A DNA stretch of 64,000 bases from Patescibacteria group bacterium. Lineage in GTDB: Bacteria; Patescibacteriota; Patescibacteriia; Patescibacteriales; WJLG01. The position numbers were made by a program, and so were the translations under genes. The notes below the pieces were generated by a model. That model made no database searches, had not been told where the DNA came from, and worked only from the letters and a program-made list of their open reading frames with translations. The stretch spans positions 2,847 to 66,846 of the forward strand of contig JBAZHE010000001.1 in assembly GCA_041652555.1 (NCBI GenBank). Direction: 5' to 3'. How positions within the stretch are numbered: the first letter of the stretch is position 1; each line of letters starts with the position of its first letter. This document shows positions 1 through 64,000 of this stretch, piece after piece.

Positions 1-1
1 T

Positions 2-661
2 TCGGGAGCGATTCTTTCCCTTTGGCTGGCAGCTAATGCTCCCGAAAATGTTTCTGTAGCAATTAGCGAAGACCCTCCTCTTTTTTCTTCAATGCATCCA
101 AGAATCAAAGAAGAAAAATTCATGCATCGTCTTTTTGAAACTGCGATAGAAACGCTTGGAAAACCAAAAAGAGACATAAAAGGTTTTTTTGCCAAACAAG
201 GAATTCCGATAAAAGACAAAGAAAAACTCTTAATGATGCCCTCTTTTATAGCAATTTATAGGTCGATAAGTCTCGAGATTAATAAAAAGATTCGTCCATC
301 TAAGCCATATGATTTGCTCAATGCTCGGTTTGATCAAAGAGCTGGTTTAAAATTTATAAGCGAGTATGATGTTGATTTTTCAAAAGCAACAATTGATGGA
401 AGATTGACCGAAGGCTTTGACCCAGAAGAAACATTGAAAAAAATTAAATGTCCTGTTTTATTGATACATGCATATTGGTCTAGACATAAAACTTGGGGGT
501 TGCTCGGCGCATTGGATGATAATGATGTTGAAAAAATTCGTTCAATTGTAAAAAATATTAGAGTGACAAAAGTAAACGCTATGCACGATGTTCATTTAAC
601 AAAACCAAAGATATTTATTAAAACAGTAAACGATTTTTTGCAAAGTTTAGATAGAGGATGA
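2..661 (+). CDS. alpha/beta-fold hydrolase, 5' end off-window
   Basis: The frame is open from nt 2 (SGAILSLWLAANAPENV...) into listed ORF 92..661. The C-terminal pattern KCPVLLIHA...AMHDVHLTKP resembles the Asp/His region of alpha/beta hydrolases. TGA stop at 659-661. Confidence 0.6.
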   Translation, partial: SGAILSLWLAANAPENVSVAISEDPPLFSSMHPRIKEEKFMHRLFETAIETLGKPKRDIKGFFAKQGIPIKDKEKLLMMPSFIAIYRSISLEINKKIRPSKPYDLLNARFDQRAGLKFISEYDVDFSKATIDGRLTEGFDPEETLKKIKCPVLLIHAYWSRHKTWGLLGALDDNDVEKIRSIVKNIRVTKVNAMHDVHLTKPKIFIKTVNDFLQSLDRG

Positions 662-719
662 AATGGCAACTGATGAAGAATTTGCTGAGGCGATGAAAAA
701 GCTGGATTAAGAGGAGTGT

Positions 720-1040
720 TTATAATATTTTAAACTTCCGCATTTCTTTTTGAGCCTGTTCCATGTCCTCGAGCACTTTGAGATATATTGCTCGAGTTTT
801 CTTTGACTTCGGATTATCCTCGGCAAATCTGATATCGTCATCGTCTACGAATCCAGCCAGTGAGATATAAGCACCGGCCAAGAGTTTGATTCGTTCCTTG
901 ATTGCTTGTTTGATCTTGGCCTTTGGTTCCGGAAGAGAAGATAACGGATTAAATGATCCGCGTCGATGTGGCATTCTTATGTTTTTAGCGTCCCGAAGGA
1001 TTGCTTCAATGTCATCGTCTTCCATAGCAAGCAAGAACAT
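720..1040 (-). CDS. hypothetical protein (106 aa)
   Basis: ATG-initiated ORF with no competing call and no family recognised. An alternative start at 1025 gives MEDDD... Confidence 0.45.
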   Translation of the reverse strand: MFLLAMEDDDIEAILRDAKNIRMPHRRGSFNPLSSLPEPKAKIKQAIKERIKLLAGAYISLAGFVDDDDIRFAEDNPKSKKTRAIYLKVLEDMEQAQKEMRKFKIL

Positions 1041-1075
1041 ACGCTTGCCCGCGGAACAAGTCTAGCGGAGTCATA

Positions 1076-1104
1076 TTTGCTTAACTTTGCTTAAGTTAAG
1101 CAAA
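1076..1104. promoter_or_regulatory. perfect 12-bp inverted repeat TTTGCTTAACTT-tgctt-AAGTTAAGCAAA upstream of the 720..1040 gene
   Basis: Read directly from the sequence. It lies about 35 nt upstream of the minus-strand start codon. There is no U-run on either strand, so it looks operator-like rather than terminator-like. Confidence 0.3.
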
Positions 1105-1418
1105 TCGTCCCAAGCTCTCAAATTTCGTCAAACCGCTGGGCTATGTCGCAGGAGGTGTCAAAGGTCTACCCGGGGTGCAAAACTCGCCCCAAGGGCAGAC
1201 ACGGGGCAATAACGTTTTACTTTTTGGCTAGGAGGAGGTCGTAGTTGTAAAACTTGGCAACTTTCTTGATGTTATTCATTTTTTCGCGTAAAGTAACCAT
1301 ATACTCTTTATCCTCGAGCACTGTTATAAGACCCGACAGTGCCTGACCCCAAACAACAAAAACGATCCTTTTAAAAGGTTCGTTTTTGTTATTTAAAGCA
1401 AAAGGGCGTAAAATTAAG

Positions 1419-1922
1419 ATGGGAGAATTAATTTTAAAAAATATGAAAATTAACAATGTTTCAAAAGCTATTTTGGCTATTTTAATTTGCCAGGTGGCGG
1501 GGATTGTCGGTTCTGTTTTTACAACGCCATCGATTGCGACTTGGTATGCCGGATTGGCGAGGCCGGTTTTTTCTCCGCCAAATTGGATTTTTGCGCCAGT
1601 TTGGACAACGCTTTTTACTTTAATGGGAATTTCCGCTTTTTTAATTTGGCGAGCAGGGTTGAAGCGTTGTGAAGTTAAAATCGCTTTGGCGGTTTTTGTC
1701 GGACAGCTTGTTTTAAATACTTGTTGGTCAATAATTTTCTTTGGCCTGCATTCTCCAATGTTTGCTTTTTTTGAAATTATTATTTTGTGGAGTTTTATTT
1801 TAGCCTCAATAATCTTATTCGCAAAAATTTCCAAACTAGCAGCAGTACTTTTGATTCCATATATTTTGTGGGTCAGCTTTGCTTCGGTTTTGAATTATTT
1901 TATTTGGCGGTTGAATTTTTAA
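1419..1922 (+). CDS. tspO: TspO/MBR family tryptophan-rich sensory protein
   Basis: Five-TM protein with the family pattern WYAGLARPVFSPPNWIFAPVWTTLFTLMG and Trp-rich helices. The listed ORF starts at TTG 1386; ATG 1419 (or 1446) is more likely. Confidence 0.85.
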   Translation: MGELILKNMKINNVSKAILAILICQVAGIVGSVFTTPSIATWYAGLARPVFSPPNWIFAPVWTTLFTLMGISAFLIWRAGLKRCEVKIALAVFVGQLVLNTCWSIIFFGLHSPMFAFFEIIILWSFILASIILFAKISKLAAVLLIPYILWVSFASVLNYFIWRLNF

Positions 1923-2019
1923 AGTTAATAATGGCCAATTTGACGCTAGAATTTTGGTGTAGTAGAATAATAAATAGATAGCTTCTGTGGCTGTCTATTT
2001 ATTTACTAAAGATAATTAT

Positions 2020-2316
2020 ATGGCTTATCAAGACAAAATTGAAAAAGTTTCTGGGCGAAAAACCAAGGAGATAATGATTTTTTCTTTGAGCACTTGTTTC
2101 TGGTGTGATAAAGTGAAAGAATTTTTAAAGGAGCAGGGGGTGGAATTTGGTGTTTTAATAGTTGATAAATTAGGGGGCGCCGAGCAACAAGAAGCTGTCG
2201 CGGAGATGTCTAAATATAATCCTGACATGTCTTTTCCGACAATTGTTATAAACAACGGCGAGAAGGCGATAGTCGGTTTTGATCAGGAAGAATTAACTAA
2301 GCAGATAAATGGATAA
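2020..2316 (+). CDS. glutaredoxin-like protein (CxxC = CFWC)
   Basis: IMIFSLSTCFWCDKVKEFLKEQGVEF matches the thioredoxin-fold beta1-CxxC-alpha1 pattern. The listed ORF starts at GTG 1987, so the start is uncertain. Confidence 0.75.
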   Translation: MAYQDKIEKVSGRKTKEIMIFSLSTCFWCDKVKEFLKEQGVEFGVLIVDKLGGAEQQEAVAEMSKYNPDMSFPTIVINNGEKAIVGFDQEELTKQING

Positions 2317-2665
2317 TAATATTCCTCGAGAAAAAGTTAATGAGTTGTATGATAAATTAATTCCGGCCGCGGCGCGGAAGGGTTATTTTTTGAATCCTGA
2401 CGAGGCTGATGCTAGGGGCTTGGTAGCAAGTCTTTTAGGGGCTAAAGAAAAATATGGCTATATGTCTTGCCCTTGTCGGTTAGCTTCTGGCGATATTAAA
2501 AAAGACGGTGATATTATTTGCCCTTGTGTTTATCGTGCGCCAGATATAGCCGAATATGGAAATTGTTTTTGTGGATTGTATGTTTCTCTGGAGGTTAATG
2601 AAGGGAAAAAGAAAATTTGCTCTATCCCAGAAAGAAGACCTAAAGAAAAACAGAAGATTTTTTAA
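2309..2665 (+). CDS. ferredoxin:thioredoxin reductase catalytic-subunit-like protein
   Basis: The Cys pattern CPCR...(x)...CPC...CFC (MSCPCRLASGD...IICPCVYRAP...GNCFCGLY) matches the FTR-beta CPC/CPC/CHC signature. It overlaps the upstream Grx-like gene by 8 nt. Confidence 0.8.
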   Translation: MDNNIPREKVNELYDKLIPAAARKGYFLNPDEADARGLVASLLGAKEKYGYMSCPCRLASGDIKKDGDIICPCVYRAPDIAEYGNCFCGLYVSLEVNEGKKKICSIPERRPKEKQKIF

Positions 2666-2683
2666 TTAAAAGGATTTTTAAAG

Positions 2684-2716
2684 TGTCAGCCTTTTTCGGC
2701 TGGCATTTTGTTTTTT
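2684..2716 (+). terminator. rho-independent terminator after the FTR-like gene
   Basis: Stem TGTCAGCC/GGCTGGCA with loop TTTTTC, followed by TTTTGTTTTTT. Confidence 0.7.
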
Positions 2717-2859
2717 AATTTTTTATGAAAATATTTTGGTTGGCGCCGATAACTGTTGCAATTGCTCTTGGTTGGTTGTGTTGGACAACTGATACTGAGT
2801 TATTTAATTTAGATATTTCTATAAATTTTGTTTCAGCTAATGAATATGATTTTTAATAC

Positions 2860-2891
2860 AAAAAAAGACTCAGGTTGCAACAACTGAGTCT
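2860..2891 (-). terminator. rho-independent terminator for the 2899..3435 gene
   Basis: Stem AGACTCAG/CTGAGTCT with a 10-nt loop. On the minus strand it is followed by TTTTTTTG. Confidence 0.65.
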
Positions 2892-2898
2892 TTGTTGG

Positions 2899-3435
2899 TT
2901 ATCCCGTGGCGCAATTTTTGAGAATTTCTTCATCGCGCCTTCTTTCTTCTAGATTAATATAGAGGCCTGGGTCGTCTCTGTGTCTCTCGCCAAAATTATA
3001 GAAGGCTCCCCAGAGTCTATAGTTGAGATATCGTTGAATAAAATTGGTTTTATCTCCTTTTTCTAGGTTAAACCTAGTTTTTGTTGATTCTTTATTAAAC
3101 TCCGAATCTATTTCATTGAGCATCACTTTCCATCTTATTCGGAAATCTGCTCCTCCCCCTTCTTTTAAGCGATGTGTCATTAATGCGCTACAGTTGATTT
3201 TGTCTACTGGCACACCATCTTTTTCAATCGTTCCTTTCACGGTAAGCTCAGAACAAGCTTCTATTAGATCCGCGCCGAGCCTCGCATTAAATATTTGGTC
3301 TATCTCCTTTTCTGCGGCCAACATTTGAGAGTCGTATATCTTTAGTTTTTCTAGGATGCAAGGACAACAGTAATTCAAAACATCTTGATAACTTTGTTCA
3401 AGCATTCTTTCAATATCTTTTGTGATTGCAAACAT
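2899..3435 (-). CDS. hypothetical protein (178 aa)
   Basis: ORF preceded by AGAGGAG 6 nt upstream of the ATG. No family recognised. Confidence 0.6.
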   Translation of the reverse strand: MFAITKDIERMLEQSYQDVLNYCCPCILEKLKIYDSQMLAAEKEIDQIFNARLGADLIEACSELTVKGTIEKDGVPVDKINCSALMTHRLKEGGGADFRIRWKVMLNEIDSEFNKESTKTRFNLEKGDKTNFIQRYLNYRLWGAFYNFGERHRDDPGLYINLEERRRDEEILKNCATG

Positions 3436-3478
3436 TTGTGAGCTCCTCTTTTAAGATATAGAACAGAAACTAAAACAA

Positions 3479-4471
3479 TCAAGAAATTCCAAGCTTATTT
3501 TTTACCTCCGTTATTTTTTTAAAGGACAGTTTATTTAAATGCTTTTTGTTTTTTTTAAAAAGCTTTATGATTGACTGATTACTTATATTATTGTACTTCT
3601 TTTGGAAATTTGTCAAGAAGTCTTTAACAATTATAGCTAGGTCTTTTTTGAAGTCGCCGTATCCACGACCAGAGTATTCTTTTTCCAAATCGGTTATTTT
3701 TTTGTCTGCCAACAGGGAATAGATAGTTAATAAATTGGAAACGCCCGGTTTATTTTCTTTGTCATATTTAATTAAGCCGTCAGAATCAGTGGTGGCTTTC
3801 ATTATTTTCTTGGCGGCTTTTTCTGGCTCATCAAGGAGATAGAGGCAATTGCTTTCACCGCCCTCGCTTTTAGACATCTTTTTTAAAGGGTTTTCTAAAC
3901 CCATAATGCGAGCTCCTTGTTTCATAACTTCAGCCTTAGGAATCTTAAAGGTTTCGCCAAAATTATGATTAAAGCGTTTAGCTAAATCGCGAGCAAGCTC
4001 TACGTGTTGAATTTGGTCTTCACCGACAGGGATAATATCAGTGTCGTATAATAAAATATCAGCGGCCATTAAGACTGGATAATCAAAAAGCCCAACACCG
4101 ACATTTTCTTCGCCGTTTTGAGATTTGTCTTTGAATTGGGTCATATTAAAAAGATCGCTCATGCGGGTGGAGGTGCAATTAAAAATCCAGGCTAGTTCAG
4201 TGTGCTCTTTAATATCGGATTGTTTGAAGATGATTGATTTTTTTGGGTCAATTCCTGAGGCTAAATAAATTTTCGCAATTTCTAGGGTGCGACGGCGTAA
4301 TTCTTCTGGATCTTGAGGGACTGTTATAGCGTGGTAATCTACAACACAAAAAATACAATTATTGCCGGATTGCATATCAATCCATTGTTTAATGGCGCCA
4401 AGATAGTTGCCAAGATGTAGATTTCCGGATGGTTTAATACCGGAGAAGATTGTTTGTTTAGAAGTATTCAT
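3479..4471 (-). CDS. trpS: tryptophan--tRNA ligase
   Basis: Class I signatures GIKPSGNLHLGNYLGA (HIGH-like) and KMSKS. Start set at ATG 4471 (MNTSKQTIFSG...) instead of the upstream TTG 4507. TGA stop. Confidence 0.93.
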   Translation of the reverse strand: MNTSKQTIFSGIKPSGNLHLGNYLGAIKQWIDMQSGNNCIFCVVDYHAITVPQDPEELRRRTLEIAKIYLASGIDPKKSIIFKQSDIKEHTELAWIFNCTSTRMSDLFNMTQFKDKSQNGEENVGVGLFDYPVLMAADILLYDTDIIPVGEDQIQHVELARDLAKRFNHNFGETFKIPKAEVMKQGARIMGLENPLKKMSKSEGGESNCLYLLDEPEKAAKKIMKATTDSDGLIKYDKENKPGVSNLLTIYSLLADKKITDLEKEYSGRGYGDFKKDLAIIVKDFLTNFQKKYNNISNQSIIKLFKKNKKHLNKLSFKKITEVKNKLGIS

Positions 4472-4540
4472 ATCTTTTATTTTAGGCGAAAAATTAGGGA
4501 AAAGCAAGAGCTTTTATTGTTTAACCTTTTTTGTAAAACA

Positions 4541-4568
4541 AAACCATCATTTTTGACAACGATGGTTT
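4541..4568 (-). terminator. hairpin terminator downstream of the tRNA pair
   Basis: On the minus strand: AAACCATC-12 nt loop-GATGGTTT followed by TGTTTTAC. Confidence 0.45.
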
Positions 4569-4574
4569 TTTTAG

Positions 4575-4648
4575 TGGGCAATACTGGATTCGAACCAGTG
4601 ACCTTTACAATGTCAATGTAACGCTCTAACCAACTGAGCTAATTGCCC
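4575..4648 (-). tRNA. tRNA-Val (anticodon GAC)
   Basis: The reverse complement GGGCAATTAGCTCAGTTGGTTAGAGCGTTACATTGACATTGTAAAGGTCACTGGTTCGAATCCAGTATTGCCCA folds as a cloverleaf. Acceptor GGGCAAT/ATTGCCC, anticodon stem TTACA/TGTAA, loop TTGACAT, T-arm ACTGG-TTCGAAT-CCAGT. CCA is not encoded. Confidence 0.93.
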
Positions 4649-4664
4649 AAAATATAAATTGCTG

Positions 4665-4738
4665 TGCGTCCAGATGGACTTGAACCATCGACCCCAGCTT
4701 TATAAGAGCTGTGCTCTGACCAACTGAGCTATGGACGC
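4665..4738 (-). tRNA. tRNA-Ile (anticodon UAU)
   Basis: The reverse complement GCGTCCATAGCTCAGTTGGTCAGAGCACAGCTCTTATAAAGCTGGGGTCGATGGTTCAAGTCCATCTGGACGCA folds as a cloverleaf. Acceptor GCGTCCA/TGGACGC, anticodon stem CAGCT/AGCTG, loop CTTATAA giving anticodon TAT, T-arm GATGG-TTCAAGT-CCATC. CCA is not encoded. Confidence 0.88.
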
Positions 4739-4759
4739 TTTTAGGCGATAATATTTATT

Positions 4760-4788
4760 AATTTAACATTTAAAAACATATTTTTCAA
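4760..4788 (-). promoter_or_regulatory. candidate sigma70-type promoter for the tRNA pair
   Basis: Minus strand: TTGAAA, 17 nt spacer, TAAATT, about 20 nt upstream of the tRNA-Ile 5' end. Confidence 0.4.
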
Positions 4789-4813
4789 GAGTGTTAGAAA
4801 AGAGCTGAAAAAA

Positions 4814-4842
4814 TTGACAAAATTTGTTTAATATTCAATAAT
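4814..4842 (+). promoter_or_regulatory. candidate promoter for the methyltransferase gene
   Basis: TTGACA, 17 nt spacer, AATAAT. The ATG at 4850 is only about 8 nt past the -10 element. Confidence 0.35.
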
Positions 4843-4849
4843 TTAAATA

Positions 4850-6082
4850 ATGAAATACTTCTCTATATTAGGAAACAATCCAGCCTTGTCAGCGGCGGAA
4901 ATCGCGGCTGCTACTAAAAGCGAAGGATCGATGAAAGTCGCCTCTGGTAATGTTTTGCTTTGGGAAGGTCCGGCAACGGACGCTAAAAAGTTTATTGGAC
5001 GTTTGGGCGGAACTATAAAAATCGGCATTATTATTAATGAAGTCAACCGCCATGATAATCAAAAAATAAAAGAAGCGGTTTTAAAAATAATTGAAAATGA
5101 TTTATTAGAAAAAAATTCCAAGGGTAAATACTGCTTCGGATTTTCTTATTACGGACGAAGCGGTTTACCGATTTTTCCTCTTGGCTTAGAAATAAAAAAG
5201 CTTTTAAAAGAAAAATCAAAAAGTTTTCGCCTAGTAACCAGCAAAGAAAAAACTTTATCTAGTGTCGTAGTAGAACAAAATAACTTAGTCGGTCGTGGTA
5301 TTGAAATTGTAATGATAGAGGATGGCGAAATTCTTTATCTGGGAAAAACTTTAGCCGTCCAGCCGTTTAAAGAATTGTCACATCGCGATTTCGGACGGCC
5401 GAGGCGGGATAATCAATCAGGAATGTTGCCACCGAAACTGGCGCAAATAATGCTAAATCTTTCCGGAAAAATTCCTTGTCATTGTCTGTGCGCTGTTAAT
5501 GATGCGCCGGAACAATGCCCGATAATTATTGATCCGTTCTGCGGTTCTGGCACGATTTTAACTGAGGCCACTTTAATGGGCATAAAGAATTTGATCGGTT
5601 CGGATATTTCGGAAAAGGCGATTATTGACACAAAAGATAATTTTACTTGGATAAAAAATAATTATCAGTCAGCGGTTTTTAACGCTGAACTTTCTAAGAC
5701 TTCAGCTGAGGATCTTTCTAGAAAAATTCCGGTTGCCTCGGTTGATGCGATTGTTACTGAGCCATATTTGGGTCCGCAAAGAGGCCGGATAGATTTTGTT
5801 AAAACTAAGATTGAATTAGAAAAATTATATTCTAAGGCGATAAGAGAATTTGCTAAAATTTTAAAAGCGGATGGTATGGTTGTGATGGTTTGGCCTGTTT
5901 TTACAGGTCGTGGAACGCATAATTGGGATTTTGTAAGCCCAAATATTTCTGGCTTTAAAATAGTTAATCCTTTACCAGAAGATTTGCGCGGAGCTCTACG
6001 AACAACCGAACGCGGAACAATCATCTATGGTCGCGAAGGACAGAAAGTTTTTAGAGAGATAGTGGTTTTAAAAAAAGGTTAA
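4850..6082 (+). CDS. SAM-dependent RNA/DNA methyltransferase (Trm11/UPF0020-like)
   Basis: Motif I IIDPFCGSGTILTEA and an NPPY-like motif IVTEPYLG. The N-terminal region is THUMP-like by position only. Confidence 0.75.
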   Translation: MKYFSILGNNPALSAAEIAAATKSEGSMKVASGNVLLWEGPATDAKKFIGRLGGTIKIGIIINEVNRHDNQKIKEAVLKIIENDLLEKNSKGKYCFGFSYYGRSGLPIFPLGLEIKKLLKEKSKSFRLVTSKEKTLSSVVVEQNNLVGRGIEIVMIEDGEILYLGKTLAVQPFKELSHRDFGRPRRDNQSGMLPPKLAQIMLNLSGKIPCHCLCAVNDAPEQCPIIIDPFCGSGTILTEATLMGIKNLIGSDISEKAIIDTKDNFTWIKNNYQSAVFNAELSKTSAEDLSRKIPVASVDAIVTEPYLGPQRGRIDFVKTKIELEKLYSKAIREFAKILKADGMVVMVWPVFTGRGTHNWDFVSPNISGFKIVNPLPEDLRGALRTTERGTIIYGREGQKVFREIVVLKKG

Positions 6083-6101
6083 AATAAAAATATAAGATTT
6101 T

Positions 6102-7271
6102 TTAAAAGTTGTTTTGGTTGATTTTTTTGTCTATTAAAGCGATAATTTCTTCTTTGATTTCTTCTAGCTTTAACTTACTGTCAATTTCTACCATTCGTTC
6201 ATCGCCACACGGGTTATGATCTTTCATTAAATCCAGCAAATTAATATTTTTTGGTGAATGAATAAGTGAGCGGATAGACGGCTGGCCATTTTGTCCCTCA
6301 ACTTCATAAAAAATTATTATAATTTTCACTTCCGGTAGGTTGGAAGCGAGTTCATCGGCGATTTCCGCCAGATCATTTTTATCCGCGCCGGTTTTAAGAA
6401 AATCATTACGCATGACCACTGACCAAACCACCTGTTGTCCGCTGGTGCCGGTTAAACGCGAGAGAACAACGCCACAAAGTTTTAAGGCGCCTAAGTGACG
6501 AGAACGATAGAGTTTGTTGACGATCTCTTCGCGCCGTGCTTCGTGTGAGATAAGATGCGAAGTGGCCGAGAGCGCGTCTGGCGTTAAATTGGCGTTTCGG
6601 AAATTGCGCGTTTTGGCAATAATTCCGGTTAAAAGACAAGTGGCGATATCAGCATCTAAAACATCTTTTTCACAAGCTTTAAAAAGTGAAAGAAGCATCT
6701 CTGAAGTGGAAACAGCATTTATTTTTATCAAATTTATCTGACCGTATTCTTCATTCCCTCCGCGATGGTCAATATTAATAATGGGCGTTTCGTAAAAAAA
6801 TTGAGCGTTGTCAGAAAAAAGCGAGCCCAATGATTCTAAATCTGGTGTGTCCAGAGTGATAATTAAATCGTATTTTTTCCCCTCAGATTCTATTTTTACA
6901 TCAGCCGGCGAGAAGTTGCCACTCTTGGGCGAGATGATGAATTTGACCGCGTTTTCTTCAGAACGATATTTTATTCCTTTAACAGAGGCATGTGTCGTGT
7001 CCAGTGAAATAACAAATTTATTCAAGTCTCTAATAGTACGCTGAATTTCACTGAAAGCTGGCAAAAAAGAATAGGCCTTGCTTTTGGCCTCAAGATTGGA
7101 GCTGTCAGTTTTTCCGGCGGCTAATTCAACTTTTTTGCCGGTTTTTTTCAAAAATAAATACATAGCCAAACCACTGGCAATGGCATCACCATTCCAATTA
7201 GCCGGAAAAACCACCAAAATATTGTTGGCTTTTTTTATTTGCTCAAAAATTTGTTCTTCACTAGAAAGCAT
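6102..7271 (-). CDS. DHH-family phosphoesterase (NrnA-like)
   Basis: N-terminal NWNGDAIASGLAMYLFL, ITLDTPD and IDHRGGN motifs in DHH order, with a C-terminal DHHA1-like region. Start set at ATG 7271 rather than TTG 7313. Confidence 0.75.
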   Translation of the reverse strand: MLSSEEQIFEQIKKANNILVVFPANWNGDAIASGLAMYLFLKKTGKKVELAAGKTDSSNLEAKSKAYSFLPAFSEIQRTIRDLNKFVISLDTTHASVKGIKYRSEENAVKFIISPKSGNFSPADVKIESEGKKYDLIITLDTPDLESLGSLFSDNAQFFYETPIINIDHRGGNEEYGQINLIKINAVSTSEMLLSLFKACEKDVLDADIATCLLTGIIAKTRNFRNANLTPDALSATSHLISHEARREEIVNKLYRSRHLGALKLCGVVLSRLTGTSGQQVVWSVVMRNDFLKTGADKNDLAEIADELASNLPEVKIIIIFYEVEGQNGQPSIRSLIHSPKNINLLDLMKDHNPCGDERMVEIDSKLKLEEIKEEIIALIDKKINQNNF

Positions 7272-7535
7272 TTTCTTAATCGTAGGATAGGAATAGGGCT
7301 CGGCCCTATTCAAATGGGTCTAAAATTTTACTAAAAAATTAATATTATAGGTATTAAACACTCCTGTCAATCTTAATAATACATCATAATATTATACAAG
7401 TTATTATCTTTAAAAACAACAGATTATTAGTTTTTTAGTTAATAATTTATTCTTTATCATTGACTTCTGCCTTGCCAAAAGCCTTTTGCTTTGATAATAT
7501 TGTATTATAAAATAAGGAAATAACAGTATTTTAAT

Positions 7536-10172
7536 ATGTCAGAAGAATTTGAAAAACAATATAATCCGTCTGACTATGAGGACACTGTCAATAAAGAATG
7601 GGAAGATTCGGGGTTTTTTAATCCGGATAATTTAAATTTGAGTGACAAGGCTGAGTCTTATACTATTGTTTTGCCTCCGCCGAATGTGACTGACAAATTG
7701 CATGTCGGGCACGCTTCTATGATTGCGATTGAAGATTTATTGATTCGTTATAAAAGAATGAATGGTTTTCGCGCTCTCTGGATTCCTGGCACTGATCACG
7801 CCGCCATTGCCACTCAAAACGTCGTAGAAAAAAGATTATTCAAAGAAACAGGAAAAACTCGCCACGACCTAGGGCGAGAAGATTTTTTAACCAAAGTCAA
7901 TGATTTTGCCTTAGGCACTCAAGAAACCATTTTAAACCAAATCAAAAAAATGGGCGCCTCTATGGATTGGTCACGCCTAGCTTTTACTTTGGACGAACAA
8001 CGCGGACAAGCTGTCAAAAAGATGTTTATTGATATGTATAACGACGGTATAATTTACCGCGGCGAACGCGTAGTCAACTGGTGCCCTCGCTGTCAATCAA
8101 CTCTGGCTGATGATGAAATTGAATACAGGGAACAAGCCACCAAGCTCTATACTTTTAAATATTCCGCCGATTTTCCAATAACCATTTCCACTACTCGCCC
8201 AGAAACAAAACTCGGTGATACCGCCGTGGCTGTTAACCCAAAAGATGAACGCTACAAAAAATATATCGGCCAAACTTTTAAAGTTGATTTTGTCGGTATA
8301 CCTTTGAATATAAAAATCATTACTGACATCGGAGTAGAAATGGAATTTGGCACTGGCGCTCTCGGTGTTACTCCAGCGCATTCCATGGTTGATTATCAAA
8401 TGTCTTTAAAAAATGATTTGGCAATGATAAAAGTCATTGATGAAAATGGCAAAATCCATAATGGTTTTGGAGAATATTCCAGCTTAAGCGTTGCTGAGGC
8501 ACGTGAAAAAGTTGTAGAAAATTTACGCACTCAAGGCTTAATGATTAAAGAAGAAGAAATACAAAATAATTTATCTGTTTGTTATCGCTGTGACACTGGC
8601 ATTGAACCAATTCCTTCCAAACAATGGTTTATTAATGTTGATAAAAAATTAGAACGCCTAGGCAACAAATCCTTAAAAGAAATTTCCCTAGAAGCGGCTG
8701 AAAAAAATGAAATAAACTTTACCCCCGAAAGATTTAAAAAAACCTATATTGACTGGATGAATAATTTGCACGACTGGTGCATCTCCCGCCAAATTTGGTA
8801 CGGACATCGCATTCCTGCTTGGTATAAAAAATCAAAGGGAGAAGTTTTTGTTGGTGAAAATGCACCAGAAGGAAATGACTGGACTCAAGATGAAGACACC
8901 CTAGATACTTGGTTCTCATCAGGTATGTGGACTTTTTCAACACTTGGTTGGCCGGATAATTTTAAAGATGGCAAAAAAATAAACGAACTAGCCAAATTTC
9001 ATCCAACACAACTTTTAGATACGGGCTCAGAAATTATTACTCTTTGGGTTTCTAGAATGATTTTGATGTCTTACTATGCTCTAGGAGAAAAACCATTCTC
9101 TAATGTTTATCTCCACGGTATGATTTTGGATGAAAAAGGTAAAAAAATGTCTAAGTCCAAAGGCAACGGCATTGATCCATTAGAAGTTATCGCTAAATAC
9201 GGCAACGACGCCTTACGCTTGGCTTTGCTCATCGGCTCAACCCCAGGAAATAACGCAAAAATGTCCTGGGAAAAAATTGAAGCCCAAAGAAATTTTGTTA
9301 ATAAACTTTGGAACATAGCCAGATATATAATTATAAATTATGAATTATTAATTATAAATGAAATTCCAGAGGTGAATGAAAAAGATTTAACAGCAGCCGA
9401 TGAATGGATTATTTATCAACTCAACACTCTAAAATTAGGCGTCATTGAAGACATTGATAATTTTTCTTTTTCTCAAGCTGGCGAAAAATTAATTGATTTT
9501 ATTTGGAATGATTTTGCTGATTGGTATTTAGAGGTTTGTAAATTTGAAAATGGTAATAGTAAAAAACCGATTTTAATTTATATTCTTAGGAGTATTTTAA
9601 AACTTTTACATCCTTTTGCTCCATTTGTAACTGAAGTAATATGGAAAAAATTTAACGCCTCCTTGTTGATGGTAGAAAAATATCCCGTAGCCGGATCTGG
9701 CGCCGGAGCTATTAAAGGAGGCTTTAATATAATAAAAAATATTGTTACGACCATTCGTAATGCTCGTAGTGAAAATAAAGTTGAGCCAGCTAAAAAAGTT
9801 GAGGCGATTATTTATGCTGGAGAAAATTTTGAATTAATCAAACAAAATGAGATAATAATAAAGAGTTTAAAAACTGGAATTAACGATTTGAAAATATTAA
9901 AAAAAGGCGAAAAAATTCCTGACGCCATTTATGTCGCCGTTGGTGAAATTGAGATATACTTAATAGGTGCGATTGATACAGCCAAAGAAAAAGCTCGTTT
10001 AGAAAAAGAAATTGCCAATCTAGAAAAATTTGTTTCCGCTTTGAATGGAAAATTATCCAACAAAGAATTCGCCGAAAAAGCCCCAGAAAAAGTAGTAACA
10101 ATTGAAAAAGAAAAATTAACCAAAGCCGAAACAGAATTATCAAAACTAAAAGAGCAACTACTTAAAATCTAA
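7536..10172 (+). CDS. valS: valine--tRNA ligase
   Basis: 878 aa with PPPNVTDKLHVGHA (HIGH), KMSKSKGN and a C-terminal coiled coil. Confidence 0.96.
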   Translation: MSEEFEKQYNPSDYEDTVNKEWEDSGFFNPDNLNLSDKAESYTIVLPPPNVTDKLHVGHASMIAIEDLLIRYKRMNGFRALWIPGTDHAAIATQNVVEKRLFKETGKTRHDLGREDFLTKVNDFALGTQETILNQIKKMGASMDWSRLAFTLDEQRGQAVKKMFIDMYNDGIIYRGERVVNWCPRCQSTLADDEIEYREQATKLYTFKYSADFPITISTTRPETKLGDTAVAVNPKDERYKKYIGQTFKVDFVGIPLNIKIITDIGVEMEFGTGALGVTPAHSMVDYQMSLKNDLAMIKVIDENGKIHNGFGEYSSLSVAEAREKVVENLRTQGLMIKEEEIQNNLSVCYRCDTGIEPIPSKQWFINVDKKLERLGNKSLKEISLEAAEKNEINFTPERFKKTYIDWMNNLHDWCISRQIWYGHRIPAWYKKSKGEVFVGENAPEGNDWTQDEDTLDTWFSSGMWTFSTLGWPDNFKDGKKINELAKFHPTQLLDTGSEIITLWVSRMILMSYYALGEKPFSNVYLHGMILDEKGKKMSKSKGNGIDPLEVIAKYGNDALRLALLIGSTPGNNAKMSWEKIEAQRNFVNKLWNIARYIIINYELLIINEIPEVNEKDLTAADEWIIYQLNTLKLGVIEDIDNFSFSQAGEKLIDFIWNDFADWYLEVCKFENGNSKKPILIYILRSILKLLHPFAPFVTEVIWKKFNASLLMVEKYPVAGSGAGAIKGGFNIIKNIVTTIRNARSENKVEPAKKVEAIIYAGENFELIKQNEIIIKSLKTGINDLKILKKGEKIPDAIYVAVGEIEIYLIGAIDTAKEKARLEKEIANLEKFVSALNGKLSNKEFAEKAPEKVVTIEKEKLTKAETELSKLKEQLLKI

Positions 10173-10196
10173 AATTACGATTTGAGATTTACTGCT

Positions 10197-10607
10197 ATGA
10201 CTTTGAAAAACTATTTAATCCTAATGTCTACAATGACAGTTATCTGTCTGGGTGTTTTTGTTTCTGTTCTTTTGATTATTGATCCATTTTCCACTAATTA
10301 CATCGGTTTTATTTTATTTTATATCTCTCTTTTTTTAGCACTCTCCGGAGTCTTTTCTTTGCTCGGATTTTTTGCTCGCTTTATTCTTTTCCGCCAAGCT
10401 TTAGTTTTCCGTTTAGTCGCTGACGCTTTCCGTCAAGCAATTCTTTTATCCTTAACACTCTGCGCTGCCCTCTTTCTCCTCTCCCGCGACCTTTTCAATT
10501 GGCTTAATTTCATTCTACTTTTAGGTGTTGCTGTCATCCTAGAATACATCCTTTTATCAGGCAACCGCCCTCGCCGCTACCGCACACCAGTAATAGATGA
10601 AAATTAA
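10197..10607 (+). CDS. small integral membrane protein
   Basis: Four predicted hydrophobic helices. ATG 10197 is preferred to TTG 10182. Confidence 0.55.
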   Translation: MTLKNYLILMSTMTVICLGVFVSVLLIIDPFSTNYIGFILFYISLFLALSGVFSLLGFFARFILFRQALVFRLVADAFRQAILLSLTLCAALFLLSRDLFNWLNFILLLGVAVILEYILLSGNRPRRYRTPVIDEN

Positions 10608-10640
10608 AATTAATTTTTAGAATAACTATTTACACCCAAA

Positions 10641-10690
10641 AACACACCCCGTCGCGGATTACCGCGCCACCCCTCTTGCTAGAGGGGATT
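10641..10690 (-). repeat. GC-rich double-hairpin repeat, copy A (inverted orientation)
   Basis: Reverse complement: AATCCCCTCTAGCAAGAGGGGTGGCGCGGTAATCCGCGACGGGGTGTGTT. Confidence 0.85.
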
Positions 10691-10703
10691 AAAAGTTAAT
10701 TAT

Positions 10704-11732
10704 ATGAAAGAAAAATTGGAAAATTTAAAAAAAGAAATTTTGGAACAGCTTGGTAAAATAGCTGACGGCCAAGCTTTGCAAGATTTTGAAAATAAATACC
10801 TTTCCCGAAAAGGTGAAATTTCTAGTATCTTGCGTGGCCTTAAAGACTTAGGCGACAAAGAAAAAAAGGAAATCGGTGAATTAGCCAACAGCATAAAAAC
10901 TGATGTTTATTCAGAGTTTGAAAAAATCAAAACAACCATTTCTGGACAAAAAACAGCCGACGCCTCCCTAGACGTCACCCTGCCTGGCAAAAAAATCCCA
11001 GCCGGTCATATGCACCCTCTCTCACAAGTGCAATACGAACTAGAAGACCTTTTTACTTCTATGGGTTTTATGGTTTTGGATGGACCAGAGTTAGAAAGTG
11101 ATTATTATAATTTTGAAGCTTTAAATATTCCCAAAACTCACCCCGCTCGCGACATGCAAGACACTTTTTATATTGATAAAAAGAATGACGATGGCGAATA
11201 TGATTTATTAATGAGAACTCATACTTCCCCGGTCCAAATTCGCGCGATGCAAAAATACGGTGCGCCTCTTAAAGCGATTATTCCCGGACGTTGTTTTCGC
11301 TCGGAAGCGACTGATGCCCGCCATGAACACACGCTATATCAGATGGAAGGAATTTTGATTGATAAAGATATTAATTTTTCTCACCTTAAAGGAGTTTTAG
11401 AATTAGTTGGAAAAAAATTATTCGGCCCAGAAACCAAATTGCGGATGCGCCCAAAATTCTATCCATTTGTTGAGCCAGGCACAAACGGCGAATATACTTG
11501 TTCATTATGTGGCGGCAAAGGTTGCCGAGTCTGCAAAAATTCCGGCTGGCTAGAAGTAATCGGCGCCGGCCTAATCCACCCCGAAGTCCTACGTGCTGGT
11601 GGCCTTGATCCAGAAATCTACTCCGGCTTCGCCTTCGGTTTCGGCCTATCTCGCCTAGCCCAATTAAAATACGGAATCGACGACGCCCGTTTGGCTTTAA
11701 GCGGAGACATTCGTTTCCTTTCTCAATTTTAA
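10704..11732 (+). CDS. pheS: phenylalanine--tRNA ligase alpha subunit
   Basis: Class II core with HPARDMQDTFY, RTHTSPVQIR and FRSEATDARHEHTLYQMEG. Confidence 0.95.
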   Translation: MKEKLENLKKEILEQLGKIADGQALQDFENKYLSRKGEISSILRGLKDLGDKEKKEIGELANSIKTDVYSEFEKIKTTISGQKTADASLDVTLPGKKIPAGHMHPLSQVQYELEDLFTSMGFMVLDGPELESDYYNFEALNIPKTHPARDMQDTFYIDKKNDDGEYDLLMRTHTSPVQIRAMQKYGAPLKAIIPGRCFRSEATDARHEHTLYQMEGILIDKDINFSHLKGVLELVGKKLFGPETKLRMRPKFYPFVEPGTNGEYTCSLCGGKGCRVCKNSGWLEVIGAGLIHPEVLRAGGLDPEIYSGFAFGFGLSRLAQLKYGIDDARLALSGDIRFLSQF

Positions 11733-11789
11733 AATTTATTCACTAGAAACTAAAAATTGTTTAAAAATTGAAAATTAAAAATTATTTGT

Positions 11790-14225
11790 ATGTATTTATC
11801 CCTAAATTGGCTTAAAGATTTCATAAATCTGCCAAAAAACATTAAACCGGAGGAAATTGGTGAAAAACTTACCAACCATACCGTAGAAGTTGAAAAAATA
11901 GAAAAACAGTCCGACCGCTTCAAGAATATTGTAGTTGGGAGGGTTTTGGAGGTCAAAAAGCATCCAAATTCCGATCATCTTAATTTAACCAAAGTTGATA
12001 TAGGGCTAAAAGAACCTCTAGATATCGTCTGCGGAGCGTCTAATGTGGCCGCCAAACAACTTGTTCCTGTGGCTATAATCGGCGCCGAATTGCCAAACGG
12101 AATGAAGATTGAAGAACGCGAAGTCCGCGGTGAAAAATCTTTTGGTATGATTTGCGCCGAAGACGAGCTAGGTTTGGGCGAAGGTCATGATGGGATAATG
12201 GTTTTGGAAAAAGCTAAAGTCGGGCAAGACTTTGGAGAATATTTAAAATTAGACGATATTATTTTGGAAGTTGATAACAAGAGCCTTTCTAATCGTCCCG
12301 ATCTTTGGGGACATCTTGGTATTGCCAGAGAGTTAGCAGTTATTTTAGAAACTAAAACAACTGGTGAATTTAAAAATATTTTTGAAACCAAACTAGCCAA
12401 CAACGATAAGGCAGAAAAAATTGCCGTAAAAGTTGAGGACGAAACTCTTTGCCCTCGTTATATGGCTATAAAAATAACCGGCCTAGAAATAAAAGATTCT
12501 CCAGAATGGTTGCAAAAAAGATTATCCGCCGTTGGTATGCGTCCGATAAATAATATTGTAGACGCAACTAATTATGTAATGTTGGAATTAGGCCAACCGC
12601 TACACGCCTTTGACGCAGAAAAAACCAAAAAAATAATTGTTCGTCGTGCCAAGAATGGAGAAAGTATAAAAACTTTAGACGGCCTAGATAGAAAACTAGA
12701 CGACAATATGCTAGTTATCGCCGACGATGAAAAATCCGTAGCCATCGCCGGAGTTATGGGTTCTGAAAATTCTGAAATAAGCAACGACACAAAAAATATT
12801 ATTCTTGAAGCAGCAAATTTCAATGCTTCATCAGTTAGAAAAACTTCTACAAAATTATCTTTGCGTACCGAAGCCTCAATGCGTTTTGAAAAATCACTTG
12901 ACCCAGCTCTTTGCCCAATAGCTCTAGCTCGTGCTCTAGAAATTATCAAAAAAACTTGCCCAGAAGCAAAGATAGACAGCCAAGTCACTGACATAAATAA
13001 TTATTTGGCCGAGCCAACTGTTTTAGAAATAAATCTAACTTGGATTTCTCAACGTTTAGGTGAAGACTTAGGCAAGAAAAAAATAATAAAAATTTTAGAC
13101 AGCCTCGGTTTCAAAGTGGAATCAATTTCCGCTCACGTTATAAAAGTTTCTATTCCCTCTTGGCGAGCCACTAAAGATATAAAAATCAAAGAAGATGTTT
13201 TAGAAGAAATTGTTCGTATTTACGGATATAACAATATAAAAACTCAGACACCTTCGGTCACTATGGAAGCGCCTCAACCAAACGAAGAAAGACTTTTTGA
13301 ACGCACGGTAAAAAATATTTTAACCAGCGGAGCAATGGCCACAGAGACATTGAATTATTCTTTCTTAAACGAAGAAAAAATGACCAAGCTAAAAATGTCT
13401 AGCCAAGGATTAATAAAACTAGCCAACCCGATTTCCAATCTACACACTCATTTGCGCGCTGATTTGTTTCCTAATATCTTAGATAATATAAAAATAAATC
13501 AAGCCAAAAACGAAGCTCTATCTTTTTTTGAAATCGGTTCAATTTTTGCCGACACCACTGGCACAATAAACAAAAATCAAAACTCCGGAGAATATCTACC
13601 CTACCAAGAAAAACACTTAGCCTTAGTTGCTGCCGAAGGCTCTGCTCGCGATGCTTACGACAAAATAAAAGGGCAATTTGAATACCTTATAAAGCGTTTA
13701 AATTTTTCTACTTGGAATTTTTCCGCTTCTTTGTCCGGACAAGCGCCAGAGTGGGCAGAAAAAGGAACCTATGCTAATGTTCTAGCAGGGGATTCGGAAT
13801 TGGGGTTTGTCGGATTAATTAGCCGTGAGATTGCCTCCGGTCTTGGATTAAAAAAATCCGTAGCTGTGTTAGAAATAAATTTTACTAAATTATTTTCACT
13901 TTATCAGTCATTGCCTTCTAAGGTTTATAATAAACCAAATAAATATCCGGCTGTGGAACGTGATTTAGCTTTTGTGGTTGATGCTAAAGTTTTGTATATT
14001 GATATCAAAGAGGTGATAGAAAAATTTAGTTCGTTGATCAAAAAAGTTGAATTATTTGATATTTACGAAGGAGAAAAATTAGGCAATGATTTGAAAAGTT
14101 TAGCTTTTCATATTGATTATGAGTCAGTGGACAAGACTTTAACAACCAGTGAAGTAGATGAATTACAAAAAGGCTTAATTAAAAAGCTAGAAGAAAAATT
14201 CGAAGCCAAAATAAGAAATTTTTAA
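11790..14225 (+). CDS. pheT: phenylalanine--tRNA ligase beta subunit
   Basis: 811 aa with an N-terminal tRNA-binding domain (VGRVLEVKKHPNSDHL), B3/4 and B5 regions and a C-terminal FDX-ACB-like region. It directly follows pheS. Confidence 0.95.
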   Translation: MYLSLNWLKDFINLPKNIKPEEIGEKLTNHTVEVEKIEKQSDRFKNIVVGRVLEVKKHPNSDHLNLTKVDIGLKEPLDIVCGASNVAAKQLVPVAIIGAELPNGMKIEEREVRGEKSFGMICAEDELGLGEGHDGIMVLEKAKVGQDFGEYLKLDDIILEVDNKSLSNRPDLWGHLGIARELAVILETKTTGEFKNIFETKLANNDKAEKIAVKVEDETLCPRYMAIKITGLEIKDSPEWLQKRLSAVGMRPINNIVDATNYVMLELGQPLHAFDAEKTKKIIVRRAKNGESIKTLDGLDRKLDDNMLVIADDEKSVAIAGVMGSENSEISNDTKNIILEAANFNASSVRKTSTKLSLRTEASMRFEKSLDPALCPIALARALEIIKKTCPEAKIDSQVTDINNYLAEPTVLEINLTWISQRLGEDLGKKKIIKILDSLGFKVESISAHVIKVSIPSWRATKDIKIKEDVLEEIVRIYGYNNIKTQTPSVTMEAPQPNEERLFERTVKNILTSGAMATETLNYSFLNEEKMTKLKMSSQGLIKLANPISNLHTHLRADLFPNILDNIKINQAKNEALSFFEIGSIFADTTGTINKNQNSGEYLPYQEKHLALVAAEGSARDAYDKIKGQFEYLIKRLNFSTWNFSASLSGQAPEWAEKGTYANVLAGDSELGFVGLISREIASGLGLKKSVAVLEINFTKLFSLYQSLPSKVYNKPNKYPAVERDLAFVVDAKVLYIDIKEVIEKFSSLIKKVELFDIYEGEKLGNDLKSLAFHIDYESVDKTLTTSEVDELQKGLIKKLEEKFEAKIRNF

Positions 14226-14234
14226 AGTTTGTTT

Positions 14235-14600
14235 ATGCAAGAAATAAAAAAAATTAAAAAATTATCCCTCGCTAATATTGTTGGCCCGATATATGCTGTC
14301 ATTGGTTTTTTGTCGTCTTTCGGATTTTCTTTTTATTCTCTGATAAAATTCGCTGTTGGCAAAAATATAGATAGAACTTTTTTTGTTTGGTTTTTTTCTA
14401 CTCTTGGTTTAGGCATTCTAATTTCTTTAGCCACTGCGCTAGCTGTCGGAGTGTTGGGCTGGATAATGGGAATTTTAATCGCCGGGTTTTATAATTTTTT
14501 CGCTCGAGAAATCGGTGGGATAAAAATTGAATTAGGAGAAGAAATTATTAAATCAAAAAATATAATAGAAACTAAAAATAACGAGCTTTTTAAATATTAA
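14235..14600 (+). CDS. small membrane protein
   Basis: Hydrophobic helices are present. ATG 14235 is preferred to TTG 14229. Confidence 0.5.
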   Translation: MQEIKKIKKLSLANIVGPIYAVIGFLSSFGFSFYSLIKFAVGKNIDRTFFVWFFSTLGLGILISLATALAVGVLGWIMGILIAGFYNFFAREIGGIKIELGEEIIKSKNIIETKNNELFKY

Positions 14601-14610
14601 CTTTACTTTT

Positions 14611-14919
14611 ATGTTTTCAACTAGCCAAGACATTCTTTTTTTAGTTATCGCCACCTGTGTGGCTGCCTTTACAATTTTTTCTTGCTGGGGACTGTTTTAT
14701 TTCGTCGGCATACTTCGCAATAGTTTTAAAGTAAGCCGTGATGCCCGTCGGATAATTGAAAAAGCGGAAGGAATTTTGGATGCTTTAAAAGAAAAAATAA
14801 ATTCCTCAGCTTCTTACCTTTTTTTAATCGGCGAAGCGTTGAAAAAAATAGTAGAAGTCACTAAAGATTTTCGCGACAAGAAAAATTCAAAGAAGAAGGA
14901 CAAAGAGAGTGAAGAATAA
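14611..14919 (+). CDS. small membrane-anchored protein with Lys-rich tail
   Basis: One N-terminal TM helix and an ATG start. Confidence 0.5.
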   Translation: MFSTSQDILFLVIATCVAAFTIFSCWGLFYFVGILRNSFKVSRDARRIIEKAEGILDALKEKINSSASYLFLIGEALKKIVEVTKDFRDKKNSKKKDKESEE

Positions 14920-14944
14920 TTTAAAACTATTTGCTTGCCGGAAC

Positions 14945-14973
14945 GAGATTGCCACGCTTCGCTCGCAATGACA
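14945..14973 (+). repeat. solo arm of second repeat family (GAGATTGCCACGCTTCGCTCGCAATGACA)
   Basis: It matches the right arm at 57846-57873 (GATTTCTCGCTTCGCTCGAAATGAC). It ends 4 nt before the ATG at 14978. Confidence 0.6.
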
Positions 14974-14977
14974 ATTT

Positions 14978-15553
14978 ATGTTGAACAGAAAATTTATAAG
15001 CAAACTAAGAGACGATTACCAAAAATCACAATCAGAAAGACGACAAATAATTTCTATCTCCAGTGGCATACTAAGTGATTCCAAAAAAACCATTTTTGCC
15101 TTGCATCGTGGAGAAATAAAAACCGCCGAAGAAAATTTTGCTGCCATTGAAGAATCTTTGAAAAAAATGGAAAAAAGCTTTGGCTTTAATAGAAACGAAG
15201 ATGAAGGTTCATACAAAGCCGCCGTAGAAGAATATGTAGAAGCAAAAATGTTTTATTATTTCTTGGCCGGAAAAAAAATAGACAAAATCCCTGAAGTAAA
15301 ACTAGATTTTGATAGCTATGTTGGCGGTATCTGTGACTTCACTGGCGAAATGGTTCGCTACGCCACCAATCAATCGGCTGCTGGAAACTTTAAAAAAGCC
15401 GCTGAAGTAAAAGAAGTAATAAACTTAGTCATCGGAGAATTAATTGATTTCGACCTCGGAGGATATTTGCGCACCAAATACGACCAATGCCGATCTAACC
15501 TAAGAAAAATAGAAGAAATGGCTTATGAGATAAAATTAAAAACCGGAAAATAA
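14978..15553 (+). CDS. translin/TRAX (C3PO-like) family protein
   Basis: EEYVEAKMFYYF aligns with human TRAX QEYVEAVSFQHF. DSYVGGICDFTGEMVRYATNQSAAGN aligns with TRAX [26 protein letters not shown]. The C-terminal LRTKYDQ...LRKIEEMAYEIKLK aligns with translin LRKRYD...VKKVEEVVYDLSIR. Confidence 0.8.
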   Translation: MLNRKFISKLRDDYQKSQSERRQIISISSGILSDSKKTIFALHRGEIKTAEENFAAIEESLKKMEKSFGFNRNEDEGSYKAAVEEYVEAKMFYYFLAGKKIDKIPEVKLDFDSYVGGICDFTGEMVRYATNQSAAGNFKKAAEVKEVINLVIGELIDFDLGGYLRTKYDQCRSNLRKIEEMAYEIKLKTGK

Positions 15554-15567
15554 TCATAAAAAAATGA

Positions 15568-15599
15568 AGCACCGCTGATACACAGGCGGTGCTTTTTTT
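15568..15599. terminator. bidirectional rho-independent terminator
   Basis: Stem AGCACCGC/GCGGTGCT flanked by an A-run on the 5' side and a T-run on the 3' side. It lies between the convergent genes 14978..15553 (+) and 15640..15942 (-). Confidence 0.75.
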
Positions 15600-15639
15600 G
15601 CAGGCAGACTCCTCTGGAGTCCACGGCGTCTAAAACAAA

Positions 15640-15942
15640 CTAAACAAATGGATGAAATCTCTCCCATTCCCGAACTTTTTTCCATTGCTCACGGCCTTTC
15701 CACTTTGGACCAAAATCATAAATTTCTTCATACGGCGGTGGCACAGGAATCAACTTCTCTATTTTTTTTCTGCTTCTAAAATTTTGGTTAATGATGCTGG
15801 CATCGGTTGATTTTGATTTATTTTTTTCAATAGAATTTTCTGGTTTGGGGGTGGGAGTGGATTTAGAGGAATTTTGAGAGAAAGAGAGGGGGGGGAAAAG
15901 AAGAATAGTGAGAATAAATAAAATGAACAAAAAAAGTTTCAT
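15640..15942 (-). CDS. small secreted protein (100 aa)
   Basis: Signal-peptide-like N-terminus MKLFLFILFILTILLFPPLSFSQ, with AGGAGG 6 nt upstream of the ATG. Confidence 0.6.
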   Translation of the reverse strand: MKLFLFILFILTILLFPPLSFSQNSSKSTPTPKPENSIEKNKSKSTDASIINQNFRSRKKIEKLIPVPPPYEEIYDFGPKWKGREQWKKVREWERFHPFV

Positions 15943-16038
15943 AGAGCCTCCTCGGAAGAAGAGATTTAAAAAAAATCTAAGCCCTTGCGGGCGTCCCTTT
16001 CGGGATTACTACTTTTAAACTACAACCTTGCCGGTTTT

Positions 16039-16067
16039 TTGTCAACAGTGGCAAAATGAGGTAAAAT
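16039..16067 (+). promoter_or_regulatory. candidate promoter (TTGTCA-17-TAAAAT)
   Basis: Read directly. It lies about 40 nt upstream of the ATG at 16106. Confidence 0.4.
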
Positions 16068-16105
16068 ATAGTATTGTCTAATAATAAAAATATTAACCAA
16101 AATTT

Positions 16106-16315
16106 ATGGAAGAGCAACAATTTCAAGCTCAGCCGGAAGTAAAGCCGAAATCCGGTTTAGCCAAAGTCATTATTATTAACGTGATAATCACCTTAATAAT
16201 TTCGGCCGTGATGAGTTTTATAATCTCCTCTATGGTTTTCAGTCAGAAGTTTTCTGATTTAGAAACATTACAAAAAAAGCTAGACGCTTTTTCAAATAAA
16301 ATAAAAATAAATTAA
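16106..16315 (+). CDS. small single-TM protein (69 aa)
   Basis: ATG-initiated ORF with one hydrophobic helix. Confidence 0.5.
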
Positions 16316-16386
16316 TCCCCTCTAGAAAGAGGGGTGGCTGGACCCAACGGGTCGCCTTTGGCGTACTCCGAGACGGAGTGTGTTTT
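16314..16386 (+). repeat. GC-rich double-hairpin repeat, copy B (expanded)
   Basis: AATCCCCTCTAGAAAGAGGGGTGGC[TGGACCCAACGGGTCGCCTTTGGC]GTACTCCGAGACGGAGTGTGTT. It starts inside the TAA stop of the upstream gene and ends 4 nt before the uvrB ATG. Confidence 0.85.
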
Positions 16387-16389
16387 TTT

Positions 16390-18213
16390 ATGTCTTTATT
16401 TAATCTTAAATCATCTTATCAGCCAACTGGCGATCAACCGCAAGCGATAAAAAAACTGTCGGTTGGTTTAAAAAAAGGTTTTCACTACCAGACGCTTTTA
16501 GGCGTGACCGGATCAGGTAAGACTTTTACAATGGCTAATGTAATCGCGCAAGCTGATCGGCCGGCTTTGATAATTTCGCACAACAAAACTTTAGCCGCTC
16601 AACTATGCAGTGAGTTTAAAGATTTTTTCCCGGACGCGGCTGTGCATTATTTTGTTTCTTATTACGATTATTACCAGCCTGAGGCTTATATTCCGCACAC
16701 TGATACCTACATAGAGAAAGAAACGCAGATTAATGAAGAGATTGACCGTTTACGCCACGCTGCCACGCAGTCATTAATTAATCGCCGTGATGTAATTGTT
16801 GTGGCTAGTGTTTCTTGCATTTATGGTTTGGGCGAGCGCGCTGAATATATTGCTTCCAGCAAGAAGTTTGCAGTCGGACAAAATATTAAACGCAATGATT
16901 TATTGCGTGAGTTAGTTTCAATTCAATATACTAGAAATGATAAAGAAATTTTGCGCGGGCAATTTCGTGTTCGCGGGGAAAATATAGACATTCATTTGGC
17001 GACTGGCGAGGCAGTGGTCCGCCTCGTGCTTTCGGCGGATAGAATTGAAAGAATAAAAATTTTTAATATCAATCCTGGGGAAAAAATTCCAGTTTGGTCG
17101 CGCGATTTAACACGAGCGTCTGGTTTGGAGTTATCGGAAATAATAATTTTACCGGCTAAGCATTTTATGACCTCCAAGGAAAGATTGGAAATAGCTTTAA
17201 AGGAAATTCGTCAAGAATTAGCTGGGCGTTTAAAAGAATTAGAAAAACAAGGGAAGAGTGTAGAGGCTTATCGCTTGGACAAAAAAACTAGGTATGATTT
17301 GGAAATGATCGAAGAGGTTGGTTATTGTAATGGCATTGAAAATTACTCACGCCATTTTTCCGGTCGCACACCTGGTGAACCACCGGCAACGCTAATGGAT
17401 TTTTTTCCGTCCGATTATTTATTATTTGTCGATGAATCTCACGTCACATTGCCACAAATTGGTGGCATGCATTTAGGGGATCGTTCACGCAAAGATAATT
17501 TAGTTAATTTTGGTTTTCGTTTGCCGAGTGCGCGTGATAATCGGCCGCTGACTTTTGAAGAATTTGAAAATAAAATTGATCAAGTTATCTTTGTTTCGGC
17601 TACACCGCGGGAGTATGAACTGAAAAATTCAGCCCAGGTTGTGGAGCAAATTATTCGTCCGACAGGACTTTTGGATCCGGAAGTAGAAGTGCGGCCGACC
17701 ACGGGGCAGATTGATAATTTAATCGCAGAAGTAGAGGAGCGGGCTAAGAAAAACGAGCGCGTGTTAGTGACAACTTTAACTAAACGAATGGCTGAAGATT
17801 TGACTGAACATTTCTCTGAGCGCGGTTTGCGTGTTCGTTATCTGCATAGTGAGATTGAAACTTTGGAGCGGATAGATATTCTCTCGGATTTACGAGAGGG
17901 GAAATTTGATTGTTTGATTGGTATAAATTTATTGCGCGAAGGTTTGGATTTGCCAGAGGTTTCTTTGGTGGCAATTTTAGATGCTGATATGTCTGGTTTT
18001 TTGCGTAACGAAATTTCACTTGTTCAGACTATGGGTCGAGCCGCTCGCCATGAGAATGGCAAGGTGATAATGTATGCTGAACGGATAACACCGGCAATGG
18101 ATTATGCCATTAAAGAAACAATACGGCGCCGTAAAATTCAGGCCGCGTATAATAAAAAATACAAGATTACGCCAAAACGCGCCGGGTCTAAACCAAAAGA
18201 TAAAATTATTTAA
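16390..18213 (+). CDS. uvrB: excinuclease ABC subunit B (short form, no C-terminal UVR domain)
   Basis: [23 protein letters not shown], Walker [17 protein letters not shown] and helicase motifs up to QTMGRAARH. The protein ends about 20 aa after the NKKYKITPK region. Start moved to ATG 16390, outside repeat B. Confidence 0.93.
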
Positions 18214-18232
18214 CGACAGATTTATTAAATTT

Positions 18233-18241
18233 TGCTATAAT
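18233..18241 (+). promoter_or_regulatory. extended -10 element TGCTATAAT
   Basis: Matches TGnTATAAT and lies about 28 nt upstream of the ATG at 18270. Confidence 0.4.
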
Positions 18242-18269
18242 TTAAGAAGTGAGATTAAACTTTGTTTTT

Positions 18270-19247
18270 ATGAAATACGATTTTATTGCCATTGGCGGTG
18301 CAGTTGAAGACATTACTCTTTATGTTCAAGATGGCCAAGTGATTAATAATCCTAAAGATATTTTGCGTCAAAAGCTAGTCGCCTTTGAATATGGCGCCAA
18401 AATTAGCGCCAATAAATGTTTTCGTTTTCTCGGTGGCGGTGCTAACAATGCGGCGACTTGTTTGTCGCGTCTTGGTTTTACTGTTGGACTCTTGTCTTCG
18501 GTTGGCAATGATGAATTCGGTCGGGAATTATTTGAAAATTTGGACGAAAATAATATCGATACGCGCTTAGTAAGAAGAATTCATGATGTTTCTTCCGGGT
18601 TTTCCGTGGTAGTTGTTGGGCCGAGTGGCGAGCATACCGCTTTTGTTTATCGCGGGGCCGCGGATTTGTTAGAAATCGGTCAAGTGGAAAAGGAGATGTT
18701 GGCCTGTTCTAAATGGCTTTATATTTCTTCACTGTCTGGAAATTGGGAAAATATTCTGGATAAAGTTTTTTCAGTCAAAGGACCAGCGGTGGTTTGGAAC
18801 CCTGGAATTGTCCAGCTTAAAGCCGGCGTCACTAAATTAAAAAAATATTTAAAGAAAACTGAAATACTTTTTGTTAATAAAGATGAGGCTATAGAATTAG
18901 CAATTTCAGAAAATAAATATAAAAAGCAAAGTGAAAAATTATTAAAAGATGATCGCGCCTTGATTGAAGCTTTGAAAAATTTCGGATCAAAAAAAGTTGT
19001 TATTACTGATGGCGAGAATGGCGCAGATTATTTTGATGGAGAAATTTTTTATCATGGAAATCCTTTGCGTGTGCCGGAAAATAAAATTGCCGACACCACT
19101 GGCATTGGTGATACTTTTTGCTCCACTTTTGTCGCTGGGCTAGAAATTTATCAAGGTGATTTTAAAAAAGCTATGAAATTGGCGATGAAAAACGCCGCTT
19201 CAGTTTTAAAGAAGTCAGGAGCACAGAATGGGTTGATGGAGTTATAA
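18270..19247 (+). CDS. PfkB-family carbohydrate/nucleoside kinase
   Basis: N-terminal IAIGGAVEDI and the C-terminal signature DTTGIGDTFCSTFVAG. ATG 18270 is preferred to GTG 18249. Confidence 0.85.
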   Translation: MKYDFIAIGGAVEDITLYVQDGQVINNPKDILRQKLVAFEYGAKISANKCFRFLGGGANNAATCLSRLGFTVGLLSSVGNDEFGRELFENLDENNIDTRLVRRIHDVSSGFSVVVVGPSGEHTAFVYRGAADLLEIGQVEKEMLACSKWLYISSLSGNWENILDKVFSVKGPAVVWNPGIVQLKAGVTKLKKYLKKTEILFVNKDEAIELAISENKYKKQSEKLLKDDRALIEALKNFGSKKVVITDGENGADYFDGEIFYHGNPLRVPENKIADTTGIGDTFCSTFVAGLEIYQGDFKKAMKLAMKNAASVLKKSGAQNGLMEL

Positions 19248-19287
19248 GGTTTAAATCAATTATTTTTAAAGTTGGTAATATTAAGAA

Positions 19288-19311
19288 AAACTTCGTTTAG
19301 CGAAGTTTTTT
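19288..19311 (+). terminator. rho-independent terminator after the kinase gene
   Basis: Stem AAACTTCG/CGAAGTTT with loop TTTAG, followed by a T-run. Confidence 0.65.
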
Positions 19312-19409
19312 ATTGTAATCTTTGCTTATTTTAGATAAATTATTGACTTTTTCTATATTCTATGGCAAAATTAAACGGTAGAATAATATTAATTTATAAT
19401 TTAAGTTAT

Positions 19410-19775
19410 ATGTATACGCAAAAAGTTTTAGATCATTTTAAAAATCCCCATAATCAGGGTGTTATAGAGGATGCTGACGCTGTTGGGCAAGAAGGAAATC
19501 CTGTTTGTGGAGATGTCATGAAAATCTATTTAAAAATAGAAAATAACATTATAAAAGACGTTAAATTTGAGACCTTGGGTTGTGCCGCAGCCGTAGCTGT
19601 ATCTTCTGATTTAACTGATATGGTTAAGGGCAAAACCTTAGAGGAGGCTTTAAAAGTTACCAAAGACGATATTGTCAATGACTTAGGCGGATTGCCACCG
19701 GTTAAACTCCACTGTTCTATGTTGGGTGTTGACGCTTTACATAAGGCGATTGAGAATTATAAAAATAAAAAATAA
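19410..19775 (+). CDS. iscU: Fe-S cluster scaffold protein (IscU/NifU N-terminal type)
   Basis: Three conserved Cys contexts: NPVCGDVM, LGCAAAVA and LHCSMLG. Start set at MYTQKVLDHFKNPHNQG. Confidence 0.88.
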   Translation: MYTQKVLDHFKNPHNQGVIEDADAVGQEGNPVCGDVMKIYLKIENNIIKDVKFETLGCAAAVAVSSDLTDMVKGKTLEEALKVTKDDIVNDLGGLPPVKLHCSMLGVDALHKAIENYKNKK

Positions 19776-19780
19776 TTATT

Positions 19781-20011
19781 ATGAAAATTGAAGATAAAAT
19801 TAAAAAATCATTAGAATCTGTTCGTCCTGATTTGCAGGCGGACGGAGGTGATGTGGAGTTTGTTAGTTTTGACGAGAAAACCGGGACAGCTAACCTGCGC
19901 TTAGTTGGTATGTGCTCGCATTGTCCGATGGCACAGATTACTTTACAACAGGGAATCGGAGAGATTTTAAAGAAGGAAATTCCAGAGGTAAAGAAAATAT
20001 CAAATATTTAA
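19781..20011 (+). CDS. NifU C-terminal-domain (Nfu-like) Fe-S carrier
   Basis: LQADGGDVEFV...GMCSHCPMAQITL carries the CxxC motif of the Nfu domain. Confidence 0.85.
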   Translation: MKIEDKIKKSLESVRPDLQADGGDVEFVSFDEKTGTANLRLVGMCSHCPMAQITLQQGIGEILKKEIPEVKKISNI

Positions 20012-20041
20012 TATAAAATATCAAAACAATAGATAATATTT

Positions 20042-20068
20042 AATACAAAATCTTAGATATTTTGTATT
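20042..20068 (+). terminator. AT-rich hairpin between nfu and the desulfurase gene (weak terminator or attenuator)
   Basis: AATACAAAAT-cttagat-ATTTTGTATT followed by TTATATT. Confidence 0.3.
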
Positions 20069-20088
20069 TTATATTAATTATTATAAAT

Positions 20089-21321
20089 ATGATTTATTTA
20101 GATCATAGTGCGACAACGCCGGTTGATAAGAAAGTGCTCGCGGCGATGTTGCCATATTTTGATAAAGATTTTGGCAATCCGTCTTCTATTCATTCTTTTG
20201 GACAGAAGGCAGTGGCTGGTGTGGATCAGGCGCGTTCGCAGGCGGCTGAATTTTTGTGTTGCGAGCCGTCGGAAATTATTTTTACTTCCGGCGCGACCGA
20301 GTCTAATAATTTGGCTTTGTGCGGAATTGTGAAAGCGGCGCTTTCGGCTGGTGTGAAAAAACCGCATATTATTATTTCTTCCGTGGAGCATAATGCGATA
20401 ATTGAACCGGCGCGCGAATTAAAGGTCGAAGGCGCGGAGATTACTCATTTGCCAGTTGATAAGACTGGCCGTGTATCTTTAGTTGACTTAGAAAAAGAGA
20501 TAAAAGATAATACAATTTTAGTTTCTATAATGTTTGTGAATAGCGAGGTTGGCATTATTCAGCCGATTAGAGAAATCGGTAAAATAATCAAAAAGATTAA
20601 TGAGAGACGTTTTAATTATTGGCAAAAAGAAGGCGCGGCCAAGAAGATGCCGCGGCCGCGGAGTATTTACTTTCATACTGATGCTGTGCAGGCAGTTAAT
20701 TTTTTAGATTGCGATACGAATAAATTAGTTGTTGATTTACTTTCTTTGACTGCTCACAAAGTTTACGGCCCGAAAGGCGCCGGACTTTTATTTGTTAAAA
20801 AGGGCACGGAAATAAAACCTTTAGTTGTAGGTGGGCACCACGAAAGAAATTTGCGCTCCGGTACGTTAAATGTTCCAGGAATTGTCGGTTTAGGCGATGC
20901 CCTGTCTTTGATAACGCTGGAAGCGCGTGAGAAAAACAATAAAAAAATTATTACTCTGCGCGATTATTTGGCGGAAGGAATTTTAAAAAATATCCCCGAC
21001 GTGATATTAAATACTGATAGACAAAACTCTACACCAGCTCATGCACATTTTACTTTTCGCGGAGCGGAAGGGGAGTCAATTTTAATTTCTTTGGATTTTG
21101 AAGGCATCGCTGTTTCTACCGGCTCAGCTTGCGCCTCGCATTCTCTGACTGGTTCACACGTCCTTTCGGCAATGGGTGTTTCCGAAGAAGATTCTAACTA
21201 TTCTGTCCGCTTCACGCTTGGGAAGAATAATACTAAAGAAGATGTTAAAAAAGTTTTAACAGTTTTGCCGAGAATAATAGAGAAGTTAAGAAAAATGAAT
21301 CCGGTTTACAAAAAAGTTTAA
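20089..21321 (+). CDS. iscS: cysteine desulfurase (NifS/IscS class V aminotransferase)
   Basis: MIYLDHSATTP, PLP-lysine context SLTAHKVYGPKG and active-site loop STGSACAS. Confidence 0.92.
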   Translation: MIYLDHSATTPVDKKVLAAMLPYFDKDFGNPSSIHSFGQKAVAGVDQARSQAAEFLCCEPSEIIFTSGATESNNLALCGIVKAALSAGVKKPHIIISSVEHNAIIEPARELKVEGAEITHLPVDKTGRVSLVDLEKEIKDNTILVSIMFVNSEVGIIQPIREIGKIIKKINERRFNYWQKEGAAKKMPRPRSIYFHTDAVQAVNFLDCDTNKLVVDLLSLTAHKVYGPKGAGLLFVKKGTEIKPLVVGGHHERNLRSGTLNVPGIVGLGDALSLITLEAREKNNKKIITLRDYLAEGILKNIPDVILNTDRQNSTPAHAHFTFRGAEGESILISLDFEGIAVSTGSACASHSLTGSHVLSAMGVSEEDSNYSVRFTLGKNNTKEDVKKVLTVLPRIIEKLRKMNPVYKKV

Positions 21322-21330
21322 GAATTTTTT

Positions 21331-22458
21331 ATGAAAATTTTGTATATAATAACTAAAGCTGTTGTCGGTGGTGCACAGATGTCGGTTTTGAATTTAGCCA
21401 GAGAGATGAAAAAGCGTGGTCATGAAGTCTCGGTCGGTTTTGGTGAGGGAGATTTTTTACCAGCAGAGTTGGCTAAAGAAAATATTCCGTTTATAAAATT
21501 TAAAAATTTACGTCGCACACATAATCCATTTTACCCGCTTTTTTTTATTTTTGAGATAAAAAAATATTTATCAAATAAAAACTTAGATGTAATTCATTTT
21601 AACAGTTCCAACGCTTTGCCAGGAGCCTTAGGGGTTAAATTGTTTAATAATAAAATTAAGACCGTTTTTACCTTTAGAGGAATGTCGATGTTGGATGAGC
21701 ATTATGAAGCTGGTAAATTAAAAAAATTATTTTATTTTTTATTTTTTAAATTTTTTCTTTTATTTGTTGACGTGCCGGTTTTTGTTTCACAAGAGAATTT
21801 TGATAAATTCGGTCAAGGCGCGCTTGTTGATAATGGAGTAATGATACACAACGGGCTAGATCCAAATAATCTCGATTTTTTATCTAGAGACGAGGTGAGA
21901 AATTTTTTTTCACAAAAGATTAAAGAAGATTTAAGTGACAAGTATGTAATTGGTTCGATTGGTCGCCTTCATTATCAGAAAAATTATGAATTTTTAATAA
22001 ATATTTTTCCGGAAATTTTGAGAATAAGGCCGGATGCTCGAGCGGTTATTGTTGGCGAAGGGCCAGAGAGACGTTTATACGAAGATTTGATTAGAAAAAA
22101 TAATTTAGAAGAAAAAATATTTTTATTTGGTAGTCTGGACAACGGCGGTCGTTATTTAAAAGGTTTTGATGTTTTGGCTTTGCCTTCGCGTTATGAAGGC
22201 TTATCTATTACTTTGATTGAAGCACTGTTTGCCGGTTCGCCGGTTCTAGCATCTGATGTTGGCGGCAACAGAGAAGAAATTTCATTTCCAGAAGCGGAGA
22301 TTTATAGCCTTGATAATAAAAAAGAATTTTTGGAAAAATTTAGTCTTCTGCAGGTGGTGGAAATATTGGAGAAGATAAAGAATGGTAATAAAATTTTGGC
22401 GGAAGAGTTTAATTTGAAAAAAACCGCCGACAGCTACGAAAAAAATTATGGAAAATAA
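21331..22458 (+). CDS. GT-B glycosyltransferase (GT4-like)
   Basis: C-terminal EGLSITLIEALFAGSPVLASDVGGNRE is the E-x7-E region of Glycos_transf_1. Confidence 0.85.
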   Translation: MKILYIITKAVVGGAQMSVLNLAREMKKRGHEVSVGFGEGDFLPAELAKENIPFIKFKNLRRTHNPFYPLFFIFEIKKYLSNKNLDVIHFNSSNALPGALGVKLFNNKIKTVFTFRGMSMLDEHYEAGKLKKLFYFLFFKFFLLFVDVPVFVSQENFDKFGQGALVDNGVMIHNGLDPNNLDFLSRDEVRNFFSQKIKEDLSDKYVIGSIGRLHYQKNYEFLINIFPEILRIRPDARAVIVGEGPERRLYEDLIRKNNLEEKIFLFGSLDNGGRYLKGFDVLALPSRYEGLSITLIEALFAGSPVLASDVGGNREEISFPEAEIYSLDNKKEFLEKFSLLQVVEILEKIKNGNKILAEEFNLKKTADSYEKNYGK

Positions 22459-23872
22459 AAAAACTATTTTAGTAATTGGCGCCGGGCCAGCCGGCTTGGC
22501 CGCGGCTCATGAAATTTTATCTAAAGACGGATCAAAAATGGTTATTGTAGTAGAGAAAGAAAAACAAGTTGGCGGGATTTCCAAAACTTTTTCTTACAAA
22601 GATTTTTATTTTGATGCTGGTGGACATAGATTTTTCACAAAGAACGAGGAAGTGGAAAAACTTTGGCGCGATTCATTGGGGGATGAATTTTTAAAAAGAA
22701 ACCGTCTTTCCAGAATTTTTTATCGCGGTAAATTTTACGATTATCCGTTAAAATTATCAAACGTCATTAAGAATTTGGGGGTAGTAGAATCATTTTTAGT
22801 TTTAGGCAGTTATATAAAACAGAAATTTTTTCCTTATAAAGAAGAAAATAATTTAGAGCAGTGGATATCCAACCGTTTTGGGAAGAGAATTTTTAAGCAT
22901 TTTTTTGAAACTTACACGGAAAAATTATGGGGTATTCCGGCGAGCCAAGTCGGTGCTGATTGGGGGGCGCAAAGAATAAAGGGTTTGTCTGTTTCGGCTA
23001 TTTTAAAAAACGCTTTGTTTCCGCAAAAAGGTCGAAGTGTCATTAAAACTTTGATTGAAAGCTTTGATTACCCTAAATATGGCGTTGGACAAATGTATGA
23101 AAAAATTGCTGATAATATAAAAAAGATGAGCGGAGAAATTTGGTTGGAATCAGCTGTGGAAAATTTTTTTATTGAAAACGGTAAAATAAGCAAGATAGAG
23201 ATTTTTTCTCCAGCGGGGGCGAGAATAGTAACGGTGGACGAAGTAATTTCCACGATGCCAATAACTGATTTGGCGGAAAAATTAAGCAGTCTCAAGGATG
23301 TGGCTGTAAAAGAAGCGGCTAGAAAATTGAAATATCGCAGTTTTTTATCGGTTTGTGTAATTTTAGATGATGAAAAAAGTTTTCCTGATAATTGGATATA
23401 TATACATAGTAAGGTAAAAATGGGTCGTATTCAGAATTTTAAACGTTGGAGCGAATTTATGGTTCCGGATGCTTCCAAAACCGCTTTGGGTTTGGAATAT
23501 TTTTGCAACGAAGGAGATGACCTTTGGAATATGGAAGATAAAGATCTTATAAAGCTGGGAATGGAGGAACTTGAAATTGTCGGGCTAGGAGAAAAGAAAA
23601 AATATTTAGACGGCTTTGTCTATCGTTGCCCTAAAAGCTATCCAGTTTACGATGGCGACCATAAAAAATACTTAGCTATAATAAAAGATTTTTTAAGAAA
23701 ATTTTCCAATTTACAGACTGTCGGGCGAAATGGTCTTTTTTGCTATAATAATATGGACCACTCAATCTTAGCCGGATTTTACGCGGCTAGAAATGTTTTG
23801 TCTGATAATCGTGACCTTGATGTTTGGCAAATTAATGTCGATGAAGAATATCATGAAGAGGAAAAAATCTAA
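22448..23872 (+). CDS. FAD/NAD(P)-binding oxidoreductase (amine-oxidase/PPO-like fold)
   Basis: N-terminal Rossmann motif ILVIGAGPAGLAAAHE...VVEKE. 474 aa. Confidence 0.75.
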   Translation: MENKKTILVIGAGPAGLAAAHEILSKDGSKMVIVVEKEKQVGGISKTFSYKDFYFDAGGHRFFTKNEEVEKLWRDSLGDEFLKRNRLSRIFYRGKFYDYPLKLSNVIKNLGVVESFLVLGSYIKQKFFPYKEENNLEQWISNRFGKRIFKHFFETYTEKLWGIPASQVGADWGAQRIKGLSVSAILKNALFPQKGRSVIKTLIESFDYPKYGVGQMYEKIADNIKKMSGEIWLESAVENFFIENGKISKIEIFSPAGARIVTVDEVISTMPITDLAEKLSSLKDVAVKEAARKLKYRSFLSVCVILDDEKSFPDNWIYIHSKVKMGRIQNFKRWSEFMVPDASKTALGLEYFCNEGDDLWNMEDKDLIKLGMEELEIVGLGEKKKYLDGFVYRCPKSYPVYDGDHKKYLAIIKDFLRKFSNLQTVGRNGLFCYNNMDHSILAGFYAARNVLSDNRDLDVWQINVDEEYHEEEKI

Positions 23873-23886
23873 TATGTTTGAAAAAA

Positions 23887-24777
23887 ATGAAATTTAGTTT
23901 AATTATCCCAACTTATAATCGACAAAAAGAATTAGCAGTTTGCTTTTATTCAATTTTACAGCAAGATTTTTTGCCTACAGAAATAGTTGTTATTGATGAC
24001 GCTGAACTAAATGGAGAGTTTTTAGATTATTGGAAGAAAAAATTTGTTTCTTTTTCAGTTAGCTTTGTTTATTATCGTAAAGATATGACCAAAGAAGTTG
24101 GGGGTAGTTCAAGCTCGCGCAATGTTGGCTTGGGATTGGCTAAGGAAAAAATTTGTTTTATTTTGGATGATGATTTAGTTTTGGAAAATTATTTTTTTTC
24201 TAAGACAATGGCGATGTGGAAAGATGATGATAAATTACTAGGAGTAGGCGGAGTGATTACTAATAATAGAAGAAAAGGTTTTTTAGAAAAAATATATAAT
24301 AAGATTTTTTGTCTTGACACTGAATTATCTTGGGACATAAATAAAGTCGGTTTTCAATCCTGGGATGATAGTATCGGCGACTGTCAAAAGGCTTTTTATG
24401 TTCATGGCGGAGCGTGTTCTTACAACAAGGAGATCATAAAAAAATTGGGTGGTTTTACGGTTTTTGGCGGTGGTCGTGAAGCCTTGGAGGATGTCGATTT
24501 TTGCTGGCGGGCAAAGCAAATTGGATATTACTTCTTGATTGAGCCCAAGGCTCGTGTTTTTCATGCCCATAGCCCTTCTGGGCGAGAAAGTGAAGAAATA
24601 GCCGGCTATAAAGAAAGTGCTAACCGTAAGGCAATTTGGGCTAAATTAGGGGACAAGGGGGTGTTTGAAAGGGTTAGTTTTTATTGGGCGAATATTGGCT
24701 GGATACTGCGCCAAATTTTAAGGGGTAAATTTAAAAAAAGCTGGGGAATGATTCGCGGCTTGTTTTATCACCAATAA
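23887..24777 (+). CDS. GT2 (GT-A) glycosyltransferase
   Basis: FSLIIPTYNRQKEL...VIDDA...LDDD pattern. ATG 23887 is preferred to TTG 23878. Confidence 0.85.
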   Translation: MKFSLIIPTYNRQKELAVCFYSILQQDFLPTEIVVIDDAELNGEFLDYWKKKFVSFSVSFVYYRKDMTKEVGGSSSSRNVGLGLAKEKICFILDDDLVLENYFFSKTMAMWKDDDKLLGVGGVITNNRRKGFLEKIYNKIFCLDTELSWDINKVGFQSWDDSIGDCQKAFYVHGGACSYNKEIIKKLGGFTVFGGGREALEDVDFCWRAKQIGYYFLIEPKARVFHAHSPSGRESEEIAGYKESANRKAIWAKLGDKGVFERVSFYWANIGWILRQILRGKFKKSWGMIRGLFYHQ

Positions 24778-24778
24778 T

Positions 24779-25531
24779 ATGGATTTGAATTATGAATATT
24801 TTATTGAGTATATAAAAAAAATCCCCGATTACCAAAAATTGAAGATTCTAGATTTTGGCTGTGGTCGAGGTGAGATTGTCGGAGAGCTAATTAAGCAAGG
24901 TGTAGATATTTGTGGCGTAGATACTGGCTATAGTCGGGAGATACCGCCAGAGATTTTGGCTAGCGATCTTTATCGCCGGGGATTAATTAAAATCATTAAG
25001 CCAGGAGAAGCTCTGCCGTTTGCCGATAAGAGTTTTGATTTAATTATTTCTAATCAGGTTTTTGAGCATTTGGAAAATTTAGTTTTTGTTGCTACTGAAA
25101 TGAACCGCGTTTTGGTTGATGGTGGACGAATGTATCATCATTTTCCTACTCGTGACGCTATTTGGGAGGGACATATTGGGATTCCTTTTGCACATTGGTT
25201 GCCAGCTCATTCAAAATTAAGATATTATTATATCGCAGTTTTGCGCGCCCTTGGCCTTGGTTTATACAAGAAGGAATTGGGCAGTTATTTTGATTGGCTA
25301 AAAAATAGTATCGACCGTTTAGATAATCTTTGCTTTTATCGTAAATATTCGGAGATTAAAGCTTATTTTTCTACTAAATATCAGATTAAGCATTATGAAG
25401 GAGACTATGCGTTGTTTCGGCTGAGCAGAAATAAGAAGTTAAAAATTTTTAGCCTCGACGCTTTTAAAGGATTATATGGATTTATTTTTCGTCACTTATC
25501 TTTTGTGGCGGTTGAACTTAAAAAGAAATGA
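24779..25531 (+). CDS. class I SAM-dependent methyltransferase
   Basis: Motif I ILDFGCGRGE, followed by FDLIISNQVFEHL. Confidence 0.85.
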   Translation: MDLNYEYFIEYIKKIPDYQKLKILDFGCGRGEIVGELIKQGVDICGVDTGYSREIPPEILASDLYRRGLIKIIKPGEALPFADKSFDLIISNQVFEHLENLVFVATEMNRVLVDGGRMYHHFPTRDAIWEGHIGIPFAHWLPAHSKLRYYYIAVLRALGLGLYKKELGSYFDWLKNSIDRLDNLCFYRKYSEIKAYFSTKYQIKHYEGDYALFRLSRNKKLKIFSLDAFKGLYGFIFRHLSFVAVELKKK

Positions 25532-26307
25532 AATTTTCAATAATAACTTGCACTAGGAATAGCGCTAAATATTTGCCGGAAAACATTGCTTCAGTTAAGG
25601 CGCAAAATTTTGGCGACTATGAACATCTTTTTATTGATGGTAATTCTACCGATGAGACTATAGAGATAATCAAAAAATATCAGGCGGAATTTCCCGATAA
25701 AGTCAGTTTTTATCAGTTGCCACCAACTGGAATTTCAGCGGCGATGAATGCTGGTATTAAGCGGGCGCAAGGGGAATTTTTAATTCATTTGCATTCTGAT
25801 GATAGTTTTTATGATAGCGAGGTTTTAGCTGATGTTGCTAATTTTTTAAAGAAAAATCCAGAGCTTGATTGGATTTATGGTTTGGCTAATGTTGTCAGGG
25901 GGGATGGTTCGCGCATTCTTGTTTATCCTAATAAGCCGTTCTTGCATTTTCATAATTCTAAAAGTTTTATCGGTCGTTATTTGATGAAAATTTTGCGTTT
26001 TGTTCCGCATCAGGCGGTTTTTATAAAGAAATCTGTTTTTGAAAAATTTGGTAATTTTGATGAAAGTTTAACCACGGAAATGGATCCTGATTTATGGTTT
26101 AGAATTCGTAACAAAACTAATTGGAGTTTTTTTAAGAGGATAATTTGCAATTATCGCATAAGTGAGACGGCCGAGTCGTCGAGCCCTGATAATAAAAAAA
26201 GAAATTTGGAAAATATTAAAAGAGTGCAAAAAAAATATCTAAACTCCATAGAATATTTATTTATATTGGCTATAAATAAAATTAGAGAAATAAGAGCAAG
26301 AAGATAA
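25528..26307 (+). CDS. GT2 (GT-A) glycosyltransferase
   Basis: FSIITCTRNSAKYL...FIDGNSTDET...HSDD. Confidence 0.85.
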   Translation: MKFSIITCTRNSAKYLPENIASVKAQNFGDYEHLFIDGNSTDETIEIIKKYQAEFPDKVSFYQLPPTGISAAMNAGIKRAQGEFLIHLHSDDSFYDSEVLADVANFLKKNPELDWIYGLANVVRGDGSRILVYPNKPFLHFHNSKSFIGRYLMKILRFVPHQAVFIKKSVFEKFGNFDESLTTEMDPDLWFRIRNKTNWSFFKRIICNYRISETAESSSPDNKKRNLENIKRVQKKYLNSIEYLFILAINKIREIRARR

Positions 26308-26335
26308 AAAACTGTTTCAAAATTGAAGCAGTTTT

Positions 26336-27268
26336 TTATGAATAAAGATTGACAATTGATTCTGGATTAAAGAAGAATTTTTTTTGTTTAGCATAAAAGC
26401 CCCAGTCAATCTTGTCGTGTTTAAATATAGCCATTGGTATATCTCCATAGTAGGCAGAAAAGGTGCTGTAAGTACTGTTAGATCCGATAATAAAATCAGT
26501 GTTAGCAAGAGTAAAAAGATCTTCAATTATTCCCCCAGGGGCATTAATTGTAGGGAGTGAACCAAAAACTTGTAAATTTATTTTTTCATCTGAAGCTATG
26601 ATAAAACAGATTTTTTCCTCCGGTTTTCTGGTAGCAAGGAAATCAGCTAAAATTACGGCTACTTTCTCTGGTGGAAAATAAAGATTTTTATCAAATGTTC
26701 TATAATCAGTTTGGCGAATATGCACACCAACTAAAAAATTATAGTTGTTTCTTAATTCTCCTATAAAGGCGTTAATTTTTTTTTTAATTTGCTGTTGAGG
26801 AGAAAAAAGATTGCAAATTTCTGAATGATATTTTATTGCTCCTGTTGGATTACGGAAATTAGGTCCGTTAAAATAGATTGTGCTAGAGCATGTTTCTAAT
26901 TCGTTTATCTTTTGTGCCTGTTTAGTATTTTTTATTTTAGTTGGTGGAAGTAAAAAAATCATTTCATCATTAAATCCTCTAGCATTCAGGAGTTGAGCAG
27001 TTTTTTTAATTAAAAAATTTAATACTAATTTTCGGTAAAGAAAGTTTTTAATGAAAGATTTTTTCTTTGGTAAAATTCGGTTAAGACTATTAAAAAACGG
27101 TGTGATTAACCAATGTCCGCGAGTCTGTGGGAAATGGTGACTGTATTGATAGAAGGCTAATTGTCGGCAATCATAGCCTTTTTCGTGACAGTAAGTCCAA
27201 ATACTTAAGTATGTCCAAAGTTGATTCCCCATTTGCCCTCCCAAATCAATAATAATACCTTTTTTCAT
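26336..27268 (-). CDS. alpha-1,2-fucosyltransferase-like (GT11)
   Basis: GT11 motifs in order: LGGQMGNQLWTY (GGLGNQ-like), GVHIRQTDY (HxRRGDY-like) and IIGSNSTYSTFSAYYG. Confidence 0.75.
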   Translation of the reverse strand: MKKGIIIDLGGQMGNQLWTYLSIWTYCHEKGYDCRQLAFYQYSHHFPQTRGHWLITPFFNSLNRILPKKKSFIKNFLYRKLVLNFLIKKTAQLLNARGFNDEMIFLLPPTKIKNTKQAQKINELETCSSTIYFNGPNFRNPTGAIKYHSEICNLFSPQQQIKKKINAFIGELRNNYNFLVGVHIRQTDYRTFDKNLYFPPEKVAVILADFLATRKPEEKICFIIASDEKINLQVFGSLPTINAPGGIIEDLFTLANTDFIIGSNSTYSTFSAYYGDIPMAIFKHDKIDWGFYAKQKKFFFNPESIVNLYS

Positions 27269-27281
27269 AAAATATAAATGA

Positions 27282-28064
27282 TTATTTTTTTCGGTGTGTT
27301 TTGATGAAATTGGTGTATGGTTGGAGTAATTTTTTTAATTGGGCTTTTATTCCGCTAGTTCTGAATATAAAATGAAAGTAATTTTCAAATTTTCTAGCGT
27401 TGCGGTCAAGTTTAATTCCTTCACTCTTTGCAAATTTTACGGCGTCAAAAAGGTATACCCCTTTTAGAATGGCTGTACAAAAATAATTTATTACCGGCTC
27501 ATAATAAGCAAAAAATAATTCTTTGATTAAGCGTGAACGTTCTATGCCACCCTTAACTTCAAAATCCCACCCAGTTTCTCCTGGTTGAAGAAGTTTGATT
27601 AATTGTTGTTTGTTCCAAATAGCCGTTTGTGTTGAATTGCGATATAGAGCGTCTTTACTAATTAAACCAATGTCTGTCCTGTTTTGGTATGGCAGGTCTG
27701 GTTCTGGGCATGGAAAAAGTCTGATATAGGCGGCATTGGTTTTATCTGCCAAAGCTAAAGCTTGGAATATTTTTTTGTTATCGACTTTTGAGCGTAGAAA
27801 ATAATCTTCTTGAAAATATATAATATATTTTTCTGAAATTTGTTGAAGAGAGGTTATTAGGTTGCTCGACCATTTTAAGTCTGGGGTTATTGTCAATGCG
27901 TGCACTCTTTTGTCCGTATATTTTAAAGTATTGCTAATTAGATGTATTGTGAATGGGCAATCAGGCCAATAGCGAAAAAATAGAGTGAAAAAAGGTTTCC
28001 AAGCGTCACTGTAGGCATCACAGGAAGAGATAATGATTGTACAATTATTTTTTTCTTTTTTCAT
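27282..28064 (-). CDS. hypothetical glycan-cluster protein (possible glycosyltransferase)
   Basis: TIIISSCDAYSDAWKPFF...IIYFQEDYFL. No family named with confidence. ATG 28064 removes the overlap with the upstream gene. Confidence 0.55.
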   Translation of the reverse strand: MKKEKNNCTIIISSCDAYSDAWKPFFTLFFRYWPDCPFTIHLISNTLKYTDKRVHALTITPDLKWSSNLITSLQQISEKYIIYFQEDYFLRSKVDNKKIFQALALADKTNAAYIRLFPCPEPDLPYQNRTDIGLISKDALYRNSTQTAIWNKQQLIKLLQPGETGWDFEVKGGIERSRLIKELFFAYYEPVINYFCTAILKGVYLFDAVKFAKSEGIKLDRNARKFENYFHFIFRTSGIKAQLKKLLQPYTNFIKTHRKK

Positions 28065-28087
28065 ATAATTTTGGTTGGTGATTAATA

Positions 28088-29026
28088 TTACCAATAACAA
28101 CCATTTTCAACTTTTTTTGCCCCTCCTGGAGTTTCTTCTGGCAATGGCCGTACCCAGTGTTTGTTGTAAAATTTGGAAACGGAAGGGAGGCTGTCCCATC
28201 TTCCCCCTTTTATACCAAAAAGTATTTGAGTCGCTCCGCCTAAATGGATGGCTTGTTTACCAAGGCTTTTAATGTAGGCGGCTAGAGGCAGGCCATAAGC
28301 CCCAGCACCGATAATAGCGAGATCAAAATCTTTAGTGGCAATTTTATTTTTCATTTTTTCTAGGGCCGAAAACCAATCAGTAAATTCGGTTTTTTCTCCC
28401 GCCGCTGATTGAACAGCAGTAATAGTTTGTAAGTTGAATTTTGGCAAGACTGAATGATCAGAAAAAATATTTTTTTGATTATTTTTATATTGAGAGAGTA
28501 TAGTTTTGCTGCATGGGTGAATGACTAAGATTTTTTTACCTTCAAGTTTAGAGCTCCATGGATTTTGGTGATAATATGGTTCAATACATTTTAAATCGGC
28601 CAATTTAGCTTTAGGACATAATTTATGGCAAATATAATCTTCATTCTTGTTATACCAAACACCAACTAAATCGGTTGATTTTAAGTTAGCAATAAATATT
28701 TTACAGAATTTATCTAAGCTTTCATCATTGATAGGAAAAAAACCGGCGTTATTTTCCATCGTTTTTTTGATGAAATCAGGATAGTTTATTTTTGATTTTT
28801 GTCTTTTAGTTAAATAGAAGTGTAAGCAGTCTAGTTCGACGCTACCTATTCGGGCGACTAAATATGGCTGGTTACTATTTAGCATAGTGCTAATTAAATT
28901 GTTGCCTGATTGTGCAGCTAAAACCTTTTTGCCATATTTGCTAATACCAAGACCAGCCAGGATTGCTGATAGTTTAAATCGGCCTGATTTCACTTTGTTT
29001 TTTAATTGGTATAAAAAGTGTTTCAT
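28088..29026 (-). CDS. hypothetical glycan-cluster protein (possible GT-D/DUF1792-like)
   Basis: C-terminal AIIGAGAYGLPLAAYIKSLGKQAIHLGG. The family assignment is tentative. Confidence 0.5.
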   Translation of the reverse strand: MKHFLYQLKNKVKSGRFKLSAILAGLGISKYGKKVLAAQSGNNLISTMLNSNQPYLVARIGSVELDCLHFYLTKRQKSKINYPDFIKKTMENNAGFFPINDESLDKFCKIFIANLKSTDLVGVWYNKNEDYICHKLCPKAKLADLKCIEPYYHQNPWSSKLEGKKILVIHPCSKTILSQYKNNQKNIFSDHSVLPKFNLQTITAVQSAAGEKTEFTDWFSALEKMKNKIATKDFDLAIIGAGAYGLPLAAYIKSLGKQAIHLGGATQILFGIKGGRWDSLPSVSKFYNKHWVRPLPEETPGGAKKVENGCYW

Positions 29027-29090
29027 ATTATACTGGATTTAACCTTTAATCTGTTTTGAGAATGATAACAAGATATTAAAATATTTTTGG

Positions 29091-30131
29091 TTATTTTCGG
29101 CGGGTAGCTTTAGTTATTATTTTTTTAAAATTTTCTAGGGAAAAGAGGTATAAGCAATTAAGCTGAAAGATAATCCCAACCGTTTTTTTATTAGTAAAGG
29201 TAGATGAAATAAAATTGTTGATTTTTTCCTTGTCTTTTAGCCATTGTCCGTAGCCCTCCGTGGCTAATTTTTTGGAATTTTCTCGCACTTCTTCCCAGTG
29301 GCTTAAATTAATTTTCTGGCCGTTATTTAAATTAAACAGATAGCCATTTTCGCCATTTTTCAAATATTCATTCATTGTCGCCTCATTGTTGGCGATAATA
29401 CACATACCCATTGCTAAGGCTTCTAAAAAGCTCATTCCTATGCCTTCTTTTTTTCTGGGTGAGATGAAAATATTAGCTTTTGCTAGCATGTCGAAATAAG
29501 CTTCAGTAGAAATAAAATTATCATTAACAATCTTTATTTTAAACTCTTTTAAATCAGTCTGGGAAATATCTTCATGAGCGTAGCCTGGATCGGGATTGGA
29601 GCGAATAGTTAGGCTGTCAATTTGGCTTGGGTCAAGTACTTTCTTTAAATCGCTAAATTTTATGTTTCCTCGATACCAAAAAAACAAATGTTTACCTTCT
29701 TTTGGTAAATTGTAATTATACTTTTCAGGGTTTTTGTAATATTTTACCTTAAGACTTTCTATTTTAAATTTACAACAGTAATGACTGACTTTTTCTGAAA
29801 AGCTGATAATTTTTAAAGGAATGAGTGATAATTTTTTCCAATAAAGATTGTTTTTTCCGATTCCATCATACATTGGTGCCCAGATAATTTTTGCTGTTAT
29901 TTTTTTTAACTCTTTAAAAGGATTAAGTACTTGAAAATAAAAAACATAGTCATATTTATTGATTTCTTCAACAGGAACGCGGTCTTCGCCCATCCAGGAA
30001 TTATCCCAATAATCGGTGATAATGAAATTTTCCGCAAACAACTCTCTCAAAAAGTCACCGCTCTTGGTGTTTTTGTGAAAAGAGTGATCAATGAAAGCCA
30101 TTAATGGTTTACCTGTTTTTTCTTTATTCAT
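29091..30131 (-). CDS. GT-B glycosyltransferase
   Basis: C-terminal EGIGMSFLEALAMGMCIIANNEATMNEY (E-x7-E). Confidence 0.75.
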   Translation of the reverse strand: MNKEKTGKPLMAFIDHSFHKNTKSGDFLRELFAENFIITDYWDNSWMGEDRVPVEEINKYDYVFYFQVLNPFKELKKITAKIIWAPMYDGIGKNNLYWKKLSLIPLKIISFSEKVSHYCCKFKIESLKVKYYKNPEKYNYNLPKEGKHLFFWYRGNIKFSDLKKVLDPSQIDSLTIRSNPDPGYAHEDISQTDLKEFKIKIVNDNFISTEAYFDMLAKANIFISPRKKEGIGMSFLEALAMGMCIIANNEATMNEYLKNGENGYLFNLNNGQKINLSHWEEVRENSKKLATEGYGQWLKDKEKINNFISSTFTNKKTVGIIFQLNCLYLFSLENFKKIITKATRRK

Positions 30132-31293
30132 TTTTTGATTGCTTATAAATAAGAGAAATGTATTTTTTAAACTTTTCTAGAAAAATATTTTCGGAAAAAT
30201 TATTTTTAGTATAATCCATTACGGTACTTGCTTCTTTAATATTACAAGGAGAATCATCGGTTGATTTTATAAAGCTTATTAGTTCTTCTATGGTATTGTT
30301 TTTTAGTTGATGACCGACTTGGTCTATGTCTAGGCATGATTCACGACTAATAACTGGTATTAATCCGTAAGACATTGCCCAAAGCACTGCTCCTGGGCTA
30401 CCTTCTCCACAACTAGGGTAAATATAGTAGTTGCATAAAGACATTATATCTCTTGATTTTTTGGAAAATTCTTTAACAAATCCAATGTAATGAATGTTTT
30501 TTGTTTCAAAGAGTTCGTGATGGTAGATTTTAGCAAAATATTCATTTAGTTTAGTGCAGATGTATAAATGTTTGTCCGGAGTTTGTGTAAAGGCTTCTAG
30601 GAGGAGATCTAGCCCTTTGTGAATATTTCCTGGTCCGCTTAAAAATAGAAAATTATTTTTATCTGCTAAAAAATCTTTTTTTTCTAAATTAAATTTTGTA
30701 TCGAGGCGACAGAAATTATCTAACATGTAAACTTTAGAGAAGTCTGTATATGTTTTTCGGCAAAATTCATTACCCAAGGAGATAATAGCATCAGCTTTTT
30801 GCAATGCACCTTCCTCGGATTCGCTGATTATTCGGTCTGGTTGGAATTCACAATTTTTTCGCGTACTGGCATTTTTTAGCCGTTGTGCTTCGGATGAGTT
30901 CCAGAATTTCCAGTAAAGTCCAGTGGAAAAGAATATTTTAACACAATCTCGGTTAAGTTGTTTTTCTAATTTTTCAAAGTTTTTTCCAGCATGGCCAATA
31001 AATACATCGTATTTTTTTGTTGGCACAAATTCTGTATTCTGCCAGCTAATTATATCAACGACAAAACCTAGCTCGTTAAGAGCTCTAGCTATACTCTTAA
31101 CAATACTCCAGCTGTTGTGTTTTGTGCTGGTAGAAAGTGAAGAAGAAAATAGGAAAGGTCTGGGTAAGTAGGAGAGCAGTGCGGTTTTTGGTTTAATATT
31201 TTTAGGTAGATATTTTTTATACCCTAAGATAACCGATTTTTCACAGAGAGCTTCCCATACTTGAATTAATTTTTTAAGATTTTTTTTAATCAT
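30124..31293 (-). CDS. GT-B glycosyltransferase
   Basis: C-terminal GEGSPGAVLWAMSYGLIPVISRES in a GT-B-like arrangement. Confidence 0.7.
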   Translation of the reverse strand: MIKKNLKKLIQVWEALCEKSVILGYKKYLPKNIKPKTALLSYLPRPFLFSSSLSTSTKHNSWSIVKSIARALNELGFVVDIISWQNTEFVPTKKYDVFIGHAGKNFEKLEKQLNRDCVKIFFSTGLYWKFWNSSEAQRLKNASTRKNCEFQPDRIISESEEGALQKADAIISLGNEFCRKTYTDFSKVYMLDNFCRLDTKFNLEKKDFLADKNNFLFLSGPGNIHKGLDLLLEAFTQTPDKHLYICTKLNEYFAKIYHHELFETKNIHYIGFVKEFSKKSRDIMSLCNYYIYPSCGEGSPGAVLWAMSYGLIPVISRESCLDIDQVGHQLKNNTIEELISFIKSTDDSPCNIKEASTVMDYTKNNFSENIFLEKFKKYISLIYKQSKNE

Positions 31294-32009
31294 TTTTTAA
31301 AAATAAACGGAGAGAGAGCAAGGGTATCTTCTTCTATTTCGCTTGAAATAGTGAATGGTCCATTAAATTGTCCATTAATAAAATTTTCCTCAACTCGTCC
31401 GTGCTTTTCCAGGATAGTTTTAAGTTCGCCTTGATTCCATTCGCGTAGATGCCAATAATTTTTTGGCTTGCCGTCTGGATTGGTGTATTCAGGTCGGCGA
31501 TTGGGGGTGTTTATAAATACGCCCCTCTTGCTAACGCGGAGTAACTCGTCTAAGAATTTATCATAATCTTTAACATGCTCTAATACGTCGACTGAGCTAA
31601 CTATGTCAAAATAATTATCAGGATAATCTAGATGATAGCCATCGTAGATTTTTAAATCTTTCAATTTAGGGTTTTTTCCTACAGTGGTTGCGCGACAATA
31701 ATTTAAAACTTTTTCATCGATATCAATACCACTGACTTCTTTGGCCTTAATAGATAAAGTACTTAAGCCATAACCGAGACCAAATCCCACGTCTAAAACT
31801 TTATCGTTTTCTTGGACATACTTGTTCATGCATAGAAAATAAGCTTCAAGTTGTTCTGGGATGAAGCTGCCAGCACCAAAAACAGTGGAGTATTCCTCTG
31901 GTTTTGGTTTACGATAACGAGTCATCTTTTCTTGGTCGTTCATCTTTACTAGCTTTAAGCTAAAAACGGCAAAAAACTTTTTTATTACTTTGATTAGAAA
32001 TTTTTTCAT
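31290..32009 (-). CDS. class I SAM-dependent methyltransferase
   Basis: Motif I VLDVGFGLGYG, followed by FDIVSSVDVLEHV. Confidence 0.85.
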   Translation of the reverse strand: MKKFLIKVIKKFFAVFSLKLVKMNDQEKMTRYRKPKPEEYSTVFGAGSFIPEQLEAYFLCMNKYVQENDKVLDVGFGLGYGLSTLSIKAKEVSGIDIDEKVLNYCRATTVGKNPKLKDLKIYDGYHLDYPDNYFDIVSSVDVLEHVKDYDKFLDELLRVSKRGVFINTPNRRPEYTNPDGKPKNYWHLREWNQGELKTILEKHGRVEENFINGQFNGPFTISSEIEEDTLALSPFIFKK

Positions 32010-32104
32010 AAATCAATGGTTGGAGTGATTAAGGTTGATTAAAATTTATCACAAAAGAACAACTATCAAATTAAAATTAGTTAAATATTTTATTAAAGCT
32101 CGGG

Positions 32105-32641
32105 CTAGTCTTGATTGATGTACTTGATTAATTTGGCCGGATTTCCGGCGACTACTGCATTATCGGCTACATTTTTAGTAACTATACTACCAGCACCAAC
32201 GACAGCATTTTCACCAATAGTTATTCCCCCTAAAATTATAGCACCGGAGCCAATCCAGGCACCTTTTTTTATTAAGATTGGTGCTTCTGAAATATCATCT
32301 TGCCGATTTTGTAAAGTTTCATTATAATCATGTTTTCTAGCTAATAACATGACGCGATGTCCGAAAAAAACATAATCTTGAATTTCAATTGATCCATTGT
32401 TGTCACCAGCGCTGAGTAAGGCATCGACCAAGTTAACATTATTGCCAACGGTGATATTATTAGCACCATGAAAAACTCGGAAGCCGGTAAATATTTTTAC
32501 TAGTTTGCCAACTTTTTTGAGCTTAAAAAAATATTTTAGTCGTATCTGGGTTATAAAAAAAGACAATATAATAATGGTTTTTTTCTTTTTTTGAGATAAT
32601 TTTACAAGAAAAGAATTTTTTTGTGTAATAAAGTTTTTCAT
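32105..32641 (-). CDS. hexapeptide-repeat (LbH) acetyltransferase
   Basis: C-terminal GAWIGSGAIILGGITIGENAVVGAGSIVTKNV hexapeptide repeats. ATG 32641 is preferred to TTG 32689. Confidence 0.85.
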   Translation of the reverse strand: MKNFITQKNSFLVKLSQKKKKTIIILSFFITQIRLKYFFKLKKVGKLVKIFTGFRVFHGANNITVGNNVNLVDALLSAGDNNGSIEIQDYVFFGHRVMLLARKHDYNETLQNRQDDISEAPILIKKGAWIGSGAIILGGITIGENAVVGAGSIVTKNVADNAVVAGNPAKLIKYINQD

Positions 32642-32697
32642 AGTTTTTGTATAAAACTTATTTCTTCTTTTTTGAACATAAAATGGCAAAGATTTTT

Positions 32698-33621
32698 TTA
32701 GCTGCTTTTTTTGGTGATAAATATGTTTTTCAAAACTAAGATTATTCGGTTTATTTTGCGTCTAGAAGCGCGATTAGTTTGAAGAAATTTAAAAAAGGCT
32801 GATCTAATTTTTTCTTGTTCATTATCGGTTTTGGGAAAACGTAGCTTGGTCGATTTAGAAGAATTTCTTTTTTCCCAAATAAGTTGCCATTTTATTGACC
32901 TTTCGTTAATATGAGTACCTTCTTCAAGACCGCTATTTTCTACCATGTTCCAAGTTGGCCAGATGAAAGATTGTTTATTTAATCGCATATTGATATTGCA
33001 ATAAACATCCCATCCGCCATTAATTTCTCCTTTAATCAACCATTTTGTCATCATTTCTAGATCGTCTTTAGCTGAAATTATATCGGCTTTAGATAGTTTG
33101 ATTTTCTTTATTAGGCTATCACGATTAAAATCGACTTTTTTCCAGAAACGTTTCCAAGTTCCCCAACCCCATGAGGAAAAATGTGGCAAAATGGCAACAT
33201 CATAGGGGTAGTTTTCTAAGTTTTCTTTGGGAAAGGAAAAACGGATTCCAGTGATACCAGAAATTTCCTGGTCGTCTTTATATTTTTCCAGACAAGTTTG
33301 CATGTAACTATAGAATTCTGGAGCGACGCAGATATCGTCTTCTACACAGATTACCGATTCATATTTTTCTAAAACTTTGTTAACTCCAAAAATTACTGAG
33401 GCGGATAATCCTAAGTTTTTCTTTTGGTAGAATTTTTCTGTTTTAACCCAGTCAATTTGATCAAGTATTTTTCGAACTTTATCAACTTTAATTTCATCAG
33501 TCACATCTTTTGGTCCATCTGAAAATATATACAATAAATCAATTTTATTATTTTTTAAGCATTCTATAGTTCTAGGTAAAATATTGGAGCGATTATAAGC
33601 AAATAGGATTACAGGGGTCAT
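32698..33621 (-). CDS. GT-A glycosyltransferase resembling the GnT-I (GT13) catalytic region
   Basis: TPVILFAYNRSNIL...IFSDGPK...VICVEDDICVAPEFYSYM parallels the animal GnT-I segment EDDLEVAPDFFEYF. ATG 33621 is preferred to TTG 33657. Confidence 0.6.
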   Translation of the reverse strand: MTPVILFAYNRSNILPRTIECLKNNKIDLLYIFSDGPKDVTDEIKVDKVRKILDQIDWVKTEKFYQKKNLGLSASVIFGVNKVLEKYESVICVEDDICVAPEFYSYMQTCLEKYKDDQEISGITGIRFSFPKENLENYPYDVAILPHFSSWGWGTWKRFWKKVDFNRDSLIKKIKLSKADIISAKDDLEMMTKWLIKGEINGGWDVYCNINMRLNKQSFIWPTWNMVENSGLEEGTHINERSIKWQLIWEKRNSSKSTKLRFPKTDNEQEKIRSAFFKFLQTNRASRRKINRIILVLKNIFITKKSS

Positions 33622-33836
33622 ATTGCTAAATAAGTAAAATATTAATGTTTTAAACAATTGTCTAGGTAGTATTATGTGATATTTTGTGGAAACTATTATT
33701 TTTAGAAGTTCTGGACGCTCTCAGTTTATCATGTTTTTTTGTTAGAATCAATACTTATAATATGACAAGTTTGGTTATTTTTAGTAAAATTGCTAGATTT
33801 TTTAATATTAGGTAATGCCTTGATAATTGACATTGA

Positions 33837-35090
33837 TTAGGATTTTTTAAAAAGGATAGCGAGGATTATCCAACTTAAACCTTCTGTAAAGATAAGAGAA
33901 AAAATCATTCCCCAAATTCCAAAGAACGGGAGTAGGGTTAGGAATAAGACAATTTTTATTATTGGGATTATAGTATTGGCTATGTATAACTCTTTTTTCT
34001 TTCCTTTAGCGGTGAGGGCAATAGAAAAAAGTGACTTGGATTGAAAAAGCAGAATGAGTGAAAGAACTTGAGTGTATATTATTGCCGGCGCATATTTTGG
34101 TAAAATAATTTTAAAAACAAAAGGAGCTAATAAGATATAACCTACGACTATTGGAAGAACAAGTAATGTTAGTCTTAGCACTTTTTTAGGAATAATTTTT
34201 TTCAGATCAGTTTCTGATTTTTCACCTGCCTTTGGAATTGCTAATGAATTTACATTACCCATAATAAAATCCTGTATTTTTGTAATTGGGGCGGCCGCGA
34301 AGGCGTAGATGGCGGCCGGGGCGGCGCCGAGCCATTGGAAAATTAAGATATCGTCAATTTGTGAGGCGACAATACCTAAAATATTCATTACGGTTAAGTG
34401 TTTGCCAAAATTAATTACGGCTGGGTTTTTCTTCTGGTTGGGCGGGAACATTCGCCAGTATTTAATTATAAAATAAAATCTAATTATTATTCTTGGAAAA
34501 TAGAATGATAATATTATAAGAGGAATGCTTTTGGTGAGAAGCAAGGTGATAATAATAAGGCTTGAGCTGATTATTTTTTCAACTATGTTGTTTGAACTAT
34601 AATGTTTAAATTGTTTCTTGCCAAGTAAAAAAGCATTATAAAGATAGAGCGATTCGACGAGTGGGACGAGGATGCTGACAATGGCAAAACTTAAGCCGAG
34701 AATTGAATTGCCGTGCCAGAAATAATAAATAGAAAAAGACAAAGAAACTAAACAGGCGGTTATGCCGAATTTTAATTTAGTTTTAAGAGCTTTAATATAT
34801 GAGCCTTCGTATCCGGCTGCGACAGAAAAGGTGATAGCCGTGTCTATGCCCGGGAGCATAAAAATTGAGAACATCGCCGCCATAGACAAGACATATTGAT
34901 AAATGCCGTAATCTTCTCGGCTCATGAGATTGGCGAAAGCAATAATTGAAATAGCGCCAAGAGTATTGAAAGCTATTTTTTCAAAAGTAATCCAAAAACC
35001 ACCCTTCGCAATATAGAGCATATCGGTTTTGGTCCATTTTTGCGACCAAAGCAGTAAGGATTTTATTTTTTGTTTTAATTTTTCTAGCAT
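33837..35090 (-). CDS. wzx: polysaccharide flippase (Wzx/MOP family)
   Basis: 417 aa with about 12 TM helices, located in a glycan cluster. Confidence 0.75.
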   Translation of the reverse strand: MLEKLKQKIKSLLLWSQKWTKTDMLYIAKGGFWITFEKIAFNTLGAISIIAFANLMSREDYGIYQYVLSMAAMFSIFMLPGIDTAITFSVAAGYEGSYIKALKTKLKFGITACLVSLSFSIYYFWHGNSILGLSFAIVSILVPLVESLYLYNAFLLGKKQFKHYSSNNIVEKIISSSLIIITLLLTKSIPLIILSFYFPRIIIRFYFIIKYWRMFPPNQKKNPAVINFGKHLTVMNILGIVASQIDDILIFQWLGAAPAAIYAFAAAPITKIQDFIMGNVNSLAIPKAGEKSETDLKKIIPKKVLRLTLLVLPIVVGYILLAPFVFKIILPKYAPAIIYTQVLSLILLFQSKSLFSIALTAKGKKKELYIANTIIPIIKIVLFLTLLPFFGIWGMIFSLIFTEGLSWIILAILFKKS

Positions 35091-35111
35091 TGAATTCTTT
35101 GAAGTTAAGTT

Positions 35112-35879
35112 TTATTTAGTGAACCAGAAACAGCCACAGGCATACTCTTCTTTGTCCGAATCTTCTTTAGTTGCTTCAAAATTTGGAATGCGTTTATTGG
35201 AGCTGGGAATTAAGGTGAAATTATTTAGTTTTAATTCTTTAAAATTATCGATTATCATTTGGTAAGAATAAATTCTATGGGCATTGAACATTATTTTTGC
35301 TTGGCCGATTGGAACGACAAAAAGTAAACTTCCGTCAGGAGACAGGACTCTTTTTAATTCAGAAATTGCTTTTAGATCTCCGGCCGGGTCAAGCGAGTCT
35401 CCGTAGCGTCCAAGGCCAACATGTTCGACGGTGTGCATGCAGGAAAGCGATTTAACACTTTCATTAGCAAAAGGAAGTTTTAATAAGTCAGCTTGGTTAG
35501 ATTCTAGCCCTTTTAAAGTAAGATTGGCGGGGCGATAATCATAGAATTTAACTGGGACAAAAGCTGAAACAATTGAACAAAATGTTAAGGTTGAAGAAAT
35601 ATCAACGTGAAATTCCGGCTTAGTTTGAGCGATAACACGAGCTGCCCAGGCTGGATGATAAATATAATGGGTGTCAAAATTGGTGTCAGCCGTGGCTTCG
35701 CCAAGACAAGGAAAACGATTTGACCAGTTAAGTGAAAAACGTTTGTCATTATTTTTTTTGAAAGATATAAAATCAATGATAAAAGATGAGTAATATATTA
35801 CCCACTTTATTTTTAATATTGTTGAGCGATAAATCCAGCGTAGAGTTTTTGACTTTTTTATTTTTTTTAATATTTTCAT
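35112..35879 (-). CDS. SAM-methyltransferase-like protein (DUF268-like)
   Basis: SLSCMHTVEHVGLGRYGDSLDPAGDLKAISELKRVLSPDGSLLFVVP resembles the methyltransferase post-motif region. Confidence 0.6.
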   Translation of the reverse strand: MKILKKIKKSKTLRWIYRSTILKIKWVIYYSSFIIDFISFKKNNDKRFSLNWSNRFPCLGEATADTNFDTHYIYHPAWAARVIAQTKPEFHVDISSTLTFCSIVSAFVPVKFYDYRPANLTLKGLESNQADLLKLPFANESVKSLSCMHTVEHVGLGRYGDSLDPAGDLKAISELKRVLSPDGSLLFVVPIGQAKIMFNAHRIYSYQMIIDNFKELKLNNFTLIPSSNKRIPNFEATKEDSDKEEYACGCFWFTK

Positions 35880-35905
35880 GGGTTGGTTTTATTTTAAGGA
35901 TTATT

Positions 35906-36889
35906 TTATTTTTTATAGGCGCAATGAATATTTAGCCATTCAGCAAAAGACACTTCATGCTTATCCCAAAAATTTTCTTGGTTGTAAAGATGGTGGCGGC
36001 GTTCATGTAAGCGGGCGTATTTGTGCCAGTAGAGATCGATATCTTCCGCATCAATAATACAGAAATGATTGGCTAGAGTCTTGTGGGAGTCTTCATGAGT
36101 CCAAGTCAATGTTCGCCCGATAGATTTTAAGAAATTTGAAGATAATTTTCTTTCGCATATCGGGAATTCTTCTTGTTCGATGGGCCCTCTTTGTCCAGCT
36201 TTGATTTTAGCGGTTTCAGTAGCCAGGGCAGCGGCATATTCTGGTAATTCTGTGGGAGTATTCCAATAAATAAGCATATCGTCGAGTTGTCCAAAAATCA
36301 GCATGTCGGAAATTTCATGCATCCGATTACGGAAGGTGTCTAAGTTGACACTGATAATTCTTTGTTTCTGTGCGTAGCCAGTTGGCACTGGAAATGTTTT
36401 TTGTAGATTAATGAAATATTCCAAAGCTGATGGATTATGAAATCTTTGATCGGTGCGAGTTTTTAAAATATATTGCGCTCCAAACTCTTGAGCTTTTTCT
36501 AATCCGCCGTTAGTGGAAATGATTTGAAAATTAATATTGCCGATGCCACTATAGGTTGGTTTTTTGTTTAAAACTATTTCAATGCCAAGTGCCTTTATTT
36601 CTTCTATGTATTTACTTTTTTCGTCTTCCCAAGTGGAAAGAATTAGAATGGCTGATGGAAAATTGTGGCGATAAATTTTTAGTGTTTCTCTGGTGAAATT
36701 TTTTTCGTATAAAACTTGACCTTGTATTACGATGGCGCAAAGCGGGAGTTTTGAAAAAGTTATCGGCGCTATTTTAACAGTGTCTGCTTTGATTGGGCGC
36801 AGATGAAAAGTGAAAAAAAATCCAAACAGATTTTCGGCTTGATAGATAGTTTTTTTTATCAGATCGATAAATAATTCTTTTATTTTCAT
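35906..36889 (-). CDS. hypothetical glycan-biosynthesis protein (possibly WavE-like)
   Basis: ORF in operon context with a 4-nt overlap with the upstream gene. YILKTRTDQRF is reminiscent of WavE, which is weak evidence. Confidence 0.5.
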   Translation of the reverse strand: MKIKELFIDLIKKTIYQAENLFGFFFTFHLRPIKADTVKIAPITFSKLPLCAIVIQGQVLYEKNFTRETLKIYRHNFPSAILILSTWEDEKSKYIEEIKALGIEIVLNKKPTYSGIGNINFQIISTNGGLEKAQEFGAQYILKTRTDQRFHNPSALEYFINLQKTFPVPTGYAQKQRIISVNLDTFRNRMHEISDMLIFGQLDDMLIYWNTPTELPEYAAALATETAKIKAGQRGPIEQEEFPICERKLSSNFLKSIGRTLTWTHEDSHKTLANHFCIIDAEDIDLYWHKYARLHERRHHLYNQENFWDKHEVSFAEWLNIHCAYKK

Positions 36890-37680
36890 GGGTTGATGGT
36901 TATAAATTTTTTTAATTTTTCAGAAAGTTTTTGATAAACTTCATTGTTATAGTGATACGGGAAGGGATCGGTTTTTATTTTCTCCGTGATTTCTTCCTCG
37001 GTAAGAAAAATGTTTTTTACATATGGCTTTTCGGTTGATATTTTTTGCATAATTTGTAGGATCGCGGTTCCACGCTCTTTGTATTCCAGCCGAACGTCAA
37101 AAAGAGAAGGATAGTGGATGAAATAAACGTTTTTTTCTGGGTATTTTTTTTCGAACCAAGTAAAAAAAGCGCGATAAGATTCTTCCAGTTTTTCTAATGG
37201 CAGAACGCCTTCTATTTTGAAATTATTTTTAAATTCATCAGTGAGGTAAAGGTCTTCAAAGTGGCAGCAGAATGACCATTTGTCTTTAATGTTGGTAAAT
37301 TTTTTGTCGGTAAGTTCCGCAAAAGAATCCATGGTTAAATACTTTATTTTTTTTATTTTTAACCATGGTAATTTTTCTTGCTGTTTTAAGTGTTCAAAAA
37401 TTGCCGGGTCGCGAAAATATTTTTTAATTTCTCTGCTTTTTGGACGGGGGGAATCTTTTAGCCATTTCAGAAATAAATCAACTCGGACTTTTTGCTGGTT
37501 GATAGCAACCATTTTTTTACCATTCTTTTTGCAGATTCGTAGAAGATCGTTTCCTAAGCAGGCAGTACGGCTGATAATAATGTGATTTTTTAGATTAGGT
37601 AAAAATGGCGCTATTTTTTTAATTATGGCAATGGCGAGTGGCAAAGAATTATTTTTAAATGATGTGTTGATCAGTTTCAT
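36886..37680 (-). CDS. hypothetical protein (264 aa)
   Basis: ORF in operon context with no family recognised. Confidence 0.5.
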   Translation of the reverse strand: MKLINTSFKNNSLPLAIAIIKKIAPFLPNLKNHIIISRTACLGNDLLRICKKNGKKMVAINQQKVRVDLFLKWLKDSPRPKSREIKKYFRDPAIFEHLKQQEKLPWLKIKKIKYLTMDSFAELTDKKFTNIKDKWSFCCHFEDLYLTDEFKNNFKIEGVLPLEKLEESYRAFFTWFEKKYPEKNVYFIHYPSLFDVRLEYKERGTAILQIMQKISTEKPYVKNIFLTEEEITEKIKTDPFPYHYNNEVYQKLSEKLKKFITINP

Positions 37681-37687
37681 TTTGTCG

Positions 37688-38425
37688 TTATTTTTTTGAA
37701 TCAGAATAGGCTAAAAATTGGTTAAGATCTTCAGGTGTTCCGAGGCCGTGCATTTGTTCGATTTCTATATTGTAAATACCAATATTTTCGTCGTTCAAAA
37801 TCATTTCATTATAAACTGGGCAGACATAAAATTCGTTATTTGTGCGAATGTTTTTGTGGATCATTGAGTGGGCGGCGGCAATGAATTTTTTACCGCTTTT
37901 AAAATAGTAAACACCAACAGTGGCTTTATTGGAAATTAATTTTTTCTCTGCTACTTCAATTACTTTTCCAATTTCATCAACTCTAGCATAGCTCCATTTT
38001 GGGTGGCTTGATTCGAATGTCATGATTAGCCCGTCTACTCCTGGTTCGCGTCCTTTGGCAATGAAATCATTAATATCTGCTTTTATAAATTGATCGGCGT
38101 TGGCAATCATCATGTCGTCTTCGTTATTGATGTATTTGATGGCCGTTAAAACTGTGCAAACTGCACCCTCAGTGATTCCATCGATTTGTATTATTTCAAA
38201 TTTATTATTGCTAGCGTTTTGTAGTACATGGTAGAGGTCGTATTTTTCATAATGCTCTTTTTGACAGATGAAAATGAATTTGTGTTCGCATTCCGGTTGA
38301 AGGTTATTAACTACAACTTCAATCATGGTTTTTCCTTTAACGTCTATTAGTGGTTTAGGAAAAGTATAGCCTGCGGTTTGGAATCTGGAGCCACGTCCAG
38401 CCATTGGAATTACGATGTTCAGCAT
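37688..38425 (-). CDS. sugar-phosphate nucleotidyltransferase
   Basis: N-terminal MLNIVIPMAGRGSRF...PKPLIDVKGKTMIE, the G-x-G-(S/T)-R NTP-transferase signature. Confidence 0.8.
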   Translation of the reverse strand: MLNIVIPMAGRGSRFQTAGYTFPKPLIDVKGKTMIEVVVNNLQPECEHKFIFICQKEHYEKYDLYHVLQNASNNKFEIIQIDGITEGAVCTVLTAIKYINNEDDMMIANADQFIKADINDFIAKGREPGVDGLIMTFESSHPKWSYARVDEIGKVIEVAEKKLISNKATVGVYYFKSGKKFIAAAHSMIHKNIRTNNEFYVCPVYNEMILNDENIGIYNIEIEQMHGLGTPEDLNQFLAYSDSKK

Positions 38426-38438
38426 AAATTTATGATTA

Positions 38439-38777
38439 TTAAATTATATATTTGTCATTACTGGCGCCTGGAATTTTTATGACGGCGGTGTAGCCATCTT
38501 TAATGCATTGAAATTCCCCCAGTTCGCCAGGCTCTAAAGTCAAAATATCGCCTTCTTTTAATGAATGGTTATTCATGATAAAAACGCCAGAAGCAACGAC
38601 AGTGATTTCCTTGGCGATTTTATGATAATGTTTATTTTCAACGTCGCCGGCCTGATATTTTTTCAAAGCGAATTCGAATTGATCAGTTTTAATAATGCTT
38701 GGATTAAAATTGCCGACAATCCAGCCATTGGTAAAATCAGTTAATTTTGATTTTTGCATATTAGAATAATTTTTCAA
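38439..38777 (-). CDS. small cupin-domain protein
   Basis: GDVENKHYHKIAKEITVVASG fits cupin motif 1, G(x5)HxH(x3-4)E(x6)G, exactly. Confidence 0.75.
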   Translation of the reverse strand: MKNYSNMQKSKLTDFTNGWIVGNFNPSIIKTDQFEFALKKYQAGDVENKHYHKIAKEITVVASGVFIMNNHSLKEGDILTLEPGELGEFQCIKDGYTAVIKIPGASNDKYII

Positions 38778-39369
38778 ATAAGGATAAGTTTACATCGTGA
38801 ACGCCACGTACTTCATAGACTGTTGCGCCGCTAGCCTTGGCGGCGGCGATTCCTGGGGGTGCATCTTCAATAATAATTGCTTCACTTGGTTTTATCATTA
38901 AACGTCGGAAGGCGGTAAGATAGATTTCTGGGTGTGGTTTTGGGTTGGAAACTTCGTCATTACCGATGATTAGATCAAGATGTTCTTTTAACATCGCTGC
39001 CTCTAACATTAGGTGCAGGGTTTCTTTAATTGAATTAGAACAGCAAGCTAATTTGTAGCCACGGTTTCTTAAATGTTTTAACATGATTATTTTAGAATAA
39101 TCAGGAGCGCAATATTTTGGAATTATTTCCTTGGTATGTTTTTGCTTGATGGAGTTGATAAATTCGCGTAGACCGGCTGGCAGTCTATTCATTTCTTCTA
39201 GTTTTTCCAATTTTTTTGAGGTTGGTAGGCCATTAAAAATAGTTTCATGTTCCTCGCGGTTAATTTGGGCGCCAAATAATTTTAAGGCCCGGTTTAGGGC
39301 TTCGTAATGACCATTCGGCATATCTACTAGAACGCCGTCTAAATCGAATAATATAGCTTTTATTGGCAT
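38761..39369 (-). CDS. HAD-superfamily phosphatase/phosphomutase
   Basis: Motif I ILFDLDGVLVD, motif II CCSNS and motif IV IIEDAPPGIAAA. Start at ATG 39369. Confidence 0.8.
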   Translation of the reverse strand: MPIKAILFDLDGVLVDMPNGHYEALNRALKLFGAQINREEHETIFNGLPTSKKLEKLEEMNRLPAGLREFINSIKQKHTKEIIPKYCAPDYSKIIMLKHLRNRGYKLACCSNSIKETLHLMLEAAMLKEHLDLIIGNDEVSNPKPHPEIYLTAFRRLMIKPSEAIIIEDAPPGIAAAKASGATVYEVRGVHDVNLSLFEKLF

Positions 39370-39483
39370 AAAATGAGGTTGTTTTCTACCTTTTAGATTA
39401 TCAATAACTAATAGTAAAGTCAATTTTTTGTATTAGTCCAGCTCATTTTTGACTTCTGGGGAAAAATAAGGGAAAATAAAGAC

Positions 39484-40350
39484 ATGAATATTATAACGCA
39501 TCGCGGATTAAATCCATCCAGTGGTAATTATTACCCTGAAAGTACTTGGGAAGCCTTTTTAGATCAGCTTTCACGTGGGTATGGTCTTGAATTTGATGTT
39601 CAGTTTACGCGCGACAAAGAAGTGGTTGTTTTTCATAGCCCTGATTTGTCAGTTATCTCTAGTGGAACAATTAAGAGTAGGTTGTCAGAATTGAATGCGG
39701 TGGAAATAAAAGAGTTAAGATTTTCTGGCTGTCGACTTTGCTTTTTGGAAGAATTAATGGCGGCTATTATTGTTAGCAAAGCACCAATAAGTGCCATACA
39801 TTTTAAAGGTGTTTATCAGTCTGATGAATATCTAGAAATTTTATCATCTAAGCTTGAAGGTTTTGACTCAAAGCGTTTTATTATCTTTGATCTTAAAATT
39901 CCTGTTGCGCAAAAGATGAAAATAAAAAATTCCCAATGGCAACTAGCTGCATCCATTTCACATCCTTATGATATTGAGCGGTATAATCAGGTAGTACACG
40001 GGACATTGTTGACTGTTTCTGAAGTGGTGAATAATAAAAATATTTTTAATTGGGTTTGGCTAGATGAATGGGATAGAATAGATGAATGTGGTAAGGATAA
40101 GCTTTTGTATTCTCTTGAGATTTTTTATTTTTGCCGGCAGCATGGTTTTAAAATAGGTTTAGTAACTCCAGAGTTACACGCTACTTCGCCAGGATTACTT
40201 GGTGGTGAGTCACATCCAGACGCTGTTAATCAGAGAAAACTATCTATCAGGATTAAGGACATTATAATGCTTAAGCCAGATTTGATTTGTACTGACTATC
40301 CAGATGAGGTTGATAATTTAGTAATGTTGAGTAAAATAAATTATGAGTGA
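39484..40350 (+). CDS. glycerophosphodiester phosphodiesterase (GDPD)-like protein
   Basis: N-terminal IITHRGL...ESTWEAF...GLEFDVQFTRDKEVVVFH matches the GDPD H-R...E...E-x-D pattern. Confidence 0.65.
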   Translation: MNIITHRGLNPSSGNYYPESTWEAFLDQLSRGYGLEFDVQFTRDKEVVVFHSPDLSVISSGTIKSRLSELNAVEIKELRFSGCRLCFLEELMAAIIVSKAPISAIHFKGVYQSDEYLEILSSKLEGFDSKRFIIFDLKIPVAQKMKIKNSQWQLAASISHPYDIERYNQVVHGTLLTVSEVVNNKNIFNWVWLDEWDRIDECGKDKLLYSLEIFYFCRQHGFKIGLVTPELHATSPGLLGGESHPDAVNQRKLSIRIKDIIMLKPDLICTDYPDEVDNLVMLSKINYE

Positions 40351-41731
40351 TTTTTGGAAGAAAATTTATAAGGTTATTGATAAAAATGCTATTTTTTTAG
40401 CAATTATTTTTTCGGCGCTAATTATTTTTGTTAACGCTTCGGTTTATTTTCGGCAATATGATAGCAAGGATCAAGATGCTTACGCTTCGGCGCATTCCCA
40501 TGGTTTCGCTACGGCAAATTTTGCCCCAGATAGCTGGCACAACCCAATCGTTGCCAAAGAAATTAATTTGCCTTCTGGAACAATAAAAAATTATAATCAT
40601 TGGCCGAATGGATTTTTTGCCGTCTTTGCCTTGGTGATAAAAATTTTTGGCTCAAACGAAGTTACTGGTCGAAGTTTTGCTATTTTGCTTAACTTGTCAG
40701 GTTTGTTTATTTTAGCTGCATCTTTTGTGCGCAAGAATAAAATTGTTTATTTGGCTGTACCGTTTATTTTACTTTCTCGGATGGGTCGTGATGCAGTGCC
40801 ATTTGTTTTTTTGGATTCTGCCTTTTTTCTTTTTGTTAGTTTGATTGTTTATGCTGTTTCTTTGTTGGACGAAGTGAAGAATCACAAAAAAGCGAGGAAT
40901 ATTTTTTTAGTCGCTTCAATCGTCGGACCATTTTTTTGTCAGCTTATTATTATTTTTTCTTTTTTAGCTGTGCCGGTATTTTATTATTTTGACCGTAACA
41001 AAAAAAGACTGCTGGTTAATTTGTTTTTGCCGTTTTTGGCCACAGTTGTTGTTTTATTAGGGATGTCTTTGGCCGGGCAAGGATTTTTAAATGGTTTTAT
41101 AGAGCTGTATAAGCAATTTATGCATCGAGTTGGAATTCATGAACGTTATGATGAATATGTTAGTTTTTTTTCTCTGGCTAAAACTATAGGAAAACATTGG
41201 CTTTTGAATTTGAATTTTTTAATGATTTTTATTCCGCTTTCTTGGTGGTCGCTATTTAGGCAAAAGAATCCGACAGCTTATTTTTTGCCGGCGGCAATAA
41301 TTTATTCTTTTGTAATGCGCAACTATGTTGGAGTTCATTTTTTTGCCGGCTTACCTGTCACGGCCGCCGCTATTTTTACAGTTATCTCCGCTTCATCTGG
41401 TTGGTTGGATAAAAAAAATTTAGGAATTTTATTTTTATTTTTATTAGTTGTTTCAGCTTTTGGTGTGTTCTTGGTCCCGGAAAAATACCAGACATATGAA
41501 AGCATAAAAGCACAAAGGAATCTTTATGCGGATATTGCCGTTAGCAAAAAATCTGAAAATTGCCGTTCATTTAATATCACCACGCCAGATGGTGTGGAAG
41601 TAGATTATCGTTTAGTGCAGTTTTTTCTCGGCCCAGTTGTTATTAACAAAATAAAAAAAGGTGAAGCGGGAAAAGAATGTTTTTTACGGGTTAATTTTAT
41701 AAATAGTCGTTTTGCGATTGAGAATGATTAA
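40343..41731 (+). CDS. polytopic membrane protein (possible GT-C-type glycosyltransferase or polymerase)
   Basis: At least 10 hydrophobic helices, an acidic first loop (DSKDQDAY) and a soluble C-terminal domain. The function is inferred from context only. Confidence 0.5.
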   Translation: MSDFWKKIYKVIDKNAIFLAIIFSALIIFVNASVYFRQYDSKDQDAYASAHSHGFATANFAPDSWHNPIVAKEINLPSGTIKNYNHWPNGFFAVFALVIKIFGSNEVTGRSFAILLNLSGLFILAASFVRKNKIVYLAVPFILLSRMGRDAVPFVFLDSAFFLFVSLIVYAVSLLDEVKNHKKARNIFLVASIVGPFFCQLIIIFSFLAVPVFYYFDRNKKRLLVNLFLPFLATVVVLLGMSLAGQGFLNGFIELYKQFMHRVGIHERYDEYVSFFSLAKTIGKHWLLNLNFLMIFIPLSWWSLFRQKNPTAYFLPAAIIYSFVMRNYVGVHFFAGLPVTAAAIFTVISASSGWLDKKNLGILFLFLLVVSAFGVFLVPEKYQTYESIKAQRNLYADIAVSKKSENCRSFNITTPDGVEVDYRLVQFFLGPVVINKIKKGEAGKECFLRVNFINSRFAIEND

Positions 41732-41796
41732 ATTTTTATTAATTTAATTTTTCGTGACACAAAACTGTGAGATAGTTGAAGTGTTTTTTTGTTTTT

Positions 41797-42225
41797 TTAA
41801 AGTGTTGAGGGCTTTGGTTTGGCACCGGCGTAAACGAAATACTTGTACAATAAAAAATTCCAAGAAACAGCAAGGATAATAGAGGCAAGACGGATGAGAC
41901 GATAATCAAATTTTAGGCGGTTATTAAATATATACATCACGGATACGGAGAAAGAGTAATTAAAAATCATAACAATACTGAAGCGTAAAAGTTGGCGATG
42001 TGTTAGTGAGTGTTGTTTGAATGACCAATATTTGTTAGCGAGAAAAACAAAGGTTAAAATAAATATTTGATTGGCTATAACAGCGATGAACGGTAGTAAA
42101 TGTAAGATTTCTTTTAGGAAAATCAAGCTGGACATATCCAAAATTACGCCGATTACGCCAACGATGAAATATTTGGCGAATTGCTGGCGCAATGACCATA
42201 AAAATTTTGCGGTTTTTTTAATCAT
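41797..42225 (-). CDS. GtrA-family membrane protein
   Basis: 142 aa with 4 TM helices. FAKYFIVGVIGVILDM...WNFLLYKYFVY follows the GtrA pattern. Confidence 0.75.
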   Translation of the reverse strand: MIKKTAKFLWSLRQQFAKYFIVGVIGVILDMSSLIFLKEILHLLPFIAVIANQIFILTFVFLANKYWSFKQHSLTHRQLLRFSIVMIFNYSFSVSVMYIFNNRLKFDYRLIRLASIILAVSWNFLLYKYFVYAGAKPKPSTL

Positions 42226-43153
42226 TTTTTTTGTTTTCTAAGTACCATTGATAATAAGATTTTAATCCGTCTGCTAAATTAATTTTATGTCTCCAACCTA
42301 AGTCGTGTATTTTTGAAACGTCTAACAATTTACGCGCTGTGCCGTCCGGTTTACTTTTGTCCCAAGTTATTTTTCCAGAAAATCCAGTGATGTTTTTTAT
42401 TGTTTCTGCAATCTCTTTAATTGAAACGTCTTCGCCAGTGCCAATATTAATTATTTCTCCTTGGTCATAATTATTTATTAAAAAAATACAGGCGTCAGCT
42501 AAATCATCAACATGGAGAAATTCACGTCGTGCTGACCCAGTTCCCCAAACTACGGTTTCCTGGGAATTATTTATTTTAGCTTCGTGAAACTTACGTAATA
42601 ATGCCGGTAGAACATGGGAATTTTGCAAATCAAAATTATCATTTTGTCCGTATAGATTAGTGGGCATAACGGAAATAAAATTCGTGCCGTATTGTCGGTT
42701 ATAAGATTGGCATTCTATAATGCCGGCGATTTTGGCAACCGCATATGGTTTATTGGTTTCTTCCAGTGGACCGGTTAAGAGATATTCTTCTTTAATTGGT
42801 TGTTGACATTCGCGCGGATAGATGCAGGAACTACCAAGGAATAATAATTTTTTTACACCAGACAGATGGGCTTGGCGTATTATATTATTTTGAACGGTTA
42901 AATTTTGATAGATAAAATCAGCCGGATAAGTTTGATTACTAACAATGCCACCCACCTTGGCCGCGGCCAAAAAAACATATTCCGGTTTTTCTTTCTGAAA
43001 AAATTCAGCTGTTGCTTGTTGGTCAAGCAGATCCAGCTCCGCCCTGGTTTTTAGAATTAAGTTATTAAAGCCTTTGGTTTTTAATTTTCTAGCGATGGCG
43101 GAGCCAACTAATCCGTTGTGTCCGGCAATATAGATTTTTGCAGAGGTGTCCAT
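42218..43153 (-). CDS. fcl: GDP-L-fucose synthase (GDP-4-keto-6-deoxymannose epimerase/reductase)
   Basis: SDR fold with IYIAGHNGLVGSAI and YAVAKIAG (YxxxK). It lies directly downstream of gmd. Confidence 0.9.
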   Translation of the reverse strand: MDTSAKIYIAGHNGLVGSAIARKLKTKGFNNLILKTRAELDLLDQQATAEFFQKEKPEYVFLAAAKVGGIVSNQTYPADFIYQNLTVQNNIIRQAHLSGVKKLLFLGSSCIYPRECQQPIKEEYLLTGPLEETNKPYAVAKIAGIIECQSYNRQYGTNFISVMPTNLYGQNDNFDLQNSHVLPALLRKFHEAKINNSQETVVWGTGSARREFLHVDDLADACIFLINNYDQGEIINIGTGEDVSIKEIAETIKNITGFSGKITWDKSKPDGTARKLLDVSKIHDLGWRHKINLADGLKSYYQWYLENKKND

Positions 43154-43165
43154 ATTATTTTTATT

Positions 43166-44203
43166 TTAAATTTTTGTTTTTTCCGCCTCAAGATCTGACT
43201 CGCACATTTCTTTAACTAATTCTTCGAAGGAAGTTTTTGGTTGCCAGCCAAGTTTGTTTTTAGCCTTGGTCGGATCGCCTAAAAGAATATCAACCTCGGT
43301 TGGTCGAAAATATTTTGGGTCTATTTCAATAATTGTTTCCCCAGTATTTTTATCAATCCCTTTTTCATTAAGGCCATTCCCTTGCCAAGTAAGATTAATG
43401 CCAAAATAATGGGCGGATTTTTCAACGAATTCGCGAACAGTATGAGCTTCTCCAGTCGCTAAGACAAAATCATCCGGTTCGGGGGTTTGTAGCATCTGCC
43501 ACATTCCATACACATAATCTCTGGCGTGACCCCAGTCGCGCTTGGCATCGAGATTTCCTAAGAATAGTTTTTTATCTTTACCTAGTTTAATGCGGGCCAA
43601 GCCTCGGGTTATTTTTCTGGTAACAAAAGTTTCACCACGTCGAGGAGACTCGTGATTAAAAAGAATACCGTTTACTGCAAAAAGATTGTAAGCTTCGCGG
43701 TAATTTTTTGTAATCCAATAGGCATATACTTTAGCACAGCCATATGGTGAGCGGGGATAGAAGGGAGAAGTTTCTTTTAGTGGAATTTCTATGGCGCGAC
43801 CAAACATTTCTGAGGACGAAGCTTGATAGAATTTTGTTTTGATTCCCGACTCGCGAATAGTATCTAATAAACGCAAGGTTCCAAGGCCGGTAACATCAGC
43901 TGTGTATTCTGGCATATCAAAAGAAACGCGAACATGGCTTTGTGCTCCTAAATTATAGATTTCATCCGGTTTTATTTTTTCTAATAACCGACTTAAATTA
44001 CTTGAATCTGATAAGTCTCCATAGTGCAAAAACATTTTTACACCATTAGTGTGGGTATCTTTATAGAGATGATCGATGCGGCCGGTATTAAAAGTGCTAG
44101 AGCGCCGGATTAATCCGTGGACCTCGTAACCTTTTTCTAATAATAATTCCGCTAGATATGACCCGTCTTGGCCGGTGATACCGGTTATAAGCGCTTTTTT
44201 CAT
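43166..44203 (-). CDS. gmd: GDP-mannose 4,6-dehydratase
   Basis: [44 protein letters not shown] and FNHESPRRG. Confidence 0.95.
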
Positions 44204-44226
44204 AGTTTTTATTTTTTATTAATCGC

Positions 44227-45612
44227 CTATCGACCTGCTCGTAAAAAAACCGTTGCAATAGTTTTTAAAATAATAGAGAAATCCAAAAAAAGCGAGCGGT
44301 GTTTTATATAATAGAGGTCGTATTGTAATTTTTTCATAGTGTCCTCATAAGAAGGCGAGTGGTATTCGCCAGAAATTTGGTCAACTCCGGTTAAGCCCGG
44401 TTTTGTTAAAGTACGTTCGCTATAAAAAGGTATTTGTTTCTCTAGCTCGGTTACTAGCCCCGGCCGTTCTGGGCGCGGGCCGACAAAACTCATCTCTCCT
44501 TTTAAAATATTTAAAATTTGCGGTAATTCATCTAGACGCGATTTGCGCAAAAAATTTCCCAAGGCGGTAATTCTTTTGTCGCCATCAACAGTAGGGGAAC
44601 TGTCATTATTTTCTGTCCGCATTGTTCGGAATTTTAGTATTTTAAACTCTTGACCGTTTTGTCCGACGCGGGTTTGTTTAAAAAAAGCCGGACCGCGTGA
44701 TTCTATTTTTATCACTAAAATTATCAATGGCCAAAAAATTATTGTTATTAATAAAACTATTAGGGCACCTATAATGTCAACCACTTTTTTGAAAATATCG
44801 GCGTTATTTTGTCCGCCTTCGTTTAGATTTTCTAAGAACCACATTTTGCCGATAGCTTCTATTGGTACTTTGCCGGTGATGGTTTCGTAAAAGTTTATTA
44901 AGTTTATAAAACTGATTTTTAGGTGTAAGCATTCAAATAATAGACTGCGTCGTTTTTCTGAATCTGGATTTTCCGCTAAGATTATGTGGCTTATTTTTTT
45001 GCGGTTTATTAATTCCGGTAAATCTTTAAAAGCGCTAAAGATTGGTGTGCCGTTAATTTCTTTTTGGTCTGGTCTTTTTTCATCCAAAATAAAAGAAATA
45101 TGAAAACCTAAGTGCGGTTGTTGTTTTATTTCCATTAATAATTTTTCTGCTAATGTGCTTAGGCCGATGATAGCGATATTATTTTTTGGCAGATAAGATG
45201 ATAGTATGGCATTAAAAATCACGCGCCAAATAGAAAAAATTATAAAGAAAACGCCGACAAAAATAGCTAGATTTGTTTTTGGGGTGATTCCTGTTAATGG
45301 CGAAAAATAAAAAAAGAGTACAGAAAGCAAGGCTGAAAAAAGAAAAGTTTGGCCGATTTTTGAGAAAAATTTGGCGCTGTTGGCAGCTTGGCGCAGATTA
45401 TATAGATCGGCGATAAAAAAAATTACTAGCCAGCCAGCAAAAATTATTGTAAATGGCAACAAATGTGCTTGCCAAATTTCTGCTTCCGGCCATTGCCAAT
45501 AACGTAAGGCAATAGTTAAAAATAAAGCTATATACATAGCAGTAACGTCGCCTGCTAGGAGGAGAATTTTTTTGAAATGATTGTTCATATTTTTATGGCT
45601 TAAATTTAACAT
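44227..45612 (-). CDS. polyprenyl-phosphate sugar phosphotransferase (WbaP/WcaJ-like initiating enzyme)
   Basis: N-terminal TM helices and a C-terminal Bac_transf domain with GPAFFKQTRVG...KFRTM...DELPQILNILKGEMSFVGPRPE. Confidence 0.9.
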   Translation of the reverse strand: MLNLSHKNMNNHFKKILLLAGDVTAMYIALFLTIALRYWQWPEAEIWQAHLLPFTIIFAGWLVIFFIADLYNLRQAANSAKFFSKIGQTFLFSALLSVLFFYFSPLTGITPKTNLAIFVGVFFIIFSIWRVIFNAILSSYLPKNNIAIIGLSTLAEKLLMEIKQQPHLGFHISFILDEKRPDQKEINGTPIFSAFKDLPELINRKKISHIILAENPDSEKRRSLLFECLHLKISFINLINFYETITGKVPIEAIGKMWFLENLNEGGQNNADIFKKVVDIIGALIVLLITIIFWPLIILVIKIESRGPAFFKQTRVGQNGQEFKILKFRTMRTENNDSSPTVDGDKRITALGNFLRKSRLDELPQILNILKGEMSFVGPRPERPGLVTELEKQIPFYSERTLTKPGLTGVDQISGEYHSPSYEDTMKKLQYDLYYIKHRSLFLDFSIILKTIATVFLRAGR

Positions 45613-45667
45613 AAGTTTTGATAAAAATCAACTTGATTTAAGAAGATTATAATGTTAATATTTAAGT

Positions 45668-46717
45668 ATGGAAAAACCTTTAAAGAATAAGTGGCCACTA
45701 GTAGGCAATCGGCAAGTTTCTGATTTCTTGGAAAAAAGCGTAGTGGCGGGTAATTTAGCCAGTGCTTATATTTTTTTTGGTCTAAAAGATTTGGGAAAAA
45801 CGGCGGCGGCGGTTTATTTCGCGCAAACGCTTTTGTGTCAAAAGCACCAGACTGGAGTTTTTGCTCCGCCTTGCGGTGAATGTTCTTCTTGCTCGCGATT
45901 TTCTTCTAAAAATAGTGATAGTCAAAATCTGGAAGTTACCCATGGAGATTTTCACGTGTTGAGAAAAAAATCTGATAAAAAAAATATTTCCGTGGAAGAT
46001 GTGCGGGAGTTTATTCGATTGTTGTCTTTAAGCTCTTTTTTAGGTTCTTATAAAATTGGTCTGATTAAGGAGGCGGAGAATTTGAGCCAGGAAGCGGCCA
46101 ATGCACTTTTGAAAACCTTGGAAGAGCCACGGTTGAAAGTAATAATTATTTTAACTGTTTCCCGTTTGGATATTTTGCCAAAAACAATTCTTTCTCGCAG
46201 CCAGATTTTGCGTTTTGCGCCGGTGAAATTTTCTGAAATCCACGATTTTTTAATGAAAGAGAAAAACTTTACCCGCGACGTGGCGTTGAATGCCGCCAAG
46301 CTCTCTTTGGGTCGTCCGGCCTTGGCTGCTAAATTTGCCGAAGATCGCGATTTTCACGAGAACTATGGTGTGTCCGCTGATTGCTTTTTGAATTTTTTTC
46401 AGCAGGGGATTGCCAAACGTTTTAAAAATATTGATTCTCTGTTAGCTATTCGCGATTCTAACGAGGGGCAGGGAGAAAAAGTTATGGAGATTATTGGTGT
46501 TTGGCGAGGCTTGGCGCGTGATCTTTTATTGTTATCTGCCGTTTCTGGAAATTTGGCACAGAATTACAATCGTCTGTCGGATTTGGAAAAAATAAGCCAA
46601 AGTCGCCAATGTTTTTTTTGGCCAAAGCTTTTAAAAAAAATTGATTTGGCGGAAGATTATGTTCGCGCCAATGTTAATCCGCGTCTAGTCTTAGAAGGCA
46701 TTGCCGCAGATATTTAG
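45668..46717 (+). CDS. holB: DNA polymerase III delta' subunit
   Basis: AYIFFGLKDLGKT, Zn module CGECSSCS, LKTLEEP and the SRSQ sensor region. Confidence 0.85.
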   Translation: MEKPLKNKWPLVGNRQVSDFLEKSVVAGNLASAYIFFGLKDLGKTAAAVYFAQTLLCQKHQTGVFAPPCGECSSCSRFSSKNSDSQNLEVTHGDFHVLRKKSDKKNISVEDVREFIRLLSLSSFLGSYKIGLIKEAENLSQEAANALLKTLEEPRLKVIIILTVSRLDILPKTILSRSQILRFAPVKFSEIHDFLMKEKNFTRDVALNAAKLSLGRPALAAKFAEDRDFHENYGVSADCFLNFFQQGIAKRFKNIDSLLAIRDSNEGQGEKVMEIIGVWRGLARDLLLLSAVSGNLAQNYNRLSDLEKISQSRQCFFWPKLLKKIDLAEDYVRANVNPRLVLEGIAADI

Positions 46718-46721
46718 TATT

Positions 46722-46812
46722 AATCCCCTCTAGAAATCTGTCTGTCCGGTAGGCAGGGAGGGGTGGTTCGGTACTCCGATTTATCCCGTTCGCTGGAGAC
46801 GGGGTGTGTTGT
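46722..46812 (+). repeat. GC-rich double-hairpin repeat, copy C (both loops expanded)
   Basis: AATCCCCTCTAGAAATCTGTCTGTCCGGTAGGCAGGGAGGGGTGGTTCGGTACTCCGATTTATCCCGTTCGCTGGAGACGGGGTGTGTTGTG. Confidence 0.8.
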
Positions 46813-46836
46813 GCCGGCCATATAACAAAAATAAAT

Positions 46837-47913
46837 ATGCAAAAAACAAAATTTTTTATTACCATTCTTTTGGCAGCCATTGCTCTTTCTGGCTGTTCAA
46901 TTTCTGTGAACAGTAAAGACACTTCTAATATTGATGGCGGAATTTTTGTGAGTTCTAATAAAGGCGAAATCTGGGGGCAGACCGCCAGTGTGCCGACAAC
47001 TAATGGTGTGGAAAGCATCCGTTCTTTTGATTCGGCTGTTTTAGTCTTTGATCCTTCCGATGCCAAGGCGGTTTATCTGGGCACAGTCGGCCAGGGCCTT
47101 TATTATTCTTATGATTTATCGCGCGGCTGGCAGAAAGCTTATACTTTGCCTAGTGGAACAGTTTTAGCCGTGGCAGTAAGTCCAGATGATAAATGTCAAA
47201 TTTATGCGACTTTGGGCAATAAATTATATGCCTCCAAAGATTGTAATCGCACTTACGAACAGATTTATTTTGACAATGACCCAGTAGTTCAGGTAAGCTC
47301 ATTAGCGATAGATTATTATGACCCGAATAAAATTTATATTGGCACTTCTAAGGGGGATATTTTAAAAAGCTCGGATCGCGGTCAAAGCTGGCAGACGATT
47401 TATCGCACTGGTTTCCGGGTTTGGAAAATTATTTTAGATTCCGTTGACAGCCGGATTATTTTTGCTTCCACTAATGGCGCTGGCCTTTTTCGCTCCGTTG
47501 ATGGCGGTGAGAACTGGGTTAGCTTAAAAGAAAGCTTAAAAGAATTTAAAGACTCTAACAAAATAATTGATGTTTCCTTCGCGACTTTAGAAAAAGGCTT
47601 GATCTTTGCGGCTACGGCTTCTGGAATTATGAAATCAACGGATAATGGCGACTCTTGGACTAAAATAGAATTGATAACTAAAGAAAATCAGAAAGAATCT
47701 TCCGTGGAAACAATGGCGGTTAATCCGAAAAATGCTCAAGAGATTTATTATGCCACTAAGACGACTTTTTACAGTTCCGTTGATGGTGGTGTGAGCTGGA
47801 AAACTAAAAAGTTGCCATCCACCCGCGCCGGTGCGGTTTTGATGGTAAAGCCGGATCAGCCCAATGTTTTATTCTTGGGTTTGAAGAAAATAAATTCTAG
47901 TGGACAATATTAA
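46837..47913 (+). CDS. lipoprotein with BNR/Asp-box beta-propeller repeats
   Basis: Lipobox LLAAIALSGC, then repeated S-x-D-x-G-x-x-W motifs (SSDRGQSWQ, RSVDGGENW, KSTDNGDSW, SSVDGGVSW). Confidence 0.8.
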   Translation: MQKTKFFITILLAAIALSGCSISVNSKDTSNIDGGIFVSSNKGEIWGQTASVPTTNGVESIRSFDSAVLVFDPSDAKAVYLGTVGQGLYYSYDLSRGWQKAYTLPSGTVLAVAVSPDDKCQIYATLGNKLYASKDCNRTYEQIYFDNDPVVQVSSLAIDYYDPNKIYIGTSKGDILKSSDRGQSWQTIYRTGFRVWKIILDSVDSRIIFASTNGAGLFRSVDGGENWVSLKESLKEFKDSNKIIDVSFATLEKGLIFAATASGIMKSTDNGDSWTKIELITKENQKESSVETMAVNPKNAQEIYYATKTTFYSSVDGGVSWKTKKLPSTRAGAVLMVKPDQPNVLFLGLKKINSSGQY

Positions 47914-47933
47914 TAACATTATAAATTAAAAAT

Positions 47934-48488
47934 ATGAATCAATATTTACAAGAAAAAAAGTTGGAGTTTGACAAGGTTATAGAATTCTTCAGGAAAGACA
48001 TTAGCTCTTTGCGTACCGGTCGCGCTAATGTAGCGATGTTGGATGGAATAACCGTGGAGGCTTATGGCATAAAAAATCCACTCGTTTCTGTCGGTAATAT
48101 TTCTACGACTGATGCCAAGAGTATTGTTATCACGCCTTGGGATAAAGGAGTTTTAAAAGATGTGGAGAAAGCGATTATGGAAGCTAATCTTGGTTTGGGT
48201 ATTGTCAATGAAGGTGATAAAATTCGCTTAACCGTTTCACCGATGACTGAAGAAGTCCGCAAGGAGTTAGTAAAAAAATTGAATGAAAAGAATGAGCACG
48301 CTAAGGTTTCTGCCCGTGGTATTCGTGAAATTATAAAAAAATCAATCGAGGAGGCTGAAAAAGACGGTGCGATTTCTGAAGATGATAGTGAGCGTTTTAT
48401 GAAAGAGATGGATGAGGAAGTGAAAAAGATTAACGACGAATTAAAAGGTATCCGCGACAAAAAAGAAGCGGAAATAATGACAATTTAA
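47934..48488 (+). CDS. frr: ribosome recycling factor
   Basis: 184 aa. LRTGRANVAMLDGITVEAYG...PWDK follows the RRF pattern. Confidence 0.93.
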   Translation: MNQYLQEKKLEFDKVIEFFRKDISSLRTGRANVAMLDGITVEAYGIKNPLVSVGNISTTDAKSIVITPWDKGVLKDVEKAIMEANLGLGIVNEGDKIRLTVSPMTEEVRKELVKKLNEKNEHAKVSARGIREIIKKSIEEAEKDGAISEDDSERFMKEMDEEVKKINDELKGIRDKKEAEIMTI

Positions 48489-48490
48489 TA

Positions 48491-48540
48491 AATCCCCTCT
48501 AGAAAGAGGGGTGGCTCGGTACTCCGAGACGGGGTGTGTG
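48491..48540 (+). repeat. GC-rich double-hairpin repeat, copy D (canonical)
   Basis: AATCCCCTCTAGAAAGAGGGGTGGCTCGGTACTCCGAGACGGGGTGTGTG. Hairpin 1 is CCCCTCT/AGAGGGG and hairpin 2 is CTCGG-TACT-CCGAG. Confidence 0.9.
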
Positions 48541-48570
48541 AAATTTAACACCTTTGCTATATATTCAGCG

Positions 48571-48615
48571 CGGCAGGAACCCCTTCAGGAGATCCTGCCG
48601 GAGCCAATTTTTTTT
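48571..48615 (+). terminator. hairpin plus U8 tract ending at the rseP start codon
   Basis: CGGCAGGA-14 nt-TCCTGCCG, then GAGCCAA and TTTTTTTT, immediately followed by ATG 48616. Confidence 0.4.
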
Positions 48616-49737
48616 ATGTTTTTAACTTTAATAGTATTTATTCTAGTTTTATCTCTTTTAATTTTTGTCCATGAATTCGGGCATTTTTGGACGGCAAGAA
48701 AATTAGGAGTGAAAGTTGAAGAGTTTGGCTTTGGTTTTTCCCCGCGGGTCATTGGTGTTTATAAATCTAATGAAGGAAAATGGAAGGTTGTTCATGGTAA
48801 TAAAGAAGTGACGGATGCGGTAGATACGATCTATTCTTTGAATTGGTTGCCATTGGGAGGTTTTTGTAAAATCAAAGGTGAGGATGGAAGCGGTGAAAGC
48901 GAATCTGATAGTTTTGGTTCCAAGCCTGTTTGGCGTAGAATGGCAATAATTTCTGCTGGCGTTATAATGAATGTATTATTGGCAGCAGTTTTTTTTTCCA
49001 TTGGCTTTATGATTGGTTCGCCACAAGGATTTGATAGTAATGATAAACACGCGATTGTGAGCGAGCGCAAGATTCAGATATTGGAAGTTGCTCAGGAAAC
49101 TCCGGCGGCGACTGCAGAGTTAACGGCTGGAGATTTTATTTTAGCGGTTGACGGACAATCTTTGGTCGATGAAAAAGATTTGCGTGCCTATGTTAATCCT
49201 CGTGCTGGCGAAGAATTAATTTATAAAATAGAGAGAGATGGTAATATTTTAGAGAAAAAAGTTATTCCAGCTGATCATGCCGGCAAAGGCGAAATCGGCG
49301 TGTCAATTGCCAATATCGGGCTAGTTCGTTATCCTTGGTATTTAGCTATTTTAAAAGGTTTTATGGCGGCCGGGATAATGGTTTGGATAATTATTCTTGC
49401 CTTTTTAGGGATTATTAAAAATTTAATTATGGGTAACGGTATTGGTGCTGATATTGCCGGTCCGGTTGGTATTGCTAATATGACTGGCCAGTATGCGCGC
49501 ATGGGAATCTCTTATTTGATTCAATTTACTGGACTTTTATCGGTGAATTTAGCAGTTATTAATTTCTTACCACTACCAGCTTTAGATGGTGGAAGAATCA
49601 TCTTTTTAATAATTGAAAAAGTGAAAGGCTCTCCAGTGCGTCGTGAGGTTGAGGGAGCTATTCATAGTGTTGGATTTTTTGTTTTAATTGCTTTAATGGT
49701 TTTGGTTATAGTTCGTGATGTCCTTTCTCTCTTTTAA
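48616..49737 (+). CDS. rseP: RIP metalloprotease RseP (site-2 protease, M50)
   Basis: HEFGHFWTARKLG (HExxH), a PDZ-like middle region and NFLPLPALDGG. The listed N-terminal extension from GTG 48511 lies inside repeat D. Confidence 0.9.
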   Translation: MFLTLIVFILVLSLLIFVHEFGHFWTARKLGVKVEEFGFGFSPRVIGVYKSNEGKWKVVHGNKEVTDAVDTIYSLNWLPLGGFCKIKGEDGSGESESDSFGSKPVWRRMAIISAGVIMNVLLAAVFFSIGFMIGSPQGFDSNDKHAIVSERKIQILEVAQETPAATAELTAGDFILAVDGQSLVDEKDLRAYVNPRAGEELIYKIERDGNILEKKVIPADHAGKGEIGVSIANIGLVRYPWYLAILKGFMAAGIMVWIIILAFLGIIKNLIMGNGIGADIAGPVGIANMTGQYARMGISYLIQFTGLLSVNLAVINFLPLPALDGGRIIFLIIEKVKGSPVRREVEGAIHSVGFFVLIALMVLVIVRDVLSLF

Positions 49738-49769
49738 TAAATTAAAAAAATTAAATATAATAAATCTTT

Positions 49770-50432
49770 ATGAAGAAATACTTTGTTTTGTTGGTCGCCG
49801 TTGTATTATTATCCGGTTGTGCTAAGGTGAATAAAAATAATAATGGCGAGAGTAATGATTCCGCCGCTAATGAACAAAAAAACATGGAAAATCAAACTAA
49901 TGATATTTCACAGCCTAATTTTGAGAAATTTTCCGATTTAGTTAAAGATTATAAAGGGGCAGTTTTAAAAACAAATTTGGGTGATATAGAAGTGGAGTTT
50001 TATGGCGATGTTTCACCGTTCACTGTGAATAATTTTTTGAATTTGGCTCAGATGGGTTTCTATAATGAGACATCTTTCCATCGGGTGATTAAAGACTTTA
50101 TGATTCAGGGCGGTGATCCGAACTCAAAAGATGATGACTGGTCAAATGACGGTATGGGTGGTCCCGGCTATCGCTTTCGCGATGAGTTTAACAGCCATCT
50201 TTTAATTAAAGGCTCTTTGGCAATGGCCAATTCCGGTCCTAATACTAATGGCTCGCAATTTTTTATCGTTACCGCCGAAGCTACTTCTTGGTTGGATGGC
50301 AAACATACGAATTTCGGCCAAGTTATTGGTGGCATGGATATAGTTGATAGAATTGAAAATTTGCCGGTGAACGAAAATGATCATCCGACAAATGACGTCA
50401 AAATAAGCAGTGTAGAGTTGGTAAAAAAATAA
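49770..50432 (+). CDS. cyclophilin-type peptidyl-prolyl isomerase, lipoprotein
   Basis: Lipobox VLLSGC, then FHRVIKDFMIQGGDP and SLAMANSGPNTNGSQFFI. Confidence 0.92.
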   Translation: MKKYFVLLVAVVLLSGCAKVNKNNNGESNDSAANEQKNMENQTNDISQPNFEKFSDLVKDYKGAVLKTNLGDIEVEFYGDVSPFTVNNFLNLAQMGFYNETSFHRVIKDFMIQGGDPNSKDDDWSNDGMGGPGYRFRDEFNSHLLIKGSLAMANSGPNTNGSQFFIVTAEATSWLDGKHTNFGQVIGGMDIVDRIENLPVNENDHPTNDVKISSVELVKK

Positions 50433-50435
50433 AAT

Positions 50436-51461
50436 ATGGATATTAAGAAAATTCAAGAAATATTGAAAGATGAGCCGAAATTTAGAATAAAACAGGTTTA
50501 TGAGGCGATTTTTCAGAAATTCGTAGAAAATTGGGACGAGGTGACTGTTCTGCCTTTGGCGTTGCGAGAAAAATTAAAAACTGAAGCGCCGTTAGATATA
50601 GAGGCGGAGATTTTTGAATCAACTGATAAAAAAACCGTTAAGGCTGTAATATCTTTAAATAGAGGAGTGATAGAAAGCGTTTTAATGCGTCACGAAGATC
50701 GGAATACGGTTTGTATATCTTCGCAGATGGGTTGCAAAATGGCCTGTTTATTTTGCTTAACCGGTCAAGGCGGTTTTACCCGCAATCTTGATTATTATGA
50801 AATTGTGGAACAGGTTTTATTTTTTGAAAGATATTTGCGTCAAAATCCATTAGAGGAGGTTGACGGTTTGGTGAGCGGACGCGTGAGTAACGTTGTCTTT
50901 ATGGGTATGGGCGAGCCGTTCGCTAATTATGACGAGGTGATGAAGGCAATTAGATTTCTAAATGATAAAGAAACTTTTAATATTGGTGCTAGAAAAATTT
51001 CTGTTTCCACTGTCGGCCTAATAGATGGAATTAAGAAATTCGCTAATGAACCCTTGCAAATTAATTTAGCCTTATCTCTGCACGCCCCCAACGATGATAT
51101 TCGCCACTTGATAATGCCAATCAGCCGCAACCATCCACTGCCCAATTTGTTGCGCGTTGTTTCCGATTATATTAAAAAAACAAATCGTAAGGCGATGATT
51201 GAATATCTTTTATTAAAAGATATTAATGACGATGAAAACAGCGCTCATGAACTAGCTTTTGTTTTAAAAAAATATCTTGGTCGCCTTTTTGTTGTTAATT
51301 TGATTGCCTATAATCAAACAGAAACTTACAAGCCATCTAGTCAGGAGACAGCCGAAGCGTTTAAAAAAGTTTTAGTGGAAGAAGGCTTGGAAGTCGTGGA
51401 GCGTTTTCGTTTTGGCCGCGACATAAAAGGTGCCTGCGGACAGTTAAGGAAGGGAAAATAA
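50436..51461 (+). CDS. rlmN: 23S rRNA/tRNA adenine-C2 methyltransferase RlmN (radical SAM)
   Basis: Radical-SAM CxxxCxxC (GCKMACLFCLTG), FMGMGEP and a C-terminal GACGQL. Confidence 0.92.
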   Translation: MDIKKIQEILKDEPKFRIKQVYEAIFQKFVENWDEVTVLPLALREKLKTEAPLDIEAEIFESTDKKTVKAVISLNRGVIESVLMRHEDRNTVCISSQMGCKMACLFCLTGQGGFTRNLDYYEIVEQVLFFERYLRQNPLEEVDGLVSGRVSNVVFMGMGEPFANYDEVMKAIRFLNDKETFNIGARKISVSTVGLIDGIKKFANEPLQINLALSLHAPNDDIRHLIMPISRNHPLPNLLRVVSDYIKKTNRKAMIEYLLLKDINDDENSAHELAFVLKKYLGRLFVVNLIAYNQTETYKPSSQETAEAFKKVLVEEGLEVVERFRFGRDIKGACGQLRKGK

Positions 51462-51556
51462 TCAATAATAAATATCTAGTATTTAAAACAATAATTTAAT
51501 ATTTTAAATATTAAATTATTGAAATATTGTTTTATTATTTTTTTATTGGATATTTA

Positions 51557-51817
51557 ATGATTGAGTTGAATAAAAAAATAAAAGAATATATCAGGGTGAA
51601 AGTTATTCCCAATTCCGCCAAAACCGAAATCAAGGGTGAAATGGCCGACGGGACTTTGAAGATTGCCGTGGCCGCACCACCGGAAAAAGGCAAAGCCAAC
51701 GCCACGCTCTTAGGGTTTTTAGCTAAAGAATTAAGTGTTAGCAAAAACAATATAATCTTAATCAGTGGCGCCTCTTCGCGCATTAAGCTGATAAAAATAA
51801 AGTATGCCAAAAATTGA
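51557..51817 (+). CDS. DUF167 (YggU-like) protein
   Basis: IRVKVIPNSAKTEI...KIAVAAPPEKGKAN follows the YggU family pattern. ATG 51557 is preferred to TTG 51527. Confidence 0.75.
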   Translation: MIELNKKIKEYIRVKVIPNSAKTEIKGEMADGTLKIAVAAPPEKGKANATLLGFLAKELSVSKNNIILISGASSRIKLIKIKYAKN

Positions 51818-52445
51818 ACAAGGATCTGAGAAAAGTTTTGTGTTTATGAGAAAAATAAATCCGGTGGTTAAATTTTTGACTATTTCTGACATTATGGTAA
51901 TGGGCGGTTTCGGTTTTATTCTTCCGATTTTTGCTGTTTTTATTGTTGGGCGAATTGATGGTGGAACAGTAGAGGTGGTTGGCATAGCCGAAGGCATTTA
52001 TTTGTTTACCAGAAGTATCATGCAAATTCCTTTTGGCTACTTAATTGATAAAATAAAGGGGGAGAAAGATGATTTTTGGGTGATGTTTATTGGTACATTA
52101 TTGCTTTCGCTGGTTCCGATTCTTTATATTTTTTGCGATACGCCGATAAAATTGTATGTGGTTCAATTTTTGTACGGCTTGGTCGGCGCGGCCACTTTCC
52201 CGACTTGGTTGGCGATTTTTACTCGCCATATAGATAAGAATCGCGAAGGCTTAGAATGGGGAGTTTATCAGACTTTTTCTGGGATTTCGGCGGCGGTCTT
52301 TTCCGCACTAGGCGGTTTTGTCGCTTTTAAATATGGCTTTAATGTTTTATTTATAATAGTAAGTATTTTTTGTTTGATTGGCGGTTTTTTCCTTCTTGGG
52401 CTTTATCAACACATGGTGCAAGGAAAAGTGCTTAGGCGAAAATAA
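51804..52445 (+). CDS. six-helix MFS-like membrane protein (half-size)
   Basis: About 6 TM helices with an MFS motif-A-like loop, PFGYLIDKIKGEKD. Only 213 aa. Confidence 0.55.
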   Translation: MPKIEQGSEKSFVFMRKINPVVKFLTISDIMVMGGFGFILPIFAVFIVGRIDGGTVEVVGIAEGIYLFTRSIMQIPFGYLIDKIKGEKDDFWVMFIGTLLLSLVPILYIFCDTPIKLYVVQFLYGLVGAATFPTWLAIFTRHIDKNREGLEWGVYQTFSGISAAVFSALGGFVAFKYGFNVLFIIVSIFCLIGGFFLLGLYQHMVQGKVLRRK

Positions 52446-52447
52446 AT

Positions 52448-53335
52448 ATGGACTTATCAATCATCATAGTTTCTTGGAATGTCCGCGAGTGCTTGAAAGA
52501 TTGTTTGTCGCGGATTTTTCTTTCTCAAACCGATTTTTTTTTGGAGGTTTTTGTGGTTGATAATAATTCAGCCGATGAAACGGCGGCAATGGTGCGCGCT
52601 GATTTTCCGCAAGTAAAGTTAATTGCTAATTCTGAAAATCGGGGATTTGCTAAAGCCAATAATCAAGCCTTCCGTGAATCTATCGGTCGTTATGCTTTAT
52701 TATTAAATCCTGACACTTTGTCTAATGAGAAAACTTTTAATAATTTAATTAACTGGTTAGATGATAATCAGCAAGCATCAATTTCTGGTTGTCTATTATT
52801 GGATGAGGATAATAAAATTTTAAAGCATGTTAGAAAATTTCCTACGCTCTTTGATCAATTGGTAATAATTTTAAAAGCGCCACATATTTTTCCGGCAGTA
52901 TTGAATAATTATTTAAGAAAAGATTTTAATTATTCAGTAGCGCAAAAAGTTGATTCTGTCCGTGGTGGCTTTATGGCTATTCGGCGAGAAACTTTGTCAA
53001 AAATAATTGGCGAAGAAAGATTAAAAAAGGGTGAACTTTTGGATGAGCGGTATTTTTTGTGGTTTGAAGAAGTCGACCTTTGTAGGTCGGCGCACGCTGT
53101 CGGCTTAGAAGTTTGGTACACACCAGACACGTCCTGTGTTGATTTGGTTGGAGCCAGTTTCTCCCAGTTACCTCGTTTAAATACCCAGAAATATTTTCGT
53201 GCTTCAATGTTGAAATATTTTAAAAAATGGCATCCGGCTTGGCAGGTTTTTATTTTGCGCTTAGCCTGGCCGATGGGGTTTTTTTTGGCATGGTTTTTGG
53301 ATAAATTAGGAATGAAGAGTAAAAAAAATACTTAA
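52448..53335 (+). CDS. GT2 glycosyltransferase
   Basis: LSIIIVSWNVRECL...VVDNNSADET...LLNPD. Confidence 0.88.
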   Translation: MDLSIIIVSWNVRECLKDCLSRIFLSQTDFFLEVFVVDNNSADETAAMVRADFPQVKLIANSENRGFAKANNQAFRESIGRYALLLNPDTLSNEKTFNNLINWLDDNQQASISGCLLLDEDNKILKHVRKFPTLFDQLVIILKAPHIFPAVLNNYLRKDFNYSVAQKVDSVRGGFMAIRRETLSKIIGEERLKKGELLDERYFLWFEEVDLCRSAHAVGLEVWYTPDTSCVDLVGASFSQLPRLNTQKYFRASMLKYFKKWHPAWQVFILRLAWPMGFFLAWFLDKLGMKSKKNT

Positions 53336-53342
53336 AATTGGT

Positions 53343-54428
53343 ATGTTAAAAAAAGTGGCCGTAATCATAAGTCCCAACTGGCATGATTATGCGGAAAAAT
53401 ATATTGACGATTGTCTAGCTGGAATTCGCACTCAGGATTATTCTGGAGAGATAAAAATTTTTATTACTGACAACGAAACCAGTGGTAAAAGCTATGAATT
53501 TTTGCATTCTAAATTATCAGGACTAATTCCGGCAGTAGAAATTTCTAGAAATAAAACAAATGATGGTTTTGCCAAGGGCTGTAATGATTCAATGAAAAAA
53601 GCTTTAGCCGAAGGTTCTGATTATATTTTTAATTTAAGCATTCATTCAGTAATGGAGCCAGATTGTATCTCTCGTTTAGTGGAAGTGGCCGAGAGTGATG
53701 AAAAAATCGGTGCGGTTCAAGCACTTTGTTTACTTTGTCCGGAAAAAAATAAAATTCTAAGCCGTGGAAACGCCACCCATTTTTTAGGCTTTGGTTATTG
53801 TTTGGGATACAAGGAAGAATTGGAAGGTAGACCCGCAAAATTTTGCGGGCCTACGGAAAATGATATTTTTTATCCTTCAGGCGGTTCATTTTTTTTAAAA
53901 AAAGAAATTTTGGAAAAAGTTGGAATGTTTGACGAAAAGTATTGGATGTATAACGAAGACCAAGAATTAGGCTGGCGAATTTGGTTGGCTGGTTACCGCT
54001 GTGTTCTCGCGCCAAAAGCCGTGATGTGTAGCAAGTATAATTTTTTACGTTCCATTTCAAAATATTACTGGATGGATCGCAATCGCATCTTGGCAATTTT
54101 AGAATGCTATCAACTTTCAACTCTGATTTTAATCTTTCCCGCTTTTATTCTTATGGAGTTCGGGCTATTATTATTTTCTTTAAAAAATGGTTCGTTAAAA
54201 GAAAAAATAAAAGTCTGGAAATATTTCCTATCTTTAAAAAATTGGCGTTATATAATAAAAGCCCGCGCTCGTAATCAAGGCTTGCGCCAAGTCCGTGACC
54301 GCGAAATAGCCAAATTAGTCACTGGCAAAATCTGGTATCAAGAAGTTGGGGATTGGAAATTGAGATTAATTAATCCTGTATTTAACGCTTACTGGTTGTT
54401 TGTTCGCGTGCTATTAATTTTTTTATGA
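53343..54428 (+). CDS. GT2 glycosyltransferase with C-terminal TM region
   Basis: VAVIISPNW...ITDNETSG...NEDQELGWR, with hydrophobic C-terminal helices. Confidence 0.8.
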   Translation: MLKKVAVIISPNWHDYAEKYIDDCLAGIRTQDYSGEIKIFITDNETSGKSYEFLHSKLSGLIPAVEISRNKTNDGFAKGCNDSMKKALAEGSDYIFNLSIHSVMEPDCISRLVEVAESDEKIGAVQALCLLCPEKNKILSRGNATHFLGFGYCLGYKEELEGRPAKFCGPTENDIFYPSGGSFFLKKEILEKVGMFDEKYWMYNEDQELGWRIWLAGYRCVLAPKAVMCSKYNFLRSISKYYWMDRNRILAILECYQLSTLILIFPAFILMEFGLLLFSLKNGSLKEKIKVWKYFLSLKNWRYIIKARARNQGLRQVRDREIAKLVTGKIWYQEVGDWKLRLINPVFNAYWLFVRVLLIFL

Positions 54429-55210
54429 ATTTATCGGTAGTAATTGTAAATTATAAAAGTAAAGATAAAACTGCTAAATGTTTGGAATCATTAAATAGGG
54501 CGGAGTGGGGTGATTTATCTTTTGAGATAATTGTCGTGGATAATAATTCTGGCGATGATTTGTCATCTTTTAAAAATGTTTACCCAGAAATAAAAATAAT
54601 TAAAAGTGAGAAAAATCTTGGTATGGGTGGTGGGAATAATTTAGGAGTAAAAAATTCTTTGGGTGAATTTATCTTAATTTTAAATCCTGATACGATTGTT
54701 CAGCCTGATGCGATTTTAAAATTATTTAATTATATAAAAAACAATCAAGATATTGGCATCATTGGTCCAAAGCTTTTAAATACTGATGGCAGTTTGCAAT
54801 ATTCTTGTTTGCGTTTTCCAAAAATATATACACCTATATTGCGTCGGACTTTTTTTGGTTCTTTAGCACCAAAAAGTGTGGATAATTTTTTAATGAAAGA
54901 ATATAATCACGAGGTTATGCGTGAAGTTGATTGGTTGATGGGGTCTTGTTTGTTGGTTCGTCGAGAAATTTTTGTTAAAGATGGGTTTTTATTTAACGAG
55001 AAGTTTTTTATGTATTTTGAAGATATTGATTTGTGTCGTCGTGTTTGGAAAAAACATAAATTAAAAGTTGTTTATTTACCAGAGGCTGTGGTGGTCCATG
55101 ATCACGCTCGCCAAAGTGCTAATAGGCCATGGTATGTTGCACCGTTTACTGATCGTTTGGCGCGTGAGCATATAAAATCTTGGTTAAAATATTTCTTTAG
55201 TAAAAAATAA
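54425..55210 (+). CDS. GT2 glycosyltransferase
   Basis: LSVVIVNYKSKDKT...VVDNNSGDD...ILNPD...YFEDIDLC. Confidence 0.88.
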   Translation: MNLSVVIVNYKSKDKTAKCLESLNRAEWGDLSFEIIVVDNNSGDDLSSFKNVYPEIKIIKSEKNLGMGGGNNLGVKNSLGEFILILNPDTIVQPDAILKLFNYIKNNQDIGIIGPKLLNTDGSLQYSCLRFPKIYTPILRRTFFGSLAPKSVDNFLMKEYNHEVMREVDWLMGSCLLVRREIFVKDGFLFNEKFFMYFEDIDLCRRVWKKHKLKVVYLPEAVVVHDHARQSANRPWYVAPFTDRLAREHIKSWLKYFFSKK

Positions 55211-55233
55211 ATCCGACTTAATTAAGTCGGATT
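55208..55233. terminator. bidirectional terminator hairpin between convergent genes
   Basis: AAATCCGACTT-AATT-AAGTCGGATTT flanked by an A-run and a T-run. Confidence 0.7.
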
Positions 55234-56666
55234 TATTTTTGAAAAGTTTTTTTATCGCGTCGTTGTTTGTGAAAGGTTATGGCAAAACGATGCGCCTCGT
55301 CTCGAACACGCTTAATAATATGTAGAGCAGGGGAGGCCAGAGGGAGAACAAGAGGTTTTTTTATTTTTGGAAAGAAAATTCTGTCTGGCGCTTTAGCTGA
55401 GCGCAAGCCGTCACCCTTAGAAACCCCAAGTATTGGAATATCAAGCTTGAATTTCTTTAAAATAGCCAGTCCGGCATTAAGCTGCCCTTTTCCGCCGTCA
55501 ATAATTATTAAGTCAGGCAATGGCCAATTATTATTAAATCTTCTCTCTAAAATTTCTTTTAACATTCCCGTGTCATCACCTTTAGAAATTGATAATTGAT
55601 CATTGATAATTGAAGATTTAATCTTGAATTTCCGATATTGGCTTTTATCCGGTTCGCCGTTTTTAAAAACTACCATTGATCCAACAGCTTCTTGGCCAAA
55701 TAAATTAGAAATATCATAGCCTTCTATTCTTTGTGGAATTTTTGGTAGAGCAAGAATTTTTGCTAATTCCACCACGTCGGCGGCGTATTTTTCATGAACA
55801 CTTAAAACGTTAGAATGCGCTAAAACATTCCGCATCTGCAAAAGACGATATTTCAATTGCCGAATTTTTTCAGATATTAATTCCCCTCTTGAGAGGGGTG
55901 GCCCGTACTCGGGACGGGGTGTGTGAGGCTTGGTATCGGTTAAAAGTTTTTTTTGAAGATTGATAATTGAAGATTGAAAATTTTTCTCTATATCTTTCCG
56001 TCGTCCTTCCAAGAAGGCAATAATTTCTTTAATAATTTTTTTGTATTCAATAATGTCTGTTGGTGCGCCGTAGATTTCTGGATAACGGCGATTTTTTATT
56101 TGGCTATTTTTATTATCAGGCATTGTAGCAAATCTTCCGTAAGGAAAAATCTTGGCAATTGCTTTAATTGTTTCTCTGACTGCTCCACCAGAAGTAAACG
56201 GCCCGAAGTATCTTCCTGAGGAAATATTCCCCTCTTGAGAGGGGTGGCCCGTACTCGGGACGGGGTGTGTAAGGCCGTTAGGGGGAATTGTTTTTTTAAG
56301 ATTAACCCCAATTGTTCTAGTAGTTAAAATTTTTGGCCATTCGTCATTAGTAATTTTTATATAAAGATGTCGCTTGTCGTCGCGCATTATTATATTGTAA
56401 TCTGGTTGATATTTTTTTATTAAATTTGCTTCCAATAAAAGCGCTTCAATTTCCGAACCAACTTCTATCCATTTTATTTTAGCGATTTTTGTAAGCATGG
56501 ATTGCTTGGCTCCGCTTAATTCTGCGCTTTTACTCCAATACGAAAGCACCCGCGATTTAAGATTCGCGGCTTTGCCGACATAAATAATTTTGCCAGCTTT
56601 ATCATAATACTGATAAGACCCTGGCGTTGTCGGAAGATTAAGTTTCTTGACTTGTTCTAAATTCAT
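55233..56666 (-). CDS. uvrC: excinuclease ABC subunit C (short form lacking the C-terminal HhH domain)
   Basis: GIY-YIG N-terminus (PGSYQYYDKAGKIIYVGKAANLKSR), YFGPF and an RNase-H-like endonuclease region ending in VRDEAHRFAI. GGGGG lies 8 nt upstream of ATG 56666. Confidence 0.9.
   Translation of the reverse strand: MNLEQVKKLNLPTTPGSYQYYDKAGKIIYVGKAANLKSRVLSYWSKSAELSGAKQSMLTKIAKIKWIEVGSEIEALLLEANLIKKYQPDYNIIMRDDKRHLYIKITNDEWPKILTTRTIGVNLKKTIPPNGLTHPVPSTGHPSQEGNISSGRYFGPFTSGGAVRETIKAIAKIFPYGRFATMPDNKNSQIKNRRYPEIYGAPTDIIEYKKIIKEIIAFLEGRRKDIEKNFQSSIINLQKKLLTDTKPHTPRPEYGPPLSRGELISEKIRQLKYRLLQMRNVLAHSNVLSVHEKYAADVVELAKILALPKIPQRIEGYDISNLFGQEAVGSMVVFKNGEPDKSQYRKFKIKSSIINDQLSISKGDDTGMLKEILERRFNNNWPLPDLIIIDGGKGQLNAGLAILKKFKLDIPILGVSKGDGLRSAKAPDRIFFPKIKKPLVLPLASPALHIIKRVRDEAHRFAITFHKQRRDKKTFQK
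55880..55928 (+). repeat. GC-rich double-hairpin repeat, copy E (inside uvrC)
   Basis: ATTCCCCTCTTGAGAGGGGTGGCCCGTACTCGGGACGGGGTGTGTGAGG, translated on the minus strand as KPHTPRPEYGPPLSRGE. Confidence 0.9.
56226..56274 (+). repeat. GC-rich double-hairpin repeat, copy F (inside uvrC)
   Basis: ATTCCCCTCTTGAGAGGGGTGGCCCGTACTCGGGACGGGGTGTGTAAGG, identical to copy E over 45 nt. Translated on the minus strand as GLTHPVPSTGHPSQEGN. Confidence 0.9.
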
Positions 56667-56739
56667 ATTATTCCCCCTTCTTTGCAAGAAAAAATTAGTA
56701 GTGGTTAGATATTTAAAGTTTAGGCGTTATTATCTAAAA

Positions 56740-56784
56740 AATCAATAAAAATAAAAAGACTCTTGGAACGATTTCCAGGAGTCT
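56740..56784 (-). terminator. rho-independent terminator after the 56809..57633 gene
   Basis: Minus strand: AGACTCCTGG-AAATCGTT-CCAAGAGTCT followed by TTTTTATTTTTATT. Confidence 0.7.
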
Positions 56785-56808
56785 TGAAATACTTTTACTT
56801 TTTGGCCT

Positions 56809-57633
<825 letters not shown>

Positions 57634-57695
57634 CAGAAACCTCCTATGTTTTATGGGTTATTTTTAGTTTTCTAATATTTAAAGTACATCATAAA

Positions 57696-57724
57696 ATGAT
57701 AGCATATCTGCTATTTTTTGTCAA
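57696..57724 (-). promoter_or_regulatory. candidate promoter TTGACA-17-TATCAT for the 56809..57633 gene
   Basis: Minus strand: TTGACAaaaaatagcagatatgcTATCAT, about 60 nt upstream of the ATG. Confidence 0.45.
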
Positions 57725-57778
57725 TAGTGCCAAGAAGAGATTTTTCCTATAATATTAAAAGAGTAATTGTCATTTCGA

Positions 57779-57873
57779 ACGTAGCGTAGCGTAGGGAGAA
57801 ATCTCTTGAAGTCTGTTGCTCACTTAAAGTTTAAGCGATTTCTCGCTTCGCTCGAAATGACGAGAAAATATGG
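57779..57873. repeat. second repeat family: imperfect inverted repeat with ~25-35 nt arms around a ~30-nt spacer
   Basis: Left arm TGTCATTTCGAACGTAGCGTAGCGTAGGGAGAAATC. Right arm GATTTCTCGCTTCGCTCGAAATGACGAG. It ends at the helicase start codon (57870). Confidence 0.7.
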
Positions 57874-60800
57874 AAAATAAAAAAACTCAATTAAATAAAG
57901 AACAAGAAGCGGCTGTTTTACATGGTCAGGGGCCACTTTTGATTGTGGCTGGGGCTGGAACCGGTAAAACTTGCGTTATTACTGAGCGCATTGTTAATTT
58001 GATTAATTCGGGGCTGGCGCAGTCTAGTGAAATATTGGCTTTAACTTTTACAGAAAAAGCTGCTGGGGAGATGGTGGAGCGCGTGGATAGACTTTTGCCT
58101 TTGGGTTATTATGATTTGAATATTTCCACTTTTCATTCTTTTTGTCAGGAAGTTTTGAATGATTCAGGTCTAGATATTGGTTTGCCGACAAATTTTAAAT
58201 TGTTAAATGAATTTGAACAGTATAGTTTATTTAAAAAACATTTAGACAGGTTTGGTTTGATTTACTATCAGCCAATGGGCAATCCGACCAAGTTTATCAG
58301 AGAAATTTTGAAGCATATTTCGCGTTGTAAAGATGAGGATATTACCCCTTTAGAATATTTGTGTTATGCCGAAGAATTACGACAGGACTTAGACGGAATG
58401 TTGGGTGCGGTGAAAGGTTCCAAGAAGGGGAAGAGTAATAATGTTTTTCTGAATTCCAAGGGAGAGTTTGATAGAGAGGTTGCTGAGCAAGAAGTTAAAA
58501 AAATTGAAGAGGTTGCAAACGCCTATCATATTTATCAGAATTTGCTCCTGGAAAATAATGCTTTGGATTTTGGTGATTTGATAAATTATTGTTTAAAACT
58601 TTTTCGTGAACGGCCAAATGTTTTGGAAAAATATCGCGCTCGTTTTAAATATATTCTTGTTGATGAATTTCAAGATACTAATTGGGCGCAATATGAATTA
58701 GTAAAAATGTTAGCCGCACCACAAAATAATATCACCGTCGTAGGAGACGACGACCAGAGTGTTTACAGATTTAGAGGAGCGGCGATGGCTAATATTTTAG
58801 AATTTAAAAAAGATTATCCTGATTGTCAGCAAGTTTTTTTGCGAGAAAATTATCGCAGTGCACAAGAAATTCTTAATTCTTCTTATGAATTTATTAAATT
58901 AAATAATCCTAATCGTTTAGAAGCGCAATTAGCCTCTGACGGCTCCGGGCTTTCAAAGAAATTAAAATCAAATATTTCCGATAAAGGCTTAATAGAAGTA
59001 ATTCGCGGAGCTGATATTGTTGATGAATTAGCGCGTGTAGTAAAAAAGATTGCTGATATCAAGACCGAAGACAAAGAAGCTAAATGGAGCGACTTTGCAA
59101 TCTTGGCTCGCGCCAATGACCCGGCTAAAGAAATTTGTTCTTATTTGGATGAAGCTGGTTTCCCTTATAAATTAAATTCTTCCCGCGGACTTTATGCTAA
59201 GGAGGAGATTTTAAATTCTATTGCCTACTTAACTGCTCTGTCTGATTATTACGATGGCGTGGCGCTTTACAAGAGTTTATCTTTGCCGGTTTTTGGTTTG
59301 ACAGTTGAGAATTTAACTACGCTTAATTATTTAGTTTACAAAAAAGGTTCCTCTCTTTATAAAATATTAAACGAAGCGGCGGCGATGGGGGTTGGCAGTG
59401 TTTGCTTGACTAAGGTTAATAAATTTTTAGCAGTTTTTAAAAAGCATTTGACTGAATTGCGTGAAAAAAGTGCAGGAGAAATGTTTTTGTCTTTTTTAAA
59501 TGATTCTGGTTATTTGAAATATCTTACTTCTTTGGGTGGCAGAAGAGAAGTAGAGGCGTCTAATCTTTTGAATCAGTTTATGCGCCGGATAAAAAGCTTT
59601 GAAGCTAATTCTGGCGACAAAAGTGTCCGGGCTTTTTTGAATGAGCTTTTAGTGGAGATTGAAGCTGGCGAACAAGGAACACTGCCTTTTGACGAGGGCG
59701 ATAGTCCTGATACCATAAAAATAATGACAGTTCATGCTTCTAAGGGTTTGGAATTTAAATATGTTTTTATTATAAATTTAATAGACAAGCGTTTTCCGTC
59801 TATTGAACGTAGTGAGTCAATAAAAATACCAGATGCGCTTTTGGATGAAAAATTACCAGAAGGGGATCATCATTTAGAAGAAGAACGCCGGCTTTTTTAT
59901 GTAGCAATGACCCGCGCAAAAAAAGGCTTGTATCTCTCTTGGTCATCGGATGCTGGCGGTAAACGTGAACGCCGAGCTTCTAGGTTTTTAGTAGAAACAG
60001 GATTAGTAGAAGATTTAACTTTAGAAAATTCTGAAGATGATAAAATAACTCCCCTCTTGGGAGGGGTGCCCGAAGGGCGGGGAGGGTTGCTCGAAGTGAA
60101 GCCTGTTGTTGAAGAAAAAAATAAAGAAGAAAAATTTATTCCAAAAGCTCCAGAAAGATTTTCTTATTCTCAATTTGCTGCTTACGAAAAATGTCCTTAT
60201 CAATATCGTTTTGCCAATGTTTTAAAAATTCCTGTCCACGGCAAACCATCTTTTTCTTTTGGAAAAACCATGCACGCTACTTTTCAAAAGATTCTTCAAA
60301 TAGTCCAACAAGCCGGAGAAAAAACCCAAGATAGCTTATTTAATGACCCTGCCGTAGGAACAGGGCACTGCCCTGTTCTGTCTTTAGAAGAGTGCTACAA
60401 AGTCTATGCCGAATCTTGGGAGGACGATTGGTATCCGTCAGAAAAATTAAAAGAAGAATATCGCGCCAACGGCAAAAGAATCGTCAAAGAATTTTACGAA
60501 GAACACAAAGACAACTGGCCAAAAGTTTTATTTTTGGAAAAAGGTTTTTCTCTACGAATGAAAGTTGATGGCGAAGGAATAACAATCGCCGGAAAAATTG
60601 ACCGTATTGACGAAACACCAGACGGAAAATTAAGAATTATTGATTACAAAACCGGCAGTCCAAAAGAAAAATTAACCTTTGAAGACAAAGCTCAGTTATT
60701 AATTTATCAAACAGCAGCTAAGCAATTTTTTCACCAAGAAGTTGGCGCCTTAGTTTTTCGCTACCTAGAAGACGGAAGCGAAATAGAATTCCTTGGCAAA

Positions 60801-60935
60801 GATAAAGACTTTGAAAAATTAGACGAAAAAATCTGCGAAGCAGTCCGTGCTATCCGCTCGGGTGAATTCCCACCCAAGCCGGTTATGTGCAAGTATTGCG
60901 ACTTTAACGGAATTTGTGAATACCGAAAACTTTAA
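57870..60935 (+). CDS. UvrD/PcrA-like helicase fused to a C-terminal PD-(D/E)XK (Cas4/AddB-type, Cys-cluster) nuclease
   Basis: Walker A AGAGTGKT, VDEFQDTN, VGDDDQSVYRFRGA and MTVHASKGLEF. C-terminal KCPYQYRF...GKIDRIDETPDGKLRIIDYKTG...CKYCDFNGIC. Confidence 0.88.
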   Translation: MENKKTQLNKEQEAAVLHGQGPLLIVAGAGTGKTCVITERIVNLINSGLAQSSEILALTFTEKAAGEMVERVDRLLPLGYYDLNISTFHSFCQEVLNDSGLDIGLPTNFKLLNEFEQYSLFKKHLDRFGLIYYQPMGNPTKFIREILKHISRCKDEDITPLEYLCYAEELRQDLDGMLGAVKGSKKGKSNNVFLNSKGEFDREVAEQEVKKIEEVANAYHIYQNLLLENNALDFGDLINYCLKLFRERPNVLEKYRARFKYILVDEFQDTNWAQYELVKMLAAPQNNITVVGDDDQSVYRFRGAAMANILEFKKDYPDCQQVFLRENYRSAQEILNSSYEFIKLNNPNRLEAQLASDGSGLSKKLKSNISDKGLIEVIRGADIVDELARVVKKIADIKTEDKEAKWSDFAILARANDPAKEICSYLDEAGFPYKLNSSRGLYAKEEILNSIAYLTALSDYYDGVALYKSLSLPVFGLTVENLTTLNYLVYKKGSSLYKILNEAAAMGVGSVCLTKVNKFLAVFKKHLTELREKSAGEMFLSFLNDSGYLKYLTSLGGRREVEASNLLNQFMRRIKSFEANSGDKSVRAFLNELLVEIEAGEQGTLPFDEGDSPDTIKIMTVHASKGLEFKYVFIINLIDKRFPSIERSESIKIPDALLDEKLPEGDHHLEEERRLFYVAMTRAKKGLYLSWSSDAGGKRERRASRFLVETGLVEDLTLENSEDDKITPLLGGVPEGRGGLLEVKPVVEEKNKEEKFIPKAPERFSYSQFAAYEKCPYQYRFANVLKIPVHGKPSFSFGKTMHATFQKILQIVQQAGEKTQDSLFNDPAVGTGHCPVLSLEECYKVYAESWEDDWYPSEKLKEEYRANGKRIVKEFYEEHKDNWPKVLFLEKGFSLRMKVDGEGITIAGKIDRIDETPDGKLRIIDYKTGSPKEKLTFEDKAQLLIYQTAAKQFFHQEVGALVFRYLEDGSEIEFLGKDKDFEKLDEKICEAVRAIRSGEFPPKPVMCKYCDFNGICEYRKL
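60048..60096 (+). repeat. GC-rich double-hairpin repeat, copy G (divergent, inside helicase gene)
   Basis: ACTCCCCTCTTGGGAGGGGTGCCCGAAGGGCGGGGAGGGTTGCTCGAAG, translated as TPLLGGVPEGRGGLLE. Confidence 0.7.
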
Positions 60936-60939
60936 AAGC

Positions 60940-60968
60940 TTGAAAAATGAGTAAAATCAGAGTATTAT
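60940..60968 (+). promoter_or_regulatory. candidate promoter TTGAAA-17-TATTAT for ruvB
   Basis: Read directly. The -10 element ends 13 nt before ATG 60982. Confidence 0.4.
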
Positions 60969-60981
60969 TAATATAATAATT

Positions 60982-62022
60982 ATGGAAGAAGATATTAATC
61001 GAATAATTAGCCCGAAAGAAGAAAACGATGATGGGTCGTTGGATTTGACTTTGCGACCGCAGAAATTTGCTGATTATATTGGGCAGAATAAGGTTAAGGA
61101 TAGCCTGGAGATAACTATTCAGGCAGCTAAAGGGCGCAATGAATCAATTGAGCATGTTTTGTTGTATGGTGCGCCTGGCTTGGGTAAGACTACTTTGGCA
61201 CATTTGATTGCGCGTGAGATGGGTGCCAATATTCGTATCACTACTGGTCCGGCGATTGAAAAATCCGGCGACTTAGCGGCGATTCTTTCTAATTTGGAAG
61301 AAGGCGATGTTTTGTTTATTGATGAAATTCATCGTATTAATAAAACTGTGGAAGAAATTTTGTATCCGGCGATGGAGGATTATGCTTTGGATATTATTTT
61401 GGGCAAAGGCCCGGCGGCGCGTACGGTGCGAATTGATTTGCCACGTTTTACTTTGATTGGTGCCACCACAAAAGTTAGTATGCTCTCCGCGCCTTTGCGT
61501 GATCGTTTTGGACATCATCATCATTTAGATTTTTACGAAGATAAAGATATTGAAAAAATTGTAGAGAGAAGCGCCAAAATTCTTGGTGTAGAAGCCGACC
61601 CGATTGCGCTTTCATCTATTGCAACTCGCGCCCGGCGCACACCACGTATCGCCAATAGACTTTTGAAAAGATTGCGTGATTATTCCGCAGTCAAAAGTGA
61701 CGGCTGTCTTTCTAGTGGCGTTTGCCAAGACGCTTTTGCCATGTTAGAAATAGACGAACTCGGATTAGATTGGGTTGATAGAAAAATTCTAGAAACAATT
61801 ATTGATAAATTCAAAGGCGGTCCAGTAGGCTTAAATACTATCGCCGCTGCCACTGGTGAAGAAATGGAAACAATAGAAGACGTCTATGAACCATATCTCC
61901 TTCGCCTTGGCTTCATCGATCGTTCACCCCGAGGACGCATTGTTACGCAAAATGCTTACGAGCATTTAAAAAAGGAGAATCCTTCGGCAAGCTCAGGACA
62001 GGGAAATAAAAAATTATTTTAG
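60982..62022 (+). CDS. ruvB: Holliday junction branch-migration ATPase RuvB
   Basis: [12 protein letters not shown], Walker [17 protein letters not shown] and the C-terminal winged-helix RSPRGR. Confidence 0.95.
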
Positions 62023-62029
62023 GATTAAA

Positions 62030-63091
62030 ATGAATCAAGACAAACTTTCTGATTACGATTTTGATTTGCCGGAGGATTTGATTGCTACGCATCCGGCGGA
62101 GCCGCGAGACCATTCGCGGCTTTTAGTGTTGAACAAGATTACTGGGGAAATTGAGCATAAGCATTTTTATGATATTGTTGATTATTTAAGTTCTGGGGAT
62201 ATTTTAGTTTTAAATAATTCTAAAGTAATTCCGGCGAGATTGATGGCAGTAAAAGAGAGCACTGGCGGAAAGGTGGAGGTTTTGTTGCATAAAAAATTGG
62301 ATGAAAATATTTGGCAATGTCTTTTGGGTGGGCGGGCTCAAGAATGTTTAGAATTAAAATTTACAGAGGAATTTAAGGCTAAAATTTTAAAAAATAATCA
62401 CGATGGCACTTGGGATATACGATTTAATAAAAGTGGCGCGGATTTGATGAAAGCAGTTGAAGAATTTGGCGAGATGCCTTTGCCGCCCTACATTTTGCAA
62501 CAATTAAAAATTAAAAATGAAAAATTAAAAAAAGAGGAAACGAAAAAATCGTACCAGACTGTTTACGCTGATTCGCAAAAATCTGGAAGTGTGGCCGCTC
62601 CAACGGCTGGATTACATTTTACGCCTGAGCTTTTGGAAAAAATAAAAAATAAAGGTGTGAAAATCTTGGAAATAACTCTATATGTCGGAATGGGAACTTT
62701 TGCTCCGGTTAAAACAGAAGATATTAGCAAGCATAAAATGCATGCGGAGTGGGTAGAAATTGATAATAAAACTATCAATTTAATAGCAAAACAAAAAGGA
62801 GGTAAAATAATTGCCGTGGGAACGACTAGCGTAAGAAGTTTAGAATCTTGCTGGAATAATTTGTCAGAGCTTAGTAATGATTTTAAATTTTGGGTGGATA
62901 TTTTTATTACTCCGGGATATAAATTTAAGATTGTTGATGCGATGATCACTAATTTTCATCTACCAAAATCAACTCTTTTAATGCTTGTTTCTGCTTTGGT
63001 TGGCAAGGAAAAAATTGATAAAGCCTATAAAGAGGCAATTAAGAAAAAATATCGTTTTTACTCTTATGGCGATGCGATGCTTATAAAATAG
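62030..63091 (+). CDS. queA: S-adenosylmethionine:tRNA ribosyltransferase-isomerase
   Basis: YDFDLPEDLIATHPAEPRDHSRLLVL, GSVAAPTAGLHFT and VGTTSVRSLES. Confidence 0.93.
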   Translation: MNQDKLSDYDFDLPEDLIATHPAEPRDHSRLLVLNKITGEIEHKHFYDIVDYLSSGDILVLNNSKVIPARLMAVKESTGGKVEVLLHKKLDENIWQCLLGGRAQECLELKFTEEFKAKILKNNHDGTWDIRFNKSGADLMKAVEEFGEMPLPPYILQQLKIKNEKLKKEETKKSYQTVYADSQKSGSVAAPTAGLHFTPELLEKIKNKGVKILEITLYVGMGTFAPVKTEDISKHKMHAEWVEIDNKTINLIAKQKGGKIIAVGTTSVRSLESCWNNLSELSNDFKFWVDIFITPGYKFKIVDAMITNFHLPKSTLLMLVSALVGKEKIDKAYKEAIKKKYRFYSYGDAMLIK

Positions 63092-63100
63092 GGTTTTGGC

Positions 63101-63129
63101 TTGACAAGCGCATGTTTCTCCTGTAATCT
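63101..63129 (+). promoter_or_regulatory. candidate promoter TTGACA-17-TAATCT for rpsA
   Basis: Read directly. It would leave a 5' leader of about 125 nt. Confidence 0.45.
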
Positions 63130-63260
63130 CTAGTTAGTTGTTTATAATTTTTTCGCCTTTAATAAAACCCTTGATTTAAGGCGGTCAAGGGGCTCTTTAT
63201 TCTTTTTAAAAGAATAATAGGGTTAAGATGTTTTTTTATTATAAAAAACATTATATTAAT

Positions 63261-64000
63261 ATGAAAGAAGAAAAGAAAGTTCTCGCCCCCAAGAGCGATT
63301 TTGAAAAACTTTTAGACAAAAGTGAGCTAGGTATTCCTGCAACTAACGATACTGTTCACGGTGTGGTTTTAGCCGCTTCTAAGTCTGAAGTTCGCTTGGA
63401 TTTGGGTGGTATTCGTACCGGTGTCGTTCGAGGTCCGGAGCTTTATTTGGAAGCTGATGAATATGGAAAATTAAAAGTTGGCGATAAAATTGATGCCATT
63501 GTTATTGAACAAGAAAACGAAAATGGCGACGTAGAATTGTCTTTCCGTTTGGCCGGACAAGAAAAGGCCTGGGATACTTTGCGTGAAGCTTATCATGACA
63601 AAAAAACCGTCAAGGTTCGCGTAGTGGACGGAAATAAGGGGGGTCTCTTGGTTCGTTTCCGCCAAATTTCTGGTTTCTTGCCGGTATCACAATTGGCGCC
63701 GGAAAATTATCCGCGCGTGGCTGGTGGCGATAAATCAAAGATTTTGGAAAAATTAAAATCTTTTGTCGGCCGTGACTTTGAAACTAAATTGATGACTTTG
63801 GATGAAAACGACAATAAAATTATTTTCTCTGAGAAAGAAGCTTGGAGCGAAACCCAGAAGGATGTTATTTCTCAATACCAGCCAGGTGCTATTATTGAAG
63901 GAACTGTTACTGCCGTCACTGACTTCGGCGTATTTGTTTCTTTCGGCGATGGCATGGAAGGCTTGATTCATATTTCTGAATTGGCCTGGAAAAGAATTGA
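63261..64000 (+). CDS. rpsA: 30S ribosomal protein S1 (3' end off-window)
   Basis: The frame is open from ATG 63261 to the window end. It contains repeated S1 domains (VHGVVLAASKSEVRLDLGG..., GAIIEGTVTAVTDFGVFVSFGDGMEGLIHISE). Confidence 0.88.
   Translation, partial: MKEEKKVLAPKSDFEKLLDKSELGIPATNDTVHGVVLAASKSEVRLDLGGIRTGVVRGPELYLEADEYGKLKVGDKIDAIVIEQENENGDVELSFRLAGQEKAWDTLREAYHDKKTVKVRVVDGNKGGLLVRFRQISGFLPVSQLAPENYPRVAGGDKSKILEKLKSFVGRDFETKLMTLDENDNKIIFSEKEAWSETQKDVISQYQPGAIIEGTVTAVTDFGVFVSFGDGMEGLIHISELAWKRI

Follow-up and report, generated by a model that had tools for sequence, protein, structure and literature searches.

Triplex-motif repeats in a Patescibacteria genome: a multi-phylum repeat family and its association with DUF559 endonuclease genes

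The window, by which we mean the whole 64,000-nucleotide stretch of Patescibacteria DNA analysed here, contains exactly seven full copies of a short, GC-rich repeat, labelled A to G in order of position. With filters off, the covariance model finds nothing besides these seven below E ~0.2 in the window, and shuffles predict none. The pattern AGAGGGGTGG-N14-ACGGGGTGTGT occurs at two sites in the window against 0.00 expected, and CCCCTC-N2-14-GAGGGG at six sites against 0.02. The census bears out an earlier note on this DNA, which had described a non-random family of seven members and not GC patches, six of them in one orientation (copy A is the sole copy on the minus strand); the letters at 48491-48540 also read as it described them. 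Four copies occupy short gaps between co-directional genes, and three are in-frame inserts in coding sequence. The genes around the copies, assigned with Pfam, include uvrB, holB, a gene for a BNR/sortilin-like protein, frr and rseP. The seven copies, and the parts of the canonical copy D, are:

48490..48540, plus strand: copy D, canonical, in the frr-rseP gap (covariance model 60.7 bits, E 1.7e-21; 7/7 triads)
48494..48500, plus strand: pyrimidine arm CCCCTCT of copy D, 5' arm of hairpin 1 (from the sequence)
48505..48511, plus strand: purine arm AGAGGGG of copy D, 3' arm of hairpin 1 (from the sequence and cross-locus pairing)
48512..48530, plus strand: turn of copy D, made up of TGG, hairpin 2 (CTCGG-TACT-CCGAG) and AC (from cross-locus covariation)
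48531..48539, plus strand: predicted third-strand segment GGGGTGT of copy D, then GT (from three-way covariation)
10641..10691, minus strand: copy A, between ORF 10182..10607 and pheS (10704..11732; Pfam) (covariance model 60.2 bits; 7/7 triads)
16313..16384, plus strand: copy B, upstream of uvrB (covariance model 43.2 bits; 6/7 triads)
about 46721..46810, plus strand: copy C, in the gap between holB and the BNR/sortilin-like gene (covariance model 18.7 bits, E 7e-5; 6/7 triads)
55879..55925, plus strand: copy E, within uvrC (55233..56687, minus strand) and antisense to it (covariance model 60.2 bits)
56225..56271, plus strand: copy F, within uvrC and antisense to it (covariance model 59.7 bits)
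60047..60088, plus strand: copy G, degenerate, within a UvrD-like helicase-nuclease gene (57870..60935), sense (covariance model 30.0 bits; 6/7 triads)

Copies B, C and D begin 0-6 nt past the stop codons of co-directional genes: the 5' TAAT of copy B itself provides the stop codon of ORF 16106..16315, copy C starts 4 nt past the holB stop codon, and copy D starts 2 nt past that of frr (48486-48488). The earlier note had placed the intergenic copies 0-5 nt after a stop codon, which describes these three; copy A departs from it, lying 34 nt past the upstream stop codon and antisense to both flanking genes. Relative to local transcription, copies B, C, D and G are sense and copies A, E and F antisense. 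According to the covariance model all seven are singletons, with no inverted doublets in the window. Internal insertions are present in copy B (~21 nt in hairpin 2) and in copy C, where the loop of hairpin 1 is longer by ~21 nt and 17 nt are inserted 3' of hairpin 2. Intergenic copies have CTAGAAAG or CTAGCAAG as their loop, and coding copies have CTTGAG or CTTGGG; the contrast between the two groups had been noted before, with CTTGAG as the only coding form. The flanks of all seven copies were inspected for target-site duplications, a check that had been proposed for a mobile unit, and show neither a duplication nor a conserved target beyond an A/T-rich 5' flank (aAuU in the covariance-model consensus). 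Positive GC skew marks the strand that carries six of the seven copies, a bias that is not significant at n=7.

The conserved core of the element is hairpin 1 together with GGGGTGT. From 5' to 3' it consists of the pyrimidine arm CCCCTCT, a loop, the purine arm AGAGGGG, a turn and the third strand GGGGTGT, the last being the mirror of the purine arm with T in place of A. Judged from its sequence, this layout is that of a class II purine-motif intrastrand DNA triplex motif of the BoxC/PIT/TMECO kind, the fold itself being predicted. As defined by Holder et al. 2015 (PMC4666352), class II motifs consist of a 5' pyrimidine arm, a purine arm and a mirroring 3' strand, with G·G:C, T·A:T or A·A:T triads. 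The window copies have all of these parts, and in each copy six or seven of the seven triads are canonical. Copy B carries a single G-to-A change in the third strand, and the third strand of copy G is GGGGAGG, an A·A:T variant. For the related E. coli TMECO/BoxC motif, triplex folding has been demonstrated in vitro, for TMECO only, and DMS footprinting could not show the TMECO triplex in vivo (Holder et al., PMC4666352).

A genome scan for hairpin 1 followed by TGG returned at least 119 loci in more than 15 phyla. Among the matches listed, 129 of 136 also bear a GGGGTGT-type 3' tail, which the scan had not asked for, and a hairpin of variable length lies between TGG and the tail, the turn with hairpin 2 ranging from 0 to about 60 nt. 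The earlier note had asked for further copies elsewhere, and there are many, in other genomes and in metagenome loci. Inverted doublets with a spacing of 10-25 nt are frequent in other genomes, which also contain tail-to-tail doublets without a DUF559 gene. A short form of the element is present in 59 IMG/VR viral loci. None of these 59 loci has a DUF559 gene, which says little on horizontal transfer.

Among the at least 119 element-anchored loci listed, DUF559 is the sole non-generic recurrent neighbour; it occurs in six of them, with matches to PF04480 (Pfam) at E values of 1e-26 to 1e-35. The other recurrent neighbours among the matches listed are generic (response regulators/kinases and ABC transporters), and neither an HUH IS200-like tyrosine transposase nor any other non-generic family recurs beside the element among these matches. 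In a reverse test, 80 metagenome loci picked by DUF559 protein similarity alone were scanned with the element model. The scan gave 278 element matches in 199 kb, and 61 of the 80 loci have a match within 150 nt of the gene. Among the best 150 of the 278 matches, those within 100 nt upstream of the DUF559 gene are mainly forward (32 forward, 7 reverse), those within 100 nt downstream are mainly reverse (44 reverse, 9 forward), and almost none lie more than 400 nt from the gene. Inverted copies of the element thus bracket small DUF559 genes, which encode Vsr-fold PD-(D/E)xK endonucleases, across bacteria. Some loci show the whole arrangement, in which a forward copy stops a few bases short of the start codon of the DUF559 gene and a reverse copy provides its last codons (..HTP) and its stop codon. 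The same bracketing of a DUF559 gene is found in a Parcubacteria genome. In E. coli, TMECO number 9 lies ~165 nt downstream of ycjD, a DUF559 gene, and a degenerate reverse BoxC overlies the ycjD stop codon. This TMECO is one of 23 in E. coli K-12; the published TMECO work reported no gene association (PMC4666352).

The element variant tracks the similarity of the nuclease. Identity among the DUF559 proteins is 64.2% within an element variant against 56.4% between variants, and none of 5000 permutations is as extreme. These proteins all retain putative catalytic D, E, D and H residues; related PDB structures are 3HRL and 3R3P, the latter being the homing endonuclease I-Bth0305I. We found no description of a link between DUF559 and such repeats in the open-access literature. 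To our knowledge this very large protein family has no known role, and we know of no transposition intermediate or nuclease activity for DUF559. A six-frame hmmsearch of the 64-kb window recovered no DUF559 and no transposase, and the 8.7 kb beyond its right end contain no further copy of the element and no DUF559. The presence in this genome of a nuclease acting in trans is therefore an assumption.

The copies next to DUF559 genes allow a comparison across loci. In 143 distinct copies, hairpin 1 is 99.5% paired. The first position of the purine arm, its partner in the pyrimidine arm and position 7 of the third strand change together: T-A·T occurs in 117 copies, C-G·G in 22, T-G·G in 4 and mixed combinations in none (Fisher p = 4e-29, kinship ignored). 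All 26 copies with G at purine-arm position 1 also have G at third-strand position 7, and all 117 with A there have T; the G-bearing copies represent at least 13 loci. A pairing of G with G between purine arm and third strand is not Watson-Crick. This three-way covariation argues for selection in nature on the predicted three-stranded fold, or at least on its sequence logic. The RNAfold z-scores of single copies are modest, from +0.6 to -4.0, and it is the agreement among loci, and not folding energy, that supports the structure.

Hairpin 2 behaves differently from the core. It is missing in about 100 of the 143 distinct copies, and is an optional, hypervariable hairpin in the turn ahead of the third strand. 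Where it is present its pairing is maintained: stem 2 reads CTCGG/CCGAG in copy D, CGCGG/CCGCG in copy A and CCCG/CGGG in copies E and F, all five modelled pairs vary on both sides, and none of 500 shuffles reaches the observed covariation score. The compensatory changes in stem 2 that the earlier note had read in these copies are thus confirmed. The two-hairpin architecture it described is not the core of the element, which is hairpin 1 with the third strand; hairpin 2 is dispensable.

The start of copies B, C and D just past stop codons of co-directional genes would suit a structured RNA motif acting in cis, as a 3'-end stabiliser, terminator or processing site, and options of this kind had been put forward for the family. 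T-runs follow copies A and B, RNA folding of the two hairpins gives z-scores of -1.8 to -4.0, and E. coli REPs are known to influence 3' UTRs. Nevertheless, we regard an RNA element as very improbable. The copies are of mixed orientation, four sense and three antisense (A, E and F), and three of the seven lie inside coding sequence. No Rfam family matches the element even at E up to 10; in the window only two tRNAs reach the gathering score of Rfam 15, and nothing meaningful appears at E up to 10. The tail behaves as a DNA triplex strand: changes in GGGGTGT follow those in the purine arm in the combinations G-G and A-T, which Watson-Crick RNA pairing does not explain, and purine-motif triplexes form in DNA and are reported absent in RNA (Holder et al. 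2015, PMC4666352). A terminator scan makes no call on the sense strand of the element, and copy D has a canonical-looking terminator hairpin of its own 3' of the element and separate from it. For the related PIT elements Hoyne and Maher, as cited in PMC4666352, detected neither promoter nor terminator activity.

Copies E, F and G are 15-residue (45-nt) in-frame inserts in linkers of UvrC (two) and of the UvrD-like helicase. Copy E is translated as HTPRPEYGPPLSRGE (UvrC residues about 255-270) and copy F as THPVPSTGHPSQEGN (about 140-155); the two share 45 identical nucleotides, yet are read in different frames. Copy G contributes TPLLGGVPEGRGG to the linker that, by the Pfam limits, separates the UvrD_C and PDDEXK_1 domains. 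In an AlphaFold2 model of UvrC, residues 251-266 in the region of copy E are coil, with pLDDT <50 at 255-259, and pLDDT is <50 at residues 128-155 in the region of copy F. The inserted residues are, in this model, low-confidence loops that appear disordered. Of 24 UvrC orthologues, most lack residues at the site of copy E and 23 lack them at that of copy F. In the syntenic relative L268, the frr-rseP spacer corresponding to copy D is 44 nt, AT-rich and free of a copy, and the holB spacer syntenic to copy C is 41 nt with no copy. Empty sites, which the earlier note had proposed to seek in sister genomes, therefore exist for C and D between genes and for E and F within one. In L269 and L268 the helicase orthologues also contain a copy, 15-16 nt downstream of the position of copy G and in another frame. 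The window copies occupy insertion-tolerant places: after stop codons, in a short gap and in inter-domain linkers. Selection for avoidance of TAG in the coding copies was considered and is a weak candidate. The 45 nt of E and F are identical and so represent one variant, not two independent cases, and the element is largely stop-free anyway, its intergenic form being open already in two of three frames on each strand.

Among known repeats the element most resembles BoxC/PIT/TMECO, which have the same order of parts: a 5' pyrimidine arm, a purine arm and a 3' reverse-Hoogsteen strand mirroring the purine arm (class II). Both are short, GC-rich, multi-copy and mostly intergenic, often occur as inverted pairs, and vary in copy number among relatives. 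The shared architecture is filled by another sequence family. The window copies do not follow the TMECO consensus CCCTCNCCC-N3-6-GGGNGAGGG-N3-GGGNGAGGG; they form 7 triads, with T·A:T triples, from CCCCTCT/AGAGGGG/GGGGTGT, whereas TMECO has 9 triads from CCCTCNCCC/GGGNGAGGG/GGGNGAGGG. The present family extends over more than 15 phyla including Patescibacteria, and some of its copies lie within genes, whereas TMECOs are always intergenic. The turn is 12-57 nt and contains a hairpin in the window copies, against 3 nt in TMECO. The ITxF search allows a stem length of 6-15 nt and, for each of the two loops, 1-6 nt. In the window the stem measures 7 nt, loop 1 measures 2-4 nt (A, B and D-G) or 25 nt (C) and loop 2 measures 12-57 nt, and the published search would miss these copies; the short forms next to DUF559 genes, with a loop 2 of 3-5 nt, lie within its range. 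The turn of the window copies is also longer than the loops of 1-6 nt that have been searched or tested for triplex folding. BoxC/PIT/TMECO repeats have been described without a known function or mobilising enzyme (Hoyne and Maher 2000; Holder et al. 2015, PMC4666352), and Holder et al. found no link of TMECO to mobile elements (PMC4666352).

The element can also be set beside the CGTC-tagged REPs by description. These are defined by a CGTC (or TGTC/CCTC) tag at the end, adjoining the stem, together with a tail of three nucleotides, CCA (PMC3733652). On the strand opposite to copy D, the turn reads CGTC-stem-loop-stem-G-CCA, and the reverse strand of copies A-F has the same form with a 4-nt loop; many copies of the family have CCGG instead of CGTC. 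Like the present element, CGTC REPs are short GC-rich palindromes found just 3' of genes and in DNA-repair genes (excinuclease subunits, UvrD/Rep helicase), so that REPs within excinuclease and UvrD genes were already known (Di Nocera et al. 2013, PMC3733652). Head-to-head dimers occur in CGTC REPs and, in other genomes, in the present family. The stems differ: that of a CGTC REP is 8-9 bp long and opens with two A/T pairs, whereas here it has 4-6 bp, is GC-rich and is dispensable; a CGTC REP loop has 4-5 nt, with which the 4-nt loop agrees. The conserved hairpin 1 and third strand lie outside the REP definition. CGTC REPs were likewise reported without a dedicated transposase (PMC3733652).

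Rickettsia palindromic elements (RPE) are a further parallel, being palindromic in-frame inserts in coding genes of a small AT-rich genome that are translated at tolerant sites. RPE-1 is about 100-150 bp in size, and the inserts here are 45 nt. Copies E, F and G are in-frame palindromic inserts in genes, missing from orthologues, as RPEs are. RPEs differ in sequence and host lineage, and the triplex-type architecture is undescribed for them. RPE-4 and RPE-6 have been classed as CGTC REPs (PMC3733652).

Taken together, the seven copies are probably selfish, non-autonomous DNA repeats of a REP/BoxC-like, multi-phylum family, and may be served in trans by a DUF559 nuclease. Of the options offered by the earlier note, a mobile MITE-like DNA unit or a protein-binding site is the best fit; of the marks of a MITE, target-site duplications are absent from the flanks of the seven copies, and a single unit of the element lacks terminal inverted repeats. 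A defence system was also considered, and PADLOC gave only a weak match to a methyl-directed restriction enzyme. The element would act as DNA, either by folding when single-stranded or by being read as a palindromic duplex site. A DUF559 nuclease encoded elsewhere in the genome would recognise it and copy it, or maintain its copies, in trans, and effects of the element on transcripts would be secondary.

We infer the role of DUF559 as mobilising enzyme, and its association with the element could reflect co-inheritance or regulation of the DUF559 gene instead of mobilisation. The repeats would then be real, with the bracketing copies serving as regulatory or insulating elements of the gene, or with DUF559 as a host nuclease for triplex-induced lesions, and solo copies would arise by recombination, replication slippage, another transposase or phage. 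The forward copy does sit at the expected position of the ribosome-binding site, target-site duplications are absent, no DUF559 gene is present in the window or in the 59 element-bearing viral loci, and the TMECO study tied its motifs to local rearrangement, not transposition (PMC4666352). We consider this alternative unlikely, as the bracketing is two-sided, orientation-specific and recurrent across phyla, the element variant follows nuclease similarity, and no other non-generic neighbour recurs among the matches listed. The identity of the element sequence across phyla would also be hard to keep without a co-transferred, sequence-specific partner.

A repeat family served in trans by a nuclease has a known parallel. 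In REPIN-RAYT systems, REP doublets accompany a single-copy HUH tyrosine transposase gene that is flanked by them. The logic is shared, in that a small nuclease-type gene is bracketed by inverted short palindromic repeats that are also scattered, often as inverted doublets, and DUF559 with the present element would, by analogy, be the counterpart of the RAYT transposase with its REPINs. The putative partner here is a Vsr-fold PD-(D/E)xK endonuclease, whereas RAYT is an IS200-like HUH Y1 transposase; the present repeat is conserved in sequence across phyla, whereas REPINs are lineage-specific, and the window holds singletons only. More broadly, and with rather less than even confidence, we suggest that BoxC/PIT-type triplex repeats and DUF559 (YcjD-like, Vsr-fold) endonucleases may form a second REPIN-RAYT-like system, reaching from Patescibacteria to E. 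coli, in which the nuclease would recognise the three-stranded fold or the palindromic duplex and copy or maintain the repeats.

Triplex repeats of this kind were already known; the link to DUF559, the spread over many phyla and the hairpin-bearing turn are what is added. BoxC/PIT/TM repeats and CGTC REPs have lacked an enzyme or an agreed function, and the orientation-specific bracketing of DUF559 genes described here, including ycjD of E. coli, provides a concrete hypothesis that is testable in a model organism. If true, a REPIN-RAYT-like DUF559 system would assign a role to a very large family of proteins whose function is unknown and supply the missing enzyme for repeats unexplained since the 1990s. 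In Patescibacteria, such repeats insert extra peptide loops into DNA-repair proteins and make spacers longer in genomes that are very small, and they affect gene calling, protein models and assembly.

Copy D of the GC-rich repeat (48491-48540), with the 50-base sequence AAATCCCCTCTAGAAAGAGGGGTGGCTCGGTACTCCGAGACGGGGTGTGT, stands out against a window G+C content of ∼36%. Pattern searches recovered six matches to its hairpin 1 (arms CCCCTCT and AGAGGGG) versus 0.02 expected from shuffles, and two matches to the 3' two-thirds of the element versus 0.00 expected. A covariance model trained on 41 diverse copies and run with filters off found exactly seven full copies (A-G) and, beyond these, nothing in the window scoring below E ∼0.2. 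This census confirms the non-random seven-copy family that an earlier note had proposed from the sequence alone.

Copies of the repeat in the window, with covariance model scores
Copy D: 48490-48540, plus strand, 60.7 bits
Copy A: 10641-10691, minus strand, 60.2 bits
Copy E: 55879-55925, plus strand, 60.2 bits
Copy F: 56225-56271, plus strand, 59.7 bits
Copy B: 16313-16384, plus strand, 43.2 bits
Copy G: 60047-60088, plus strand, 30.0 bits
Copy C: 46721-46810, plus strand, 18.7 bits

Copies B and C contain internal insertions. According to Pfam, the adjoining genes are uvrB, pheS, holB, a BNR/sortilin-like protein gene, frr, rseP, uvrC and a UvrD-like helicase-nuclease gene, in agreement with the neighbours named in the note; its stem-2 variants, loop variants and orientation count also proved correct in the sequences of the copies. 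Copies E and F are identical over 45 nt and constitute one variant. The claim that intergenic copies closely follow the stop codons of co-directional genes fails for copy A, which is antisense and separated from the upstream stop by 34 nt. Relative to local genes, four copies are sense and three antisense. Directly after copy D, at 48565-48615, lies a hairpin, GGCAGGA..TCCTGCC, with a run of eight T residues 9 nt beyond it; this is probably the real frr terminator, distinct from the repeat.

Both hairpins of the proposed two-hairpin architecture exist, but the element also has a putative third strand. Its tail GGGGTGT is the mirror image of the purine arm AGAGGGG with T in place of A, so that the pyrimidine arm CCCCTCT is followed by the purine arm and a reverse-Hoogsteen strand. 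Exactly this strand order defines the class II purine-motif intrastrand triplex (Holder et al., PMC4666352), and in its architecture the window family conforms to this definition. Canonical triads occupy seven of seven positions in copies A, D, E and F and six of seven in B, C and G, with copy G using A*A:T. The Escherichia coli element TMECO (earlier BoxC or PIT), CCCTCNCCC-N3-6-GGGNGAGGG-N3-GGGNGAGGG, forms a triplex in vitro; the same study found it neither linked to mobile elements nor endowed with a function, local genome instability excepted (PMC4666352).

The third strand covaries with hairpin 1 in 143 distinct copies adjoining genes for DUF559 proteins (small predicted Vsr-fold endonucleases of the PD-(D/E)xK type), a set not chosen by the sequence of the copies themselves. 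The loop-proximal triple is T-A*T in 117 copies, C-G*G in 22 and T-G*G in four, with no mixed triples among the 143 (Fisher p = 4e-29, kinship ignored); at least 13 loci account for the G variants. A T-A*A triple occurs, at another position, in one sequence. A competing hairpin does not account for this covariation, since a purine-arm G facing a third-strand G is not a Watson-Crick pair. Hairpin 1 itself hardly varies in sequence, and its pairing reaches 99.5%. Only ∼43 of the 143 copies possess hairpin 2, which is therefore dispensable and is seated in the turn preceding the third strand. Each of the five modelled pairs of hairpin 2 shows changes on both sides (counts that ignore relatedness), which bears out the compensatory changes claimed for stem 2.

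Scanning one genome per species with the pattern TCCCCTCT-N2-6-AGAGGGGTGG, we found the element at at least 119 loci. The matches listed include Verrucomicrobiota, Bacteroidota, Planctomycetota, Ignavibacteriota, Cloacimonadota, Bacillota (Pelosinus), Pseudomonadota (Cysteiniphilum), Glassbacteria, Zixibacteria, Aminicenantes, Sumerlaeota, Nitrospinota, Patescibacteria and others, with host G+C of 0.30-0.71. The GGGGTGT-type tail, which lies outside the search pattern, is present in 129 of the 136 matches listed; the hairpin preceding it measures 0 to ∼60 nt and differs in sequence nearly everywhere among them. Many genomes contain inverted doublets 10-25 nt apart. Rfam holds no family matching the element. 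Some IMG/VR loci labelled viral (L215, L243, L244, L248 and others) include ones with many short-form copies, among them 14 matches in the 10-kb L215; no DUF559 gene was found in the loci bearing the short form.

Clustering of the ORFs from all of the at least 119 element-anchored loci yielded, among the loci listed, a sole recurrent non-generic neighbour, a protein of 130-150 residues that occurs at six loci in different phyla and belongs to Pfam DUF559. At each of the six, a forward copy precedes the gene and the 3' end of the gene runs into a reverse copy. The association was recovered in the reverse direction from 80 metagenome loci picked by DUF559 protein similarity alone, which gave 278 model matches over 199 kb. 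Among the best 150 of these, 32 forward versus 7 reverse copies lie in the 100 nt upstream of the gene, 44 reverse versus 9 forward in the 100 nt downstream, and almost none more than 400 nt away; at 61 of the 80 loci a match lies no farther than 150 nt from the gene. Where the junctions are clearest, 3-10 nt separate the end of the forward copy from the start codon, and the reverse copy provides the terminal ..HTP and stop codon (ACACACCCC-TAA-TCCCCTC). A Parcubacteria DUF559 gene (P0233) is bracketed in the same way and shares the CTTGAG loop of copies E and F. Nucleases flanked by the G/G variant are 64.2% identical to one another versus 56.4% to nucleases beside the A/T variant (0 of 5000 permutations as extreme). 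The family comprises at least about 8000 proteins below 1e-10, shows no variation at the putative catalytic residues D, E, D and H, and has as PDB relatives 3HRL and I-Bth0305I, a Vsr-like homing endonuclease. At L120 (1365-2244) and L029 (5700-6470), dense arrays of copies alternating in orientation, at least 10 within 1 kb, and tandem DUF559 units are reminiscent of BIME-like clusters. Neither the window nor its 8.7 kb extension contains a DUF559 gene.

The family matches the NCBIfam YcjD model, and the annotation of E. coli K-12 ycjD (1351407-1351760, minus strand) likewise names a DUF559 domain. TMECO number 9 (1351204-1351239; Table 1 of Holder et al., PMC4666352) lies ∼165 nt downstream of ycjD, the stop codon of which is overlapped by a degenerate reverse BoxC (NC_000913.3 1351203-1351421, 9204-9422 of locus L208). 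This layout matches that of element-flanked DUF559 genes in other phyla. By a rough estimate, 23 motifs in 4.6 Mb give a ∼0.3% chance of one within 300 nt of a given gene.

Comparison with relatives revealed empty sites, which the note had suggested looking for in sister genomes. In the relative L268 the order holB, lipoprotein, frr, rseP ... uvrC, helicase, ruvB, queA is conserved, and the covariance model finds no copy in its AT-rich holB-lipoprotein (41 nt) and frr-rseP (44 nt) spacers. The helicase orthologues of L269 and L268 do contain a copy (53.7 and 16.4 bits), located ∼15-16 nt downstream of the copy G position, whose reading frame and hairpin 2 both differ from those of copy G; this linker has thus been hit, or remodelled, more than once. 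Compared with L268 (uvrC at 10001-11302), the uvrC gene of the window (55233-56687) has the opposite orientation with respect to frr and the helicase gene, and the NTP-transferase gene preceding it in relatives was not seen beside the window uvrC.

The coding copies form in-frame inserts. Copies E and F lie antisense within uvrC in two different reading frames, giving HTPRPEYGPPLSRGE and THPVPSTGHPSQEGN, and their common 45 nt correspond to 15 codons; copy G lies sense within the helicase gene, in the linker between the Pfam domains UvrD_C and PDDEXK_1. The window UvrC is 100% identical to that of one Patescibacteria MAG, and the next-closest orthologues, Falkowbacteria among them, share 58-73% identity. 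In an alignment of 25 UvrC proteins the E and F sites are empty of residues in most orthologues, and in other lineages these linkers contain repeat-derived peptides of their own (for example SPLERGG and PPLGGGVRGG). An AlphaFold2 model of UvrC predicts the inserts as low-confidence coil (pLDDT <50 at residues 128-155 and 255-259).

Other features were seen in the window. A GC-rich near-palindrome at 60343-60380, AACAGGGCAC/TGCCCTGTT, marks a second variable helicase site, where L268 and L269 have inserts of ∼35-40 residues. A further palindromic GC-rich repeat, ATTGCCACGCTTCGCTCGCAATGAC, occurs once, at 14948-14972; variable linkers of UvrC and helicase orthologues hold the peptides SLRGAEATWQSH, IASS..PRND and CHPERAVATKGS, which may derive from this repeat type. 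Within the minus-strand ORF 56809..57633, a GCC-type tandem repeat (56973-57117; periods 6, 15 and 21) codes for an extended Ala/Val tract, and at 4664-4738, minus strand, tRNA-Ile (anticodon TAT) adjoins tRNA-Val (GAC).

The earlier interpretation is thus partly supported: of its options, the mobile-type DNA repeat gains support, with more to its structure than two hairpins, and an RNA element is disfavoured by the mixed orientation of the copies and by the reported inability of RNA to form purine-motif triplexes (PMC4666352). No target-site duplication was found at the window copies. The element probably acts as DNA, and a DUF559 nuclease may recognize it in its folded form or as a palindromic site in duplex DNA, and might copy or maintain it in trans, by analogy with RAYT and REPINs. 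The solo copies of the window would then be a non-autonomous form surviving where insertion does little harm.

The class of element is already known. BoxC/PIT/TMECO shares the architecture but differs in sequence and has a turn without a hairpin; the arms of the window family do not follow the TMECO consensus, its turn is longer than the loops allowed in the published motif search, and its stems do not match those that define REPs. Hairpin 2, whose reverse strand reads CGTC-stem-loop-stem-CCA, resembles CGTC-tagged REPs, which occur within excinuclease and UvrD genes and have no dedicated transposase reported (PMC3733652). Rickettsia palindromic elements likewise form in-frame coding inserts, and REPIN-RAYT systems follow a similar logic with a different enzyme. 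What is new, as far as we checked, is the variant and its occurrence within Patescibacteria genes, together with the triplex covariation and the link to DUF559, the last being absent from the open-access literature searched. The DUF559 association turns an old question into a testable one.

Follow-up and report, generated by a model that had tools for sequence, protein, structure and literature searches.

The uvrC gene studied here, from a tiny bacterium of the candidate phyla radiation (CPR), contains, within its open reading frame, two almost identical copies of a GC-rich repeat. This raises the question of what the repeat is, how it came to lie in a conserved gene, and how the protein accommodates it. 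The locus was considered in the context of the whole stretch of DNA analysed, 64 kb in length, referred to below as the window.

Two copies of one repeat in uvrC

The features of the locus are the following; R1 denotes the covariance model of the element.
55233-56687, minus strand: host ORF, identified by Pfam as UvrC (GIY-YIG, 3.8e-07; UvrC_RNaseH_dom, 6.3e-50)
55233..56666, minus strand: uvrC of the short CPR type, 477 aa from the ATG at 56666
55879..55926, plus strand, antisense to uvrC: element copy A (R1 53.3 bits, E 4.9e-15)
56225..56272, plus strand, antisense to uvrC: element copy B (R1 54.0 bits, E 3e-15)
56273..56306, plus strand: rest of insert 1, residues V121-N130 (VNLKKTIPPN)

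An earlier note on this DNA had described two repeats, identical over 45 nt, inside a minus-strand uvrC, and the exact search, shuffles and Pfam all bear this out. The 45-mer ATTCCCCTCTTGAGAGGGGTGGCCCGTACTCGGGACGGGGTGTGT has exactly two occurrences, 55880-55924 and 56226-56270, and none in 100 shuffles; the similarity extends to 49 of 50 nt (55880-55929 vs 56226-56275), the copies start 346 nt apart, and each 50-nt copy is bordered by unique sequence. The further claim that the same DNA is translated in two different frames also holds, as the codon offsets at the copy starts are 1 and 0, the resulting peptides being TPRPEYGPPLSRGE and THPVPSTGHPSQEGN. Frame translation agrees with the note in that all three frames are free of stops in the minus direction; a TGA is present in one frame of the plus direction.

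Copy A corresponds to insert 2 (UvrC residues about 247-263, peptide PHTPRPEYGPPLSRGEL), and the peptide of copy B, GLTHPVPSTGHPSQEGNI, is the core of insert 1. What is left of that insert, ...CAATTCCCCCTAACGGCC... on the minus strand at 56273..56306, may, judging by its letters and speculatively, be a degenerate inverted second terminus of the element. The lengths of both inserts are divisible by three, 84 nt for insert 1 and about 45 nt net for insert 2, and the predicted junction peptides are NGLTHPVPSTGHPSQEGNISSGR and KPHTPRPEYGPPLSR. The two uvrC copies are the closest relatives of each other, and hence local copying or gene conversion within uvrC is suggested.

The source is a metagenome-assembled genome (MAG), where misassembly of short repeats is possible, and thus the pair might be an assembly artefact, or uvrC might be a dead pseudogene. 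However, a separately assembled JGI contig (L262), whose reads may be common with the MAG, has 100% identity along 2744 nt, both copies among them, and the flanks at each copy are unique. The uvrC ORF is intact, with the GIY-YIG and RNase H endonuclease domains present, the HhH domain absent, and the invariant residues retained. We regard an artefact or a dead gene as extremely improbable.

A different possibility is that the inserts are absent from the mature protein, either because they are cut from the mRNA or because the ribosome bypasses them. GC clusters and 'byp' elements, GC-rich hairpins of some yeast mitochondria, spread in an AT-rich genome and occur within protein-coding genes. The setting here is similar, GC-rich hairpin inserts in an AT-rich genome, and the RNA hairpins are stable (about -17 kcal/mol). 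However, the ribosome skips 'byp' elements, while both uvrC copies are open in the used frame and the inserts have lengths divisible by three, neither of which is demanded by bypassing; the in-gene copies in other genomes are open in frame as well. The hosts and sequences are unrelated, and a search of Rfam 15 at permissive E-values with one canonical copy yielded no family under E=2 and no ribozyme or intron family. Removal or bypassing of the inserts is therefore very improbable.

Positions of the inserts in the UvrC protein

The alignment of 29 orthologues shows that the two segments are lineage-specific insertions that most orthologues do not have, in accordance with what the note had proposed. 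Insert 1 comprises residues 121-148 (56223-56306 in the window), and site 1 is empty in 27 of the 29 orthologues. Site 2 is a variable loop. Two orthologues, P0002 and P0026, have inserts at sites 1 and 2; whether these are orthologous or independent insertions is judged from the peptides. In the two UvrCs bearing an insert at site 1, the UvrC_M Pfam match is lost.

In the AF2 model, insert 1 coincides exactly with the segment 121-148 of pLDDT below 50, and insert 2 forms the predicted loop 244-259, which caps a helical hairpin made of helices 223-243 and 260-284. On the model, the segments are thus located in predicted loops, one disordered (low pLDDT) and one at the hairpin tip, in line with the suggestion of surface loops. 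One copy had been placed in the region of the UVR hairpin. Pfam finds no UVR domain in this UvrC, and hence this placement is based on the alignment and on the structure model. The inserts are presumably translated and harmless.

Structure of the element

The element is a double-hairpin repeat, 48-50 nt long in its uvrC form, and copies range from 35 to 90 nt. Each end consists of hairpin 1 (TCCCCTCT-loop-AGAGGGG), a linker, in many cases with a variable second hairpin, and the box GGGGTGTGT. Hairpin 1 has two loop-length classes, and the covariation test was applied to an alignment of 39 sequences from a single class. Four of the five pairs of stem 2 change on both sides, 98% of cells pair, compared to about 50% in slid controls, and the covariation score was matched by none of 500 shuffles. 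Hairpin 1 and the GGGGTG boxes do not vary in the alignments, as the search pattern demanded them. At the RNA level, copies fold better than shuffles in some orientations (z-scores -2 to -4.3). In the whole window, two tRNAs alone reach the Rfam 15 gathering score.

Other copies in the window

The window contains seven copies: four intergenic, two in uvrC, and a degenerate one in a gene of a UvrD-like helicase, so that three of the seven lie within ORFs. The copies outside uvrC are listed below; the neighbours pheS, UvrB and RRF were identified by Pfam.
10640..10691, minus strand: canonical copy in the intergenic DNA ahead of pheS, at a distance of 12 nt and in antisense orientation to the gene (R1 64.3 bits, E 1.4e-18)
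16317..16383, plus strand: intergenic copy whose stem 2 encloses an additional hairpin of 31 nt (R1 36 bits, E 1.8e-09)
46721..46811, plus strand: intergenic copy with split R1 matches, 46721-46774 and 46781-46811
48490..48541, plus strand: canonical intergenic copy (R1 63.2 bits, E 3.2e-18)
60047..60097, plus strand, sense: degenerate copy in the UvrD/PD-(D/E)XK helicase-nuclease ORF 57870-60935 (R1 21.7 bits, E 7.2e-05 for 60047-60089)

The second of these ends 6 nt ahead of the uvrB start codon, with a run of T. The copy at 46721..46811 has canonical 5' and 3' ends, with extra hairpins nested in loop 1 and placed after stem 2. The copy at 48490..48541 begins 2 nt past the stop codon of frr, the ribosome recycling factor gene. 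The helicase copy has 66% identity to copy A over 50 nt and encodes TPLLGGVPEGRGGLLEV, flanked by the helicase C-terminal and nuclease domains. The statement of the note that the element also occurs in intergenic DNA is correct for these four copies, with the refinement that they are related to the uvrC pair and none is identical to it.

Such positions could be expected if the double hairpin had a function in the host, by ending transcription, stabilising mRNA or binding a protein; copies flanking the nuclease genes described below would then regulate or insulate a potentially toxic nuclease, and the in-gene copies would be accidental. Stem 2 covaries, and therefore the hairpin itself is under selection; the RNA folds, where they beat shuffles, point the same way, as does the location of window copies at gene boundaries, that is, at the frr stop (2 nt), the uvrB start (6 nt) and pheS (12 nt). 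On the other hand, the orientation relative to neighbouring genes is inconsistent, the 3' T-run is missing from most copies, and no Rfam family matches. An intrinsic terminator, in particular, was rejected because of the inconsistent orientation and the mostly missing T-runs.

Neither a nuclease nor a transposase gene adjoins any copy in the 64-kb window, and a tblastn search of it for a DUF559 gene yielded none. This is what would be observed for an orphan selfish palindrome, enzyme-less and lineage-specific, similar to the Rickettsia palindromic elements (RPEs) and spread by host recombination or replication slippage; the in-frame insertion in unrelated genes agrees with the published behaviour of RPEs as well.

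We also considered a link to nucleotide-excision repair, as copies occur at uvrB, in uvrC and in the UvrD-like helicase gene, and a 'UvrA' cluster appeared in 12 loci. The latter consists mostly of unrelated ABC ATPases, with two true UvrA, and hence the idea was dropped. Permissive loops explain the recurrent uvrC insertions more simply.

Distribution across genomes and genes

An exact pattern with 27 specified nucleotides was found in at least 119 stretches from MAGs belonging to over 15 phyla, with no Rickettsia among the hosts. Among the matches listed, the hosts include Negativicutes, Verrucomicrobiota, Ignavibacteria, Planctomycetota, Aminicenantes, Desulfobacterales, CPR and others. The view of the repeat as an orphan of this lineage is thus not borne out, as the motif is present in many phyla and is tied to DUF559. 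The spread of the family between phyla likely proceeded by horizontal transfer.

Insertion in genes recurs in CPR, where further canonical copies lie in frame. Another CPR uvrC has a canonical copy (64.6 bits) at a site different from those used here, and weaker copies are found inside two further CPR uvrC genes. Copies within domains were observed elsewhere in ValRS, TGT, a Mur ligase and OGG. Across genes, the element is read in at least three combinations of frame and orientation.

No presence/absence polymorphism was found among the near-identical metagenome contigs compared, and these contigs yielded no empty-site/filled-site pair. The polymorphism that was seen is a 179-nt copy-number change in a tandem array between contigs L160 and L167, which recombination alone could yield. 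Separately, contigs L179 and L171 differ by a 155-nt palindromic indel unrelated to the element.

Association with DUF559 genes

Clustering of ORFs showed DUF559 genes in eight of the 119 listed loci. Four of the eight have copies on both sides of the gene, inverted in three cases, and three more have a copy at one end. Five flanked genes score 91.7-122.4 bits with PF04480 (DUF559), the gathering cut-off being 20.6 (E 1e-26 to 1e-36), and their Pfam matches are PF04480 and PF18741 only. Complete units were read in nucleotides in one CPR genome and one Pelosinus.

A further sample was formed by 80 metagenome loci, chosen by the DUF559 protein alone and blind to the element. The element is situated within 200 nt of the DUF559 gene in 76 of these 80 loci, a result that covers this subfamily and not every DUF559, since the profile that these loci matched best was derived from genes accompanied by the element. 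The density of the element is 5.7 per kb near the gene vs 0.088 per kb elsewhere, an enrichment of about 65-fold. The arrangement is directional: in 49 of 59 loci, the copy closest to the gene on its upstream side has the same strand as the gene, and in 46 of 55 the closest one downstream is inverted, the median gaps between gene and copy being 29 nt upstream and 17 nt downstream. The DUF559 genes are intact in nearly all of the 80 loci, with zero copies inside them. Tandem or alternating arrays of the element occur next to DUF559 genes.

We identified 27 distinct complete units, 431-585 nt long, each with a DUF559 gene of about 110-125 aa between inverted ends. The TCCCC end of each terminus points outward, and none of the 27 units is surrounded by a target-site duplication. 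More distant DUF559 genes (about 40% identity), carried by two closed cyanobacterial plasmids of Pseudanabaena and Picosynechococcus, also have hairpin repeats on their flanks, analogous to the element yet different from it; those of the Pseudanabaena plasmid are 97-100% complementary. When compared with PDB, the DUF559 profile retrieves 3HRL (2.8e-23) and the homing-endonuclease domain 3R3P (6.5e-4). Among PD-(D/E)XK proteins of such size, none is known as a lone transposase.

The tight, directional linkage to DUF559 and the occurrence of the family beyond one lineage argue against an enzyme-less orphan palindrome, making it quite improbable. They also bear on a function of the hairpin in the host, for which it would be unexpected that one primary sequence is kept over more than 15 phyla, along with a single small accessory gene bearing inverted copies at its ends, and many copies per genome with tandem arrays of changing number are the product expected of a selfish repeat. 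We consider a host function unlikely, if slightly less so than the orphan palindrome.

The open-access papers and bioRxiv preprints searched contained no descriptions of repeats flanking DUF559 genes or of in-frame repeats in CPR. This agrees with the remark in the note, whose author was not aware of such behaviour being characterised for this kind of organism, and the DUF559-carrying element is apparently undescribed.

Proposed origin of the uvrC repeats

The uvrC repeats are probably solo terminal repeats of a very small mobile element encoding DUF559, similar to the REP/RAYT systems. The complete element, 0.43-0.59 kb, consists of a gene for a DUF559 endonuclease (PF04480; Vsr/PD-(D/E)XK-fold) between two inverted structured ends. 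Solo ends are strewn at about one per 10 kb in the genomes carrying the family, in parallel to the scatter of REP sequences in genomes with a RAYT transposase. In a gene-dense, AT-rich CPR genome, some copies would insert into coding sequence, and these would be retained only if the length is a multiple of three, the frame is free of stops and the site is in a surface loop. The DUF559 protein presumably recognises and cuts the ends and drives their copying, by nick-and-repair, homing-like copying or hairpin-directed transposition.

A wider reading, which we put forward more tentatively and which falls somewhat short of probable, is that DUF559 proteins of this type may be the mobilising nucleases of an unrecognised class of minimal autonomous elements (about 0.45-0.6 kb). 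These elements, with one Vsr-fold endonuclease of about 120 aa flanked by structured inverted ends, would be among the smallest self-contained prokaryotic elements and would form a second, independent REP/RAYT-like system, built on PD-(D/E)XK and not HUH, with solo ends dispersed across many phyla and routinely adding loops to essential CPR proteins.

If this is true, DUF559, a very large family that has been without a known role for decades, gains a testable function and a DNA substrate of about 35-50 nt, and the combination of an enzyme with dispersed hairpins would have evolved more than once, the second time on an unrelated nuclease fold. It would explain some of the odd Pro/Gly/Arg-rich insertions behind the variation of protein length and the disturbed domain annotation in CPR, and provide a natural experiment on loops that accept 15-30 extra residues in any of several frames. 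For practical purposes, the covariance model could be used to mask these elements in gene calling and alignment of CPR genomes.

Comparison with known systems

The RPEs measure about 150 bp and occur in Rickettsia alone, and no enzyme is known to accompany them (Ogata 2000; review, PMC10969869). Like them, the element is palindromic and resides in a reduced genome, in frame in unrelated housekeeping genes (uvrC twice, helicase, ValRS, TGT, Mur ligase, OGG), at positions compatible with the fold. It differs in its occurrence in many phyla, in the link to a nuclease gene and in length, the copies of 35-90 nt being below the roughly 100-150 bp of RPEs, which encode a conserved peptide. Hence the earlier comparison with RPEs is valid in part, for tolerated in-frame insertion, the use of two frames and the presence in intergenic DNA, and fails for the length and the orphan status.

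The MITEs are also short and non-coding, derive from the ends of an enzyme-encoding element and at times are fused in frame to host ORFs. However, they have two terminal inverted repeats and a target-site duplication, whereas the solo copies here represent a single end, and none of the 27 complete units is duplicated at its target. The parent element is not known to belong to a recognised insertion-sequence family. It shares hairpin ends and the absence of target duplication with the IS200/IS605 type, but its enzyme is not a Y1 transposase.

The associated protein belongs to the same fold clade as Vsr, the EDxHD homing endonucleases, e.g. I-Bth0305I (PDB 3R3P), and DUF559 3HRL. The homing endonucleases are likewise selfish and horizontally transferred. 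However, their genes are located in introns or inteins or are free-standing, with no terminal inverted repeats, and Vsr is a repair enzyme present in single copy; dispersed solo repeats are known for neither.

The closest parallel is provided by REP/REPIN sequences and RAYT (Nunvar 2010; Bertels and Rainey 2011, PMC3116915). In both systems, short GC-rich, imperfectly palindromic hairpins occupy many sites (seven in the 64 kb here) and flank one small nuclease-type gene, the repeat sequence co-varies with the gene subfamily, solo or doublet copies far outnumber the gene, and tandem clusters are found beside it. As for inverted doublets of the REPIN type, the window copies are singlets, and alternating arrays are seen beside DUF559 genes. 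The differences are that the enzyme is a DUF559 endonuclease of the PD-(D/E)XK/Vsr fold and not a Y1 HUH (IS200/IS605-like) transposase, that the element sequence is conserved across phyla, and that a sizeable part of the CPR copies is intragenic, whereas REPs are extragenic by definition. Still, the architecture of the element is nearer to REP/RAYT than to RPE.

The repeat pair in uvrC and other copies in the window

The 45-nt string described in the earlier note as an exact duplication within uvrC has exactly two occurrences in the window, 55880-55924 and 56226-56270 (0 of 100 shuffles match this), and the identity of the two copies extends to 49 of 50 nt. Both lie in the minus-strand ORF 55233-56687, identified by Pfam as UvrC from its GIY-YIG and UvrC RNase H endonuclease domains. 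The copies begin at different codon positions, and the same DNA is indeed read in two frames, as THPVPSTGHPSQEGN in one copy and TPRPEYGPPLSRGE in the other. Translation of all frames confirmed that none of the three in the uvrC direction contains a stop codon; the opposite direction has TGA in one frame. A separately assembled JGI contig is 100% identical across 2744 nt including both copies, and hence an assembly artefact is unlikely, though the reads may be common to both assemblies.

Repeat finding and the covariance model of the element (R1) yield seven copies in the 64 kb.

Element copies in the window
10640-10691, minus strand: 64.3 bits with R1; intergenic, pheS 12 nt downstream of the copy
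16317-16383, plus strand: 36 bits; intergenic, uvrB 6 nt on; stem 2 holds an extra nested hairpin
46721-46811, plus strand: split R1 hits; intergenic, nested extra hairpins
48490-48541, plus strand: 63.2 bits; intergenic, frr stop codon 2 nt before
55879-55926, plus strand: copy A, 53.3 bits; within uvrC (insert 2)
56225-56272, plus strand: copy B, 54.0 bits; within uvrC (insert 1)
60047-60089, plus strand: degenerate copy, 21.7 bits; within the ORF of a UvrD-like helicase-nuclease, encoding TPLLGGVPEGRGGLLEV

Four copies are intergenic, in agreement with the earlier observation. The consensus is AATCCCCTCT-loop-AGAGGGG-TGG-[stem 2]-(G)ACGGGGTGTGT, with a GC content of about 64% against about 36% in the window. 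No matching family was found in Rfam; the E-values of the element model are rough, coming from a shortened calibration. The uvrC copies share their loop and stem 2, unlike every other copy in the window, and thus are each other's closest relatives. Their near-identity points to a recent local copy or gene conversion.

The helicase ORF (57870-60935) also contains, at 60358-60378, a second GC-rich near-perfect palindrome, GAACAGGGCACTGCCCTGTTC, encoding AVGTGHCPVLS and unique in the window; it is possibly an inserted copy of another hairpin family. Adjoining uvrC, the minus-strand ORF 56809-57633 (274 aa, hydrophobic N-terminus, no Pfam match) carries a 167-nt tract of GCC/GCN triplet repeats at 56963-57129, a local GC peak encoding a long Ala/Val-rich run (AAVAAAVAAVAAAAV...). 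At 4574-4738, tRNA-Val(GAC) neighbours a tRNA-Ile with the TAT anticodon. The latter is unusual in bacteria, where AUA is normally read by a modified CAU anticodon.

Insertion sites in the UvrC protein

A protein from a "Patescibacteria group bacterium" MAG matches the window UvrC at 100% identity; the relatives of the window protein are UvrCs of the candidate phyla radiation (CPR), whose baseline length is about 420-435 aa. We aligned 30 sequences, the window protein and 29 orthologues. The suggestion that the repeats encode lineage-specific loop insertions is well supported at site 1, between TTRxI(D) and (K)SGRYFGPF, which is empty in 27 of the 29 orthologues; here the window protein has 28 extra residues (V121-I148). 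The AlphaFold2 model (mean pLDDT 75) falls below pLDDT 50 over just one long segment, 121-148, exactly insert 1. Site 2 lies in a loop of variable length that connects two conserved helices; the window UvrC exceeds an insert-free orthologue (P0004) there by about 15 residues. Insert 2 is modelled as the non-helical segment 244-259, linking helices 223-243 and 260-284. Both inserts are predicted to be translated as part of the UvrC protein.

Other Pro/Gly/Arg-rich inserts occur at the same few hot spots in many orthologues. Two CPR UvrCs (P0037 and P0095, from loci L201 and L200) have an identical 13-aa insert, QGELRSKRGCPGA, after LKK(L/I), and inserts of the TTPxPSLxRRG or PLLERRG type follow RKFKIK in many sequences of the alignment. 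These inserts resemble what other hairpin families of the form CCCCTCC...GGAGGGG would encode, and CPR UvrC has probably been remodelled by several repeat families. The CPR proteins (55233-56666 in the window, and orthologues; about 420-435 aa) stop directly after the RNase H endonuclease domain, so the (HhH)2 domain found at the C terminus of canonical UvrC is missing from them. UvrB of the window, at 607 aa, is likewise short and terminates inside the C-terminal UvrB motif (residues 561-597).

Distribution and structure of the element

The element is not specific to this lineage. Scanned against the species-representative genome collection, the exact pattern, with 27 specified bases, matched at least 119 stretches. 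The matches listed include MAGs labelled Pelosinus, Lacunisphaera and other Opitutaceae, Ignavibacteria, Kuenenia, Anammoxibacter, Aminicenantes, Sumerlaeota, Desulfobacterales, Cloacimonadota, Zixibacteria, Gemmatimonadales and Bacteroidota, and, from the CPR, Falkowbacteria, Magasanikbacteria, Roizmanbacteria, Saccharibacteria and Paceibacterota. A looser form is present on 56 stretches of predicted viral contigs (IMG/VR, L203-L258, e.g. L213, L241, L245), some with many copies (14 in the 10-kb L213), so phages or prophages could ferry the family between hosts.

The hairpin is under selection. Stem 2 varies between copies in sequence and length, but pairing is always kept. In an alignment of 39 sequences, both sides change in four of its five pairs, 98% of cells pair, compared with about 50% for slid partners, and the covariation score was reached by 0 of 500 shuffles. 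The invariance of hairpin 1 and the G-rich boxes in the matches carries no weight, as the search pattern fixed them.

Association with the DUF559 gene

Clustering of all ORFs of the 119 pattern loci revealed one recurrent small protein, in 8 of these loci, assigned by Pfam to DUF559 (PF04480, E-values 1e-26 to 1e-36). The element is on both sides of the gene in four of the eight loci, inverted in three, and at one end in three more. A complete unit, read at the nucleotide level, lies between two host genes in L083 (Magasanikbacteria, CPR) in the order AATCCCCTCT...GGGGTGTGT, 18 nt, ATG...DUF559...TAA, CACACCCC...AGAGGGGATTT; a Pelosinus locus (L113), read likewise, has the same layout.

To test the link independently of the element, 80 metagenome loci were fetched by the DUF559 protein profile alone and then scanned with the element model. 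In 76 of the 80 an element lies within 200 nt of the gene. A copy is present upstream in 59 of 78 loci and downstream in 55 of 77, with both sides occupied in 38; the nearest upstream copy is on the gene strand in 49 of 59 cases, the nearest downstream copy inverted in 46 of 55, and the median gaps are 29 and 17 nt, respectively. The density is 5.7 copies per kb near the gene and 0.088 per kb elsewhere in the 80 loci, with none inside the gene; this background, about one copy per 11 kb, is like the window's one per 9 kb. The uvrC repeats belong to a structured-repeat family that forms the inverted ends of a DUF559 gene unit and whose solo copies are dispersed through the genome. The 64-kb window itself contains no DUF559 gene.

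In all, we identified 27 different complete units, 431-585 nt in length, with a minimal end of about 35 nt made up of hairpin 1, a short linker (e.g. ATTT) and AGGGGTGTGT; stem 2 and additional loop-1 hairpins are nested modules that an end may have or lack. None of the 27 units shows a target-site duplication, and near-identical metagenome contigs yielded no empty-site/filled-site pair. Between two contigs 99.8-99.96% identical (L160 2570-3000, L167 2605-2860), the tandem array just downstream of the DUF559 gene differs in length by 179 nt of additional element copies, which indicates that such arrays change quickly. In another near-identical pair (L179 1790-1944, L171 4200-4235) a 155-nt long-stem palindrome, GAGGTTGTCTCGAAAG...CTTTGAGACAGCCTC, unrelated to the element, replaces the other contig's 36 nt; it is a different mobile hairpin element.

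The association reaches beyond this subfamily and beyond MAGs. Closed plasmids of the cultured cyanobacteria Pseudanabaena and Picosynechococcus carry DUF559 genes with an identity of only about 40%, and these genes are flanked by inverted hairpin repeats that share the element's design but not its sequence, none detected by R1; those of Pseudanabaena are 97-100% complementary (e.g. AAGTCCCCCAGAATTGGGGGATTTAGGGGGC). On a plasmid of Photobacterium sp. GJ3 (L261, 810-1129), the hairpin CCTCCCCCTTGAAAAGGGGGAGG occurs three times in direct orientation, at about 148 nt spacing, downstream of a DUF559 gene, another variant of the gene-repeat link.

Against PDB, the DUF559 profile matched 3HRL, an uncharacterised "endonuclease-like protein" (2.8e-23), and 3R3P, the catalytic domain of a group I intron homing endonuclease (6.5e-4), consistent with PMC3424549, which places DUF559 together with Vsr.

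In-frame copies in other genes

Among 131 pattern hits, Pfam verified genuine insertions within a domain for four genes: ValRS (L011) and a Mur ligase (L090) of one MAG that is labelled Nanoarchaeia yet has bacterial-type genes, tRNA-guanine transglycosylase of a Saccharibacteria MAG (L082) and an OGG glycosylase of a Bacillota MAG (L059). Coding insertions are found in 3 of 9 CPR-type loci compared with 1-2 of about 110 others, small numbers with uncertain taxon labels. Further CPR uvrC genes contain a canonical copy at a third site (L200, 64.6 bits, codons ~310-327), a sense-oriented copy at a fourth (L202, 32.7 bits) and two degenerate copies, of which one is at the position corresponding to site 2 (L201). 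The in-gene copies use both orientations and several frames; they are in frame, stop-free and in predicted loops. The family is generally given to inserting in frame, most of all in CPR genomes.

In two CPR genomes (L200 5338-5491 and the P0026 contig) genes with the 23S_rRNA_IVP/bAvd domain lie two genes from uvrC; bAvd is an accessory protein of diversity-generating retroelements.

Possible mechanism and comparison with known systems

Judging from linkage, the DUF559 nuclease would recognise the ends by two conserved boxes, CCCCTCT/AGAGGGG and GGGGTGTGT, displayed on a hairpin or cruciform, and would then nick the ends and so promote the copying not only of complete units but also, in trans, of solo ends. 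The lack of target duplication argues against a DDE-type mechanism; both hairpin-directed single-strand transposition and repair-mediated copying would be compatible with it. Insertion itself is probably not restricted to loops, with only harmless insertions surviving, and almost no spacer DNA in the genome would expose more genes.

The open-access papers and bioRxiv preprints searched describe neither DUF559-flanking repeats nor in-frame repeats in CPR proteins, and to our knowledge the parent unit belongs to no recognised insertion-sequence family. With a single end and no duplication, the solo copies differ from classical MITEs and are not counted among them. In architecture the closest known system is REP/REPIN-RAYT (PMC3116915); however, its defining enzyme is a Y1 transposase, replaced here by an unrelated fold, and hence the element is not a member of that family. 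In behaviour the closest are the Rickettsia palindromic elements (PMC10969869), and the likeness drawn in the earlier note stands for in-frame insertion into genes, whereas size, host range and the associated gene, here DUF559, all differ.

Follow-up and report, generated by a model that had tools for sequence, protein, structure and literature searches.

Palindromic repeats that lie in frame within protein-coding genes have been described in several bacteria. The Rickettsia palindromic elements (RPEs) of Ogata et al. (2000, 2002) are, in later summaries, palindromic repeats inserted in frame in unrelated housekeeping genes (PMC10969869, PMC3733652). RPEs, as well as the GTAG and CGTC REPs, were found in frame in uvrABC, uvrD/rep, and recBCD (PMC10969869, PMC3733652), and in orthologous recB genes roughly one position is taken by different REPs (PMC3733652). 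Di Nocera et al. speculated that REPs in uvr and rec genes might benefit the host (PMC3733652). REPs are single hairpins of 20-40 bp, and those of the CGTC type have stems of 8-9 bp that start with two A-T pairs and enclose a 4-5-nt loop (PMC3733652).

The window analysed here, a 64,000-nt stretch of DNA from a Patescibacteria group bacterium, contains a comparable element. A GC-rich repeat of 44 bases with two small hairpins lies at 60047-60090 of the plus strand, within the gene (57870..60935, plus strand; 1021 aa) of a UvrD/PcrA-type helicase with a C-terminal Cas4/AddB-like PD-(D/E)XK nuclease. Judged from sequence, this copy is very probably a selfish, non-autonomous hairpin element of the REP/RPE kind, tolerated in a permissive linker of the helicase, and it probably serves no dedicated function there. 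Selfish DNA would then be writing into essential proteins of a Patescibacteria lineage, as RPEs do in Rickettsia. No relevant account of the element, by sequence or as a REP or MITE of CPR bacteria, was found in the literature.

The likeness to RPEs, as these are summarised in later work, comprises small palindromic repeats in an AT-rich reduced genome, in-frame and translated placement at sites that the fold tolerates, occurrence in intergenic DNA as well, and no transposase of their own. RPE-1-type elements are about 100-150 bp long, encode a recognisable peptide, and belong to the Rickettsiales, whereas members of the Patescibacteria family are 37-50 nt long and are read in at least four frames and in both orientations. 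The family, which is likened to RPEs by description only, is also phage-borne. With REPs it shares short, GC-rich, multi-copy stem-loops that are mostly intergenic and recur in DNA-repair and RNA-modification genes (PMC3733652), and the same-site REPs in recB are mirrored by a hot spot in the helicase-nuclease linker (PMC3733652). Read on the other strand, hairpin 2 has in most copies the CGTC-stem-loop-stem-CCA layout of CGTC REPs, with GAC before the tail in 17/26 copies and TGG after hairpin 1 in 22/29. The helicase copy, however, has no GTAG or CGTC tag (..GGGC-GGGG.., or CCCC-GCCC on the other strand), and it has TGC and no CCA tail. The family further differs from REPs in having two hairpins, of which the first is invariant, and a hairpin-2 stem of 4-7 GC pairs with, in the short form, a 3-nt loop. 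A REP family is as a rule confined to a single species; the present one extends over CPR bacteria and phage contigs of 39-67% GC.

Family elements follow the order A-N-T, CCCCTC-loop-GAGGGG, TG, hairpin 2, and a tail of consensus GGGG[T/A]G[T/G]GT. The layout of the helicase copy, AACT-CCCCTC-TTGG-GAGGGG-TG-CCCGAAGGGC-GGGGAGGGT, matches this architecture column by column. Within the cmsearch and nhmmer match, the 37-nt core (60051-60087, CCCCTCTTGGGAGGGGTGCCCGAAGGGCGGGGAGGGT) comprises hairpin 1 (60051..60066; CCCCTC at 60051-56, a TTGG loop, and GAGGGG at 60061-66), hairpin 2 (60068..60078; GCCC at 60068-71, GAA, and GGGC at 60075-78), and the G-rich tail (60079..60087, GGGGAGGGT), all on the plus strand. 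Both hairpins, already noticed in the sequence-only reading, are predicted to fold whichever strand is taken (DNA fold -10.6 kcal/mol, z -2.1). The codons at 60048-60095, ACT CCC CTC TTG GGA GGG GTG CCC GAA GGG CGG GGA GGG TTG CTC GAA, are in frame with the helicase-nuclease ORF, as that reading had proposed, and correspond to TPLLGGVPEGRGGL at aa 727-740 and to TPLLGGVPEGRGGLLE at aa 727-742; the protein would carry the peptide ITPLLGGVPEGR if the insert is translated. The segment had been quoted correctly, but its end had been placed at 60096, one base beyond the sixteenth codon (60095).

Sequence models confirm the helicase copy as a genuine member of the window's seven-copy repeat family. 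An nhmmer profile of 24 other copies detected it at E 1.3e-5 (2.5 Mb searched), using an alignment anchored by hand since MAFFT mis-registered hairpin 1 in these 24 copies, whose loops are of unequal length. A covariance model of 14 copies with 4-nt loops, from which the helicase copy and its subtype were left out, detected it with cmsearch at 41.0 bits (E 2.9e-11). The motif CCCCTCNNNNGAGGGG occurs 3 times in the window at no more than one mismatch, against 0.01 expected. An independent JGI assembly contains an identical helicase copy, which therefore excludes an assembly artefact. Without gaps, the helicase copy matches those in uvrC at only 66% of positions, which by itself would suit a chance run of GC-rich codons, or an ancestral protein motif, that happens to resemble the repeat. 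This explanation, whose probability is practically nil, is refuted by the profile and covariance-model results and by an identity of 34/37 to independent copies elsewhere; a compensatory change in hairpin 2 and the absence of the segment from orthologues likewise speak against it. The copy had been described as divergent, with a different 3′ tail. The tail is indeed distinct, but the copy is a clean member of a separate subfamily rather than a decayed variant. This subfamily, which occurs in related genomes, combines a short hairpin 2 bearing a GAA triloop with a GGGG(A/T)GGGT tail, and the tail of the helicase copy recurs in L081_2926, L002_21656, and L002_16434. The helicase copy is most closely related to L081_2926 (34/38) and to phage-borne copies, with 34/37 positions shared with L185_4278.

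The two hairpins are conserved in different ways. Hairpin 1 is conserved in sequence, each of its pairs being unchanged in 26-28 of the 28 distinct CPR copies; when it was left unspecified in a scan, 25 of 28 real members still had the canonical hairpin 1 and the other 3 had one mismatch. Hairpin 2 is conserved in structure only, as 4/6 of its pairs change on both sides (score 0.145, versus 0.040 in shuffles), and this covariation is seen in the CPR and phage sets alike. A compensatory pair difference distinguishes GCCC-GAA-GGGC of the helicase copy from GGCC-GAA-GGCC of L081_2926. Its loop is a G-N-A triloop in 26/33 short copies (P 1e-25). Such triloops are a hallmark of very stable DNA mini-hairpins and are typical of DNA rather than RNA. 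The conservation of hairpin 1 and the covariation of hairpin 2 suggest that the hairpins are under selection. Nested and dimeric copies also exist in the family.

Conserved nucleotides next to a covarying stem resemble functional RNAs, and many copies lie directly upstream or downstream of genes, as might be expected of a structured RNA motif acting in transcripts (regulatory hairpins, a processing site, or a ribozyme-like element) with incidental copies in coding sequence. That reading is very improbable. A search of Rfam 15 returned no family match even at E up to 10, the window yielding only two tRNAs and sub-threshold scores of 9-16 bits at best, versus gathering scores of 35-96. Orientation to transcription is mixed, both within genes (8 sense, 10 antisense) and in phage intergenic regions, where both orientations occur; no U-tract follows the hairpins, and the G-N-A triloops point to DNA. 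Folded as RNA together with its flanks, the helicase copy did not exceed shuffled sequence in stability (z 0.27). Sequestration of a Shine-Dalgarno sequence by hairpin 1 (GGAGG/CCUCC) was also considered, and was dropped because spacing to start codons is inconsistent in the flanking sequences.

Exactly seven copies were found in the window by the covariance-model search at E <=1e-7, about 1 per 9 kb; a doubtful extra match on the minus strand at 11133-11187 (E 0.03) was left out of this count. The six others are 65-79% identical to the helicase copy, and 6/7 are located on the G-rich strand irrespective of gene direction. The sole minus-strand copy, at 10639..10691, is intergenic, upstream of pheS. 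On the plus strand, a copy with nested extra hairpins (16313..16386) ends 4 nt before the likely ATG (16390) of uvrB, identified by Pfam, another with nested inserts (46721..46812) lies between holB (DNA polymerase III delta′) and a BNR-repeat gene, and a third (48490..48542) is intergenic between frr, encoding RRF, and an M50 protease gene. Two further plus-strand copies are antisense to uvrC (55233..56687, minus strand) and fall in two different frames. The first (55879..55927) gives the antisense reading HTPRPEYGPPLSRGEL, and its orthologous site is also filled in L095; the second (56225..56273) gives THPVPSTGHPSQEGNI in a different frame and is part of an 84-nt insert missing from all 7 orthologues. 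Read on the plus strand, the uvrC copies give IPLLRGV, as the sequence-only reading stated. That reading had also counted three of the seven copies in DNA-repair genes, which is correct, and the fourth is the one that ends just before the likely uvrB start.

In the window, each of the three coding copies is in a repair gene (P about 0.002, or 0.016 when genes are counted), and 4/7 copies are intergenic in 8% of the window (P 0.001). Neisseria DNA-uptake signals are biased toward genome-maintenance genes and frequently form inverted pairs, and CPR bacteria are thought to scavenge DNA. An uptake-signal-like or other host recognition sequence would accordingly fit both the repair-gene bias and the inverted-repeat form, but it is a highly improbable reading, and was rejected on the ground that the half-sites do not occur alone: CCCCTC and GAGGGG are scarce in the window outside the seven composite copies. 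Uptake signals occur at a far higher density, and the present element, 40 nt long, is composite and includes a variable module. It is missing from the closest relatives, and it occurs in phages of very different GC content.

The helicase-nuclease contains UvrD-helicase (8-317), UvrD_C (324-693), and PDDEXK_1 (763-1017) domains by Pfam, and its relatives in the PDB are PcrA, UvrD, AdnB, and AddA. Four cysteines are invariant (C775, C1007, C1010, and C1016), and by its sequence the nuclease domain is of the Fe-S PD-(D/E)XK type. Homology to PcrA/UvrD stops by about aa 719. The copy accordingly sits where it had been placed, in the linker between helicase core and nuclease. AlphaFold predicts its segment to be disordered (pLDDT 32), with pLDDT below 50 at 731-755 and no secondary structure over 710-762. 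This supports the proposal that the position tolerates insertions, as do close orthologues, which are either empty or hold other subfamily members. The empty linkers of P0004-8, P0014, P0017, L001, and L082 read ..PLEDKNSLL.. in DNA without a palindrome; a peptide conserved without palindromic DNA, which would have spoken against an insertion, was therefore not what the alignment revealed. An insertion of about 16 aa had been expected. The insertion stands, but the net gain over the empty orthologues is only 5-7 aa, so linker residues were also lost, or the copy is old and remodelled. The helicase copy does not delimit cleanly: its core of 37 nt is not divisible by three, and the small net gain means that secondary deletions must be assumed and that the boundaries are blurred.

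The same linker site is filled by other subfamily members in L161, L081, L163, and L164, and is therefore a recurrent hot spot rather than a one-off; three hairpin-2 subtypes and two reading frames occur among the filled orthologues. Three other helicase loops of low pLDDT (180-189, about 350-360, and 818-834) are insertion sites 1, 2, and 4, filled in L081, L163, L164, L095, and L002, so that the helicase has four loop hot spots across relatives. These amount to a map of insertion-tolerant sites in the helicase-nuclease. Coding copies would survive only as stop-free inserts, net multiples of three, in a surface loop or linker, and a stop-free reading would come easily to a GC-rich element in a genome of 36% GC. 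Such a survival filter would explain the repeated hits in the four low-confidence loops. Some lineage-specific insertions in CPR proteins may, likewise, stem from selfish elements, and segments of this kind deserve recognition in annotation and structure prediction.

Across seven genomes (154 kb), the covariance-model search found 29 copies. The same search gave zero copies in the close relatives L001, L024, and L082, and a sequence-only HMM search gave zero in about 150 more distant Patescibacteria loci; P0003, P0015, and P0018 were also included in the comparison. Long ORFs (helicase, uvrC, queA) contain 18 of the 29 copies; 8 of these are sense and 10 antisense, and they are spread over at least four frames. 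All 18 leave their ORF uninterrupted, with conserved protein before and after the insert. Beyond helicase and uvrC, the coding hosts are queA, ksgA, holA, and PolA. Core lengths divisible by three occur in 10/17 coding and 0/7 intergenic copies (Fisher P 0.019, with orthologous copies not independent). A peptide census of hosts among 5.8 billion sequences gave only 4 matches at E <=10, short peptides being unable to reach significance.

The element, or at least the helicase copy, might be kept for a benefit to the host, either through a Gly/Pro-rich tether that tunes helicase-nuclease coupling or through a hairpin or G-quadruplex that modulates repair-gene expression. The coding copies are concentrated in nucleic-acid enzymes, including queA, ksgA, holA, and PolA elsewhere, with all three window coding copies in repair genes and a fourth abutting the uvrB start, and the 64 kb contain just two G4-like motifs, the helicase copy among them. 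Orthologous copies are also conserved beyond the third-position level: L081_4089 and L164_3341 share 40/43 positions, versus 62% at third codon positions, which is compatible with a host-level function or with gene conversion. Conservation was judged on two truly orthologous pairs, since pooled identity mixes non-orthologous inserts. REPs provide a published parallel (PMC3733652). A benefit is nevertheless improbable, as close orthologues function without the copy, the use of at least four frames and both orientations leaves no common peptide to be selected, and the per-base preference in the window is strongly intergenic. CPR genomes abound in informational genes, and a long multidomain enzyme has more linkers to offer, so the enrichment is inseparable from tolerance; the repair-gene bias echoes the published REP data and cannot here be told apart from tolerance. 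The findings nonetheless lend support, from a distant phylum, to the puzzle of palindromic repeats in uvrABC, uvrD/rep/recB-type, and tRNA- and rRNA-modification genes, sometimes at the same orthologous site (PMC3733652), and many filled and empty alleles would make the repair-gene question testable.

Comparative patterns suggest that the family is mobile. Resemblance is greater among the copies of a single genome than among orthologous copies: L163_11118 and L163_17367 are identical, and L081_2926 and L081_5040 are closely similar. At site 2 of the L163 helicase, removal of the 39-nt core leaves GGC GAA AAA TTA TCA, matching the empty alleles of L002 and L082 (GGT GAT AAA TTA TCT); in this single filled/empty pair that can be aligned base by base, the insertion is clean, follows A-N-T, and has zero target duplication. 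An A at -3 and a T at -1 flank 29/29 CPR copies. Within contigs, 39/49 copies are co-directional (P 0.024), a weak bias.

The history of the linker copy is a separate question from the nature of the element. A single ancient insertion in the ancestor of the helicase clade, inherited vertically, remodelled by frame switches and gene conversion of hairpin 2, and lost or decayed in many lineages, would make the copy an old resident. Both deep sub-clades (the window and L161; L081, L163, and L164) carry a copy at one codon-level site, after E-E/D-K-N, the downstream flank ..KN.EEKFIP can be aligned between the window and L081, and L024, the closest relative, has a weak match at the linker site (6.7 bits, E 0.033 in 201 nt) that is suggestive only of a remnant. 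The linker copy is, on the other hand, phyletically patchy, each filled genome of clade B having an empty sister (P0014, P0011, and P0020). Three hairpin-2 subtypes in two frames occupy the site, and the window copy is nearer to copies in phages than to those of any orthologous linker. The L163 copy at site 2, which is identical to another in its genome, points to recent events. A single old insertion thus keeps an appreciable, though minority, probability.

For the REP/RPE-like element, movement as single-stranded DNA offers a possible mechanism. The IS200/IS605 and REP/RAYT systems employ HUH Y1 transposases that act on single-stranded DNA hairpins, with no terminal inverted repeats and no target-site duplication. 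The family resembles IS200/IS605 in its hairpins and in same-site presence and absence compatible with precise excision, and it may do so in insertion 3′ of a short target without duplication and in strand and orientation bias. It differs in that no tnpA, RAYT, or tnpB was found adjoining any copy, among the scanned window ORFs, or in the sampled phage ORFs, and the likeness rests on one resolved empty site; the resemblance is a lead, short of demonstrated membership. No transposase of any kind was found among the scanned window ORFs, and a search for an autonomous parent with hairpin 1 alone and a distant tail returned unrelated hairpins only. Speculatively, and with somewhat less than an even chance, the element would move in single-stranded form, its hairpins being recognised by a HUH/Y1 enzyme of the IS200/IS605 or RAYT type acting in trans; this enzyme would insert it 3′ of A-N-T without target-site duplication and could excise it precisely.

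MITEs (Correia/NEMIS, ERIC, RUP, and Nezha) are likewise non-autonomous, small, multi-copy, and capable of in-frame ORF fusion (PMC10969869). They have terminal inverted repeats and target-site duplications, whereas the ends of the present element, ANT-CCCCTC and GKGT-T, are not inverted copies of each other, and the clean 39-nt insertion has no duplication. In yeast mitochondria, GC clusters are mobile GC-rich hairpins in AT-rich coding sequence, and those termed byps interrupt the reading frame and are skipped by the ribosome. The invasion of AT-rich genes by GC-rich hairpins is common to both, but all 18 coding copies of the Patescibacteria family keep a continuous ORF.

The family is also present in genomes of uncultured tailed phages. 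The covariance model gave 44 matches in 27 loci of IMG/VR contigs, which range from 39 to 67% GC, and the helicase-copy subfamily occurs in over 20 uncultured phage contigs at 87-92% identity; cultured phage genomes gave no real match. The occurrence of the same 38-nt motif with one invariant hairpin across diverse uncultured phages suggests a putative conserved mobilising enzyme, and the phage-borne copies offer a possible phage-host link for CPR bacteria. A more far-reaching, and rather unlikely, scheme is that a broad-host-range parasite of the single-stranded-DNA hairpin type moves back and forth between Patescibacteria chromosomes and uncultured tailed phages of 39-67% GC; a putative conserved enzyme would read the invariant hairpin 1 and the tail and insert the element at A-N-T without duplication, the element would return repeatedly to the same permissive loops of repair, replication, and RNA-modification proteins, and the helicase copy, more like phage copies than like its genomic siblings, would be phage-derived. 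If true, phages would continually remodel the linkers of CPR housekeeping proteins. Among the phage copies listed, only the T at -1 is constant, and five annotated IMG/VR contigs encode portal, terminase, PolA, MuA-like, DnaB, or replication-initiation proteins.

The repeat copy that the sequence-only reading had quoted from the helicase-nuclease gene was found at 60048-60095, and its position in frame was confirmed: it lies in an open reading frame at 57870..60935 (+) encoding 1021 aa, where TPLLGGVPEGRGGLLE forms aa 727-742, and the tryptic peptide expected from translation of the copy is ITPLLGGVPEGR. Its membership in the repeat family of the window was likewise borne out, as profile and covariance models built without the helicase copy both match it. 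An HMM made from 24 other copies recovered it with E 1.3e-5 in a search of 2.5 Mb, and a covariance model of the family (R1), trained on 14 copies from which the helicase copy and its whole short-hairpin subtype were excluded, scored it at 41.0 bits (E 2.9e-11). Searched with R1, the window gave the seven copies recognized earlier, each with E <= 1e-7, and one extra, doubtful match (E 0.03). The window consensus reads A-N-T CCCCTC(loop)GAGGGG TGG (hairpin 2) (A)C GGGGTGTGT; the helicase copy fits the family consensus column by column once the modules are held in register, and is 66% identical to the uvrC copies without gaps. An independent JGI assembly (L165) carries the identical sequence. 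The window has a GC content of 32-41%, and within the helicase gene only the copy and one other 45-nt stretch exceed 60% GC. On the coding strand at 60059-60082, the copy also forms a G-quadruplex-like motif (four G3+ tracts separated by loops of at most 12 nt), of which the 64-kb window has just one other.

The architecture of the element was defined from an alignment of 29 high-confidence copies from seven Patescibacteria genomes. Across both hairpins, 97% of helix cells are paired. Hairpin 1 is essentially invariant, and all 29 copies are flanked by A at -3 and T at -1. Hairpin 2 shows changes on both sides in four of six pairs, with a covariation score of 0.145, compared to 0.040 for shuffled alignments (none of 500 reached the observed score) and at most 0.037 for slid partners. 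The helicase copy had been described as divergent, with a different 3′ tail; it instead belongs to a short subfamily with a 4-bp hairpin 2, a GAA triloop and a GGGG(A/T)GGGT tail. Its subtype relatives are two copies in locus L081 (L081_2926 and L081_5040), and short GAA-triloop copies with the GGGGTGTGT tail occur in L163 and L002. The second stem is GCCC/GGGC in the helicase copy and GGCC/GGCC in the subtype relatives, a compensatory pair. G-N-A triloops were found in 26 of 33 short copies (P 1e-25), and d(C-GNA-G) is a classic hyper-stable DNA mini-hairpin; because such triloops dominate the short copies, a structure acting at the DNA rather than the RNA level is favored. The copies at 16313-16386 and 46721-46812 contain small extra hairpins nested within hairpin 1 or hairpin 2. 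The region of the copy at 56225-56310 corresponds to a uvrC insert of 84 nt (28 aa) that is absent from seven of seven orthologues. Besides a canonical copy, this insert has ~39 nt that include part of a 5′ end in inverted orientation (AGGGGGAATTGT) and a duplication of ACAATT, which suggests a double insertion that is composite or rearranged.

The host protein matches the Pfam domains UvrD-helicase (8-317), UvrD_C (324-693) and PDDEXK_1 (763-1017), and C775, C1007, C1010 and C1016 are invariant among 45 aligned orthologues. These domains and cysteines indicate a motor of the PcrA/UvrD type joined to an Fe-S nuclease resembling Cas4/AddB. A database record of the identical protein lists it as a helicase from a Patescibacteria MAG, encoded on a 136-kb contig. 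The nearest solved structures are PcrA, UvrD, AdnB and AddA, with homology to the host protein ending by ~aa 719. An AlphaFold2 model built from the 45-sequence alignment had a mean pLDDT of 78.8; pLDDT fell below 50 at residues 731-755, with 10-residue blocks at 32, and residues 710-762 were predicted to have no secondary structure. The copy thus lies, as had been proposed, in an inter-domain linker between UvrD_C and PDDEXK_1, within a segment modelled as disordered. Three further low-confidence loops (180-189, ~350-360 and 818-834) are the three other places in the helicase where relatives carry family copies: after GMLSGxxGKKK (site 1), after NPNRLEEQLK (site 2) and after QDSLF (site 4). 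Locus L081 has four copies within its helicase gene and a fifth directly after the stop codon. The coincidence of hot spots with low-confidence loops suggests that the element occurs where the fold tolerates it. Other, unrelated families of GC-rich in-frame inserts occupy the hot-spot loops in L164 (sites 1 and 4), L082 (site 1) and L161 (site 4), so several repeat families would compete for the same permissive sites; one of these families encodes ..ASSSRGGTPRND.., another ..CHPE...(R)GAQDDK..., and uvrC of L164 also carries an unrelated GC-rich in-frame insert. Eight orthologous helicase-nucleases (P0027, P0032, P0046, P0055, P0059, P0065, P0101 and P0104) are 1368-1410 aa long and contain intein/Hint domains (PF14890, in most also PF01079), and the gene is therefore an intein target as well. 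Between uvrC and the helicase gene, an ORF at 56809-57633 (-) consists largely of (GGC)n / GCC-ACC repeats and is glycine-rich, with no match in Pfam; an unannotated ORF of 257-286 aa lies at the equivalent position in L161 and L163.

Among the 45 orthologues, variability along the protein is highest between ..SRFLVE and ..FSYSQ. Alignment showed the linker segment to be an insertion, as anticipated: it is absent from the orthologues P0004-8, P0014 and P0017 and from loci L001 and L082, which read ..ADEKxxEPLEDKNSLLxxKK.., with no palindrome in the DNA. Conservation of the peptide over non-palindromic DNA, which would have spoken against the finding, was looked for with a negative outcome, these empty orthologues having neither peptide nor palindrome. 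The window linker exceeds the empty ones by only 5-7 aa, against a core of 37 nt, indicating either that residues were also lost or that the copy is old and remodelled. At codon level, the site after E-E/D-K-N also holds other family members in L081 and L164 (IPLLGGVAAPRGRGGL), in L163 (a copy with a nested 33-nt expansion) and in L161, where another frame (SPLERGGLYSGRGVL) and another hairpin 2 are found. Filled and empty genes are interleaved on a neighbour-joining tree, and the closest relative, L024, has at most a decayed trace at the linker (6.7 bits). A single ancient insertion is a possible, though not the favored, origin of the window's linker copy; recurrent hits at the site, or conversion from copy to copy, are judged somewhat more probable. 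The orthologous copies L081_4089 and L164_3341 are identical at 40 of 43 positions, compared to 62% at third codon positions, an excess conservation that can reflect DNA constraint, gene conversion or recency.

An R1 search of 208 kb, comprising the window and nine close relatives, detected the family in the window, L002, L081, L095, L161, L163 and L164, and found no copy in L001, L024 or L082. An HMM search of ~150 more distant Patescibacteria loci gave no family match. Long ORFs (helicase, uvrC and queA) contain 18 of the 29 aligned copies, eight in sense and ten in antisense orientation; at least four frames are represented, and none of the 18 interrupts its ORF. Four of the seven window copies fall in the non-coding 8% of the window (P 0.001), a per-base preference for intergenic DNA. 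A peptide search added three hosts: KsgA, DNA polymerase III delta and another helicase fragment. The KsgA protein (P0122) contains a tandem partial duplication of the element, NSPLERGGRPLAG occurring twice, and the delta protein (P0123) an in-frame inverted pair, KSPLERGGEPGEPGCV ... VTHPVRPGAVHPSQEGTL, with a spacer of ~22 aa.

The family has multiple copies, is unevenly spread among relatives and occurs in both directions without regard to reading frame; it includes subfamilies, nested copies and dimers. Copies resemble their genome-mates more than their orthologues, and the helicase copy L163_11118 is the same as the queA copy L163_17367. Removal of the 39-nt core from helicase site 2 of L163 leaves GGC GAA AAA TTA TCA, matching the empty alleles of L002 and L082. 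The insertion at this site, the one empty site aligned to the base, is clean and lacks a target duplication. The length of the core is divisible by three in 10 of 17 coding copies compared to none of seven intergenic copies (P 0.019, orthologous copies not being independent), a difference that selection against frame-breaking coding insertions would be expected to produce. From these comparative patterns of sequence, we infer that the family is a mobile, non-autonomous selfish element. The helicase copy would persist because it is stop-free, is net in-frame and lies in a disordered tether.

The behavior of the element is like that of RPEs and intragenic REPs. It differs from RPEs in size and in having no common peptide, and from MITEs in having neither terminal inverted repeats nor target duplication. 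The helicase copy does not belong to the GTAG/CGTC REPs; in most other copies hairpin 2 is framed, on the opposite strand, by CGTC...CCA, but the stems of these copies are shorter and made of GC pairs alone, and they possess a further hairpin that is invariant. Elements mobilized by HUH/Y1 enzymes (IS200/IS605, RAYT) are characterized by hairpins, a fixed 5′ target without duplication, precise excision and strand bias. In the present element, hairpins replace terminal inverted repeats, the candidate 5′ target is A-N-T, with no duplication at the one resolved empty site, presence and absence at the same site are compatible with precise excision, and a modest strand bias is seen, with six of seven window copies on the G-rich strand whatever the gene direction. 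Copies within contigs were co-directional in 39 of 49 cases (P 0.024). By analogy, it is tentatively proposed that the element might transpose as single-stranded DNA with the help of an HUH/Y1 enzyme, either IS200/IS605-like or RAYT-like. The window ORFs scanned and the annotated phage contigs yielded no enzyme of this type, an autonomous parent was likewise not found, and the IS200/IS605-like mechanism may serve as a lead. Selfish palindromic DNA inserted in frame into repair genes is a known phenomenon. Nothing similar to the family was found in Rfam or the searchable literature, and searchable sources appear to contain no description of the two-module element, of its presence in Patescibacteria or of the fact that diverse phages share it.

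A pattern scan of IMG/VR located the element in 27 viral-contig loci with GC contents of 39-67%, in which R1 counted 44 copies; hairpin 2 covaries there as in the Patescibacteria set. When hairpin 1 was left unspecified, 25 of 28 real members had the canonical hairpin 1 and the other three had one mismatch. The annotated contigs are, as judged from gene content, genuine tailed phages, with genes for Mu-like portal and F proteins, terminase, PolA, a MuA-like transposase, DnaB, a replication initiator, portal and head protease. Phage copies are both intergenic and intragenic, with PolA, the MuA-like gene and a DHH phosphoesterase among the hosts. The helicase copy is identical to phage copy L185_4278 at 34 of 37 positions and to a dozen others at 33-34 of 38, compared to only 65-79% identity with its six genomic siblings. 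The 40%-GC phage contigs L177 and L170/L190 carry copies of the Patescibacteria type. Records of cultured phages contained nothing similar to the family. Tandem 6-8-nt repeats border many phage copies (L167, L169, L171, L174, L178-L180, L184, L186, L191 and L192), the unit varying by phage (TTCTGCC, CTGACTN, CTAACGT, CCCCTAA or GTTTTCA; upstream GTCSGAWG), and L167 and L178 have a second, inverted copy ~30 nt away, forming a tail-to-tail pair.

Three of the seven window copies lie in repair genes, two in uvrC and one in the helicase-nuclease, in agreement with the earlier count; of the others, one stops 4 nt short of the likely uvrB ATG and another lies after holB. If coding copies were placed at random on coding DNA, the chance of all three falling in the four repair genes, which make up 12.5% of coding bases, would be P ~0.002, or 0.016 when genes are counted instead of copies. 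Intragenic GTAG/CGTC REPs were reported to concentrate in uvrABC, uvrD/rep, recBCD, polymerase and tRNA-modification genes, with different REPs at about one site of orthologous recB genes (PMC3733652), an independent observation that the present placement matches. Targeting or benefit is not separable from tolerance, because the loci analyzed are all helicase-centred, CPR genomes are rich in informational genes, and the hit sites are all predicted loops. The tail of the copy at 16313-16386 (GACGGAGTGTGT) supplies the sole Shine-Dalgarno-like GGAG before the likely uvrB ATG at 16390. An ORF at 14978-15553 (+), 0.8 kb upstream of this copy, has a strong Translin-family match (PF01997, E 4.7e-23). 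Members of this family bind single-stranded DNA or RNA, are mainly eukaryotic and archaeal and are unusual in a bacterium; translin itself binds G-rich and GT-rich single strands. Elsewhere in the window, a tRNA-Ile with anticodon UAU at 4664-4738 (-) adjoins tRNA-Val(GAC); tRNA-Ile(UAU) is uncommon in bacteria, where AUA is usually decoded through lysidine.
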